Below are positions 1-64,000 of a stretch of DNA of 64,000 nt, piece by piece (the stretch's first letter is position 1; each line of letters starts with the position of its first letter). The notes under the pieces are model-generated. The model ran no database searches. It saw nothing but the letters and a program-made list of their open reading frames with translations, and was not told where the DNA came from. The DNA is from an uncultured delta proteobacterium. GTDB taxonomy: Bacteria > Desulfobacterota > Desulfobacteria > Desulfobacterales > SpSt-501. The stretch covers positions 408 to 64,407 of the forward strand of contig CAVOWH010000021.1 of NCBI GenBank assembly GCA_963700055.1. Reading direction: 5' to 3'. A program made the position numbers and the translations under genes.

Positions 1-611
1 GCCGTGGTCGCCTTGAACTTGAACTTGCCGGTCTCGTTGATCTTGATGCTCACCTTGTAGTGGGTGTCGGAGACCGTGCAGGTGTAGGTCTTGTAGCCCC
101 GAGTCGCCGTTGTTCTCTGGCGGTAGGCCTTGATTTGACCGTCGGCCAGTGCCCGCCCCGGGCTTGACCGTGCCGGTGACCTTGAACTCTTGCCCTACTT
201 GACGCTGGAGGGGCAGGAGGGCACGCCGAGCGACGGCTTGACCTGGACGGGGACCACGTTGCTGTTGCTGGGGGCGTACGTCGCGTCGCCGACCCACCGG
301 AAGCGGAAGTACATGGTCTGCAGCGGCATCACCGCGATCGAGTAGGTGCCCGTGGCGTAGGGGCCCGCCGGGGCGGTCACCTTGTAGATGACCTCCTAGG
401 AGCCGGACTGCGTCGTCGCCTGGGCGAAGTCGACCCAGAGCCCCCCGACGGCCGCGCCGTTGCTCATGAGCGTGCCGTTGAGCGTGACGCCCTGGCCGTA
501 GGTGATCGTCGCGCTCACCGGGCTGACCGTCCAGCTGGTCGGCGCCGGCGCTGCCAGCGCCGGCGCGGCGAGCAGGGCGGCAAGCACGATGACGGCCGCG
601 CCCGCCACCAT
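1..611 (-). pseudogene. Secreted repeat (beta-sandwich/Ig-like) surface protein, disrupted
   Basis: ORFs 396..611 and 195..380 share one frame and are separated by an in-frame TAG (396-398). The N-terminus MVAGAAVIVLAALLAAPALAAPAP looks like a signal peptide. A further similar repeat (KTYTCTVSDTHYKVSIKINETGKFKFKATT) is readable to nt 1 only in another frame. The gene runs off the window. Confidence 0.4.
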
Positions 612-664
612 TAGCCTGCCATCCGAGACGGGCTCGTCCCTGCTTCACCGTGCCCCTCCTCTGA

Positions 665-2366
665 CTAGCTTGGCTGCCCGGCGCCCGGGGCGGCGCGCTT
701 GCCGGCGGCTGCGCCGGACGAGGCATCGGCTGAGTACCGGTAGTGCGAGGTGTAGTAGTACTTGTCGCGGGAGCTGCCGGCGGGCGACCGCACGACGACG
801 CCCATCATGGCACACGGCAAACGGTAGAGCTGGTCGGCGGCCGCCTGGATGACGGGCCGCCGCGCCTTCTCCATGTCCACCAGGAAGATCAGCCCGTCTA
901 CCTCCGAAGCGAGCGCGGCCGTATCGCCGACGGCGAGCATCGCCGGCGAGTCGACGAGGAGACGTCGCACTCGTCGCGAAGCTGGCCGAACATCTGCGCG
1001 AAGCGCTGGGAGGCGACGATCTCGCCGGGATTGGGGGGATGGGGCCACTCGTGAGCACCCAGAGCCTGGGTGACCGAACCGGTGGCGGACGTCCAGCTGG
1101 TGAAGTCCGCCTGGGAGCCGTTGCCGTCCAGCGAGACCACCTGGACGGACTGCAGCGTAGAGACCAGATCGGCGTCGCCGACGGCGACGCTGCTCGCACC
1201 GACCTCGTTCTCGAGACCGAACAGCTTGTGCTGGCGCGGACGCCTGAGGTCGGCGTCAACGACGATCACCTTCTTCCCGGCGAGCGCCAGCGTCACGGCG
1301 AGGTTGGCGACCGTGACGCTCTTGCCCTCGCCCTGAAGACTGCTGGTGACGAGCAGCGACTTGGCGGTGCCGTCGACGTCCATGAAGGCGAGGTTGGTGC
1401 GCATCAGTCGGAACGCCTCGGAGACGGCGTCGGCCGGGTGCTCGATGGTCACCAGGTGGGCGACTTCATCTGCTCGCGCGAGAGACGCGGCACGCGCGAC
1501 AAGCACAGGCTGGCGGAGCAGCGCGGCGACGTCGTCCGGGCGCCGCACGCGCGTGTCGAACTGCTCGAGCAGGAAGGCGAGCCCGATGCCGAGCAAGAGC
1601 CCGACGCGAAGCCGAGACGCGTTGCGCAGCGGCTTCGGCGAGAACGGGGCGGTCGGGCACGGTTGCCTCCACCAGCATGCTGAAGTTGCCGGTGACCGTC
1701 GCCTCGAGGATCTCCAGGTCGCGGAGGCGCTGCTGCAGGATGAGATAGTCGGAGGACCCCTTCGAGCCGGAGTAATTGCGCATCTCTTCCTCGACCGCCG
1801 TGATGGCCGCGTCGATCTGGTTGAGGACGCGGTCCTTGCGCCATTCGACGAAGCCGTCCGCGTAGGCCTGCGAGGCCGCCGCCGCCAGCTCCGGATCCTC
1901 GCTGGTGGCGAAGATCGAGACCACGTTGCTCGCCTGGGTCGTGGTCGCGTCCGCCGGCTGGGCGAGCTCGGAGCGTACCTCGTAGCCGGTGGTCGGCAGC
2001 CCCTGCGCCTCGAGCCGCGCGTCGACGCGCTCCGTGATCGGCGCGCTCTTGATGATGGCGTCTACCGAGGCGAGCTCGAGCGACCGGGCGTTGGGGTCGG
2101 TGTAGGTCTGGCCGGTGAGCGGGTTGGAGACGTCGAGCTGCTGCTCGTAGATGAGGTCGGCCTGCGCCTGTAGACCTTGGCCTGCCGGTAGCTGAAGCCG
2201 AAGGCAGCGGCCGTCACCACCACGGTGACGAGGATGATGACCCACTTGCGGCGCCACAGGACGCCGAGGTATCCCGCAGCGTCAGGTCGTCGCGCTCCTC
2301 ATCGACCTGACGGTAGTCGGCGGTGTCGCCACGTTCACGCTCCTGGCGCAGGGGATCGTGCCTCAC
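665..2366 (-). pseudogene. Polysaccharide co-polymerase / BY-type tyrosine autokinase (Wzc/EpsB-like), multiply frameshifted
   Basis: Minus-strand pieces in different frames (to ~2366, 1466..2257, 898..1596, 665..1048). Together they give a Wzz-type N-terminus (DLTLRDYLGVLWRRKWVIILVTVVVTAAAFGFS after frame correction) and a CpsD/Wzc P-loop (LLVTSSLQGEGKSVTVANLAVTLALAGKKVIVVDADLRRP; DGLIFLVDMEKARRP). A Tyr-rich tail follows (DKYYYTSHYRY). There are at least 3 frame changes (~2250, ~1635, ~1000). Confidence 0.7.
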
Positions 2367-2478
2367 GCCGCCGCGCGACGCCCGCCAAGCCTACCAGCAG
2401 AGGGCGAGGCGGGCAAAAGGTCAAGTCAACGTCTGTCGGCCACTGTATACGATGTAAACTGTCCGCGGAGGTGTCAGC

Positions 2479-2700
2479 ATGAGCAACGTTGTGGCGACCA
2501 GATTCCCCCAAGAGACCATCGATGAGCTCGACGCCGTAGCGCGCGAGCGCAAGCGCACACGGGCGGAGATCGTCCGAGAGGCCGTCGACGTCTACCTGGC
2601 GCGCTGGGCCGACTACGCGATCGCGCTGGACCGGTTGCGCGACCCGACCGACGACGTGCTGGAGGCCGACGCCTTCTGGGGCGAGGTCGAGGGTGAGTGA
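2479..2700 (+). CDS. Ribbon-helix-helix antitoxin (RelB/ParD/CopG-like)
   Basis: Intact 73-aa ORF with an RHH-like N-terminus (VATRFPQETIDELDAVARERKRTRAEIVREAV). It overlaps the downstream toxin ORF by 8 nt, a typical type II TA layout. Confidence 0.65.
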   Translation: MSNVVATRFPQETIDELDAVARERKRTRAEIVREAVDVYLARWADYAIALDRLRDPTDDVLEADAFWGEVEGE

Positions 2701-3000
2701 ACGGCGCTACGCCGTGCGCTTCAAACGCTCCGTCGTTGGCGATCAGCGACCTCTCGACGCAGGAGTGCGGAGCCGCGTGCGCGCGGCCATCGAGGGTCGT
2801 CTGGCCCCGGACCCGCGCTGCGGCAAACGACTCGTCGGGGTGGGCGAGCCTGGCTCGGGCGGCCACTCTGGAGCTACCGCGTGGGCGACTATCGCATCGT
2901 CTACACGTTCAACGACGCCGAGCTGTGGGTCCTCGTGGTGCGGGTGGGCCACCGTGGTGCGGTCTACGACGACCTCTGGATCGGCGCGCGGGTCCCCTAG
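2693..3000 (+). pseudogene. RelE/ParE-family toxin, frameshifted
   Basis: The N-terminal part is in ORF 2693.. (YAVRFKRSV...GKRLVGVGEPG). The hallmark C-terminus WSYRVGDYRIVYTFNDAELWVLVVRVGHRGAVYDDL reads only in the frame 2869..3000. One frameshift near 2866. Confidence 0.65.
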
Positions 3001-3106
3001 CGGCAGTGCGCGACGTGGGCAAAGGCCGGCGGGGACGCACGCGGTGGGTCGCGGCGCGGTCCGCACCCAAGCCATGTAGACTCGGCCGCATGCGGAACGA
3101 CCGTCC

Positions 3107-4261
3107 ATGACCAGCGCAGCTCCATACCGACCGCGGCCGCGGTCGCGTCTCCATCTGCCTCCGCCTGCTGACGCTCCTCGCACCCTCGCGCTCGCCTCGG
3201 CGCGGCCTAGCGCCGCCCGGCGCCGGTGCGGGCGAACGTCGCGAAGGGCCACGCTCGCCGCAGCTCGAGGCCGAGCCGGCGGAGTCCACGGCCCGCGCGG
3301 GCATCATCCGGGAGGTCGACCGCGGGCTCGGGGCCGCTGGGTGCGCGTCGTCGCCGGCTGGCGCAGCCTGGAGCCGACGCGCGGCGTATACGCGCCCGCC
3401 GAGCTCGCGCGCCTCGACGCCCTGGTCGGTGACCTCCACGCCGCCGGCGTCAAGGTCATCCTCACGACCTGCTAGGGTGCCCGGCTGGGCGACGACTCGT
3501 ACTGGTGGTCCCATCCGCCTGCCGGCTTCGCCGAAGGGGCCGCAGGCCTTCTACCCCATCCGTGACGACGCGCTAGGGGCACCGCGCCTCGGTGAGTTCC
3601 TCGCCCGCCGCTACAGGGGTGAGTCCAGGCACTCGAGTGCTGGAACGAGCCCAACCTGTGGCTGTACTTCTATCCCCAGCGCACCGCCGAGGGACCTACT
3701 TCGCCGCCCGAACGTACCTGCGCAAGCTCAAGGCGTTCCACGCCGGCGTACGCGCGCCCGCACGGGCTGCGCGTCGTCGCCGGCGCCACCGCCCCCGTCG
3801 GCCTCAACGACAGCTACCGCACCAGCCCGCAGCGGTTCGCCCGATCCCTGCGGCGGCGGGCGCCGGGCTATTCGACGTCTACTCGCACCATCCGTACACG
3901 CCCGGCGGGCGCAACCTCGACCCCGACCAGCTGCCCAACGACCCTTCGCTCACGGTCGAGCTCGCCAACCTCGACGCTGCTCCGCCTCTTCCCGAACAAG
4001 CCCTTCTACCTCACGGAGTACGGCTACAGCACCAGCTCAGCCCGGCCTTCGGCGTCTCGTCGGTCAGCGAAGGTCCAGGCGCGGTACTTGAGGAAGCGCG
4101 TACCGCTACGCGAGCGGTACCCGCAGGTGAAGCTGCTCGTGTGGCACCTGTTCGCGACATGAGGCCGGCCGCCGGGCCGGCGGACCTGGGCGTGTACATG
4201 CGGCCTGCGGCGGCCGGACGGCACGCGGAAGCCGGCGTGGTTCGCGTTCGGGCGGCTCTGA
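3107..4261 (+). pseudogene. Glycoside hydrolase, clan GH-A-like (GH5/GH39-type), multiply frameshifted
   Basis: Fragments sit in three frames: WRSLEPTRGVYAPAELARLDALVGDLHAAGVKVILT; YSHHPYTPGG; FYLTEYGYSTS (nucleophile-region-like TE.G); LLVWHLF...; [13 protein letters not shown] then stop at 4259-4261. Family assignment is tentative. Confidence 0.45.
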
Positions 4262-4439
4262 GGAGCCGCCCCGCTGGCCGAGGGCGGGGTCTGAGAGTCC
4301 ACGGGCTCGGGCGGACGGTAGCGCTCGGGGACATGGAGCCGCTCGACGACCTCGTCGCAGGCCTCGCCGGGGTCGAGGGGCTCGCGGCTCGTGAGTACGG
4401 CGGCCACCCGTAGGGACGCTCGAACCAGCCCGGCGGGCA

Positions 4440-5048
4440 CGTGAGCTCGGCGACCTCTTGATCACCCGCGCCGGGCTGCCGGCGACGACAGCGCCGGCGG
4501 GAACGTCGTCGACGACGACGGAGCCGGCGCCGACCAGCGCGCCCTCGCCGATCTCCACGCCGGGCAGGATCGTGCTGTTGGCGCCGATGCGCGCCAGGCG
4601 GCGCACCACGGGCCTCCCTTGCAGTCCTCGTAGCGCGGGCAGTCCATCGGGTGCGGGTCGTCGGTGAAGACGACGTTGGGCCCGACGAAGACGTCGTCCT
4701 CGATCGTCACCAGCTCGAGGAAGCAGCCGCTGTGGATGCGCACGCGGCTGCCGATGCGGTTGCCGGACTCGAGCACGGCGTTGGTGCCGATGCTGACGTC
4801 GTCGCCGACGCGATTGTCCTCGCGGATGCTGGCGCCCTGGCCGGTCTGGAGGCCGGCGCCGAAGGTGCTCCCGGCGTAGATGGTCGTGAAGGTCGCACCA
4901 CGGCGCCGGCGCCGATGGCGAGCGGACGCTCGCCCTCGCCGGCGCCCCGCGGGCGGCTTGCCGATGATGCACGGCGGCTGCAGATCGCAGCCTTCGCCGA
5001 GGGTGACGTTGGGGGCCACTCGACGACCTCGGGGTTGACGAATGTCAT
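4440..5048 (-). pseudogene. Left-handed beta-helix (hexapeptide-repeat) acyltransferase, frameshifted
   Basis: [13 protein letters not shown] / [20 protein letters not shown] / [31 protein letters not shown] / [43 protein letters not shown] are spread over several frames (ORFs 4707..5048, 4462..5019, 4106..4972). The 3' end is uncertain. Confidence 0.6.
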
Positions 5049-5082
5049 GGGTGGCGACTGACGCGGCGCGGGTCGACCAATG

Positions 5083-6170
5083 TCATCGCGGCGCCGCGCT
5101 TGCCGGCTGCCTCAGCAGGCACCGCGGCAGCGCAGCACGACGGCCACGGTCTTGAGCAGGATCCCTGAAATCAAGGAGTGGGCTCCAGTCGCGCACGTAG
5201 GCGGCATCTAGCGTGACGGCGTCGTCAAAGGCCAGCTCGCTTCGGCCCGACACCTGCCACATACCCGTGATGCCGGGCTTCACCAGAAGCCGCGTGAAAT
5301 GCTGGGGCTCGTAGAGCAGGACCTCGCTCGGCTGCGATGGTCTCGGGCCGACCAGGCTCATCTCTCCGCGGAGGACGTTCCACAATTGCGGCAGTTCGTC
5401 GATGCTGGTCTTTCGCAGGATCCGGCCCAGGTGTGGTCACGCGCGGATCCAGTTCATCTTCTCGAAAGCGCGGGTCGGATGAGCAGTCTGCCGTCAGTTT
5501 CGATTCTTGAGCCTGGTGCGTCGGCGACCATCGTGCGGAACTTCAGGATGCGGAAGATGCGGCCGTTAACGACCGACCCGGTCCTGGGTGAAGATCACCG
5601 GTCCCGGCGATTCGACGCGGATCAGCAACGCGGTCAGTGCCAGGAGCGGCAACAAGAGGACCACCCCCCAAGGCCGCAATGAGGGACGTCTCCGATCCGC
5701 TTGCTCGCACGGGCTACAGCGTGCCGCACCCCATGACGTGTGTGCACGACCGGCACGTCCTTCCAGCCAAGATCCCTGCAGGAACGAGGGTACACGCAGC
5801 CCATGGCCTCCGGCATGACATGGAACTTCAGTCTTGTCCTTGATGAGGCGCTTGGCGGCACTGACCGCGTCGTGCTGATCATTGGGCCCGAACGCGAGGA
5901 TGAATTCGTCCGCTACTTCACGGAGCTGCTCGCGTGAGTAGCTGTCGAGGGGACCGGCCACGGGAACACCCTGCATCGCTCCAACCGCGTCGCCCGGCGC
6001 ACGAGTGTCGATGACCACGGTGCACGCGCGCTTCCCATTCGAAACGTCGCACTCGAGCGAGACGCATGAGGTCGCAGCGTTGCCGGAGCCGATGATCGCG
6101 TACCTGACTGCGTTTGGCCGCACGCTTCCGAGACTCGGCTTGGCTCTCGTGCGCGGGCGGACTCGGTAGG
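5083..6170 (-). pseudogene. Polyprenyl-phosphate glycosyl-1-phosphate transferase (WbaP/bacterial sugar transferase family), frameshifted and 5'-truncated
   Basis: VRYAIIGSGNAA... (Rossmann-like linker domain), LLIRVESPGPVIFTQDRVGR, then NGRIFRILKFRTMV in another frame (a TAA is created by a 1-nt shift near 5565). The C-terminus is [17 protein letters not shown]...KPGITGMWQVSGRSEL. The N-terminal TM region is absent at the ~6170 junction. Confidence 0.65.
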
Positions 6171-6190
6171 GCAGCGCTGCGAAAGTCGGG
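6165..6190. other. Abrupt junction: the GC-rich EPS block meets a 5'-truncated livG
   Basis: Homology of the minus-strand sugar transferase stops around 6170. LivG-like translation (GQIFLEEYPLVGLNPDQIVRHGIARTYQNIR) starts around 6187 without the Walker A region. Base composition changes by eye at this point. Confidence 0.6.
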
Positions 6191-6803
6191 CAGATTTTCC
6201 TGGAGGAATATCCCCTGGTGGGGTTGAACCCGGACCAGATCGTCCGCCATGGCATCGCCCGCACCTATCAGAACATCCGGCGGCTCCCTAATTTGACCGC
6301 TTTGGAAAATATCCTGGTCGGGCAGCACAGCCACCTGCATGCCAACTTTTATCGGGATCGTCTTCGGGTCGCCCGCCACCCGCCGGGAGGAGAAACAAGC
6401 GAACGAAGAAGCGGTGAATCTGTTGCGGTTCGTCAATCTGACGGGCAAGGGCGACTTTCTTGCAAAAAACCTGCCCTACGGCGATCAGCGGCGGCTTGAA
6501 ATCGCACGCGCCCTCGCCTCCCGGCCCAAGGTGCTGCTGCTGGACGAACCCGCGGCCGGCATGAACCCGAAAGAATCCCAGGACCTGATGGATTTCATTC
6601 GCCACCTGCGCGATGAACTCAAGATCACCATCCTGCTGATCGAGCACCAGATGCGGGTGGTGATGGGTATATCCGAGCAGGTGACCGTGCTCGACTACGG
6701 CAAGAAAATCGCCGAAGGCCTGCCGTCCGAGGTTCAATGCAATCCCCAGGTGATCGAGGCCTACCTCGGCAAGGGGAGTGCGGCAAAACCCTGCGCCGCT
6801 TGA
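6185..6803 (+). pseudogene. livG: Branched-chain amino acid ABC transporter ATP-binding protein LivG, 5'-truncated and frameshifted
   Basis: GIARTYQNIRRLPNLTALENILVGQH (Q-loop region) is in frame 2. After a shift near 6345 the rest reads in ORF 6339..6803: LPYGDQRRLEIARALASRPKVLLLDEPAAGMNP, LLIEHQM, VIEAYLG. The Walker A part is missing. Confidence 0.75.
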
Positions 6804-6873
6804 GGCGCTGTCCGCAGCGAAGCACTCCGCGGCAAGGATGCGGCCGCATCGCATCGAAGAAAGGAATCACGCC

Positions 6874-7715
6874 ATGCCCATGCTGGAGGTTGAGGGCATC
6901 AATACGTATTACGGCAACATTCACGCACTCAAGAATGTCTCCCTGCACGTCGAGCAGGGAGAGGTCGTCACCATCATCGGGGCCAACGGCGCCGGCAAAA
7001 GCACCATGCTCAAGACCGCCAGCGGCCTGCTGAAACCCCGCACCGGCTCGATTCGCCTGGCCGGCGAGGATCTCACCCGCTTGCGCGCCCATGAAATCGT
7101 GATGAAGGGCGGGATCCAGGTGCCGGAGGGCCGGCGCGTGTTCGGCCGGCTCACGGTGAGGGAAAACCTTGAAATGGGCGCCTTCACCAGCATGGACAGG
7201 AAAAAAAACGCGGACAACCTGGAGCGGGTGTTCACCCTGTTCCCACGCCTCAAGGAACGCAGCAAGCAGGTGTCCGGGACGCTTTCCGGCGGCGAGCAGC
7301 AGATGCTCGCCATGGGACGGGCGTGATGGCCAATCCAAGGATGCTGCTCCTCGACGAGCCGTCCATGGGCCTGGCGCCGGTCCTGGTAGACGGTATTTTC
7401 GACACCATCCGCCGGCTGCACGCGGCCGGCACAACCATCCTTCTCGTCGAGCAAAACGCCCGCATGGCGCTGCAGGTCGCCAGCCGGGGATACGTCCTGC
7501 ATTCCGGCGCCATCATTTTCAGCGACTCGGCCGCCAGCCTGGCCGACAACGAAATGGTGCGCAAGGCCTACCTGGGAGAAAACAGTGGGGGCATCCCCGG
7601 ATTCCGGGCGAATCGCCAAGCTTTGGCCAATCGTAGCTTGACACCCGCTGAGAGATCAAATTCGAAGCACGAAACTCGAAATCCGAAACAAGCACGAAAT
7701 TCAAATTTTCAATAG
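6874..7715 (+). pseudogene. livF: Branched-chain amino acid ABC transporter ATP-binding protein LivF, one frameshift
   Basis: ATG at 6874 after GAAAGGAA. Walker A IIGANGAGKSTMLKT and signature LSGGEQQMLAMGRA are followed by a TGA at 7324-7326. The sequence continues in the next frame as MANPRMLLLDEPSMGLAP...LLVEQNA...KAYLGE. The extended C-terminal tail to 7715 may not be native. Confidence 0.75.
7663..7701. repeat. Array of 7-nt periodic units CGAARNN (array A1)
   Basis: cgaagca cgaaact cgaaatc cgaaaca (7663-7690) plus cgaaatt (7695-7701), read directly from the sequence. The array lies between livF and the LysE-family gene. Confidence 0.6.
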
Positions 7716-7756
7716 TTTTAAGTCCGTTTAGAATTTTAATGATTCGGCTGTATTGC

Positions 7757-8373
7757 ATGCAATTGGACCTCTTCCTTCGCGGACTCATCATCGGTTTCTC
7801 CATCGCGGCGCCGGTCGGGCCCATCGGCATCCTCTGCATCCGTCGCACGCTGGCCGAAGGCCGGGCGTCCGGGTTTCTCTCAGGCCTGGGGGCGGCCACG
7901 GCCGATGCGCTTTACGGCTGCGTGGCCGGCTTCGGCCTGACGGTCGTCTCCGCCTTCCTGGTCGACCAGCGCTTCTATATCCAGCTGATCGGCGGGATTT
8001 TTCTCCTGGCACTAGGGATCAAAACTCTCCGGTCGGTTCCGGCGGAGCGCGCGGCAGCCGCTTCCGGCACGGGGCTTACCGAAGCTATGCGTCCACCCTC
8101 CTGCTGACGCTCACCAACCCCATGACGATCCTTTCCTTTGCCGGGATCTTTGCCGCCCTCGGCGTCGCCGACACGGGCGGAGACCTCTCGGCTGCAGCCC
8201 TGCTGGTCTTGGGGGTGTTCATCGGCTCGGCCGCCTGGTGGCTGCTCCTCAGCGGCGGGGTCGGCCTCATGCGGGAAAAGCTTTCCTCGGGGGTGCTGCG
8301 CTGGACGAACCGGCTTTCGGGAGCGATTCTCCTGGCGTTCGGCCTCGTCGCCGTCTGGCAGGCGGCGGGGTAA
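7757..8373 (+). pseudogene. LysE/RhtB-family amino-acid exporter, one frameshift
   Basis: MQLDLFLRGLIIGFSIAAPVGPIGILCIRRTL... (ORF 7739..8107 frame). After a shift near 8075 it reads YASTLLLTLTNPMTILSFAGIFAALG...LLAFGLVAVWQA (ORF 7753..8373 frame). Confidence 0.65.
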
Positions 8374-8427
8374 AGGGGCATGGGACAGAGGGCGGTTGGA
8401 TCGTGGCCGGAGCCACTCAAGTATCGA

Positions 8428-8448
8428 GGGTTCGGGGTTCGGGTTCAG
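8428..8448. repeat. Array of 7-nt units GGGTTCG (array A2, inverted relative to A1/A3)
   Basis: gggttcg gggttcg ggttcag; the reverse complement is CGAACCC-type units. Confidence 0.6.
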
Positions 8449-8564
8449 GAAATAATACAGGTCCACGGAGCCGAAACTTAGCAAAACTCGATTTGCGAAC
8501 AAACTGATTATGGTCACTGCCATTGCATTTGATTTTAGGCACTTTAAGCACTTTCTTCTCCCCC

Positions 8565-8585
8565 TGAACCCCGAACCCTGAACCC
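8565..8585. repeat. Array of 7-nt units YGAACCC (array A3)
   Basis: tgaaccc cgaaccc tgaaccc. With A2 it forms an imperfect inverted repeat enclosing an AT-rich ~115-nt spacer just upstream of putA. Confidence 0.6.
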
Positions 8586-8616
8586 TATCAACAAGAATTT
8601 CAACCCGGAGCGTCCT

Positions 8617-11600
8617 ATGCACCCAACGATCGATGAGCGCATCGTGGAAGCGGCCGTCTCTCAGGCTAAAAACTGGCAGGATCGGGCCAACGCCTTGCTG
8701 CAGCCGGAGGAAAAACGCCGCTACCGTCAGCTGGCGCGGCTGGTGGCCAACGCCGACGACAAGGTCCTCCTCACCGCCCTCATCGACCAGTGCTTCCGGT
8801 CCCGGGATGAACGCCGGGTGGCGGACCAGATGTGCCACCTACTGGCGGTCCACGGCATCCCGCGCTTTTTCTCCTTTTCCGAAAAGGTACTGATCCATCT
8901 GTTCATGCGCGCCGGCCGTTTCCTGCCGGACCGCACCGTTCCCCGCATCATCGCCAAAATGCGCGCCGACAGCCGCCATGCCATCATCTCCGGGGAGCAT
9001 GGGGCGCTTGGCGCCTACCTGGAACAACGGCGGGCGGAAGGCATGCGGGTCAGCGTGAATCACCTGGGCGAGGAAGTCCTCGGCGAGCAGGAGGCCCTCG
9101 CGCACATGGACACCTATCTCGCCGACCTGCGCGACCCGCGCATCGAAAGCATCGCCGTCAAGATCTCCACCGTCTGCGCCCAGATCCATCCCCTGCCCTT
9201 TGCGCAAATGGTCGACCGCATATCGGAGCGCCTGTCCATTCTCTACCGTGAAGCCGCGGCCCAGTCTTACACCCGGCCGGACGGCACCCGCGTCCCCAAA
9301 TCCGTCACCCTGGACATGGAGGCCTACCGGGACCTAGCGCTCACGGCGTCCGCCTTCACGCACGCCCTGGACCAGCCGGAGTTCCGAAACTTCTTCGCCG
9401 GCATGGCGCTGCAGGCCTATCTGCCCGACTCTTTCGGCATCCTTCAGGAGATCACCGCCTGGGCCCGCCGACGCGTGGATGCCGGCCACAGCCCGGTCAA
9501 GGTGCGCATCGTCAAGGGCGCCAACATGGAGATGGAGCTCATCGAGTCTTCGCTCAGCGGCTGGCCGCTCGCCCCCTACGACAACAAGCTCGACGTGGAC
9601 GCCAACTGGAAGCGCATGGTCGCCTTCGGCCTCGAGCCGGACCACATCCGCGCCGTGCGCCTCGGCGTGGCTTCGCACAACCTGTTCGACGTCGCCTTTG
9701 CATACCAGCTGGCCCGCCGCAACCAGGTGACGGAATTCTTCACTTTCGAAATGATCGAGGGCATGGCCAACCACGTGCGCCGCGCCGTGCGCGAAACCGG
9801 ACTGGACCTGCTGGCCTATGCGCCGGTGGCCGAAGACCGGCATTTCATCAACGCCGTCGCCTACCTCATCCGCCGCCTGGACGAAAACACCGGGCACCGG
9901 AACTTTCTGCGCCACCTGAACCGGCTGCAGACCGGAACCGCCCCCTGGCAGATGCTGGCGGATCATTTCAGGGCTTCGGAGCGGCGCATTCTAACCGTCG
10001 GCTCACACCCCCACCGCACCCAGGATCGCCTGGCGGAGAACTTCCCCAAAGAGCGCGGCACCTATTACGAGGGCGAGTTCCGCAACGAGCCGGACACGGA
10101 CTGGTCGTTGGCTCCCAACCGCGCCTGGGCCGAGGCCATTCGCCGGCGCTGGATGAAGGCGCCAGGAGACGCACCCATCGACGTGCCGCTGGCGGCCGCC
10201 GGCAAGGAGATTGCGGCAGGCCGCAAAGTGTGCAAGTCCTGCGACCCCAACCAGCTCCCGACGGAGGTGGTCGTGGCGCGCTGCGCGCTGGCCAAAGCCG
10301 ACGACGTCAAGCGTGCCGTCGCCGCCGCCAAGGAAGACCCTGACGGCTGGCGCAAAACGACTCCCCGCCGCCGCCACCGCATCCTGTCGGCAGCTGCCAA
10401 CGAGATCCGCAAGGCACGCGGGGACCTGATCGGAGCGGCGGCCGCCACCACCGGCAAGATTTTCACCGAGGCCGACCCGGAGGTGTCCGAGGCCGTAGAC
10501 TTCGTCGAGTTATACCCGCACGCCGCCCGGTCCTATTTCGACATGCACACCCTCCGCTGCCGGGGAAAAGGCGTCGGGGTGGTGGTCTCGCCCTGGAACT
10601 TCCCCATCGCCATCCCCTGCGGCGGCATCACGGCGGCATTGGCCGCCGGCAACACCGTGATCTTCAAGCCGTCGTCAGACGCGATCCTGGTCGGCTGGCT
10701 GCTCTGTCGATGCTTCTGGCGGGCAGGGATCTCTCGAAACGTTCTGCAGTTCCTGCCCTGCGAGGGCGGCAGCACCGGCGCACGGCTCACGGGCCACCTG
10801 GACGTCGATTTCATCATCCTGACCGGCGGCACCGACACCGGGCTGAGGATTCTGAAGGAGCGGCCGGATGCCCTGCTGGCCGCTGAAACCGGCGGGAAAA
10901 ACGCAACGATCGTCACCGCCATGTCCGACCGCGAGCAGGCCGTCGGCAACGCCCTCTATTCGGCCTTCGGCAACTCCGGGCAAAAATGCTCGGCCACCTC
11001 CCTGCTGATTCTGGAACGGGAAGTCTACGACGACGACAAGTTCAAGCGGCAACTGACGGATGCCGCCGCGACCTTCAAGACCGGTTCGGCCTGGGACTTC
11101 ACCAGCCGGATGGGCCCGCTCGTAAGGCCGCCCGCCAGCCCGTTGCGCGAAGCCCTGACCAGCCTTGAGCCCGGGGAGTCCTGGGCGCTGGAGCCGCGGA
11201 TACTCGCCGACAACGCGCAGCTGTGGACACCGGGGATCAAGTGGGGCGTGAGGCCAGGAAGCACGACGCACCTGACCGAGTTCTTCGGCCCTGTCCTGGG
11301 CGTCATGCGGGCCGAGAGCCTGGAGCAGGCCATCGCATTGACCAACCAGACCGGCTACGGCCTTACCTCCGGCCTGGAGAGCCTCGACCGCCGCGAGCAG
11401 GCCCTCTGGAAGGAGCACGCCAAGGCCGGCAACCTCTACGTGAACCGCGGCACCACCGGGGCCGTCGTTTTGCGGCAGCCCTTCGGCGGCATGGGCAAAT
11501 CCGCCCTGGGTGCGGGCATCAAGGCCGGCGGCCCGCATTACGTGACCCAGTTTTTCGAGGCCGATGAACTCGGCCCGCCGCAGTCGGGGCCGCATGGGGC

Positions 11601-12231
11601 AGGCCACCCCCTGCTGCACCTGGCCCAACGCTGGCAGCTCCGGCTGGACTGGCGGAAGTTCGGCAACGACACCGCCGACATCCGCAAGACGGTCCTCGCC
11701 ATCCGGAGCTATCTCTTTCGCGTCGAAGGCGAGTTCTCGCGCGAGCTGGACTTCTTCCACCTGCGCGGCCAGGACAACGTGCTCCGCCATCTCCCGGTCG
11801 GGACCGTGGCCGTGCGCCTGCACCCGCAGGACGGCCTGTTCGAAACCTTGGCCCGCATCGCCGCCGTCCAAGCCACCGGCAACCGCCTGCGGGTCAGCAT
11901 CCCCAAGGGCCTGGACACGCCGGCGACACGGTTCCTCTACGGTGCCGAGGGACGCCGCCTCACCGGCAGGGAGCCCGTGTTCCAGGAGACCGACCAAGAC
12001 CTCATCGCCCTTATCCCCAAGATCGACCGCATCCGCTATGCTGCGCCGGACCGGGTCCCGAAAGAGGTCTTCGCCGCCGCCGCCGAAACCGGCTTCTACA
12101 TCGCGCGCACGCCGGTCCGGATGGAAGGCCGCATCGAGCTCCTGCACTACTACCGCCAGCAGAGCGTGTGCACGAACTACCACCGCTACGGCAACTTGGG
12201 CTTCCGGGCAGGCGAATTTGACGAAGGCTGA
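8617..12231 (+). CDS. putA: Bifunctional proline dehydrogenase / 1-pyrroline-5-carboxylate dehydrogenase (PutA type without an obvious DNA-binding domain)
   Basis: Intact 1204-aa ORF. The PRODH-like region contains VSVNHLGEEVLGEQEA. ALDH motifs include VVSPWNFPIAIPCGGITAALAAGNTVIFKPS, ETGGKNATIV and FGNSGQKCSATS. Confidence 0.85.
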   Translation: MHPTIDERIVEAAVSQAKNWQDRANALLQPEEKRRYRQLARLVANADDKVLLTALIDQCFRSRDERRVADQMCHLLAVHGIPRFFSFSEKVLIHLFMRAGRFLPDRTVPRIIAKMRADSRHAIISGEHGALGAYLEQRRAEGMRVSVNHLGEEVLGEQEALAHMDTYLADLRDPRIESIAVKISTVCAQIHPLPFAQMVDRISERLSILYREAAAQSYTRPDGTRVPKSVTLDMEAYRDLALTASAFTHALDQPEFRNFFAGMALQAYLPDSFGILQEITAWARRRVDAGHSPVKVRIVKGANMEMELIESSLSGWPLAPYDNKLDVDANWKRMVAFGLEPDHIRAVRLGVASHNLFDVAFAYQLARRNQVTEFFTFEMIEGMANHVRRAVRETGLDLLAYAPVAEDRHFINAVAYLIRRLDENTGHRNFLRHLNRLQTGTAPWQMLADHFRASERRILTVGSHPHRTQDRLAENFPKERGTYYEGEFRNEPDTDWSLAPNRAWAEAIRRRWMKAPGDAPIDVPLAAAGKEIAAGRKVCKSCDPNQLPTEVVVARCALAKADDVKRAVAAAKEDPDGWRKTTPRRRHRILSAAANEIRKARGDLIGAAAATTGKIFTEADPEVSEAVDFVELYPHAARSYFDMHTLRCRGKGVGVVVSPWNFPIAIPCGGITAALAAGNTVIFKPSSDAILVGWLLCRCFWRAGISRNVLQFLPCEGGSTGARLTGHLDVDFIILTGGTDTGLRILKERPDALLAAETGGKNATIVTAMSDREQAVGNALYSAFGNSGQKCSATSLLILEREVYDDDKFKRQLTDAAATFKTGSAWDFTSRMGPLVRPPASPLREALTSLEPGESWALEPRILADNAQLWTPGIKWGVRPGSTTHLTEFFGPVLGVMRAESLEQAIALTNQTGYGLTSGLESLDRREQALWKEHAKAGNLYVNRGTTGAVVLRQPFGGMGKSALGAGIKAGGPHYVTQFFEADELGPPQSGPHGAGHPLLHLAQRWQLRLDWRKFGNDTADIRKTVLAIRSYLFRVEGEFSRELDFFHLRGQDNVLRHLPVGTVAVRLHPQDGLFETLARIAAVQATGNRLRVSIPKGLDTPATRFLYGAEGRRLTGREPVFQETDQDLIALIPKIDRIRYAAPDRVPKEVFAAAAETGFYIARTPVRMEGRIELLHYYRQQSVCTNYHRYGNLGFRAGEFDEG

Positions 12232-12410
12232 CGGGGGCATCCTGGCATTTTAAAAAGCGGCGACGGACCAAACCCTATCCGCTGGGCGATACCAAATGGC
12301 TTTCTGAGTTGACTCCCGCGGCCGAGCGAGTGTAATCTCAATCTGAGTGTCCTTGCAAGGTCTGTAGAATAAAAATCGGTTCAACCCTGCAGCGCAACGA
12401 TCCTCCGGCC

Positions 12411-13898
12411 ATGACGCTCAAATCGATGATACCGGTCATGCTGGCGCTCATGCTGGCACTGCTGGCGGGCGGCGCGGCGGCCGCCGATGGTGTCCGCCCG
12501 CCGGTGCGGGCCGGCAGCTTTTACCCCTCGGATCCCCGCGAGCTCAGCGAGCTGATTGACCGGCTCGGCCAGAGCGCCCGCAGCGTGCCGCAGGACCTCC
12601 CGGAAAGGCAGTCCCTGCGCGCGCTCATCCTGCCCCACGCCGGCTACCCGTATTCCGGTCCGACGGCGGCGCATGCCGCCCGCGTGCTTTCGGAGTATCA
12701 GTTCAAGACGGTGCTGCTGATGGGACCGGACCACTTCGTGGGCTTCCGCAGCGCCGCCGTTCCCACCGTTCAGGCGTTTCAGACGCCCCTTGGCAGGATC
12801 TCGGTGCACCCCGCCGCCGCCGACCTTCTGAAACAGCCGGAACTCTTCGCGCCCCTGCCGCCGGCCGACGACCGCGAGCATTCTCTGGAAGTCGTGCTGC
12901 CGTTTCTGCAGGCCTATCTCAAGTCCTTCCAGCTGGTTCCGGTGGTGGTCGGGCGTGCGGAGGCCGAGCGGATCTGCGCCGCCCTCCTGCCCCTGATCGA
13001 TCAGCAGACCCTCGTGGTGGTGAGCTCGGACCTGTCGCACTTCCTGCCCTATGCCGAGGCGCAGGCCAGAGACCGCCGGACCATCGAGGCGATCCTGGCG
13101 CGCGACCGCCGGGCGCTGCTTCAAGACGCCCAATCGGCCTGCGGCGCGCACCCGCTGGCGATCCTGCTGACCATGGCCGAGCGCTTCGGCTGGCGCCCGG
13201 TGCTGCTCAACTATCTCAACAGCGGCGACACCGCCGGCGACCGGTCCCGGGTGGTGGGGTACGCCGCCATCGCCTTTTTTGGGGAACCGCCCATGCCTGC
13301 CACGAATGAACCGAGTGAACTATTGGCGCCGGAAAAGGGCCAGGTGCTGGTAAAGCTTGCGCGCAGCACGCTGATGGAGAAATTCGGCCTGCCGCTGACG
13401 CCGGCCGAAGCCGAGCGGATGCGATCGGCGCTGAGCGACGCCTCGCTGCAGGCCCGCTGCGGCACGTTCGTAACGCTCAAACACCAGGGACGGCTGAGGG
13501 GCTGCATCGGCAACCTTTCCGCGTCCGATCCCCTGGCCGAGGGCGTCCGCCGTAATGCCATCAACGCGGCCTTCCACGACCCGCGGTTCTCGCCGCTCCA
13601 GGAAAAAGAGCTCGAGCAGATCGAGATCGAAGTCAGCGTGCTCACCGAGCCCCGGCCGCTGGCGTTCCGCGACCCGGAGGACCTGTTGCGCAAGCTGCGG
13701 CCGAACGTCGACGGGGTCATCATCCGCCAAGGTTACGCCAGCGCGACCTTCCTGCCCCAGGTCTGGGAGCAGCTCTTGAAAAAAGAGGATTTTCTGGGCC
13801 ACCTCTGCCTCAAAGCCGGGCTGCCCCGGGACGCATGGAAACATGGCAAACTCGAGGTGTCGACCTATCAGGTCCAGTACTTTGAAGAAGCCAAATGA
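12411..13898 (+). CDS. Fused AmmeMemoRadiSam system protein B (MEMO1-like) and protein A (AMMECR1-like), with N-terminal signal peptide
   Basis: N-terminus MTLKSMIPVMLALMLALLAGGAAAADG. Memo-type motifs ILPHAGYPYSGPTAAHA and VSSDLSHF. AMMECR1 motif CGTFVTLKHQGRLRGCIGN, followed by FHDPRFSPL. Confidence 0.8.
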   Translation: MTLKSMIPVMLALMLALLAGGAAAADGVRPPVRAGSFYPSDPRELSELIDRLGQSARSVPQDLPERQSLRALILPHAGYPYSGPTAAHAARVLSEYQFKTVLLMGPDHFVGFRSAAVPTVQAFQTPLGRISVHPAAADLLKQPELFAPLPPADDREHSLEVVLPFLQAYLKSFQLVPVVVGRAEAERICAALLPLIDQQTLVVVSSDLSHFLPYAEAQARDRRTIEAILARDRRALLQDAQSACGAHPLAILLTMAERFGWRPVLLNYLNSGDTAGDRSRVVGYAAIAFFGEPPMPATNEPSELLAPEKGQVLVKLARSTLMEKFGLPLTPAEAERMRSALSDASLQARCGTFVTLKHQGRLRGCIGNLSASDPLAEGVRRNAINAAFHDPRFSPLQEKELEQIEIEVSVLTEPRPLAFRDPEDLLRKLRPNVDGVIIRQGYASATFLPQVWEQLLKKEDFLGHLCLKAGLPRDAWKHGKLEVSTYQVQYFEEAK

Positions 13899-16005
13899 AA
13901 GGCGCCTCGTCGCCGTCGTCATCACAACGGGAATCGCCTCGGTCGTCACGCAGCTGGTTCTCATCCGCGAGTTCCTGAGCCAATTTCAAGGCAACGAGAT
14001 CGTCATCGCCCTGATCCTCTTCAGCTGGCTGGTGCTGGGCGGACTGGGGACGCTGCTGGCGCGGCCGGCGGCCGGCAGCCGGCTCGCCACACGCCAGGCC
14101 CTCGGCTGGCTTTCGCTCGCGTTGGTGCTCATTTCGACCCCCACCCTGCTCGGCGCCCGCCTGCTGCGGGACCTCGTCTTCACCCACGGCGCCTCCGTGG
14201 GCTTTTATCCCACGTTCGCCTACATCGCGGCCGTCGCGGCGCCCTACGCCCTGCTCATCGGATTTCTGCTGCCGCTCGGTCTCTTTGTGCTGAGGTCTCA
14301 AGTCCCGGATTACCCCGGCGCCCTGGTCTACGTTTGGGACAACATCGGCGACATCGGCGGCGGCGCCCTGTTTTCTTTCCTCATCGTTTTTTGGCTGACC
14401 CCCGTTCAGGCGGTCGTTGCCGCCCACCTGCCCCTGCTGGCGGCCGTTCTTTTCCTGCAGGGAACGGGCCGCCGGCCGGCGGCGGCCCGAATGCTGGCCG
14501 CCGCGGCGGTGCTTCTGACGCTGCTCGCCGCCCTGGCGGCGGAGAAGGCCACCCTAACGCCGTCCCGGGGCGAACTCGCCCACTACCGGGAAACTCGCTA
14601 CGGCCGCATCACGGTGGTCAGGCAGCAGGAGCTGGTCACGCTGTTCCAGGACGGCTCCCCCTTGTTGAGCAGCCAGGATGAGGCCTTGGCGGAGGAAATG
14701 GTGCACTTCCCGCTGGCCCAACTCGACGCGCCCAAGCGCATCCTGCTGATATCGGCGGCGGCCGGGGTGATGGAAGAGCTGGAAAAATACGACCTGGAGT
14801 CCATCGACTACGTCGAGCTCGACCCGGATCTCGCGGAGGTCCTCTTTGACTTCAACCTCCTGAAACCCATCCAACCGCTGCGCCGGATCCACGCCGACGG
14901 GCGCGCCTATCTGGCCGGGGCGCTGCCCGGCTACGACGCCATCCTGGTCAACCTCAACGATCCGCAGACCTACCAAACCAACCGCTTCTTCACCGATCGG
15001 TTCTTTTCCCTGGCGCGCGCGCGGCTGTCCGAACAGGGGGTGCTCGGCTTCTCGATGGGAGGTTTCGACAACTACCTCGCGGAACCGCAACGCCGCAAGC
15101 TCTCCTCCGTTTACCATACCGCCCGGCAGTATTTTCCGCACGTCCTGCTGCTGCCGGGCGCGCGCGTGTTCTTCATCTGCAGCAACCGCCCCCTTCAGGC
15201 CGGTATCCCCGATATGCTGAGGCGCAAAGGCATTGCAACCCTTTACATCAGCGCTTACTTTGACGGCAATGTCACGCCGGAGCGGATTTCATACCTGCGC
15301 GGCCAGATGGACCCGGCGGCGCCGGCCAACGCCGAGCTGGCCCCCTACGTGATGCGCGCCGTTTTCTCGGAGTGGTTCGCGAAGTTTCACTCATCGCCGC
15401 TGTGGTTCATGGGCGCCCTCGCCGCGGCGCTGGCGCTCTATTTGCGGCGCACGAGCCGCGTGGAGTTCATCCTGTTCAGCACCGGATGGATGACCATGGG
15501 CAGCGAGATCCTGGTCATTTTTGCGTTTCAGATTTTTTTTGGGTATATTTATTTCCAGATCGGCATCATCGTGACGGTCTTCCTGGCCGGTCTTCTCCCC
15601 GGGGCGCTCTGGGGGCGCCGGCTCGCCGCGCGGGGCCGGGCCGTTCTGATTCTGTCGGATGTCGCGCTCATCGCCCTCCTGGGTGCCACCTTGGCCGCCG
15701 TGCATGCGGGCGACCGCCTGGGGCAGGCGTTTTACCTCTTCCTCGGTTTCACGGTTTCCTTCGCCTGCGGCCTGCAGGTTCCGGCGGCATTGCGGTTGAG
15801 AGGGGACAGCGGCCGGGCGGTCACGGCGGTTTTTTCAGCGGACCTGATCGGAGCGGCCTTGGGGACGCTGGTGACGAGCACGATTCTCATCCCCTATCTG
15901 GGGATCACGGGGGCGATCGGCGCGCTGCTGGGCTTGAAAGTGCTGAGCCTCCTCATAGCGGGTACCCTGCATGAAGACCCTGTCGCGAAGACAGTTCCTG
16001 GTTGA
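13843..16005 (+). CDS. Polytopic membrane protein with central spermidine-synthase-like (SpeE-fold) domain
   Basis: TM-rich N- and C-terminal thirds. The central domain has YRETRYGRITVVRQQELVTLFQDG and ILLISAAAGVMEELEKYDLESIDYVELDPDL (the Gly-rich loop is degenerate). A more likely start is TTG 13882 (MKKPNERRLVAVVI), which reduces the overlap with the upstream gene. Confidence 0.7.
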   Translation: MANSRCRPIRSSTLKKPNERRLVAVVITTGIASVVTQLVLIREFLSQFQGNEIVIALILFSWLVLGGLGTLLARPAAGSRLATRQALGWLSLALVLISTPTLLGARLLRDLVFTHGASVGFYPTFAYIAAVAAPYALLIGFLLPLGLFVLRSQVPDYPGALVYVWDNIGDIGGGALFSFLIVFWLTPVQAVVAAHLPLLAAVLFLQGTGRRPAAARMLAAAAVLLTLLAALAAEKATLTPSRGELAHYRETRYGRITVVRQQELVTLFQDGSPLLSSQDEALAEEMVHFPLAQLDAPKRILLISAAAGVMEELEKYDLESIDYVELDPDLAEVLFDFNLLKPIQPLRRIHADGRAYLAGALPGYDAILVNLNDPQTYQTNRFFTDRFFSLARARLSEQGVLGFSMGGFDNYLAEPQRRKLSSVYHTARQYFPHVLLLPGARVFFICSNRPLQAGIPDMLRRKGIATLYISAYFDGNVTPERISYLRGQMDPAAPANAELAPYVMRAVFSEWFAKFHSSPLWFMGALAAALALYLRRTSRVEFILFSTGWMTMGSEILVIFAFQIFFGYIYFQIGIIVTVFLAGLLPGALWGRRLAARGRAVLILSDVALIALLGATLAAVHAGDRLGQAFYLFLGFTVSFACGLQVPAALRLRGDSGRAVTAVFSADLIGAALGTLVTSTILIPYLGITGAIGALLGLKVLSLLIAGTLHEDPVAKTVPG

Positions 16006-17152
16006 CGGCGCCTGCCTGGCCGCATCCTGCACGGCAGCGGCCGCCCTCGGACCTTTCACCGCCTGCGTTTCCAGGGCATGGGCTCAGGAAGACGTCAGCG
16101 GCACGGTCTTCAAAGGGGACGGCCCGAAACAGCCTTGGAAATGGTCCCGGGAGGGATACGCCTACCGGAGCCTGGGCGAAAAGCAGGTGACCTGCCTGAT
16201 CTGCCCCAATCACTGTGCGCTTTCCCCCGGTGACCGCAGTGTCTGCCGCTCCAAGGTCAACGTGGACGGCAAGCTCTACAGCCTGGCCTACGGCAACCCC
16301 TGCGCCGTGCACATCGACCCGATCGAGAAGAAGCCGCTCTACCATTTTGCCCCCCGCAGCAAGTCTTTCTCGCTCGCCGCCGCCGGCTGCAACTTCCGCT
16401 GCCTGAACTGCCAGAACTGGGAGATCTCCCAGGCCAAGCCCCACGAGGTGCAGCACCGCGAGCTCTTCCCGGCCGAGGCGGCCGCCGCCGCAAAGCAGGC
16501 CGGCTGCCATTCCATCGCCTACACCTACTCCGAGCCGGTCACCTTCTACGAATACATGCTGGACACGGCCCGGGCCGCGCGCGAGGCCGGCCTGCGCAAC
16601 GTCCTGATCTCGAACGGCTACATCAACCGCGGGCCGCTGATCGACCTCTGCCGGGTGCTCGACGCCGCCAACATCAACCTCAAGGCCTACAGCGACGCGA
16701 TCTACCGCAAACTGAACGGCGGCCGGCTCGAACCGGTGCTTTCCACGTTGAAGACCCTGCACGACCAGGGGGTCCATCTCGAAATCACCAACCTCGTCGT
16801 GCCCACCTATGTGGACGACGAGGACCTGGTGCGACGCATGTGCGCCTGGATTCTGAAGGAAGTCGGCCCGAACCACCCCCTGCACTTCCTGCGGTTTCAC
16901 CCCCTCTACAAGCTGGACCGCCTGCCGCCGACGCCCGTGTCCACCCTGGTACGGTTCCGGGAGATAGCGCTGGCGGAAGGCATCCGCTACGCCTACGTCG
17001 GCAACGTCCCCAACCATGAGGGCAACCACACCTATTGCCATAACTGCCGCACGCTGGTGGTCGCCCGCGCCGGCTATTTCATCCGCGAGGTCCACCTGAA
17101 CAGCCACCGCTGCGCAACCTGCGGCACACCCATACCGGGTGTTTGGGCATAG
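15971..17152 (+). CDS. AmmeMemoRadiSam system radical SAM enzyme with twin-arginine (Tat) signal
   Basis: MKTLSRRQFLVDGACLAASCTAAAALGPFTACVSRAWA-QE fits a Tat motif with an AxA cleavage site. Radical SAM CNFRCLNCQNW. Also N-terminal CLICPNHC...CRSK and C-terminal CHNC...CATC Cys clusters. Confidence 0.8.
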   Translation: MKTLSRRQFLVDGACLAASCTAAAALGPFTACVSRAWAQEDVSGTVFKGDGPKQPWKWSREGYAYRSLGEKQVTCLICPNHCALSPGDRSVCRSKVNVDGKLYSLAYGNPCAVHIDPIEKKPLYHFAPRSKSFSLAAAGCNFRCLNCQNWEISQAKPHEVQHRELFPAEAAAAAKQAGCHSIAYTYSEPVTFYEYMLDTARAAREAGLRNVLISNGYINRGPLIDLCRVLDAANINLKAYSDAIYRKLNGGRLEPVLSTLKTLHDQGVHLEITNLVVPTYVDDEDLVRRMCAWILKEVGPNHPLHFLRFHPLYKLDRLPPTPVSTLVRFREIALAEGIRYAYVGNVPNHEGNHTYCHNCRTLVVARAGYFIREVHLNSHRCATCGTPIPGVWA

Positions 17153-17388
17153 ACGGCAGAGAGAAAAACATGAATAATCCGCTGTGGGCCCAGCCTCACG
17201 GAAGGAGATCGTCGCTCCTCGTCCGAATGAGGGCGCCGATGCCCTCGAAAAAGTCTCTGCACGGCATCCAGACTGGCTGACTCCGTAAAAGGATGATCGG
17301 TAGCTATCAATCGTTTTAGGCTTCTTGCCATTCGAGGTGTCGGAGTATAATACTTCCATAGAATCGGGAATTTCAAAAAGATATTCGT

Positions 17389-17592
17389 TTGAAGGATATA
17401 GCATTTTTTAGAAACTTCAAAATCAATAACGAGCTTGGAGTGCTGACATGGGCAGACGAAATAGATGTTGCGCCTGAAACACTTTATGCTGAAACAACTG
17501 GTTCTCCGCTGCCCGACTGGATGAATCTCCAAGAAGCCACCACTTCGGCGAACATGTCGCGCTTCAGCCGATCTCGTGTAATCGACGGCTGA
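17389..17592 (+). pseudogene. Possible DUF2442-like small protein, C-terminal half only
   Basis: FFRNFKINNELGVLTWADEIDVAPETLY resembles the C-terminal half of DUF2442 proteins. Upstream in frame there are stops, so the N-terminal half is missing. Confidence 0.3.
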
Positions 17593-17719
17593 GCCTGCCA
17601 TTACGATCGGCCAGCACCGCATCCGGGTGAACGATCAGTTCCGTGTGTGCTTTCGGTGGACAGATGCAGGCGCTGAAGACGTCGAGAAGGCATGGCAATT
17701 GATCGACGCCGCGCTCTAA
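17582..17719 (+). pseudogene. HigB-type (killer protein) toxin fragment
   Basis: Frame 2 reads ...HRIRVNDQFRVCFRWTDAGAEDVE..., matching the conserved IRINDQWRICFRW...DVEI core of HigB/RelE-fold toxins. There is no start codon, and both the N-terminal half and the native C-terminus are absent. Confidence 0.45.
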
Positions 17720-17981
17720 CCCGCGCATGAACAAGGACGCACAGACAATGAAAGGCTGGAGATGAAATGAAACAGGCCAATCGCTGGAGTAGAAGCCTTT
17801 CGATCAGATGTGGCTAAGCCCTGCGCTGGTTCCGTCATTTAGGGCAGCATGGATAGACCGTAGAGCCAAACATGGCGGGAATGGCAGCGACCGAGATCAC
17901 GTGTGGATTGAGATGGATGTGTCGTGGGGCTATGGTAAGCAAATCACAACCAATCCCTCTGTGTCAGGATATTTTGATTTT

Positions 17982-18017
17982 ATCCGACATATCACCAAAC
18001 GGCAATTTCTGAGATAT
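17982..18017 (+). repeat. Copy C of the atccgacRtatcacc element
   Basis: atccgacatatcaccaaacggcaatttctgagatat aligns by eye at about 75 percent with 26877-26910. Confidence 0.5.
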
Positions 18018-18129
18018 TTTAACCCAATCTCATGCGATTATAGCCCTCAGAATCCTTCGAAGCCGCAATAAATCTGCACTTCCTTGAATCGATACCTTTC
18101 ATCTGCGGTGGCCTATATTCTGGAACCGC

Positions 18130-18423
18130 TTATGCCTGATAAGGCGTTTCTTAGGAACTGGGTGCGGTTGATCCAAGAAATTTATGAAGTGGATCCGCTG
18201 GTGTGCCCCAGGTCCGAGGGGGAAATGCGAGTGATTGTATTCATCGAAGATCAGGAGGTGATCCGCAAGATCCTCACCCATCTGGGGCTGTGGCTGACTA
18301 AGGCCCGGCCCCGGCCGGGTAGCCCACGCTCCCTCGGAACTGGTTGCTGCACCTTTCGATGACTGGCCGGCGCCCAGCGCCGACGATTACCTCATCGATC
18401 CGCTGTATCCCGACGAAGCGTAA
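18130..18423 (+). mobile_element. IS91-family (Y2 HUH-type) transposase, C-terminal remnant, frameshifted
   Basis: WVRLIQEIYEVDPLVCPRSEGEMRVIVFIEDQEVIRKILTHLGLW matches the conserved IS91-family C-terminus; the CPxCxGxM zinc motif has decayed to CPRSEGEM. The tail DDWPAPSADDYLIDPLYPDEA-stop reads in another frame. Confidence 0.6.
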
Positions 18424-26835: not shown

Positions 26836-26910
26836 TAATCTGCAATGATTTTATGTTGTTGACTGCCTGAAATTTCATCCGACGTATCACCGAAGAGCCG
26901 TTTCTGATAT
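26836..26910 (+). repeat. Copy B of the taatctgYaat...atccgacgtat element
   Basis: taatctgcaat (26836) and atccgacgtatcaccgaagagccgtttctgatat (26877). It is a direct repeat of copy A on the other side of the nim-like gene. Confidence 0.55.
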
Positions 26911-27007
26911 ACTAGCTACCTATCCCATATCGTCAAAAATTTCTCACGGAATTGGTGTTGCTCCTAAGAGCTCATCATGAGATGGTAGTAAGTAGTCGTT
27001 TTATAAA

Positions 27008-27048
27008 GGAGAAGGCGGACACACATGCGCAGGGTATCCGCCTTCTTA
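27008..27048 (-). terminator. Rho-independent terminator candidate for the OsmC-like gene
   Basis: Stem gaaggcgga (27011-19) / tccgccttc (27037-45). On the minus strand it is followed by tttataaaa. Confidence 0.45.
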
Positions 27049-27061
27049 ATTGGAATCTATT

Positions 27062-27640
27062 TTATTCAACAACCAGTTTTGAATCGAGTTTGATCGCATT
27101 AGCTACGTTAAATCGATTTGGGGACGTAGCACAAACGGCTTCGTGAACCTTCTGAAACTGTTGTGGCGTTCCATTTCCCTTTATGTGAACGGTATAGCGA
27201 ATTTTATCATACCCGGGCTTTACATTCGGATCAAGACCCAAGAATCCACGCAGATCAATGTCGCCCTCAGTTTCAATTCTGAGCTCCTCCAATTCGATCC
27301 CCTCCATTGAGCAGCCAACCACGTAACCGACCATGATACAGCCATTCAGCGCCGCCATGAGATATTCCTGAGGATTGGCAAATTTGTTGGTACCGCCAAG
27401 CTCAGTGGGCTCATCAATTTGGATGGTAAAATCTTTCTTGATATACTCCTTGCCAAATCCGTATCCCTTAACTTTTGTATCTGAGCGGGTGCCTCCCTTC
27501 CAATGACTGCTTACATGCCAGTGAGTATTCGCGTTTTCAGGATCTTTAGCCACATGGCCAATCAAGGCCTTAACCCCTTCGGTATTAATGCCATTTACCA
27601 CAGTTGGTTTAATTTTATCGTCATCTCTTGTTTTCTGCAA
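27062..27640 (-). CDS. OsmC/Ohr-family peroxiredoxin-like protein
   Basis: TTG start 7 nt after AGGAGG. PQEYLMAALNGCIMVGYVVGCSMEGIELEELRIETEGDIDLRGFLG and AVCATSPN contain the two conserved Cys regions of the OsmC family. Confidence 0.8.
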   Translation of the reverse strand: MQKTRDDDKIKPTVVNGINTEGVKALIGHVAKDPENANTHWHVSSHWKGGTRSDTKVKGYGFGKEYIKKDFTIQIDEPTELGGTNKFANPQEYLMAALNGCIMVGYVVGCSMEGIELEELRIETEGDIDLRGFLGLDPNVKPGYDKIRYTVHIKGNGTPQQFQKVHEAVCATSPNRFNVANAIKLDSKLVVE

Positions 27641-28149
27641 GATTAAGTCCTCCTATTTCTACGAGAAAATGAAATCGTAGAAAACACCTGCTGCTGAGAA
27701 AATATAAGGCCAGGCAACAGTCACTCTAAGGTGGATAGAAGGTGTGTCTCATATGGAGTGGTGTCAACTGTTACGAAATTGCCCTGAATTTTCCAATTCC
27801 ATCCACGCCAGCGTCAGCTGTAACAAATGATAGTCCGGCGCCACTCCGTGCCAATTCCCTTTCTGATCCAATCTATCGGCGCAGCGGTGTTTTTTGGGAA
27901 TTGAGAGGGGGTATTGGAAAGAGATTAGAAGTTTCCCTGCTGACCCTTATTTCTGAGAGCAAAACAGTCAGTGAACTCCAGTTCTGCCGGAGGTCACTGA
28001 CCGTAATCTCCTTCCAATTTTTCCCGGTGAATGAGCAGTTTTATCTTTGGTAGCGACCCTGTCTCGTCTATTCTGTCAATTCATCATTTCGGCATTATCT
28101 TATTGGACAGGTACAAGGATGTGATAACAGCTTTCGATAGGAGGAAGAC

Positions 28150-28917
28150 ATGAGCTTTTCAGGAAAACAAGCGCTGATTGTGGGCGGAAGCAGCGGAATG
28201 GGGCTGCAGGCAGGCAGCCTGCTCCTCAAGGCCGGGGCCTTTGTGACGATAGTCGGCAGCCGGAAGGAGAAGCTTGATCATGCGCTCAAGACTCTGGGCG
28301 TTGCTGACAAACTGCAGGCTTTTCAATGTGACCTGAGGCGCGATGCCGACGTTGAGCGATTGGTCCGCTATGTGGCTGAAAAAATGAAGGACGTGAAGTA
28401 CCTGGTTAACGCCGCTGGGGTCTTCTCGCCAAAATCCTTTCTGGAGCATACCGGCGAGGATTACGATGTGTACATGCGGCTCAACCGGGCCACCTTTTTC
28501 GTGACCCAGCAGGTGGCGAAAAACATGATCGAAAGCGAAGGCGGGGCCATTGTCAATGTGGGATCTATGTGGGCCCGTCAGGCAATCAAGGCGACGCCCT
28601 CCTCGGCGTATTCCATGGCCAAGGCCGGGCTGCATGCTCTCACCCAGCACCTTGCAATGGAATTGGCGGATCACAGCATTCGCGTCAATGCCGTGGCCCC
28701 AGCTGTGGTAGAGACACCAATCTACCAAGCCTTCATTGCCCCGGACAAGGTGCATGAGACACTCCAAGGTTTTAACGCCTTCCACCCAATCGGGCGTATC
28801 GGCACTCCCCAGGACGTAGCATCCGCGATCGTTTTTCTGCTGTCAGAGCAGGCAAGCTGGGTGACGGGTGCCGTTTGGGATGTGGACGGCGGCGTTATGG
28901 CCGGAAGAAACCAGTAA
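28150..28917 (+). CDS. Short-chain dehydrogenase/reductase (SDR) family oxidoreductase
   Basis: [15 protein letters not shown] (TGxxxGxG-type), NAAG, and [18 protein letters not shown] (YxxxK). Confidence 0.85.
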
Positions 28918-29476
28918 ACTCATGCCTGAGCGATTCATCAGCGAAGCCATCAGCCCCGTGGGGCAGTTGAAAATTTCACTGCCGCAGATCTTTACAGGAC
29001 TGTGAATAGGAGTTGGAATTATTTTAAATTGACAGACGAAAGGTGCAAAAAGGGAAAAGATAACATCCGGCGATGAATCCAATCTCTTTGCCGTTTTGAA
29101 TTTTTGGTGGTATTGGTTAGGTAATCGCAATCAAATCGCCCCTCAGACAATTGTGGATATGATCCCCGAGGGGGAATTACGGATAGATTGTGTCTCTGGC
29201 GTATATCCAGCGAAAATTGGTTGCCGTCCTCCTGGGGATATTGACAGCACAGATAGAGCTCCGTTTGATTTTAAAGAATTTCCGATAGACGTAATATATT
29301 GCAGCCGGATGTTTTTCCTATTCGAACAGGGTGTTCGGTCATCAGTTTGTTTGCTTTAATCTTGGTTATTGAACTTATTGAGTTGAGTTCTTTGAACCTT
29401 GACTCTGCTGTTTAGAATTCGAGCACTTAATCTCTAAGGCAATCATAGTATCCCCCACCTCATTCATTATGACCTC

Positions 29477-30565
29477 ATGGATCAGTCCATCGTCATAACA
29501 GGATCTTCCGGCTATCTGGGTTCTGCTCTTTGTGCGGATCTGGGAAGTGACCACCATGTCGTGGGAATTGACCGGAGGCCGCCCTCCCCCGCGCTCCGGC
29601 GGGCCGCGCCGCGGGCCGTCTGGGAGAACCTGGACATATCCGATGCGCCCGCCGTCTCAGACGCATTCCAGCGCACTCTTCATTCCCAGGGAAGAATAGA
29701 CTTCGTGATCCACTTCGCGGTCTATTACCATTACGGCCGCGGATGGCGTCAAGAGTACGACATCCACAACATTCAGGGCACCCGCAACGTCATCGCGGCC
29801 GCCTGCCGCTTCGGCGCTGGCCGGATCCTCTTCGCCGCGAGCATCGCAGCCCTCCTGCCTCCGCCCCCGGGCGAGGCCCTGACCGAAGACTCCTGCGACA
29901 TGGCGGATTTCCCGTATTGCCGGAGCAAGGCCGCCGGCGAACGATTGTGCGCGGAGCGCCTCGACGATCTCCCGGCCGTTGTCATGCGGATCGGCGGGGT
30001 TTTCAGCGACTGGTGCGAGCTGCCGCCGCTCTACAGCCTGATCCGGCTGTGGAGCCGATCTGGCCCGATCGGCCGCTGCATCCCCGGGCGCGGCCAAACG
30101 GGCTTCCCGTATATCCACCGCGACGAGTTGGTGCGCTTCGTGCGGCGCGTCATCGAGAAGAACCACATCCTGGGCCGCCACGAGGTCCTGTTTGCCTCCG
30201 AGGACAGCTGCACCTGCCATGCAGACCTGTTCCGGCCGATCCGCCGGCTTAGCGGGCAGAGCGCTTCCGCAGGCCCCATTCACGTACCCCCGCTGCTGGC
30301 GGTGCTGTTTCTCTACCTGAAGCTGGCCGCCAACGGCCTGCGCGCTCGCCAAACCTACGAGCAGCCCTGGATGCTGACCTATGCCGACCGGCCGCTACGC
30401 GTAAACACGAGCCTCACCCGGCAAAAACTGGACTGGAGGCCGCAGGATGAGTACAGTGTCATGAACCGCCTGCCGGTGCTGATGGAAAATTTCCGCCGCC
30501 ACCACCGCTACTGGAAAGACCGCAACATTCGGCGCAACGACGGCGTCTATGAATACGAACCTTGA
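29477..30565 (+). CDS. NAD-dependent epimerase/dehydratase family protein
   Basis: VITGSSGYLGSALCADL Rossmann motif and PYCRSKAAGE (YxxxK). The first ~90 nt look AT-richer than the rest of the gene. Confidence 0.7.
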   Translation: MDQSIVITGSSGYLGSALCADLGSDHHVVGIDRRPPSPALRRAAPRAVWENLDISDAPAVSDAFQRTLHSQGRIDFVIHFAVYYHYGRGWRQEYDIHNIQGTRNVIAAACRFGAGRILFAASIAALLPPPPGEALTEDSCDMADFPYCRSKAAGERLCAERLDDLPAVVMRIGGVFSDWCELPPLYSLIRLWSRSGPIGRCIPGRGQTGFPYIHRDELVRFVRRVIEKNHILGRHEVLFASEDSCTCHADLFRPIRRLSGQSASAGPIHVPPLLAVLFLYLKLAANGLRARQTYEQPWMLTYADRPLRVNTSLTRQKLDWRPQDEYSVMNRLPVLMENFRRHHRYWKDRNIRRNDGVYEYEP

Positions 30566-30580
30566 GGAGTTTGCGCGACC

Positions 30581-31351
30581 ATGACGCCGGTCCTCTTCAT
30601 CGGCCACGGCCACCCTCTGAACGCCATCCAGCGCAACGAATTCACGACCGCGCTGACGCAGGCGGCGGGAGAGTTGCCGCGGGCGGAGGCCATTCTCGTG
30701 GTGTCGGCCCACTGGCTCAGCCGCAACGGCATTGCCGTGTCCGCCACGGAATACCCTGAAACGATCTACGACTTCGGGCCGTTTCATCCCGATCTTTTCC
30801 GGATTACCTATCCGGCGCCGGGAGCGTCCCGGCAGGCGGACCGCGTTGCCGATCTCATAACGACTCCGGCCGTGCAGGTCGACCGCCGACGGGGCCTTGA
30901 CCACGGCGCATGGACGGTTTTGCGCCATCTGTTCCCGGCGGGCGATATACCGGTTTTCCAGCTGAGCATCGACATTGCGCAGCCGCCGCGCTTCCACTAC
31001 GATCTGGCCCGCCAGCTGCTTCCACTGCGGTCGGAAGGCGTCATGATCATCGGCAGCGGCAACATCGTGCACAATCTTCGACAGATCGACTGGGAGGATG
31101 CCAGCGCTCCCACGGAGGATTGGGCCAGGGCCTTCGACGAGACCGTCAAGGACCTTATCCTATCGAGCCGCCACCATGCCTTGATCGAATACGAGCAACT
31201 GGAGTTTGCCCGGACGGCCGTGCCCACCAACGACCACTACCTGCCAATGCTCTACGCCATCGGCCTGCATCAGCCTCAGGAAACCGTGCAGTTCCTGTTC
31301 GAAGGCTTTCAATACGCCAACATCAGCATGCGTTGCCTGCGCATCGGGTGA
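30581..31351 (+). CDS. ygiD: Class III extradiol dioxygenase, 4,5-DOPA dioxygenase (YgiD/LigB) family
   Basis: LFIGHGHPLNA, VVSAHW, YPAPG, GSGNIVHNL and NDHYLPMLYA are typical YgiD/DODA motifs. Confidence 0.75.
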   Translation: MTPVLFIGHGHPLNAIQRNEFTTALTQAAGELPRAEAILVVSAHWLSRNGIAVSATEYPETIYDFGPFHPDLFRITYPAPGASRQADRVADLITTPAVQVDRRRGLDHGAWTVLRHLFPAGDIPVFQLSIDIAQPPRFHYDLARQLLPLRSEGVMIIGSGNIVHNLRQIDWEDASAPTEDWARAFDETVKDLILSSRHHALIEYEQLEFARTAVPTNDHYLPMLYAIGLHQPQETVQFLFEGFQYANISMRCLRIG

Positions 31352-31502
31352 GAATGCGGATCATGGCGCTGCGCCATCCAGCCCGACCATGCAGTACCAC
31401 CTTTGAGGAAATGGCTTCCAGCTGCGATAACGTTCGCGGCAGGATGTCGCTCCCACGGGAAAAAAGCCTCACCGCCGTAGCTACAATACAATTACATTTT
31501 AA

Positions 31503-31531
31503 TTGACACGGACACGGTCATTGAAATAATT
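31503..31531 (+). promoter_or_regulatory. Sigma70-like promoter candidate for the TRAP operon
   Basis: TTGACA (31503-08), 17-nt spacer, ATAATT (31526-31). AGGAGG sits before the dctP ATG. Confidence 0.4.
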
Positions 31532-31605
31532 ATTTCGCATATTATGAATGGACATCAGCAGGTACCATCACACCCAAACCCGGCACCACCGGCAGGAGGG
31601 CAACG

Positions 31606-32631
31606 ATGAAAAAAGGGCAACTCGTGTGTTCGGCTCTGGCGGCAGCGTTCATCGGAATTCTGTTTTGCGTAACTCCCGTCCCGGCTCAAGCGGCGGATCC
31701 CATCAAGCTCAACTATTCTATTTTCTTTCCGGCCCCGCACAAGAATACCGTGCTCGCCACCGAATGGGCGCAGGAGGTCGAAATGCGCACCAACGGCGCC
31801 GTGAAGATCACCGTGTTCCCGGGCGGTACCCTGACGCCGGCGGACAAGTGCTACGATGGCGTTGTGAAGGGCATCTCCGACATCGGCATGTCGGTGCTCG
31901 GCTACACCCGCGGAAGGTTCCCGCTGTCCGAGGTCATCGACCTGCCGCTGGGTTACAAGAACGGCCTGGCAGCCACGAAGCTGATCAACGCCTATTATCA
32001 GAAGTTCAAACCCCAGGAGTTCAATGACGTCCAGGTCATGTATTTCCACGCGCACGGACCGGGCATCCTGAACACCAAGAAGCCGGTCAACAACCTCGAT
32101 GACCTGAAGGGCATGAAAATCGTCTGCCACGGCCTGTCCGCGAAGGTGGTGGGCGCCCTGGGCGCGACCCCCGTGGCCATGCCCATGCCCGAGCGCTACG
32201 ACGCGCTTCAAAAAGGCGTGGCCGAGGGCGGCGTGAACCCCATTGAGTCTTTAAAGGGCTGGAAACTCGCCGAAGTCATCAAGTCCACCACGGAAAACTT
32301 CGGTTCCGCCTACACCACCGGCTTCTTCGTCGTTATGAACAAGGACAAGTGGAAGTCCCTGCCCCCCGATGTACAGAAAGTCATAGAGACGGTCAACCTG
32401 GAGTGGATCGAAAAGACCGGCAAGGGCTGGGACGAGATCGACAAGGAGGGCAAGGAGTTCACCCTGTCCAAGGGCAACCAGGTCATCGCCTTGTCCAAGG
32501 AGGAAGACGAAAAATGGGCCAAACTGGTCCGGCCCATCCTGGACGAATACGTCGCCAACATGAAGATCAAGAATCTTCCCGGCGACGAGGCCGTCAAGTT
32601 CTGCCTGGAAGAGCTGAAGAAGCTCCAATAG
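31606..32631 (+). CDS. dctP: TRAP transporter substrate-binding protein (DctP family)
   Basis: Signal peptide MKKGQLVCSALAAAFIGILFCVTPVPAQA. The DctP-like body includes NYSIFFPAPH and GRFPLSEVIDLPLG. It is followed by the Q and M permease genes. Confidence 0.8.
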   Translation: MKKGQLVCSALAAAFIGILFCVTPVPAQAADPIKLNYSIFFPAPHKNTVLATEWAQEVEMRTNGAVKITVFPGGTLTPADKCYDGVVKGISDIGMSVLGYTRGRFPLSEVIDLPLGYKNGLAATKLINAYYQKFKPQEFNDVQVMYFHAHGPGILNTKKPVNNLDDLKGMKIVCHGLSAKVVGALGATPVAMPMPERYDALQKGVAEGGVNPIESLKGWKLAEVIKSTTENFGSAYTTGFFVVMNKDKWKSLPPDVQKVIETVNLEWIEKTGKGWDEIDKEGKEFTLSKGNQVIALSKEEDEKWAKLVRPILDEYVANMKIKNLPGDEAVKFCLEELKKLQ

Positions 32632-32711
32632 CATATCTTCGGGGGAAAGGATGATCTGCATCCTTTCCCTATTTTGTCGCCACCAACCGCCGGGGTGGAA
32701 AGGAGTGCTCC

Positions 32712-33194
32712 GTGGAGCGTCTGTTGAACGGTGTCGGGCGGTTGAGCCGCTTTATCAACGTCATCGCCGGCCTTGCCATCACGTTCATCATGTTTTTGAC
32801 GGTCCTCGACGTCATCCTGCGTTCCTTCCGGCGGCCGATCGTCGGGACCTATGAATTGGTGGCGTTTTCCGGGGCCGTGGTCGTCGGGTTCGCCATTCCC
32901 CTGACCTCGTGGATGCGCGGTCATATTTATGTCGACTTTTTCACCGGCAAGCTGTCCAGAACCGCCCGGTCGATTTTCAATCTTTTCACGCGCTGCCTGG
33001 GGATCGGCCTGTTTTTTCTAATCGGATGGAACCTGATCAAAGTGGGCATGGACCTGCAGCAATCCGGGGAAGTGTCGTTGACCCTGCAGCTGCCGTTTTA
33101 CCCCGTCGCCTATGGCGTCGCCGTTTCCTGCTTCGTGCAGTGCCTCGTTCTGCTGATGGACATGGTGAAGATCTTTCGGGGGGAATATGAGTGA
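32712..33194 (+). CDS. dctQ: TRAP transporter small permease (DctQ family)
   Basis: 160 aa with four hydrophobic segments. GTG start after GGAAAGGAG. It overlaps dctM by 8 nt. Confidence 0.7.
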   Translation: MERLLNGVGRLSRFINVIAGLAITFIMFLTVLDVILRSFRRPIVGTYELVAFSGAVVVGFAIPLTSWMRGHIYVDFFTGKLSRTARSIFNLFTRCLGIGLFFLIGWNLIKVGMDLQQSGEVSLTLQLPFYPVAYGVAVSCFVQCLVLLMDMVKIFRGEYE

Positions 33195-34488
33195 GGTCAC
33201 GGCGGGGTTGGTCGGCCTGGCAGCGGTCCTGCTGCTTTTTCTGACCGGCATCGAGCTCGGATTCGCCATGGCCCTGGTCGGCTTCCTGGGATTCAGCTAC
33301 ATCGTTTCCTGGAAGGCCGGCCTGAACCTGCTGGCCAAGGACTTCTTCGACGTGCTTTCGTCCTACGGCTTTACGGTCATTCCGCTCTTCATCCTCATGG
33401 GCCAGATCGCCTTCAACGCCGGCATCGCCAAGCGGCTGTACGCGGCGGCCTACAAATTCGTCGGTCACATCCCCGGCGGGCTGGCCATGGCCACCGTGGC
33501 CGGGGCCACGGCGTTCAAAGCCATCTGCGGCTCCTCGCCGGCAACCGCCGCCACCTTCGCCAGTGTCGCCGTGCCGGAGATGGACCGCTACGGCTACGAC
33601 AAGAAGCTTTCCACCGGCATCGTCGCCACGGTCGGCACCCTGGGCATTCTGATCCCGCCCAGCGTGACGCTGATCGTCTTCGGCATCATCACGGAGCAAT
33701 CGATCGGCAAGCTGTTTCTGGCAGGCCTGGTACCGGGCCTGATCGTCGCCGTTTTCTTCATCTGCATCATCTACGGCTGGTGCAAGATCAACCCGGCGCT
33801 GGGGCCCAAGGGGCAAAAATCCACATGGAAGGAACGCTTGGCATCGCTGCCCGAGGTGCTCTGGATCATGGTCATATTCTTCCTGGTGATCGGGGGCCTG
33901 ATGCAGGGGTTTTTCACGCCCACCGAGGCGGGCAGCGTGGGGACCTTCGCCGTTCTTCTTCTATCCGTCATCAAGCGCGATTTGAACTTCAGGGGCTACG
34001 TCAAGTCGGTGGCCGAATCCCTGCGCACGGCCTGCATGGTGTTGATGCTCATCGCCGGCTCCGTCATCCTGGGGCATTTTCTGGCAGTGACCAAGATCCC
34101 CATGATCACGGCCGACTGGGTGGAGTCGCTGCCCTTCAACCGCTATATCATCATGGTGGTGATCTCGATCATTTATCTGCTGGGCGGGTCGTTTATCGAC
34201 GATCTGGCCTTCATGGTGCTGGCTACCCCGATCTTTTACCCGGTCATCATCAAGCTCGGGTTCAACCCGATGTGGTTCGGGATGATCATCGCCCTCACCG
34301 TCATGGTCGGCGTGGTGATCCCGCCGGTGGCCATCAACGTCTTCGTGGTGAAGAACATCACCAAGGTGCCGTTCAACGTCATCTACAGCGGCGTCTACCC
34401 GTTTCTGCTCAGCCTGCTGTTCTGCGCCATTCTGTTGTTCCTGTTCCCGTCGATCTGCACCTTCCTCCCCGACCTCCTGATGAAATAA
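33187..34488 (+). CDS. dctM: TRAP transporter large permease (DctM family)
   Basis: 433-aa polytopic protein with typical DctM regions: IPLFILMGQIAFNAGIAKRLY and GILIPPSVTLIVFG. Confidence 0.85.
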   Translation: MSEVTAGLVGLAAVLLLFLTGIELGFAMALVGFLGFSYIVSWKAGLNLLAKDFFDVLSSYGFTVIPLFILMGQIAFNAGIAKRLYAAAYKFVGHIPGGLAMATVAGATAFKAICGSSPATAATFASVAVPEMDRYGYDKKLSTGIVATVGTLGILIPPSVTLIVFGIITEQSIGKLFLAGLVPGLIVAVFFICIIYGWCKINPALGPKGQKSTWKERLASLPEVLWIMVIFFLVIGGLMQGFFTPTEAGSVGTFAVLLLSVIKRDLNFRGYVKSVAESLRTACMVLMLIAGSVILGHFLAVTKIPMITADWVESLPFNRYIIMVVISIIYLLGGSFIDDLAFMVLATPIFYPVIIKLGFNPMWFGMIIALTVMVGVVIPPVAINVFVVKNITKVPFNVIYSGVYPFLLSLLFCAILLFLFPSICTFLPDLLMK

Positions 34489-34520
34489 AAATCCCGCCCC
34501 CGGGGGGACGGGATTTTATA
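34488..34520 (+). terminator. Rho-independent terminator after dctM
   Basis: aaaatcccgcccccggggggacgggatttta: a GC-rich stem flanked by A and T runs. Confidence 0.6.
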
Positions 34521-34644
34521 TTGTGAGAGTTGAGACCAAAAAAATTCCGTGCTCCGCCGGGCAAGAGAAAAATACGGAGTTTACATGAAACCGGGCGGCT
34601 TTGATCTCAACAGCAAAATGCTTTTTCTTCCCACTCAGAATAAA

Positions 34645-34685
34645 ATAAAATTTCGTCCCGCCCGGCGGGACGAAATTTTATTTTG
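34645..34685. terminator. Bidirectional terminator hairpin
   Basis: Near-perfect palindrome aaaatttcgtcccgc-ccg-gcgggacgaaatttt with A/T runs on both sides. It lies immediately 3' of the minus-strand response regulator gene. Confidence 0.65.
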
Positions 34686-35412
34686 ACCATTCTTTCCAGT
34701 CCAGCCCGGTCTTCTGCTCCCAGTCCGACACGAAGCGGTCGCTGAAAAAACCGTGCAGCTTCTGCAGCAGCCGCTTCCAGCCGGTGGCATAATCGTACGT
34801 GAGCACGTCTTCCAGGAAGGGCACGATGTCGGCCAGCTTCTCCTTCGGCAGAAAGGCATAGGCCCTCATGTCGTAGGAGCGTTTGAGCGCTTCGGGTGTG
34901 AGCGCGTGGGCGGTCAGCATCGCCACCCTGAAATGACGTCTGACGGCCAGTTCCAGCAGATCGAAGCCGCGCACCCCCATGATGTCGAGGACCACCAGAT
35001 CGTAGCTGTTGAGTTCCAGCCGCCGGATGGCATCCTCATAATTGCCGGCCTTCTCGATCCGGCACTGGGGCGCATCCGCCAGCACCAACTCTTCGAGGGA
35101 CTCCAGCACGTCCGGCTCGTCATCGACGGCCAGAACCCGTTTGCCATTCAGAATCGACTCGGTCATTTGTTTTTTTCCTTCCCGAGCAGGCGGGGGAAAA
35201 GGATTTCCGCGTGGACGGTCCTTGGCCTCCCTGCCATTCAGGTCCATCACATCGGAGACGCTGATGGCAATCATCTTGAGGCTGGCCAGCATGCGCTCGG
35301 CGTTTCTGGCGACCGCCGGAAAATCCTCCCCCAGCCGCTTGAGCTCCTCGACGGCCTGGCGGGCGCGTTGGATGTTCAGGTGCAAGCCTTCCATGTCGAT
35401 AGTGGGATTCAT
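34678..35412 (-). CDS. Response regulator receiver protein with ~80-aa helical N-terminal extension and non-DNA-binding C-terminal region
   Basis: The ATG at 35412 overlaps the upstream stop (ATGA). Receiver region KRVLAVDDEPDVLESLEELV...YDLVVLDIMGVRGFDLL...MLTAH. The N-terminal part is MNPTIDMEGLHLNIQRARQAVEELKRLGEDF. Confidence 0.7.
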   Translation of the reverse strand: MNPTIDMEGLHLNIQRARQAVEELKRLGEDFPAVARNAERMLASLKMIAISVSDVMDLNGREAKDRPRGNPFPPPAREGKKQMTESILNGKRVLAVDDEPDVLESLEELVLADAPQCRIEKAGNYEDAIRRLELNSYDLVVLDIMGVRGFDLLELAVRRHFRVAMLTAHALTPEALKRSYDMRAYAFLPKEKLADIVPFLEDVLTYDYATGWKRLLQKLHGFFSDRFVSDWEQKTGLDWKEWSK

Positions 35413-36749
35413 ACCGTTTTCTGGCTGCGCAAGTCCTTGAAGCGTTTGGCCTTGACCTCGTAGCGCGGCAGGGTGCCGCAGCCGCACATTTCCAGATCGT
35501 AGCGCAAATTGGTTTTCAGGCGCAACTGATCCTCCAGTTCGGACTGGATCCAGGCGCATTGATCCTGGGCATCGGGCAGGACCTCGACCCTGAGCCGTAT
35601 GGTCTCGGCATCGCCGGTCTTGTCCACGACCACCTCGTACTCGTCCCCCAGGCCCTTGATGCTGCGCACGACCTCCTCGATGGCGGACGGGGCAAGCAGC
35701 ACGCCCTTCACCTTGGTGATGTCATCGACCCGCCCCACCACCCCGCCCCGAATCACGCGGAACGACCGGCCGCACCGACAGGGCTCGGCGGCCCATTCAA
35801 TCACGTCCTTGGAGTCGAAGCGCACGCAGGGCTGGGCCTGACGATCGAAGGCGGTGATGACCATCTTCCCCCGGCGGCCCGGCGCTTCGATGATCCGTCC
35901 GGTTTCGGGGTCGACGATCTCCACCAGAAACATGGCCTCGTTGACATGCAGCCCGCCGGGCTGCGCCGCGCATTCATACGACCAGGCGCCGATCTCGGTG
36001 GCCCCCGCATGATCGTACACCTTGGCGCCCCAAGCCTCCTCCAGGCGCCGCTTGGTGCTGGGGATGCTCGCCCCGCATTCACCGGCGCAGGTGATCTTGT
36101 TGACGGTCAACCGCGCCGGATCGATGCCCATATTCAAGCGCGCCGTCTCCGCCATGCCCAGGAGGTAGGTCGGCGTGCCCATCATGGCGGTGGCCCTGAG
36201 CTCCTGGATTTTCAGGATGCGGGCCTTGGTGTCCAGGACCCCGCCCGGCACCACCTCGCAGCCGATTTTCTCGGCGGCGTAGTGGCCGGCCCAGAAGGCG
36301 ACGAAGACGTTGTAGCCGAAAGGAATGAAGACCCGATCGCTGGGACGGTAGCCCTGCGCCCAAAGAATATAAGACCAGCACTCGGCCCACCATTCCCAGT
36401 CCTGCCAGGTGTCCGGCTGGTACACGGGCTGGCCGGTGGTGCCGCTGGTCTGGCGGAATACGGTGACCTCATCGAGCGGCACGCATAACGCATCCCCGTA
36501 TGGGAAGGGGTCTTTTCCTTGAATGTTGCGCAGCATGGTTTTTTCGACGGTGGGCACTCGCCGAATGTCTTCAAACGTTCGGATGTCCTCGGGCGAGATG
36601 CCGGCGGCCTCGTAGCGCGAGCGGTGGAACTTCGAATGGGTGTGGGCCCAGCGAAAAATGCGCCGGAACTTCTTCAGCTGAAGTTCCCGCAGCTTTTCCC
36701 TGGACAACGTTTCAAGAACGGGGTTCCAATATGGCTGATCGTAATTCAT
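35409..36749 (-). CDS. paaK: Phenylacetate-CoA ligase family (PaaK / coenzyme F390 synthetase-like) adenylate-forming enzyme
   Basis: FRQTSGTTGQPV (AMP-binding motif), GTPTYLLGMAE, YDHAGATEIG, GRVDDITKVKGV. Confidence 0.75.
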   Translation of the reverse strand: MNYDQPYWNPVLETLSREKLRELQLKKFRRIFRWAHTHSKFHRSRYEAAGISPEDIRTFEDIRRVPTVEKTMLRNIQGKDPFPYGDALCVPLDEVTVFRQTSGTTGQPVYQPDTWQDWEWWAECWSYILWAQGYRPSDRVFIPFGYNVFVAFWAGHYAAEKIGCEVVPGGVLDTKARILKIQELRATAMMGTPTYLLGMAETARLNMGIDPARLTVNKITCAGECGASIPSTKRRLEEAWGAKVYDHAGATEIGAWSYECAAQPGGLHVNEAMFLVEIVDPETGRIIEAPGRRGKMVITAFDRQAQPCVRFDSKDVIEWAAEPCRCGRSFRVIRGGVVGRVDDITKVKGVLLAPSAIEEVVRSIKGLGDEYEVVVDKTGDAETIRLRVEVLPDAQDQCAWIQSELEDQLRLKTNLRYDLEMCGCGTLPRYEVKAKRFKDLRSQKTV

Positions 36750-36857
36750 GGCCGTCCGTCAATCGGTTCGATGGCGGGGTGCTGAGAGGGTGTACCTGAG
36801 AATGTATCGGAAATCAATACGGTTGGCCCACTGAAGGCTTGACAGGTATCCCTGCCA

Positions 36858-37907
36858 GTGAGGCATAATACGGCTGCGCCGGGCCATGCCGAGCCGGCGG
36901 GGAAGGACTCCATGACGGTTTTCAGCAGACTGCTCTCCCGCCTGGAACGGGCGCGGGAGGCCCGCGAATGGAAGCGCCAAAAGGAGGCGCGCCTCAGTGA
37001 AGCCATCCAGCGTGTGGTCCAGTTGAGCGCGCCGGTCGTCTGCTCCCTGCGTGACTGCCGGCGGGACCTGCGCTCCCCCGTGGAGACCGCCGTGGCGTAT
37101 ATCGACCAAACCATCGCCTTGATTCCGGGGCCGCTGCCGCTTTCACCTGCAATCTGGGACCGGCATCCGCTGTTGCAGGCGTTGTTCGCAGACGCTGAGG
37201 AGATCAAGACCCTCTTAACGAGAGACCGCTGCCTGAAGTCGTTCTTGGACCGACAGCCGGCGCCTCGTGCCTACGCCCTGCTGACCGCGACCAAAAGGGA
37301 GCGGACCATCTTCGGCACGGCCGTCGAGGGCGAGATCCTGCGACGTGACGTCGCTCAGACGGCCGTGGATTTTCGGGACCACCGCATTCTCGACCCGGCG
37401 GCGACGGAGGCCGAAACCCGATACGCGTTGCAGACGTGGGCCTTGACCGCGTTGGTGAACCAGGTCCTCGAACGCGCGCTGCGGCTTCGATCCATCAAGG
37501 ACGAACTCAGAGAGCAGCAACGCATCCTGTCCATCCAGCTCAAGATCCGGCAGACCCGCCCGCACAGCCTTGATGCGTCGGCATCGGAGGAGCGCGAGAG
37601 CGACTCCTCAGGGGCTAGCGCCGACTGGATCCTGGCGGATATCGACCGCCAGATCCGGGACCTATCCGCGGCGTCGGACTCGCCGGAGGCGTATTGGGAC
37701 CAGCTGACGGCGGTCCTGAATGCGCCGCAGGCCGTGTTGACCGTAAACCCGGTCGCGATGCGGCTCAACTGGATGGGCGTCAAACAGTGCGGCACGTCGC
37801 CCGAATGCAGCCAGGAAATCCGCCTGGCCGAAGTCGCGTTGAAAGATCACATGAAGCGGGTGGCGGTTTTTGTGAGCATCGAACGGGCGGATGGGACCAG
37901 CCCTTGA
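36858..37907 (+). CDS. Hypothetical soluble protein
   Basis: 349-aa ORF; the start may be ATG 36912 (MTVFSRLLSRLERAREA). Helical, charged, with no motif I recognise. A TTGACA...CATAAT-like promoter candidate lies at about 36839-36869. Confidence 0.45.
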   Translation: MRHNTAAPGHAEPAGKDSMTVFSRLLSRLERAREAREWKRQKEARLSEAIQRVVQLSAPVVCSLRDCRRDLRSPVETAVAYIDQTIALIPGPLPLSPAIWDRHPLLQALFADAEEIKTLLTRDRCLKSFLDRQPAPRAYALLTATKRERTIFGTAVEGEILRRDVAQTAVDFRDHRILDPAATEAETRYALQTWALTALVNQVLERALRLRSIKDELREQQRILSIQLKIRQTRPHSLDASASEERESDSSGASADWILADIDRQIRDLSAASDSPEAYWDQLTAVLNAPQAVLTVNPVAMRLNWMGVKQCGTSPECSQEIRLAEVALKDHMKRVAVFVSIERADGTSP

Positions 37908-38027
37908 CGAAGCCCGGTCCGCGCGCCGGATTGGAATTCCATCTGAGCATTGACGCCGATGAGCCGCTTGGGCTATGGTGAATCTGCTCTTCATATGATT
38001 CGAATCGCCGCACGAGAGGCCGCCGCC

Positions 38028-38399
38028 ATGGTTTTGAAAACGACCCGACCCACGGCCGACATCATTGCTCAGGCCCGCCGCGAACGGGCGCTCAAGGAAA
38101 CCACTTACCGGGAGCGCGCGCTGAAGCTCTTTCCGCATGTCTGCGCTCGCTGCGGCCGGGAGCTTGCGGGCAAACGGCTGCGCGAGCTGACCGTTCATCA
38201 CAAGGACCACGACCATGACCACAACCCTCCGGACGGCAGCAATTGGGAGCTGCTGTGCATTTATTGCCACGACAACGAGCATGCACGCGATCAAGTCGCC
38301 GAATGGTACAGCGGTGAAGCGCCGGTCGAGGCGGAACCGCCGCCGGCGCTTGACAGCCCTTTTGCGAAGCTGGGCGACCTGCTGAGGGGGAAACCGTAG
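38028..38399 (+). CDS. yajD: YajD-family HNH nuclease
   Basis: YRERALKLFPHVCARCGRELAGKRLRELTVHHKDHDHDHNPPDGSNWELLCIYCHDNEH closely parallels E. coli YajD. Confidence 0.75.
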   Translation: MVLKTTRPTADIIAQARRERALKETTYRERALKLFPHVCARCGRELAGKRLRELTVHHKDHDHDHNPPDGSNWELLCIYCHDNEHARDQVAEWYSGEAPVEAEPPPALDSPFAKLGDLLRGKP

Positions 38400-38528
38400 C
38401 CAAGGAGACGGTGCGATGGCGTCCTTCCCGGCACCCGCAGATCGACCGGCAAGCCATCGCCCAGAGACGTTTCAAACAGTTTGAAAGCCGGCCGGTGCGG
38501 CCGCTGATTTGCGAACTCAACTATTTCC

Positions 38529-39422
38529 ATGAAGCGAACTCAAACACCGAAAGAATCCGCGGCAAGCATGTCTAGAGTGGGGCTCTACATCAAAAATGAC
38601 CCGCGCGCTGCTGCCAAGGCCGAGGAATTTGCCGATTGGCTGGGGGCGCGGCAAATCGCAGTCGTCCGCAAGACCAGTCCGGGCTCACTGCGCCGAGGCA
38701 CCGGAACCGGCCCCGCCAAGCCGCCGAAGGACCTCTTCTGTGTGTTCGTTCTCGGAGGCGACGGAACTTTTCTCAGCGCCGTGCGCTGGATCGGCGACTG
38801 CGAAATTCCGCTGCTCGGCGTCAAGTTCGGCGAACTCGGATTCCTAGCGGAGATTGCGGAGGAAAATCTCTTCGAAGCGGCCGACCGCGTCTTGAAGGGG
38901 GAACACACGGTCTCCCGGCGGATGCGCCTGGAGATACAGGTCACCCGCAAGGGTAAATCTCTCATCCGCGAAACCGTCCTGAACGACATCGTGATCAATC
39001 GGGGGGCGCTGGCCCGTCTGGCGAATGTCGTCACCCATATCAACGGCCACTATCTGACCACGTTCCGTGCCGACGGCCTGATCATCGCCACGCCTACCGG
39101 TTCGACCGCTTATTCGCTCGCCGCCGGCGGGCCGGTGGTCCATCCGAAAGTCCCCGGCCTCATCATTACCCCGATCTGCCCTTTCACACTCACCAACCGG
39201 CCGCTCATCGTGCCCGACGAGGTGGAGATCACGTTGCGCCTGGACAAGGGTTCATCGGACATCGTTCTGACCCTGGACGGCCAGACCGGCTTAAACATTA
39301 CGGACAAGGATGTGATCACGGTGCGCCGGAGCGAACATCCCCTCAACTTGATCCTCCTGCCGGACCGGCATTACTTCGACGTTCTCAAAGCCAAGCTCAG
39401 ATGGAGCGGTGGAAGGGTGTAG
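38529..39422 (+). CDS. nadK: NAD(+) kinase
   Basis: VLGGDGTFLSA, NDIVINRG and ATPTGSTAYSLAAGGPVVHP. An alternative start is ATG 38568. Confidence 0.85.
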   Translation: MKRTQTPKESAASMSRVGLYIKNDPRAAAKAEEFADWLGARQIAVVRKTSPGSLRRGTGTGPAKPPKDLFCVFVLGGDGTFLSAVRWIGDCEIPLLGVKFGELGFLAEIAEENLFEAADRVLKGEHTVSRRMRLEIQVTRKGKSLIRETVLNDIVINRGALARLANVVTHINGHYLTTFRADGLIIATPTGSTAYSLAAGGPVVHPKVPGLIITPICPFTLTNRPLIVPDEVEITLRLDKGSSDIVLTLDGQTGLNITDKDVITVRRSEHPLNLILLPDRHYFDVLKAKLRWSGGRV

Positions 39423-39501
39423 CTGCCGGTGCTGAACGCTTGGGTTTCGTTTTGATCTCTCGCCGATGCATTCCTCGAGGTCGGCGAATGGGGAAAATCT
39501 T

Positions 39502-39879
39502 ATGAAACGCTTATCCGTCCTGCTGATGGTCGTCTTGGCGCTCGCCTGCGCCACCAAACCGCCACCGTCCTCAACCAGCGCGCCGGCTCTCTCGGCCGAG
39601 CAGAGGGACCCAGGGCCGTTTCCCCAGGACTATCAGATCCGAATCATCTCCTGGCTGCGGATGAATGTCGATGATCCGGACAGCGTCAAGGTGCTGTCCA
39701 TTGAATCACCGCAGCCGAAAACCGCCGAAGCGTCGGTGCCGGACAAGAACCTCAAGCAGGGGGAAGCGATCTGGGAGTCGATGGTGATCACCCAAGGCTT
39801 TCGCAGCGACCCTCCCGGACCCGCCCATCACCGGTTTTATTTCAAGGACGGCGTCATTCGAGCGGTTGATCTGAAATGA
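39502..39879 (+). CDS. Hypothetical lipoprotein
   Basis: MKRLSVLLMVVLALAC with lipobox LALAC. About 125 aa, with no recognised domain. Confidence 0.5.
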   Translation: MKRLSVLLMVVLALACATKPPPSSTSAPALSAEQRDPGPFPQDYQIRIISWLRMNVDDPDSVKVLSIESPQPKTAEASVPDKNLKQGEAIWESMVITQGFRSDPPGPAHHRFYFKDGVIRAVDLK

Positions 39880-39925
39880 AACCGATAGGGCGTTGATACG
39901 GCGCACAGTTTCGCTGCCGCCGGAC

Positions 39926-41179
39926 TCAATGCCTGCGACGGCCCTTTCCATTGACAGATCGTTTACGGGCACCGGCGGCAAGGCCATACCACGCCAGACA
40001 TGCGGCCTGAAGCACCAAAAGGATGGCGAAGCTGGCCTGGTAGCCCTGCGGCGGATAGCGGTCGGCCGCCGTGACGGGGAACAGGGCGATGAGGGCGCCG
40101 ATGCCCCATTGGGCCGCGAAGGCGGCGAGAAAGACGACCACGTTGAGACCGGTGCTGACACGGCCGGCGAGTTGCGCCGGAAAGCGCATGGCGAGCGCCG
40201 GATAAGGGATAACCCCGGTCGTTCCGATGAACCCGAACAGGATCCACAGCCCCGTGGCCCAGCTCGCCGGTGCGACCATGAGCAGGGCCTGGACGATCAT
40301 GAAAAGAACCATCCCCCACACCGCGGTCGTCATCGGCTGGATGCCCGCCTGGTTGAGCCGTTCCGTAACCAAGCCGACGATGACGTAGCCGGCCGTCATG
40401 GCCGCCGACGTCCAGAAAAGCACAACCGCGATGCCGGCGCGGTCCATGCCGGCCACATCCCGCAGCCAGGGCCCCGACCACAAGCCGTAGACGGCCATGA
40501 ATGCCACCTGGGAGACCACGGTCAGCGGGGTCACGCGCCAGAACAAAGCGCTGGCGAAGACCTGGCCGATGCCTTTGAGCTGGTCCTTCAGCCGCATAGC
40601 CGCCATTTCCTGGCGCTTTTCGGGGACCCCCCAAAATATCAAGGCGGCCACCGAAGCGCTCGCGACCGCCAGCAGGATGAACACTCCGCGCCAGTCCGTG
40701 TGGCTTAAGGCCAATTCCACCGGCAGGGTCGCCGAAAGGGCTCCGAACCCGCCGGCCGCCAGATGCAGCCCGTTGATGCGCGGCCATTGATGCGCCGGGA
40801 ACCAGAGGGTGTAAACCTTGATGGCGGCCATATAGCCCGAGGAAACCCCCAGCCCGATCAGGGCACGGCCCAGGGATAACCCCAGGAGGCCGGCGGCGGT
40901 CCCGAAAACGAGCGCCCCCGCGGCGGCGAACAGCAGCAGCCCGGCGGCGATGCAGCGCGGCCCGAACCGATCCAGCAGCAGCCCCAACGGCAGCTGAAAC
41001 GCGGCAAACGAGATGAAGTAAGCGGATGTCAGCAGCCCCAGATCGGCCGGGCCGATCTGGAGGTCCGCCGCCAGGTCGGGCGCGATGACGGCGTTGACCA
41101 CCCGGAACAGGTAGGACAAGAAGTAGGCCAGCGCGAAGGGGATGAGAACCCGCAGCAGCGTTAACTTCGAAGCCGTCAT
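39926..41179 (-). CDS. MFS transporter
   Basis: The ATG at 41179 overlaps the upstream stop (ATGA). About 12 hydrophobic segments. GLLLDRFGPR is a motif-A-like loop. Confidence 0.8.
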   Translation of the reverse strand: MTASKLTLLRVLIPFALAYFLSYLFRVVNAVIAPDLAADLQIGPADLGLLTSAYFISFAAFQLPLGLLLDRFGPRCIAAGLLLFAAAGALVFGTAAGLLGLSLGRALIGLGVSSGYMAAIKVYTLWFPAHQWPRINGLHLAAGGFGALSATLPVELALSHTDWRGVFILLAVASASVAALIFWGVPEKRQEMAAMRLKDQLKGIGQVFASALFWRVTPLTVVSQVAFMAVYGLWSGPWLRDVAGMDRAGIAVVLFWTSAAMTAGYVIVGLVTERLNQAGIQPMTTAVWGMVLFMIVQALLMVAPASWATGLWILFGFIGTTGVIPYPALAMRFPAQLAGRVSTGLNVVVFLAAFAAQWGIGALIALFPVTAADRYPPQGYQASFAILLVLQAACLAWYGLAAGARKRSVNGKGRRRH

Positions 41180-42435
41180 ACCTTGAGCACATCCGGTTGG
41201 AAGGCCAGTGTGGCAAAATGATCTTCGACGGTTTCCGCCCGGCGAATCAGCTCCACCGACCCGTCGCGGCACAGCAGCAGTTCCTGCGGCCGCAGTTTGC
41301 CGTTGTAGTTGAACCCCATGGCGTGGCCATGGGCGCCGGTGTCGTGGATCACCAGCCGGTCGCCGTCCGCAATCGGCGGCAGCTCGCGCTGGACGGCAAA
41401 CTTGTCGTTGTTCTCGCACAGCGAGCCCACCACGTCCACGGGGCCGGCCGTAGGTTGGCCGAGCCTCCTGGGCACCGTGATGTGGTGATAGGCGCCGTAC
41501 ATGCCGGGCCGCATGAGGGCCGACATGCAGGCGTCGACCCCGATGTGGGTACGGTAGATGTCCTTGCGGTTGATCGCCGTGACCACCAGCGCGCCGTGAG
41601 GGCCGGTCATGAAACGGCCGCTCTCCATATAAAGCCGCGGAGCGTAGCCGTGCTGGGCCTTAAACCGGCGGAACAGCTCCGTCACCTCGGCCCCCAAGGC
41701 AGCCAAATCAAGCGGCGCATCGACCGGTCGGTAGGGAATGCCCAGGCCGCCGCCCATGTTCATGAACTCGAAGCGAATGTTGAGTTCCCGCGATACCCAC
41801 TCGATCAACTCGAAGAGCATCGCCACGGTCTGCACCATGAAACGGTAGTTGCGCTCGTTGGACACCACCATGGTATGGATCCCGAACCGCGCGGCGCCGC
41901 GGGCGATCGCCAGGCGGTAAGCCTCGATGACCTGCTCGTGCGCCAGCCCGTACTTGGCCTCCACCGGGTTGCCGATGATGGCGTTGCCGGTGCGCCGCGG
42001 GCCGGGGTTGTAGCGGAAAGAAATCAGCTCCGGGAACCTCGGAACTTTCGGCACCAGGCTGATGTCGTCGAGATTGAGGATGCAGCCGCCGTCGCGCGCC
42101 GCCGTCTCGAACTCGCGCCGGTCCGTGTTGTTGGATGTGAACATGAGGTCCTCGCCCCGTGCCCCGATGCGCCGGCCGAGCATCAGCTCGGGCGCCGAGC
42201 TGCAGTCGAAACCAAATCCCATCTCACGCATGATCGCGAGCATGCGCGGGTTGGGAAGCGCCTTGACGGCGAAGTACTCGCGGAACCCCGGCACCTGAGC
42301 GAAGGTGCTCTTCAGCCATTCCCCCGTCTGGCGGATCCCGGCTTCATCATAGATGTGAAACGGGCTGCCGAAATGGGCGACCACCTGGTCGAGGATGGGA
42401 TAGAGGCGCCTTTCGAAATCAGCTGACATCGGCAT
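41176..42435 (-). CDS. PLP-dependent decarboxylase, Orn/DAP/Arg decarboxylase family 2 (diaminopimelate decarboxylase-like)
   Basis: FAVKALPNPRMLAIM (PLP Lys region), MGGGLGIPY, ESGRFMTG, CENNDKF. The substrate cannot be assigned from sequence alone. Confidence 0.75.
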   Translation of the reverse strand: MPMSADFERRLYPILDQVVAHFGSPFHIYDEAGIRQTGEWLKSTFAQVPGFREYFAVKALPNPRMLAIMREMGFGFDCSSAPELMLGRRIGARGEDLMFTSNNTDRREFETAARDGGCILNLDDISLVPKVPRFPELISFRYNPGPRRTGNAIIGNPVEAKYGLAHEQVIEAYRLAIARGAARFGIHTMVVSNERNYRFMVQTVAMLFELIEWVSRELNIRFEFMNMGGGLGIPYRPVDAPLDLAALGAEVTELFRRFKAQHGYAPRLYMESGRFMTGPHGALVVTAINRKDIYRTHIGVDACMSALMRPGMYGAYHHITVPRRLGQPTAGPVDVVGSLCENNDKFAVQRELPPIADGDRLVIHDTGAHGHAMGFNYNGKLRPQELLLCRDGSVELIRRAETVEDHFATLAFQPDVLKV

Positions 42436-42438
42436 GTT

Positions 42439-42924
42439 TCAAGATCTCCTTTTCTTCAGTTTCTGAATGGCGGAATCATCCAGCGGAATGCGGGCGCTTT
42501 CTTTGTACGTGTGCAATGCGATCCAGGTGCGGGTGGACCGCACCTGGGGCAGGGCAGCGATCTTCTCGCGGCGCACCTTCTCCAGTTGAGCCGTGTCGGA
42601 CACCCGTACCTTGGCCATCAAACCATCTTCTCCGGCAACGTAGTGGACCTCCTGAACATCCGGAATGGCGGCCAGGGCCTGGCCCAATCGGGAAGGGTCG
42701 CTGTTCGGCTGGGGCAGGATGAAAACAAAGGCAACGAGGCTGCGGTCAAAGCGGGCGGGATTCAGCCGAACTTCGTACCCGTCGATGATGCCCTGCTTCT
42801 CGAGCTTGCGCACCCGCTCCAGCACGCCCGACGGCGCCATGCCCACTTGGCGGGCCACTTCGATGTTCGGAACCCTGGCCTTCTCTTGGAGAATTTTGAG
42901 TATTTTGATACTGATGTCATCCAT
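42439..42924 (-). CDS. Lrp/AsnC-family transcriptional regulator
   Basis: MDDISIKILKILQEKARVPNIEVARQVGMAPSGVLERVRKLEKQGIIDGY is followed by a RAM-like domain. Confidence 0.85.
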   Translation of the reverse strand: MDDISIKILKILQEKARVPNIEVARQVGMAPSGVLERVRKLEKQGIIDGYEVRLNPARFDRSLVAFVFILPQPNSDPSRLGQALAAIPDVQEVHYVAGEDGLMAKVRVSDTAQLEKVRREKIAALPQVRSTRTWIALHTYKESARIPLDDSAIQKLKKRRS

Positions 42925-43123
42925 ATGGCCGCCGTTGATTGATTAATATTTTCGTAAAATTTTGTGTTTAATATTTTTAAAATATGTCTATGTCAAGATA
43001 AATATTCGCTAAATTATAAAAAATTGAGAACTAAAACGTTATCCGGATTCGATCCGTTTCCCTTGACCCTCCCAATCGTGCTATTCTATTATTCTGCTGT
43101 CATTCCTTTTTATATCGCCATAG

Positions 43124-43486
43124 GTGCTACCGATGACGCTCGCGGAGATTGTTCGGACATTGGATGCCACCGTTCTCGCCGGGGTGGACAAGCTCGATAT
43201 CGACATCGGGCGCTGCGGCGCCAGTGACCTGATGAGCGACATATTGGCGGGTCTGGCCGACGGAAGCCTGCTGCTGACCGGGCTGACGACGCTCCAAGCC
43301 GTGCGGACGGCGAGCATCGCCGGAGTCGGAGCGGTGGTGTTTGTCCGAGGCAAGGTTCCGCCCGTCGAGGTGGTGGACCTGGCCGACGCTCAGGGGTTGC
43401 CGCTGATCTCAACCCCCTGTAGCATGTTCGTCGCCTGCGGCAGGCTGCATGCCTGCCAGTTGACGGGCCTTAACGGAAACCGTTAG
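43124..43486 (+). CDS. DRTGG-domain protein (first copy)
   Basis: MTLAEIVRTLDATVLAG...ASDLMSDILAG...LLLTGLTT...GLPLIST; the likely start is ATG 43133. It is the first gene of a conserved hydrogenase-associated regulatory cassette. Confidence 0.65.
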   Translation: MLPMTLAEIVRTLDATVLAGVDKLDIDIGRCGASDLMSDILAGLADGSLLLTGLTTLQAVRTASIAGVGAVVFVRGKVPPVEVVDLADAQGLPLISTPCSMFVACGRLHACQLTGLNGNR

Positions 43487-43507
43487 GACGGCATCGACCC
43501 TGCACGG

Positions 43508-43951
43508 ATGAAAGACGCCATGCGCGGTCTCCAAAAGAGTTTCTTTATCAAAGCGCGGGATTTCGTGCATGCCGGGGAGGCCTCCATCCGGGTTCAGCAG
43601 CTCCTCAAAACCATGCAATTCGATCCACGTCTGATTCGGCGCATCGCCGTCTGCAGCTATGAGGGCGAAATGAACGTGGTGATGCACGGCGGCGATGGCC
43701 AGCTGTTTATGGATTTGGGCCGCGGCGTCTTGAACCTGGAAATCAGCGACGACGGACCCGGCATCGCCGACATTGAACTCGCCATGCAGCCGGGGTATTC
43801 CACGGCCTCGGATGAACAGCGCGAAATGGGATTCGGTGCCGGCATGGGCCTGCCGAACATGAAGAAAAACGCCGACGACCTCGCGATCGAATCACGCCCG
43901 GGCAAGGGCACCCGGGTTCGAATGCGGTTCTTCTTGAACACCGGAGGATGA
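43508..43951 (+). CDS. GHKL-type ATP-binding protein (anti-sigma-factor/Ser kinase-like)
   Basis: EGEMNVVMHG, ISDDGPGIAD, GFGAGMGLPNMKK, GKGTRVRM. Confidence 0.7.
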   Translation: MKDAMRGLQKSFFIKARDFVHAGEASIRVQQLLKTMQFDPRLIRRIAVCSYEGEMNVVMHGGDGQLFMDLGRGVLNLEISDDGPGIADIELAMQPGYSTASDEQREMGFGAGMGLPNMKKNADDLAIESRPGKGTRVRMRFFLNTGG

Positions 43952-45312
43952 AGGCCATGGCCGAAGCCCGGCACGCCACCCAATATGTCCGCTTCCAGGA
44001 AGAGCGGTGCACGGGCTGCGCCGCCTGCCTGCGGGTCTGCCCGACCAAGGCCATCCGCATCCGTCAGCAAAAATCGATCCGGATCGTCGATCACTGCATC
44101 GGCTGCGGCGCCTGCATCCGCGCCTGTCCGGCCGGCGCCGTCAGCGCGGCCACCATCGGGTTTGATGGCATCGGGCGGGATCACGTGGCGATCGCGCTGG
44201 TGTCTCCCGTGCTCTACGCCCAGTTTCCCGGAGTCATGCCCGGTGGCGTTCTGCTGGGGCTTCACCGCATGGGATTCCGCCACACGGTGGACATGTCCTT
44301 CTTTCTGGAGATGTTCCAGTATGCGGCGGAGGAGTTCATTCGGCGCAACCGGCGTTCACCGGTTTCCCCCTGGCCGCTGATCTCCCCCGTCTGTCCGGTC
44401 GTCGTGCGGCTGATCGCCTACCAGTTTCCCAGCCTTCTGCCCCATGTCCTGCCGGTGCTGAGACCGGTGGCTCTCATGGCCCGGGAGGTGAAAACCCAGA
44501 TCATCCCCGCCCATACCTCTCAGGGCCGGCCGGTCGCCCTGTATTTCATCAATCCCTGCCCTACCAAAGCCAAGGCCCGTCCCCATCGGCTGGGGACGCC
44601 GCCGGAACACCCCGAGGCCGCCATCGGGATCAACGAACTTTACTCCGAGTTGAAGCGGCAGGTGGATCAGATTCTTGATTCCGACATGATTCCGTTTTCC
44701 GGAAGCGGATATGAGTTTGAAACCTGCTCCAGCGGAAACGCCGCTCTCGGGGCCATGTCCGGCGGTGAAATTTCCAACATGGAAATCGAGAAATCCCTGT
44801 CCGTGCACGGCCTGAAAGAGACCATCGCCTATCTTCACAAAATCGAAATGGGGATTCTCAAGGACTTCGAATACATCGAATTCCGCACCTGCCGCGAAGG
44901 CTGTCTCGGCGGTGTGCTCACGGCCGTCGATCCCTACATCGCCAAACGCAATGTCCAGAAAATGATCGGCGTTTTCGGCTTGGGGAGGCGCCTGCCCCGG
45001 GATACCATCCTGCGGCTTTATGAAAAGGGGCGGTTCCAGCCGCAGCACGACCCCCAGGAACTGACCCGGCTTTTCGGCGCCTGCCAGCCGGCGTTGTCTC
45101 TCGAGGAGGCCCAGCGGATCGAGACCATTCTGGAGTTCATCGAGGGCCGGGACTGCGGGGCCTGCGGATCGCCGGACTGCAGGACCTTTGCGGAAGACGT
45201 CGTCAGAGGAACCGCCGCCCTGACGGACTGCATTTGGCTGCAAGCCCGCAAACACCAAAAAAGCCTCCCGCAGGTTAACCCGTCAGTGGATGGCAGAAGA
45301 GGAGAGGAATGA
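43948..45312 (+). CDS. [FeFe]-hydrogenase large-subunit-like protein (putative sensory, non-catalytic) with 2x[4Fe-4S] ferredoxin and C-terminal Fe-S domain
   Basis: CTGCAACLRVCP and CIGCGACIRACP. H-cluster-motif-like segments are SPVCPVV (compare TSCCP), NPCPTKAKA (compare MPCxxK) and FRTCREGCLGG (compare MxCxxGCxxGG). The C-terminal segment is CGACGSPDCRTFAEDV. Confidence 0.7.
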   Translation: MKAMAEARHATQYVRFQEERCTGCAACLRVCPTKAIRIRQQKSIRIVDHCIGCGACIRACPAGAVSAATIGFDGIGRDHVAIALVSPVLYAQFPGVMPGGVLLGLHRMGFRHTVDMSFFLEMFQYAAEEFIRRNRRSPVSPWPLISPVCPVVVRLIAYQFPSLLPHVLPVLRPVALMAREVKTQIIPAHTSQGRPVALYFINPCPTKAKARPHRLGTPPEHPEAAIGINELYSELKRQVDQILDSDMIPFSGSGYEFETCSSGNAALGAMSGGEISNMEIEKSLSVHGLKETIAYLHKIEMGILKDFEYIEFRTCREGCLGGVLTAVDPYIAKRNVQKMIGVFGLGRRLPRDTILRLYEKGRFQPQHDPQELTRLFGACQPALSLEEAQRIETILEFIEGRDCGACGSPDCRTFAEDVVRGTAALTDCIWLQARKHQKSLPQVNPSVDGRRGEE

Positions 45313-45662
45313 TGAAGGTCAAGCAGATCATGGACTGGTTCCAGCTGGAAATGGCCGCCGGGGGAAACGGCCTTGAACGTGAAATCCACGGCGGATATTG
45401 CGGAGACCTGCTCAGCGACGTCATGGCCAATGCTCCCGTCGGGTGTGTGTGGCTGACCGTCCAAGGCCATCAGAACATCGTGGCGGTTGCCGTTCTGCGG
45501 GAAATGGCAGCCGTGATCCTCACCGGCGATCGCCGACCGGACCCGGACACCTTGAAACGCGCCGACCAGGAGAACATCCCGATCCTGCGGTGGGGCCGTT
45601 CGGCGTATGAACTGGCCGGTGAGATGTATGCGCTCGGAGTGGGAGCCCCTCCGCCGGGTTGA
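45309..45662 (+). CDS. DRTGG-domain protein (second copy)
   Basis: GGYCGDLLSDVMANAPVGCVWLTVQGHQNIVAVAVLREMAAVILTGDRRPDPDTLKRADQENIPIL. Confidence 0.7.
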   Translation: MMKVKQIMDWFQLEMAAGGNGLEREIHGGYCGDLLSDVMANAPVGCVWLTVQGHQNIVAVAVLREMAAVILTGDRRPDPDTLKRADQENIPILRWGRSAYELAGEMYALGVGAPPPG

Positions 45663-45686
45663 ACCGGCCTGTCGGGAGAACGCCCG

Positions 45687-46424
45687 TTGCTGAAAGAAAT
45701 CAAGGCAGACCTTCATGTTCACACCTGCCTGTCGCCCTGCGCGGACTGGGAAATGAGCCCCCGCAAGATCATCCGGCGCAGCCGGGAGGTCCAGCTGGAC
45801 CTGATCGCCGTCTGCGACCACAACTCGGCCGAGAACGCCGCCGCTGTCATGCGCGAGGGGCTCCGCAACGGGGTCTGCGTGTTGCCCGGCCTCGAGATTT
45901 GCTCCCGGGAGGAAGTGCACGTGCTGGCGCTCTTCGGGGAGCCGGAGCAGGCGCTCGCCATGCAGGACATCGTCTATGCCCACTTGTGCGGCGAAAACCG
46001 GCCGGAGCTCTTCGGCTATCAGATTGTCGCCACCGAGGCCGACGAGGTGCTCGCCGAGAACCCTCGCCTGCTCATCGGGGCGACCCGGCTGGGGCTGATG
46101 GACATCGTCCGTGCCACGCATGACCTGAACGGCCTCAGCCTGGCCGCCCACGTGGACCGGCCCGCCAACGGCATCATCAACCAGCTCGGGTTCATTCCGG
46201 CGGACCTGGACATCGACGGCGTCGAGGTGTCCTATCGAATGCCTCCGGCCGCGGCGCAAACCACGCTGCCCGCCATCGGCAACCGGCCCTGCGTGACATT
46301 CTCCGATGCCCACCGCCTGGACGATATCGGCCGCGCCTGCACCGTGTTCCGGATGGCGTCCGCGACCCTCGGGGAGGTGGCATGGGCGCTGAAAGGGGTT
46401 CGCGGAAGGAGGGTTTTGATCTGA
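45687..46424 (+). CDS. PHP-domain (polymerase/histidinol phosphatase-like) metal-dependent phosphoesterase
   Basis: ADLHVHTCLSPCAD, AVCDHNS, LAAHVDRP. Confidence 0.75.
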   Translation: MLKEIKADLHVHTCLSPCADWEMSPRKIIRRSREVQLDLIAVCDHNSAENAAAVMREGLRNGVCVLPGLEICSREEVHVLALFGEPEQALAMQDIVYAHLCGENRPELFGYQIVATEADEVLAENPRLLIGATRLGLMDIVRATHDLNGLSLAAHVDRPANGIINQLGFIPADLDIDGVEVSYRMPPAAAQTTLPAIGNRPCVTFSDAHRLDDIGRACTVFRMASATLGEVAWALKGVRGRRVLI

Positions 46425-47006
46425 ATGCGGGAGCTGTCGCTGCACATCCTGGATATCGCCGAGAACGGCATCACCGCCGGCGCTGATCATCTGCTCATTC
46501 GAGTGGAGGAGTCCAGCGCTGACGACCGGCTGACCCTGTCGGTGGAAGACAACGGCCGCGGCATGCCCGAAGAAAAAACCAGGCACATCGACGACCCTTT
46601 CATCACCACCCGCACGACCCGCCGGGTGGGCTTGGGGCTTTCCCTGCTCGCCTCAGCGGCGAGGCGCTGCGAAGGGGACATCCGCGTGCACGCGCGGCGC
46701 GAAAAAGGAACCCGGGTGACGGCGACCTTCCGCCGCAGCCATATCGACCGCGCTCCTCTTGGCGATATGGCGGCCACCCTGGAAGTGTTGATCATGGGGA
46801 ATCCTCATATTGACTTTCGCTACACTCACAGGGTAGATGGGAGAGAATGGGTACTGGACACCCGGGATCTCAAAACCGAGCTGGGGAACCTCTCCCTGGG
46901 CGACCCGACGGTCCTGCGCCACGTGTCGGATCTGACGCGGCGCGCACTCGATGAACTGGCTGCCGGCGCCAACCTGACCCCGCCGATGGAGGAGGCCGAT
47001 GTCTAA
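46425..47006 (+). CDS. GHKL-type ATP-binding protein (second copy)
   Basis: LHILDIAENGITAGA, VEDNGRGMPEE, GLGLSLL, GTRVTATF. Confidence 0.65.
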   Translation: MRELSLHILDIAENGITAGADHLLIRVEESSADDRLTLSVEDNGRGMPEEKTRHIDDPFITTRTTRRVGLGLSLLASAARRCEGDIRVHARREKGTRVTATFRRSHIDRAPLGDMAATLEVLIMGNPHIDFRYTHRVDGREWVLDTRDLKTELGNLSLGDPTVLRHVSDLTRRALDELAAGANLTPPMEEADV

Positions 47007-47364
47007 GCTGACCTTTGAGGACCTAAAACGCATTAAGCACAAAACCGCCGGCGCCATGGCGCTGCGCCTGGATAAACCCCGGGCAACGATCACCGTGCAC
47101 TTGGGAACCTGCGGCATCGCCGCCGGGGCTCGGGAGGTGATGCAAGCCCTCCTGGGCGAGGTGTCGGCTTCCAACCGCCCCGATGTCCAGGTGCTTGCTG
47201 CCGGTTGCACGGGCAGCTGCACCAGCGAGCCGAATGTCACCGTTGCGGTCGAGGGATCGGAACCCGTCGTCTATCAGAAGATGGATCGTGCCAAGATCCA
47301 ACAGGTATTCCAGCAGCACATCCTCGCCGGCGAAGTCCTGCGCGAGTTTGTCGTGAGCCGATAG
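46999..47364 (+). CDS. Thioredoxin-like [2Fe-2S] ferredoxin (NuoE/HydC-type fold)
   Basis: VHLGTCGIAAGAREV...AGCTGSCTSEPNVTV; size and Cys spacing fit the family. Confidence 0.7.
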   Translation: MSKLTFEDLKRIKHKTAGAMALRLDKPRATITVHLGTCGIAAGAREVMQALLGEVSASNRPDVQVLAAGCTGSCTSEPNVTVAVEGSEPVVYQKMDRAKIQQVFQQHILAGEVLREFVVSR

Positions 47365-47401
47365 CAGCGGCTCAAGCTTATCTTCGGATTTTCGGCCTCC
47401 C

Positions 47402-48547
<1,146 letters not shown>

Positions 48548-48604
48548 GAAGACCCGCCGGCACTCCGTCATCATCGCTGATTCCTCCATCCCAAGCTTGA
48601 TTTT

Positions 48605-49087
48605 ATGCTCACCGACCTCGAAAAAAAAGTCATCGCCTCCATTCAGCAGGACATGCCCGTCGTGGCGCGCCCCTATTCCCACATCGCACGCCGCATCGGG
48701 CTTTCCGAGGACGCCCTTCTGGAAACGCTGCGCGGCCTCTGCGAATGTGGGATCATCCGCCGCTTCGGCGCCACCCTGCGTCACCAGCGCACGGGCTATC
48801 TGGCCAATGCCATGGCCGCCTGGAAGGTGGCTGAAGATCGTATCGACGATGTCGGAAAAGCGATGGCGTCCTTTCGGCAAGTGTCGCACTGTTACCGGCG
48901 CAACCCCACCCCGTCGTGGCCTTACAATCTATACACGATGATTCATGCCGACGACGAAGCCGCCTGCCGTGAAACCGCCCGCGAAATGGCCAGGGCTGCC
49001 GCTGTAGACGACTACGCCCTGCTTTTCAGCCGGGAGGAGCTTAAAAAAACCTCGATGGTCTACTTCGCCACGGACGATGAAGAATGA
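48605..49087 (+). CDS. NirD/NirL/AhbA-AhbB-family (siroheme decarboxylase-like, Lrp/AsnC fold) protein
   Basis: LTDLEKKVIASIQQDMPVVARPYSHIARRIGLSEDALLETLRGLCECGIIRRFGATLRH...ANAMAAWKV. A single copy only. Confidence 0.65.
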   Translation: MLTDLEKKVIASIQQDMPVVARPYSHIARRIGLSEDALLETLRGLCECGIIRRFGATLRHQRTGYLANAMAAWKVAEDRIDDVGKAMASFRQVSHCYRRNPTPSWPYNLYTMIHADDEAACRETAREMARAAAVDDYALLFSREELKKTSMVYFATDDEE

Positions 49088-50414
49088 CGCCCCTCACATT
49101 CTTCTCGTCAACCCCTGGATTCACGACTTTGCCGCCTATGACTTCTGGGCCAAGCCGCTGGGGCTGCTGAGCCTGGCCGCCCTTCTCCGCCGGCACGGCT
49201 GCCGGGTGGCCTACATCGACTGCTTGGACCGCTTCCATCCTCGGATGCCGCGGTCCGACCCCGGCGCGCGCCACGGACGCGGTCCGTATCGAAAAACCCG
49301 GCTGCCCAAACCACCCCGGTTGGCAGATGTTCCGCGCCGGTTCTCGCGCTACGGGATCGACCCCGCCTGGTTTCGGGAAGACCTCGGCGCCATCCGGCGC
49401 CCGGACCTCATATTGGTCACCTCGGTCATGACCTATTGGTACACGGGGGTCCGCGAAACCGTGGCGATCGTGAAAGACCTCTTTCCGCAGACGCCGGTGG
49501 TCCTCGGCGGCATCTATGCCACGCTCTGCCGGGACCACGCCCGCCGATGGTGCGGGGCGGATGAGGTTTTTCCCGGTTCCGCCGAGGCGGCCGTGCTCGA
49601 CCTTGTGAACACCCATACCGGCTGGACGTCCTCGCCGGTTTTCATTTCCGACCAGCTCGACACCTATCCGTTCCCGGCCTTCGATCTCCAGCATCAGATC
49701 CCCTGCGTGCCGTTGCTGACCACCCGCGGCTGCCCGTTCGCCTGCGCCTACTGCGCGGCGCATCTACTGGAACCGCGCCGGCTGCGCCGCAGCCCGGAGT
49801 CGGTCGTGGCGGAACTGCTCCATTGGCACCGCCGGTGGGGCGTGTCGGATTTCGTGTTGTACGACGACGCCTTTCTCGCGGACCCGGCAGGCCATGCCCT
49901 GCCGGTCCTCGAGGCCGTCGTGCGCAGCGGCCTTGGAGTGCGTTTCCACACCCCGAACGCCGTGCACATCCGCGGCATCACCCCCGAAGCAGCGCAGCTC
50001 ATGTTCAGAGCCGGTTTCACCACGCTGCGCCTGGGCCTGGAGACCGCCGAGTTCGAAAATCGCGATCTGGACCACAAGGTCACGGCCGCGGAGTTCGAAC
50101 AAGCGGTTCGATGGCTGAAGAACGCAGGCTTCAGCCACCGTCAGATGGGGGCTTATCTGCTCGTGGGGTTGCCGGGGCAGGAAACGGCGTCCATCGTTCG
50201 ATCCATCGCCGCCGTCAAACGCGCCGGCATCCCGCCGGTCCTGGCCTATTACGCGCCGATCCCAGGCACCGCGCTGTGGAATCAAGCGGTGGCCGCCTCG
50301 CGCTACGACCTCGCCGCGGACCCGCTTTGCACCAACAATGCCGTTCTGCCCTGCCGCCGGGAGCCGTTCAACGCGCGATGGCCGTCGGAGCTGAAGCGGT
50401 TGGCGGCATGCTGA
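49077..50414 (+). CDS. B12-binding-domain radical SAM protein
   Basis: N-terminal Rossmann-like ILLVNPWIHDFAAYDF...LLSLAALLRRHG and radical SAM LLTTRGCPFACAYCA. It overlaps the upstream gene by 11 nt. Confidence 0.7.
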   Translation: MKNDAPHILLVNPWIHDFAAYDFWAKPLGLLSLAALLRRHGCRVAYIDCLDRFHPRMPRSDPGARHGRGPYRKTRLPKPPRLADVPRRFSRYGIDPAWFREDLGAIRRPDLILVTSVMTYWYTGVRETVAIVKDLFPQTPVVLGGIYATLCRDHARRWCGADEVFPGSAEAAVLDLVNTHTGWTSSPVFISDQLDTYPFPAFDLQHQIPCVPLLTTRGCPFACAYCAAHLLEPRRLRRSPESVVAELLHWHRRWGVSDFVLYDDAFLADPAGHALPVLEAVVRSGLGVRFHTPNAVHIRGITPEAAQLMFRAGFTTLRLGLETAEFENRDLDHKVTAAEFEQAVRWLKNAGFSHRQMGAYLLVGLPGQETASIVRSIAAVKRAGIPPVLAYYAPIPGTALWNQAVAASRYDLAADPLCTNNAVLPCRREPFNARWPSELKRLAAC

Positions 50415-50576
50415 CGTGGCCGTGACGGTCCCGGAATTGACAGCCATCCACCCGCACGCTTATAGTGCAGCCGATCCCGAATGGACGCCTGCGGACGCGG
50501 CGTTGCGATCGTGACACCGCCCCGCCGTTTAATGGCTGTTACCCAGAAACGAACGCTGATCAGGAGAATCGACGCC

Positions 50577-52047
50577 ATGCTGCATCTCGCCGCCATCGAC
50601 CTTAAACGTCAAACGATCAGTATTCTCTTCATCCCTGTTTGCGAGAACAAGCCCATCCATGCCGATCCGGTGGTCTCGGCGCTGGTGGAGCGGGCGCTGG
50701 CTTTTGAGGAGTTCATGGGGAAAGAAGACCAGGAGATCACCTTGTATCAACCGCCGGGATGCGCGGCCGAAAGAGTGGTCTTGCGGGGGCTCGGCAAAGC
50801 CGAGGCACTCGATGCCGAAACGCTGCGGCAGATGGCCGGAAAATGCGTCAAACGCTGCATCCAGCTGGGGCTGGCGCGCATGTGGCTGGCAGCCCCGGAT
50901 CCGGCTGCCACCGGCATGGAAGAAACCGAGCAGTTGAAAGCGCTGATGGAAGGCGCTTTTAGGCAACCACCTTTTCGACCGGTACAAACAGCACAAAGAA
51001 AAGAAGCCCCTGGCGCGCATCGACGTCGTCGTAGCGTCGAAGCCGGCCGCCCGACTTCGCCGCCTGCCGGCCGAGATCGAGACGGTTTGCGGCGCCGCCC
51101 TGAGCGCGCGGGAATGGGTCAACCTGCCCTCCAACGAAAAACCGCCTGAGGTCCTGGCGCAGATCATCGTGCGGGAAGCCAAAGCGTGGGGGCTTGGGGC
51201 CGAGGTGTTCACGGAAAAACAATTGCAGCAGAAAAAAATGGGGGCGCTGCTGGCCGTCGGCGCCGGCAGCGCCAACCGACCCGCCCTGGTGGTCCTCCAC
51301 CACAAGGCCGGAGACCGCCGTCCGCCGGTGGTCCTGGTGGGCAAGGGCGTTACCTTCGACTCGGGCGGCATCAACCTCAAAACCGGCGAATCCCTGCCCG
51401 ACATGAAAGGCGACATGGCCGGGGCGGCCGCGGTGGCTGCCACCCTGATCGCTGCCGCCGGCCTGAAACTCAAGCGCCGCCTGATCGGAGTGATCCCGCT
51501 CGCGGAAAACATGGTCTCCGGCCGGTCCACCCGGCCGGGGGATATCGTCAAGACGTTCTCCGGCAAGACGGTGGAAATCGGCAACACCGACGCGGAGGGC
51601 CGGCTGATCCTGATCGACGCCATGGCGTATGCCGAGTGGCGGTTCAAACCCGAGGTGATGATCGATGTGGCCACTCTGACAGGCGCCTGCGTCGTGGCGC
51701 TGGGAGAAAAAATCGCCGGCGTCTTCTCCAAGGACGAGGCCCTGCAGAAAGGCATCCTGCTGTCGGGGCGCCGCACCCATGAACGCTGCTGGCCCCTGCC
51801 ATTGCCGGAGGACTACAAGGAACTTCTGAAAAGCGCTTATGCCGACATCGGCAACATGCCCAGCACCCGTTACGGCGCCGCGATTTCCGCCGCCCTGTTT
51901 CTATCAGAATTCGTCGGCAAGACACGCTGGGCGCACATCGACATCGCCGGCCCCGCCTACCATAAAAAAGAAGACGCCTACTGCGGCCCCGGCGGCACCG
52001 GCTTCGGGGTGCGGTTGCTGATGGATTGGCTGATGAACCTCGACTGA
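50577..52047 (+). pseudogene. pepA: Leucyl aminopeptidase (M17), one frameshift
   Basis: The N-terminal domain is in frame 0 (MLHLAAIDLKRQTISILFIPVCE...ALMEGAF). After the T-run at 50957-50960 the sequence continues in frame 1: LGNHLFDRYKQHKEKKP...REWVNLPSN...VGKGVTFDSGGINLK...NTDAEGRLIL. Confidence 0.8.
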
Positions 52048-52496
52048 AAGAAACGCCGATGCCGAGCTTCAAAGCGGTTGATATGGATTTCGAATCGCGC
52101 ATCCGGGCCAGCTTCGGCCGCCAAAGGGTGATGCAGACGATCGGGGCCCGCATAGAACGGATCAGCACCGGCGAGGTCCGCATCGAGCTTCCGTTCAGCC
52201 CGTCCTTAACCCAGCAGCACGGCTACCTTCATGCCGGCATCGTCGGCATCATCGCCGACAGCGCCTGCGGATACGCCGCCTACACCTTGATGCCCGCCGA
52301 CTCGGAAGTGCTGTCGGTCGAGTACAAGATCAATTTCCTCTCGCCCGCCCGGGGGCAAACGTTCGTCGCCACCGGCAGGGTGGTCAAGCCGGGCCGCACC
52401 TTGACCGTATGCGCGGGCGATGTATGGGCGCACAACGATGGTGAACCAAAGCTCGTCGCCACCATGCAAGCCACCATGATCCGTGTTCCCAAATGA
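52026..52496 (+). CDS. PaaI-family (hotdog-fold) thioesterase
   Basis: GEVRIELPF...QQHGYLHAGIVGIIADSACGYAA...VEYKINFLSPARG. The start may be ATG 52059. Confidence 0.75.
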   Translation: MADEPRLKETPMPSFKAVDMDFESRIRASFGRQRVMQTIGARIERISTGEVRIELPFSPSLTQQHGYLHAGIVGIIADSACGYAAYTLMPADSEVLSVEYKINFLSPARGQTFVATGRVVKPGRTLTVCAGDVWAHNDGEPKLVATMQATMIRVPK

Positions 52497-52566
52497 CCTA
52501 AATGAAAAGCGCCGCGTGCAGCGATCCGGTTTGCGGTGCAGCCGTCCCGATTCCACTGCCGGTAAT

Positions 52567-52595
52567 TTGACCCGTTCAAATTCACGGGTTATGAT
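52567..52595 (+). promoter_or_regulatory. Sigma70-like promoter candidate
   Basis: TTGACC (52567-72), 17-nt spacer, TATGAT (52590-95). The spacer contains the small inverted repeat acccg/cgggt. Confidence 0.4.
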
Positions 52596-52649
52596 GATCA
52601 CGTCATTCCGTGCAGCGCTTTAGAGCCGAAAAGTAGCGCCAACCCTATC

Positions 52650-52800
52650 ATGAACTTCAAAATCGTCCTGAAGAACCTGCTGAGCCGCTTTTCCGAAGCG
52701 GGAGTTGATGTTGCGCTATCGGGAGGATTGGCGCTGAGCACGATGGGAATTTTTCGGTTTACCAGGGACGTTGACTTTGTGATTCTCGAAGAGTGCGAGG
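52650..52800 (+). pseudogene. Nucleotidyltransferase-fold (AbiEii/MNT-like) N-terminal remnant
   Basis: LLSRFSEAGVDVALSGGLALSTMGIFRFTRDVDFVILE resembles the G[GS]...D.D nucleotidyltransferase core. The remainder of the ORF is nonsense and overlaps the convergent ybaK-like gene. Confidence 0.3.
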
Positions 52801-52894
52801 ATCATGCCCCCGGCGCTGGCCGCCCGGAATTTGGCGTTCTCCGAAAAAAGCAGGGAGGGAAATGGTCCAACACGGTCTTCTTTGTGAACCGTCA

Positions 52895-53350
52895 TTACAC
52901 CATCTTGGGGCTGCACAGCTTTTTCAGGTCCCAGGATTTTATTTTGTAAGATTTGTGGTGCACGCCGGGATTGAAATAGACAAACTCCTTCTTGGTGATG
53001 TCCGGATCCATGTAGATCGACAGCGGAACCCGTTGGCCGAACGGCGGGACGCAACCCACTTCGCAGCCTACCTTTTCCAGGACCTCGTCGGGTTTGGCAA
53101 AGGCGACTTTCTTGGTGCCGATGCCGGCGGCCGCCTTTTTCCAATCCACCTTCTTGTCTCCCGGAAGCACGAGCACGACCATTTCCTTTTCCCGGGTCAT
53201 CAGCACCAGGGACTTAACCGTCTCCGATTCGCCGACTCCGAGCGCGACGGCCATGGTTGGATTGGTATAAACCGGTTCGTGTTCGAAGACTTCGTAATGG
53301 ACCTCGTGCCCTTTCAAAATGCCGATGATCTTTTCTTCTACGGCTGACAT
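52895..53350 (-). CDS. YbaK/EbsC/ProX-type aminoacyl-tRNA deacylase domain protein
   Basis: 151 aa: TVKSLVLMTREKEMVVLVLPGDKKVDWKKAA...GCVPPFG...VYFNPG. Confidence 0.75.
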   Translation of the reverse strand: MSAVEEKIIGILKGHEVHYEVFEHEPVYTNPTMAVALGVGESETVKSLVLMTREKEMVVLVLPGDKKVDWKKAAAGIGTKKVAFAKPDEVLEKVGCEVGCVPPFGQRVPLSIYMDPDITKKEFVYFNPGVHHKSYKIKSWDLKKLCSPKMV

Positions 53351-53492
53351 GCGTTTCTCCTGAATGATGGTCTCGTAAAAAGCGGGTTACGGCGCACAGC
53401 GCCATCCGACGTGGTAACGAAGTGTCGCCCTTGGCATGTGGCGCTATAAATTCGAATTTGGTTCCGGCCTGTCCGGGTTGGGTGGAAACACG

Positions 53493-55526
53493 TCAGGTCG
53501 TCGCCGCGTCGACGATCTCGGCTATGTCCTTGATGCTCACGGCGGACTGGCAATCGCGCAGCCCGTCGGAAAGCATCGTGGCGCAGAACGGGCAGGCTGC
53601 GGCGACCAGGGGTGCGCCGCTGGCGATCACCTCCTCGGCGCGCTCGATGTTGATGCGCTTGCCGATGGCCTCCTCCATGAACATGCGGCCGCCGCCGGCC
53701 CCGCAGCAAAAGCCCTTCTCGCCGTGCCGGCGCAGCTCGGTCAGGCGGAGCCCGGGGTGCGCGGCGCGCAAAAGATTCCGCGGCGCTTCGAAGATGCCGT
53801 TCCAGCGCCCCAGGTAGCATGAGTCCTGGAAAGTCATGGCTTCGACGGCCGGGCCGTTTTCCCCCGAGCCTTTCATCCCTTGGACACTTTTCAGGCGCCC
53901 CTGCCTGAAAAGTGCGTGCAGCAATTCGCTGTGATGCACGACGGGGTAGTCAGCCCCGAACGGCGGATATTCATTCTTGATGATATTGAAGCAGTGCGGG
54001 CAGCCGGTGAGGATTTTCTTAGGCGTGTACTGGTTGATCACTTCAACATTCTGCTTGATCAGCATCTGGGCGAGATACTCGTTGCCGGCCCTGCGTGCCA
54101 GATCGCCGTTGCAGGCCTCCTCCGGGCCCAGGATGGCGAAATCCACTCCGGCGCGCTGCAGCACTCGCGCCATGGCCTGGGCGATCTTCTTTCCGCGGTC
54201 GTCGAAAGCGCCGGCGCACCCCACGAAATATAATATCTCGGCCTCCGGACGGTCGCACATCAGGGGAACGTTCATCCCCTTGCTCCAGTCGGCCCGGGTG
54301 TCGGCGCTGAAACCCCATGGATTGGCCTGGTTTTCCAGGTTAATGAAAGTCTCCTGCATCTCCGGCGGGAAGCTCGCCTGCATGAGCACCTGATGCTTGC
54401 GGGTCTCCAAAATAAAATCGAGCTGTTCGATGTTGACCGGGCATATGTCCTCGCAGGCCCGGCAGGTGGTGCAGGACCAGATCACATCGGCCGTCAGGGC
54501 AGAGCCTTCCCGGACGATGGGCTCGACGGCGTCGCTCTTGCGGGCCAATACCGCGTCGGCGTGGGCCAGGAGGTCCAGCTTGAAGTCGTGGATCACCTTT
54601 TTCGGCGACAACGGCTTGCCCGTCTGAGCGGCCGGGCACTGCTCTTCGCAGCGCCCGCACTCGGTGCAGGCATAGAGATTGAGCACGTTTTTCCAATTCA
54701 GCTCGCTGACCTTGCCCAGGCCGAACGTCTCCGCGCTCTCATTCTCGATGTCGGTCTTGGGCATGGCCTTTTCTCGCTCAAGCGGCTTGAGAAAGACGTT
54801 GGGCGCGGCGGCGAGCAGATGCAGGTGCTTGGAGCCTGGAATGTAGACCAGGAACCCCAGGATGATGGCCATGTGCAGCCAATAGGCGATCTCATAGCCT
54901 GCCGCGACCGGCCCGGCGCCAAGCCGTCCCAATCCCAGCATGCCGATCCAGAGGCCGGATACGGGAAAGACCCCGCGATAATCGAAGGCCGCGCCGTGGA
55001 CGGGCAGCAGCGCTTGAAAGACATTGATGAACTGGAAGGTGACGATGACCCCGCAGGTGAATAGAATGATCAGGTTGGCATCGGTACCCAGGGTCAGATA
55101 CCTGGGCCGTTCCACGACCCGGCGGTAAATGGCATAGGCGAAACCGACCAGCACCAGGGCCGCCAGAATGTCGGCCACGAAGAGATAGCCGCCGTAAACG
55201 CCCGGGAACCATTTGGCCGGGTCGAAGGCCGGGCACACCCCCTTGAGCATCAGCTCCAGGGAGTGCGGCTGCACCGCCAGAAACCCGAAGAGAATCAAGG
55301 TGTGCGCCACACCGGGCAAGACCTTGCGGCGCACGTTGGATTGGCCCACCACGTCGGTGAGCAACACCATCAGACGCTCTTTGACGCGGTCGAGCGTGAA
55401 AGGCAACTTGCCCTGGACCGAGCGCATGAGGCGGAAAAGGCGCCTGACGCGTATGAAGAAAACGGAGAAGGCGGCGATGAGGGCCGCCAGCATCAGAATC
55501 GATTTGACAACGATGTACGAATCCAT
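53493..55526 (-). CDS. Membrane-anchored HdrD/DsrK/GlpC-like Fe-S oxidoreductase (N-terminal polytopic domain + 2x[4Fe-4S] + two CCG domains)
   Basis: ATG 55526 after GGGGGAG. About 6 TM segments. CTECGRCEEQCPA and CTTCRACEDICPV. CCG-type segments are YFVGCAG, CPHCFN, FQDSCYLGRWNG and FCCGAGGG. Confidence 0.8.
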   Translation of the reverse strand: MDSYIVVKSILMLAALIAAFSVFFIRVRRLFRLMRSVQGKLPFTLDRVKERLMVLLTDVVGQSNVRRKVLPGVAHTLILFGFLAVQPHSLELMLKGVCPAFDPAKWFPGVYGGYLFVADILAALVLVGFAYAIYRRVVERPRYLTLGTDANLIILFTCGVIVTFQFINVFQALLPVHGAAFDYRGVFPVSGLWIGMLGLGRLGAGPVAAGYEIAYWLHMAIILGFLVYIPGSKHLHLLAAAPNVFLKPLEREKAMPKTDIENESAETFGLGKVSELNWKNVLNLYACTECGRCEEQCPAAQTGKPLSPKKVIHDFKLDLLAHADAVLARKSDAVEPIVREGSALTADVIWSCTTCRACEDICPVNIEQLDFILETRKHQVLMQASFPPEMQETFINLENQANPWGFSADTRADWSKGMNVPLMCDRPEAEILYFVGCAGAFDDRGKKIAQAMARVLQRAGVDFAILGPEEACNGDLARRAGNEYLAQMLIKQNVEVINQYTPKKILTGCPHCFNIIKNEYPPFGADYPVVHHSELLHALFRQGRLKSVQGMKGSGENGPAVEAMTFQDSCYLGRWNGIFEAPRNLLRAAHPGLRLTELRRHGEKGFCCGAGGGRMFMEEAIGKRINIERAEEVIASGAPLVAAACPFCATMLSDGLRDCQSAVSIKDIAEIVDAATT

Positions 55527-55738
55527 AAAAACTCCCCCGCCCAAGCGCCGTGCGCCTTGGTCGGCGGCCTGATGTTAAATTTTAATCATTTGTTTATGAA
55601 TGTTAGATCGTTCATGGTCACAAAGGATGAACAAATGACGAAATCAAACAAATTAAGTATTATGCCAAAAATCGAAAAAGCGAGCAACTGGCTGAAAAAC
55701 GGTTCATTTTCAATCCTGCAGGGGGTATGGCCCGCGCG

Positions 55739-64000: not shown

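Follow-up and report, generated by a model that had tools for sequence, protein, structure and literature searches.

The window analysed here, a 64,000-nucleotide stretch of DNA from an uncultured delta proteobacterium, appears to encode an extracytoplasmic variant of the AmmeMemoRadiSam system together with a dedicated fourth component that would link the adenosyl pool to the exported radical SAM (rSAM) enzyme. As a whole, this reading is given a probability of about 0.5. Export of the two enzymes, the Memo-AMMECR1 fusion and the rSAM enzyme, is well supported by their leaders; actual export is inferred. Oxygen-sensitive rSAM chemistry would then probably take place outside the cytoplasm, since every enzyme of the system carries an export signal and the associated transporter bears an outward-facing, SAM-binding-like domain.

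The operon and its enzymes

The genes, domains and leaders on which the analysis rests are the following.

12411..13898, + strand: Memo-AMMECR1 (B-A) fusion gene, 495 aa (ORF; TIGR04336, TIGR04335, PF01875, PF01871)
12411..12485, + strand: Sec-type signal peptide of the fusion, residues 1-25, MTLKSMIPVMLALMLALLAGGAAAA (from the sequence; predicted cleavage AAA-DG)
12495..13277, + strand: Memo (MEMO1-like) domain, residues 29-289 (TIGR04336, PF01875)
13344..13883, + strand: AMMECR1 domain, residues 312-491 (TIGR04335, PF01871; LRGCIG at residue 364)
13882..16005, + strand: gene of the SpeE-like 14-TM MFS-fold membrane protein (ORF, homologue starts, AF2 model)
15971..17152, + strand: AmmeMemoRadiSam rSAM enzyme gene, 393 aa (TIGR04337, PF04055, invariant cysteines)
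15971..16084, + strand: Tat-type leader of the rSAM enzyme, residues 1-38, SRRQFLV (start logic, RR conservation)

The A, B and rSAM components are encoded together in one overlapping operon, and the trio is also found in related loci. Each of the three system models scores over its NCBIfam cut-off, so that the defining trio, announced by the original prediction, is indeed present. TIGR04336 (B) matches residues 29-289 of the fusion with 245.2 bits (cut-off 26) and TIGR04335 (A) matches residues 312-491 with 201 bits (cut-off 99); both models thus fall on one ORF, in agreement with the proposed 495-aa B-A fusion. Such a fusion is the norm in this clade: the 80 genome loci contain 43 Memo genes, of which 40 are fused. 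The rSAM enzyme reaches 357.5 bits against TIGR04337 (cut-off 220), with an alignment beginning only at residue 66. Re-examination of the sequence also upheld the earlier ORF positions, the quoted leaders, the degenerate Gly-rich loop ISAAAG and the placement of a polytopic SpeE-like gene, in overlapping frames, between the fusion and rSAM genes.

At its full extent, the middle ORF (13843-16005, + strand) starts at ATG 13843 and encodes 720 aa. Other gene callers and the homologues place its start at TTG 13882, yielding 707 aa, and this choice is backed by protein P0271 (100% identical) and by about 100 homologues of 700-710 aa. With this TTG as the start, its overlaps with the fusion and rSAM genes are 17 nt (56 nt if ATG 13843 is used) and 35 nt, respectively, and identical overlaps are found again in a locus whose rSAM enzyme is 83% identical.

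In the alignment, the Memo domain has kept the residues equivalent to H49, H81 and C244, the metal ligands of MEMO1 (PMC11081632), located in the motifs PHAGY, GPDH and ACGAHP, while the AMMECR1 domain has PDB entries 1wsc, 1zq7 and 1vaj as relatives. In the rSAM enzyme, the CX3CX2C motif is formed by the invariant C140, C144 and C147 (nt 16388-16411), and further conserved cysteines are found at positions 75, 78, 82 and 92 and at 356, 359, 381 and 384. As in the canonical cytoplasmic AmmeMemoRadiSam system, all three families are thus co-located and above their cut-offs (TIGR04335/TIGR04336/TIGR04337), and the CX3CX2C and extra Cys motifs, the Memo metal ligands and the AMMECR1 GCIG are shared. 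The system of the window differs from it by the A-B fusion, the export leader on every enzyme and the co-conserved SpeE-like MFS gene.

The closest solved and characterised relatives of the rSAM core are the pyruvate formate-lyase (PFL) activating enzyme and the glycyl-radical activases (3c8f/3cb8), with PFL activase 3c8f the nearest solved structure; the similarity amounts to only about 48 bits. This analogy suggests a chemistry of H-atom abstraction, possibly on a protein substrate, that would consume SAM. Unlike PFL activase, the enzyme has a Tat leader as well as additional Cys clusters at both its N- and C-terminal ends. No glycyl-radical enzyme partner for it is present, no low-potential electron source is encoded within the fusion/SpeE-like/rSAM operon, and TatA and TatC have no match in the 64,000-nt window, the remaining genome being outside the scope of the search.

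Export signals of the two enzymes

Export signals were judged by start-codon logic, conservation and an in-house regex/hydropathy heuristic, without any dedicated signal-peptide or topology predictor. The leader of the rSAM enzyme, as read from the sequence, fits the S-R-R-x-F-L consensus followed by a moderately hydrophobic h-region and an AxA site, with the RR codons at 15986-15991 and a predicted cleavage at AWA-QE. The only in-frame start ahead of codon 73, itself inside the conserved core, is ATG 15971, and a mis-called start, the first pitfall named for the original prediction, is therefore excluded. Of 120 close homologues, 114 keep the twin arginines, and neither R6 nor R7 changes in 41 relatives that reach down to 36% identity, even as the h-region differs among them. 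Such invariance over deep divergence, beside a drifting h-region, marks a working Tat signal and substantiates the twin-arginine leader with AxA site that had been proposed. By lineage, the pair is RR in 39 cases and KR in 17. Across the 80 genome loci, which cover at least 10 phyla, 57 rSAM leaders are RR/KR and 10 are hydrophobic; in metagenome loci, Tat-like leaders are found on 55 of 58 rSAM genes.

The leader of the fusion (MTLKS...LLAGGAAAA-DG) shows the Sec-type features of a positively charged n-region, a hydrophobic h-region and a cleavage site of small residues, on the heuristic only, and lies upstream of the Memo core that begins at residue 29; its AAA-DG cleavage is a prediction of the AxA rule. 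Among assessable genome loci, a Sec- or lipoprotein-type leader precedes Memo in 38 of 41, and the metagenome loci give 33 of 35, so the type of leader claimed for the fusion is a kept feature. Its sequence drifts among relatives while the hydrophobic character remains, and many of them possess a lipobox Cys.

The leaders could conversely be start-codon artefacts, or hydrophobic segments anchoring enzymes that face the cytoplasm, in which case the SpeE-like domain would be cytoplasmic as well. Experimental localisation data are nonexistent, the fusion ORF offers other in-frame starts at codons 6, 10, 14 and 32, SAM and low-potential reductants are cytoplasmic, and the Sec-type leader found on the Fe-S enzyme in some lineages is hard to square with known biology. 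Yet the rSAM enzyme has no alternative start, its RR pair does not vary where its h-region does, the fusion leaders keep their character, and both the topology of the membrane protein and the DsbD_2 association described below point outward. An absence of export is accordingly held to be very improbable.

Co-conservation and spread

Thirty leader-bearing rSAM genes have flanks of 5 kb or more, and the SpeE-like gene is located at most 10 kb from 25 of them, in a pairing that spans at least 10 phyla. Gene order and orientation vary among the paired loci, and the remaining flanking genes are unrelated. Among six well-flanked loci without a scored rSAM leader, four have no SpeE-like gene and two (L057 and L076) have one. 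In the reverse direction, a partner gene occurs in 75 of 80 metagenome loci found via the SpeE-like protein, and in all 22 SpeE-like loci that have 2.5 kb or more of sequence on each side. The co-conservation on which the original prediction had been made to depend hence holds both ways, and there is little doubt that the SpeE-like protein is a functional partner, the fourth component of the system. It is absent within 10 kb in 5 of the 30 well-flanked leader-bearing loci and in 7 of 11 loci with non-RR rSAM leaders; adjacency of the partner is therefore no general rule, and a universal role in SAM supply is ruled out unless the gene resides elsewhere.

The variant is common in databases: of the assessable representatives of 50%-identity clusters near the query, it accounts for about 20%. 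Leaders are missing from 68 of the 122 family representatives that could be assessed. A description of the exported variant was not found in the searchable literature, which did not cover the relevant study of Burroughs et al. 2019 (J Biol Chem). On the evidence available, the objection that the signal-bearing form is an ordinary, already documented state does not hold, since it is common without any paper found to describe it.

Fold and topology of the SpeE-like membrane protein

The membrane protein (720-aa numbering) is divided as follows.

13891..14556, + strand: TM1-6 bundle and TM7, residues 17-238 (AF2 helices, family hydropathy, Foldseek)
14572..15303, + strand: SpeE-fold alpha/beta domain, predicted periplasmic, residues 244-487 (PF01564, fold, charge pattern)
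14749-14766, + strand: degenerate Gly loop ISAAAG of the SpeE-fold domain (sequence)
15400..15963, + strand: TM8 and C-terminal bundle TM9-14, residues 520-707 (AF2, hydropathy, internal repeat, MFS matches)

Its AF2 model (pLDDT 88.3, pTM 0.87) exhibits a 6+2+6 architecture in which the SpeE-fold domain is inserted in the TM7-TM8 loop of a 14-TM protein. HHalign identifies the N-terminal bundle and TM9-14 as homologues (probability 98%, E 1.3e-13), and Foldseek aligns the helical part with the MFS transporters SV2A (9okf), PfHT1, NorC (7d5p, 14-TM) and SLC45A4, at modest TM-scores of 0.40-0.53 on target. No Pfam MFS family matches the protein at E <= 0.01, so the MFS assignment rests on the fold and the internal repeat, without a sequence-profile match. 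The NF037959 model, "fused MFS/spermidine synthase", scores 34 against a cut-off of 40 and covers the SpeE part only. Net loop charge alternates across 42 members, with +2.3 for L6-7 and +2.1 for L8-9. The MFS criterion of two homologous 6-TM bundles with both termini cytoplasmic is met by HHalign, AF2, loop charge and Foldseek together. This positive-inside pattern, with the 6+2+6 architecture, puts the SpeE-like domain outside, a placement predicted from model and sequence with good confidence, and one that would not be expected if the system remained in the cytoplasm.

Two homologous 6-TM bundles with two extra helices between them are likewise the layout of 14-TM MFS proteins of the DHA2 type, such as NorC (7d5p). 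The luminal domain of SV2A comes after TM7, and this large domain (9okf) occupies a position matching that of the extracytoplasmic domain here. Unlike NorC and SV2A, the protein of the window harbors an inserted nucleotide-binding fold and has no sequence-level MFS match. Conserved polar or charged residues, Q37, R42, E43, E52, Q563 and D667, are found within its helices.

A SpeE-like domain without the SpeE catalytic residues

The middle protein matches PF01564 with 35.7 bits (cut-off 22.9), and its soluble domain matches PDB spermidine synthases by sequence and by fold (Foldseek TM-score 0.64-0.73). It shares with SpeE (1uir, 1inl, 6o65) the same Rossmann-type fold, the ribose-binding Glu of VELD (E325, conserved in 93% of 42 diverse SpeE-like members) and the adenine-binding Asp of ADG (D352, conserved in 100% of them). 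In the alignment, three SpeE residues are missing from the domain, namely the GGGDGG Asp, the catalytic Tyr and the leading Asp of DSSDP: the window protein displays the ISAAAG loop, Ala instead of the Tyr and NLNDP where SpeE has DSSDP, and the loop Asp is missing in 42 of 42 family members. In established structural work on SpeE, the GGGDGG Asp is specific for decarboxylated SAM (dcSAM), and the Tyr and the DSSDP Asp are catalytic.

An ordinary membrane-bound polyamine aminopropyltransferase, placed between the two system genes by chance, is effectively refuted as the identity of the middle gene. The PF01564 match, the "spermidine synthase" annotation in sources and the best NCBIfam match, PRK03612, are all in its favor. 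The N-terminal membrane domain of the window protein is alignable with PRK03612, the membrane-bound type. However, every equivalog score is far under its cut-off (TIGR00417, 43.7 against 249.55; PRK00811, 60.5 against 260; PRK03612, 107.4 against 472), the residues of catalysis and dcSAM specificity are absent over the 42 members, and the two-way co-conservation extends over phyla and gene orders. Unlike SpeE, PRK03612 and NF037959 proteins, the domain has lost its catalytic residues, sits between TM7 and TM8 and is predicted to be periplasmic.

Electron-transfer modules in sister lineages

DsbD_2 genes adjoin rSAM genes with non-RR leaders in 9 of 11 loci, as compared to none of 56 Tat-type loci (p = 1.3e-9). 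Some of them are extended by FMN_bind and Fer4_5, and in other relatives DsbD_2/FMN_bind/Fer4_5 modules are fused to the rSAM enzymes. Such an exclusive association is sensible only for extracytoplasmic cysteines; it is an independent hint that leader-bearing family members act outside the cytoplasm, and it counts against the absence of export. These modules, DsbD/CcdA and the NapH/NosR-like Fer4_5 and ApbE-flavinylated FMN_bind, fused or adjacent to the non-RR relatives, are of the extracytosolic electron-transfer kind surveyed by Meheust et al. 2021 (PMC8238504), where radical SAM is not mentioned. They suggest a possible route of electrons or reducing power to exported family members. Neither the window nor any of the 56 Tat-type loci has the DsbD, FMN_bind or Fer4_5 modules, in contrast to the non-RR relatives. 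AMMECR1 has been reported as the strongest Pfam marker of anaerobes (PMC13386939), which fits an O2-sensitive chemistry in the envelope.

A possible mechanism and competing readings

In the proposed mechanism, the fusion would be exported unfolded by Sec and fold in the periplasm, retaining an intact Fe-binding Memo site and the AMMECR1 Cys motif. The rSAM enzyme would receive its [4Fe-4S] clusters in the cytoplasm and then cross folded via Tat. The MFS-fold protein, with its two 6-TM bundles and a TM7-TM8 hairpin, would bear on its outward loop a SpeE-fold domain that has kept the adenosine-holding residues and lost spermidine-synthase catalysis and decarboxylated-SAM specificity. Its most likely role would be to connect the cytoplasmic adenosyl pool with the exported enzyme: it may deliver exported SAM to the rSAM enzyme, and/or bind 5'-deoxyadenosine, an inhibitory by-product, and bring it back inside. 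The exported enzymes would act on an envelope-located substrate of unknown identity.

That the SpeE-like protein shuttles an adenosyl compound is a tentative proposal, in which transport, ligand binding and direction are all inferred. The original prediction had suggested that the membrane protein could be relevant to SAM supply; it gains from the MFS fold and from an outward domain with adenosine-binding residues, while the role itself remains inference only. No evidence indicates that the domain binds SAM over another ligand, and MFS proteins also flip lipids. SAM carriers such as the mitochondrial SAM/SAH antiporter SAMC and the transporters of Rickettsia and Chlamydia supply SAM to compartments unable to make it, and some exchange it for an adenosyl by-product. 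They offer a functional analogy only: their folds (mitochondrial carrier family, DMT) are unrelated, and transport by the window protein is hypothetical.

The system might also be exported with its membrane protein devoted to the substrate, by flipping, extracting or presenting an envelope lipid, polyprenyl or amphiphile, or with a SpeE-like domain that alkylates this substrate in SAM-type fashion. The MFS fold allows for it, LtaA, LplT and MFSD2A being known MFS lipid flippases, and the intrahelical polar residues listed above are compatible with an amphiphile. Memo-AMMECR1-rSAM contexts are reportedly tied to isoprenoid modification in the 2019 analysis by Burroughs and colleagues. Furthermore, exported systems without a SpeE-like gene exist, which makes a substrate-specific accessory easier to accept than a cofactor supplier. 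Conversely, what the soluble domain has retained is precisely the set of residues that bind adenosine in SpeE, an indication of a nucleoside ligand, alkyl transfer would still require SAM outside the cytoplasm, and no lipid-metabolism genes recur in the neighbourhoods. Substrate handling is thus judged unlikely, without being dismissed.

Still less support is given to an rSAM enzyme exported preloaded with cluster and SAM, which would reuse SAM like lysine 2,3-aminomutase or serve as a one-shot activase of the Memo-AMMECR1 protein, the SpeE-like domain being a non-catalytic docking or regulatory pseudoenzyme that anchors the complex at the membrane. Tat substrates cross the membrane folded and loaded with cofactor, the glycyl-radical activases nearest to the enzyme act on protein substrates, the SpeE catalytic residues are gone, and the operon has no reductant module. 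A pseudoenzyme leaves unexplained both the conservation of the adenosine-binding residues and the retention, in all phyla, of a full 14-TM transporter fold with conserved intramembrane polar residues; a one-shot activase would consume SAM stoichiometrically, and a Sec-exported target folding outside would still need SAM there. Delivery or retrieval of an adenosyl compound by the fourth component, as in the mechanism proposed above, is retained as the most likely, though inferred, role.

Significance

MEMO1 and AMMECR1 are conserved proteins, present in organisms ranging from archaea to humans, with links to human disease. To our knowledge, their biochemical function and the reaction of the prokaryotic rSAM partner are unknown. 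The SpeE-like protein provides a new, specific partner with which to study them. Since the exported form is widespread and strongly conserved, candidate substrates are limited to envelope molecules. The variant also challenges the working assumption that rSAM enzymes are cytoplasmic, an assumption that reflects their requirement for SAM, low-potential electrons and anoxic conditions. Candidate suppliers of these needs outside the membrane are the MFS/SpeE-like protein here and the DsbD/FMN/Fe-S conduits in related lineages.

A wider picture, in which many anaerobes possess a periplasmic rSAM machine, a new MFS class delivers SAM or retrieves 5'-deoxyadenosine, and sister Sec-type rSAM enzymes use DsbD/FMN/NapH-like conduits, is speculative and considered doubtful as it stands. 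If true, the rSAM enzymes of the sister lineages would be reduced, and perhaps loaded with Fe-S clusters, outside the cytoplasm. The system described here would then be unprecedented both in exporting SAM and in running a radical SAM pathway outside the cytoplasm, and the search for the substrate of the MEMO1/AMMECR1 family would be narrowed to molecules of the envelope.

The operon and its products

The operon comprises three overlapping genes, whose positions are exactly those of the original prediction:

12411-13898, + strand, Memo-AMMECR1 fusion gene, 495 aa
13843-16005, + strand, SpeE-like gene (maximal ORF), 720 aa
15971-17152, + strand, radical SAM enzyme (rSAM) gene, 393 aa

The three components claimed for the AmmeMemoRadiSam system all pass their family cut-offs. 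Residues 29-289 of the fusion match TIGR04336 (Memo, 245 bits) and residues 312-491 match TIGR04335 (AMMECR1, 201 bits), both above the curated cut-offs; the rSAM scores 357.5 bits against TIGR04337 (cut-off 220), in an alignment that starts only at residue 66. The overlap of the reading frames around the SpeE-like gene also holds, but not its start at 13843: homologues and other gene callers place it at TTG 13882, giving a protein of 707 aa, the length of a 100%-identical database protein. With this start the overlaps measure 17 nt and 35 nt, and identical overlaps recur in a related locus (rSAM identity 83%), an arrangement compatible with translational coupling. A scan of 12000-17800 returned three sigma-70 promoter-like sites (1.0 expected) and eight terminator-like sites (5.4 expected), none of them at the operon boundaries.

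Judged from their sequences, these appear to be functional enzymes. In the fusion, alignment reveals conserved equivalents of H49, H81 and C244, the metal ligands of MEMO1 (PMC11081632), and the AMMECR1 LRGCIG motif is also present. Besides its CX3CX2C motif, the rSAM retains eight other conserved cysteines; both its closest relatives of known structure and its closest characterised ones are glycyl-radical activases.

Nothing ties the neighbouring genes (PutA-like, WD40 protein, SDR, epimerase, hexapeptide transferase) to the system, and related loci have unrelated flanks. Upstream, the product of 8617-12231 is a PutA-like proline dehydrogenase / P5C dehydrogenase of 1204 aa, scoring 363 against the PutA equivalog cut-off of 747 and harboring a ~220-aa C-terminal extension past the aldehyde dehydrogenase domain. 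Downstream, the segment 17153-18720 is AT-richer and apparently non-coding or decayed; it includes a short ORF (18084-18362) containing …EVDPLVCPRSEGEMRVIVFIEDQEVIRKILTHLGLW…, which we take to resemble a degraded transposase C-terminus. The following 1028-aa protein (18720-21806) exhibits an N-terminal WD40 beta-propeller and a predicted TM segment, with no family match for its long C-terminal region. A marked GC dip at 26001-28000 (0.42 vs about 0.6-0.7 elsewhere) may be foreign DNA.

Probable export leaders

In the rSAM gene, ATG 15971 is the sole in-frame ATG, GTG or TTG ahead of codon 73, and codon 73 falls within the conserved core. Any synthesis of the enzyme must therefore include the SRRQFLV...AWA-QE extension, and a mis-called start is ruled out. 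A [S/T/N/D]RRxF[L/I] motif occupies the same place in 114 of the 120 closest homologues in the databases (63-91% identity), the six others being truncated calls. When 41 relatives with identities as low as 36% are aligned, R6 and R7 never vary while the h-region drifts, as would be expected of a functional Tat signal.

In the fusion gene, internal starts are possible at codons 6, 10, 14 and 32. Despite these, a hydrophobic leader is retained before the Memo core in 38/41 assessable genome loci and 33/35 metagenome loci, and many relatives possess a lipobox-like Cys. Non-export of the proteins is a weak alternative. Leader classes were assigned throughout with our own regular expression and hydropathy heuristic, not with SignalP or TatP.

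Loci from Bacteroidota and Ignavibacteriota (e.g. L015, L016, L027, L029, L039) consistently present KR (SKREF[IL]K) and not RR in the rSAM leader, and most of their Memo-AMMECR1 proteins start with a lipoprotein-like leader. Exported rSAMs share a FKGD(A/G)Pxx(L/P)WKWSxEG motif between leader and canonical core (16084-16165 in the window, residues 39-65). It is clade-specific and absent in leaderless family members, and may be a docking element.

Distribution of the apparently exported form

Among the best 150 representatives of 50%-identity clusters of the rSAM family, 122 were assessable. The canonical cytoplasmic form without extension accounts for 68/122, and a Tat-like leader is present in 24/122; 12/122 have a hydrophobic start (2 short leaders and 10 long N-terminal fusions), 6/122 a long N-terminal fusion without hydrophobic start, and 12/122 a short extension that remains unclassified. 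A genome scan with one genome per GTDB species yielded 80 loci with 41-66% identity to the window rSAM, of which 57 have Tat-like N-termini and 10 Sec-like or anchor-like hydrophobic ones. They are found in Desulfobacterales and other Thermodesulfobacteriota, Bacteroidota, Ignavibacteriota, Verrucomicrobiota, Omnitrophota, Acidobacteriota, Planctomycetota, Zixibacteria, KSB1, Nitrospiraceae and others, the nearest named relatives being Desulfobacterales MAGs. In a separate per-lineage tally of 57 of these loci, RR occurs in 39, KR in 17 (mostly Bacteroidota and Ignavibacteriota) and RK in one (L011), a motif that the leader pattern does not capture.

From these two surveys, the exported form is a large, deep sub-family. 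Of the possibility that it is an ordinary and already documented state, only the first half stands: it is ordinary in databases, and no description of it was found in the searchable literature, which did not cover Burroughs et al. 2019, where the gene contexts of Memo-AMMECR1-rSAM were reportedly analysed.

Several variants were encountered. Two complete Desulfobacterales MAG chromosomes, L003 (CP070771.1) and L007 (CP070746.1), encode a lone rSAM paralogue with a Tat leader; neither Memo/AMMECR1 nor SpeE-like genes lie within 10 kb of it. L014, from a bin labelled Candidatus Aenigmatarchaeota, harbors a bacterial-type exported system, with a RREFV leader, a divergent SpeE-like gene and a 56% identical rSAM, that may result from bin contamination or horizontal transfer. 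The database proteins P0135 (835 aa) and P0142 (838 aa) are triple fusions of Memo, AMMECR1 and rSAM with a Sec-like leader or TM segment. A sub-clade formed by L011 and the metagenome loci L109-L137 encodes AMMECR1 without Memo, plus the SpeE-like protein and an rSAM with the RK leader variant (TRKEFL); AMMECR1 has its own signal peptide in 23/24. Finally, L016, L017, L028 and L060 have, close to the system, the gene for another radical SAM protein, PflA/PflX-like and distinct from the system's own, which also starts with a twin-arginine leader (MISRREFIV...); Tat leaders on rSAM enzymes may extend beyond a single family.

Redox modules in related loci

A DsbD_2 (CcdA-like) membrane gene adjoins the rSAM gene in 9/11 loci with a non-RR hydrophobic leader (L030, L045, L047, L052, L056, L068, L071, L073, L080) vs 0/56 of the Tat-type ones (p = 1.3e-9). 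Modules of the DsbD_2 and Fer4_5 type are known to bring reducing power to extracytoplasmic sites. In L047, L056 and L071 the DsbD_2 gene adds FMN_bind (with a SGATISS flavinylation-type motif) and NapH/NosR-like Fer4_5 domains, and five family rSAMs (P0129, P0132, P0134, P0138, P0130) possess N-terminal DsbD_2, FMN_bind and/or Fer4_5 membrane electron-transfer domains. FMN_bind modules likewise bring reducing power to extracytoplasmic sites (PMC8238504; radical SAM is not mentioned there). This association is an independent hint that those family members with a leader have an extracytoplasmic site of action.

Relatives of DsbD_2, DUF362, TatA and TatC were searched for in the window and none was found. 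In six other loci (L053, L055, L061, L062, L064, L085), mainly Acidobacteriota-like and delta-proteobacterial bins, a DUF362 protein that itself bears a twin-arginine motif (e.g. SRREAVMRLG) adjoins Tat-type rSAM genes; it could be a periplasmic redox partner.

The SpeE-like gene as a fourth component

Co-occurrence was assessed from both sides. From the rSAM side, 36 genome loci have at least 5 kb on both sides; a SpeE-like polytopic gene (700-830 aa) lies within 10 kb of the rSAM in 25 of the 30 leader-bearing ones, and among the six without a scored leader it is absent in four and present in two (L057, L076; Fisher p = 0.024). In these genome loci the order and orientation of the genes differ, and the remaining neighbours are unrelated. 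From the other side, a metagenome scan with an 11-sequence alignment of SpeE-like proteins returned 80 loci (30-85% identity): Memo, AMMECR1 or rSAM genes adjoin the SpeE-like gene in 75, and Tat-like leaders are found on 55 of their 58 rSAM genes. Where both flanks reach at least 2.5 kb, a partner is present in 22/22 and an rSAM in 21/22. On this two-way evidence, the SpeE-like gene is part of the system.

The protein is captured by no curated family, database sources name it "hypothetical protein" or "spermidine synthase", and no searchable paper found describes a co-conserved fourth component. The original prediction is confirmed in its observation and supported in its interpretation: the feature is a variant of a known system with a co-conserved fourth component, apparently undescribed in the searchable literature.

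Predicted fold and topology of the SpeE-like protein

The AlphaFold2 model (46 homologues; pLDDT 88.3, pTM 0.87) displays seven helices, an alpha/beta domain and a second helical bundle. In Foldseek searches the soluble domain resembles spermidine synthases (TM-score 0.64-0.73, 17-22% identity), and the two bundles together resemble MFS transporters, including the 14-TM NorC and SV2A. The luminal domain of SV2A is also placed after TM7. Profile-profile comparison indicates homology between TM1-6 and TM9-14 (probability 98%, E 1.3e-13), from which a 6+2+6 architecture is predicted, the hairpin loop between TM7 and TM8 holding the SpeE-like domain. Loop charges alternate cleanly; on this pattern both termini are predicted to be cytoplasmic and the SpeE-like domain periplasmic.

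Table. Mean net charge of SpeE-like protein segments over 42 diverse members
N-terminus: +1.5
L1-2: -1.0
L2-3: +2.5
L3-4: -0.4
L6-7: +2.3
SpeE-like domain: between TM7 and TM8
L8-9: +2.1
L10-11: +2.6
C-terminus: +1.2

Stand-alone SpeE-like domains behind a signal peptide were also sought as topology evidence; the candidates, L082 and L053, proved to be frameshifted assemblies.

That the middle protein is a genuine spermidine synthase finds support in its pass of the Pfam spermidine-synthase domain (35.7, threshold 22.9). It is far under all equivalog-level models (43.7 vs 249.55; 107 vs 472) and lacks key SpeE residues, and this weak alternative was rejected. Missing are the catalytic Tyr, the first Asp of DSSDP and, in every member, the Asp of the GGGDGG loop; in SpeE the GGGDGG Asp recognises the aminopropyl amine of decarboxylated SAM. 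E325 (the Glu of VELD) is 93% conserved and D352 (the Asp of ADG) 100%, positions that correspond, by established structural work on SpeE, to the ribose-binding Glu and the adenine-binding Asp. With adenosine-binding residues kept and catalytic ones lost, the domain looks like an adenosyl-ligand binder, as far as residue conservation can tell, and not an aminopropyltransferase.

A proposed extracytoplasmic machine

The evidence best supports an AmmeMemoRadiSam machine of extracytoplasmic type, in which export of the enzymes and partnership of the SpeE-like protein are well supported. The MFS/SpeE-like protein would bridge the cytoplasmic adenosyl pool and the exported rSAM, supplying SAM and/or removing 5'-deoxyadenosine. 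This product is closely similar to MTA, a tightly bound ligand of SpeE enzymes, and the periplasm has no known nucleosidase to clear it. The suggestion that the SpeE-like protein is relevant to SAM supply has gained the fold, the topology and the kept adenosine-site residues; transport itself is only inferred from them.

Against a transport role, lipids can also be handled by MFS proteins, and the membrane protein might present a substrate or a lipid. Also against it, no SpeE-like gene is nearby in 5/30 well-flanked leader-bearing loci and in 7/11 loci with non-RR leaders, and the operon has no encoded electron donor. The rSAM could also be self-sufficient, SAM being regenerated or used for a single turnover. 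These two readings are rivals of the bridging role.

In the extracytoplasmic machine, the fusion would exit via Sec, and the rSAM via Tat, already cluster-loaded. In relatives whose rSAM has a Sec-like leader, the enzyme, if exported by Sec, would have to acquire its Fe-S cluster beyond the cytoplasm, an unsolved problem. AMMECR1 is reported as the strongest Pfam marker of anaerobes, of which 50.7% have it, against 3.4% of aerobes (PMC13386939), a link that fits oxygen-sensitive chemistry in the envelope.
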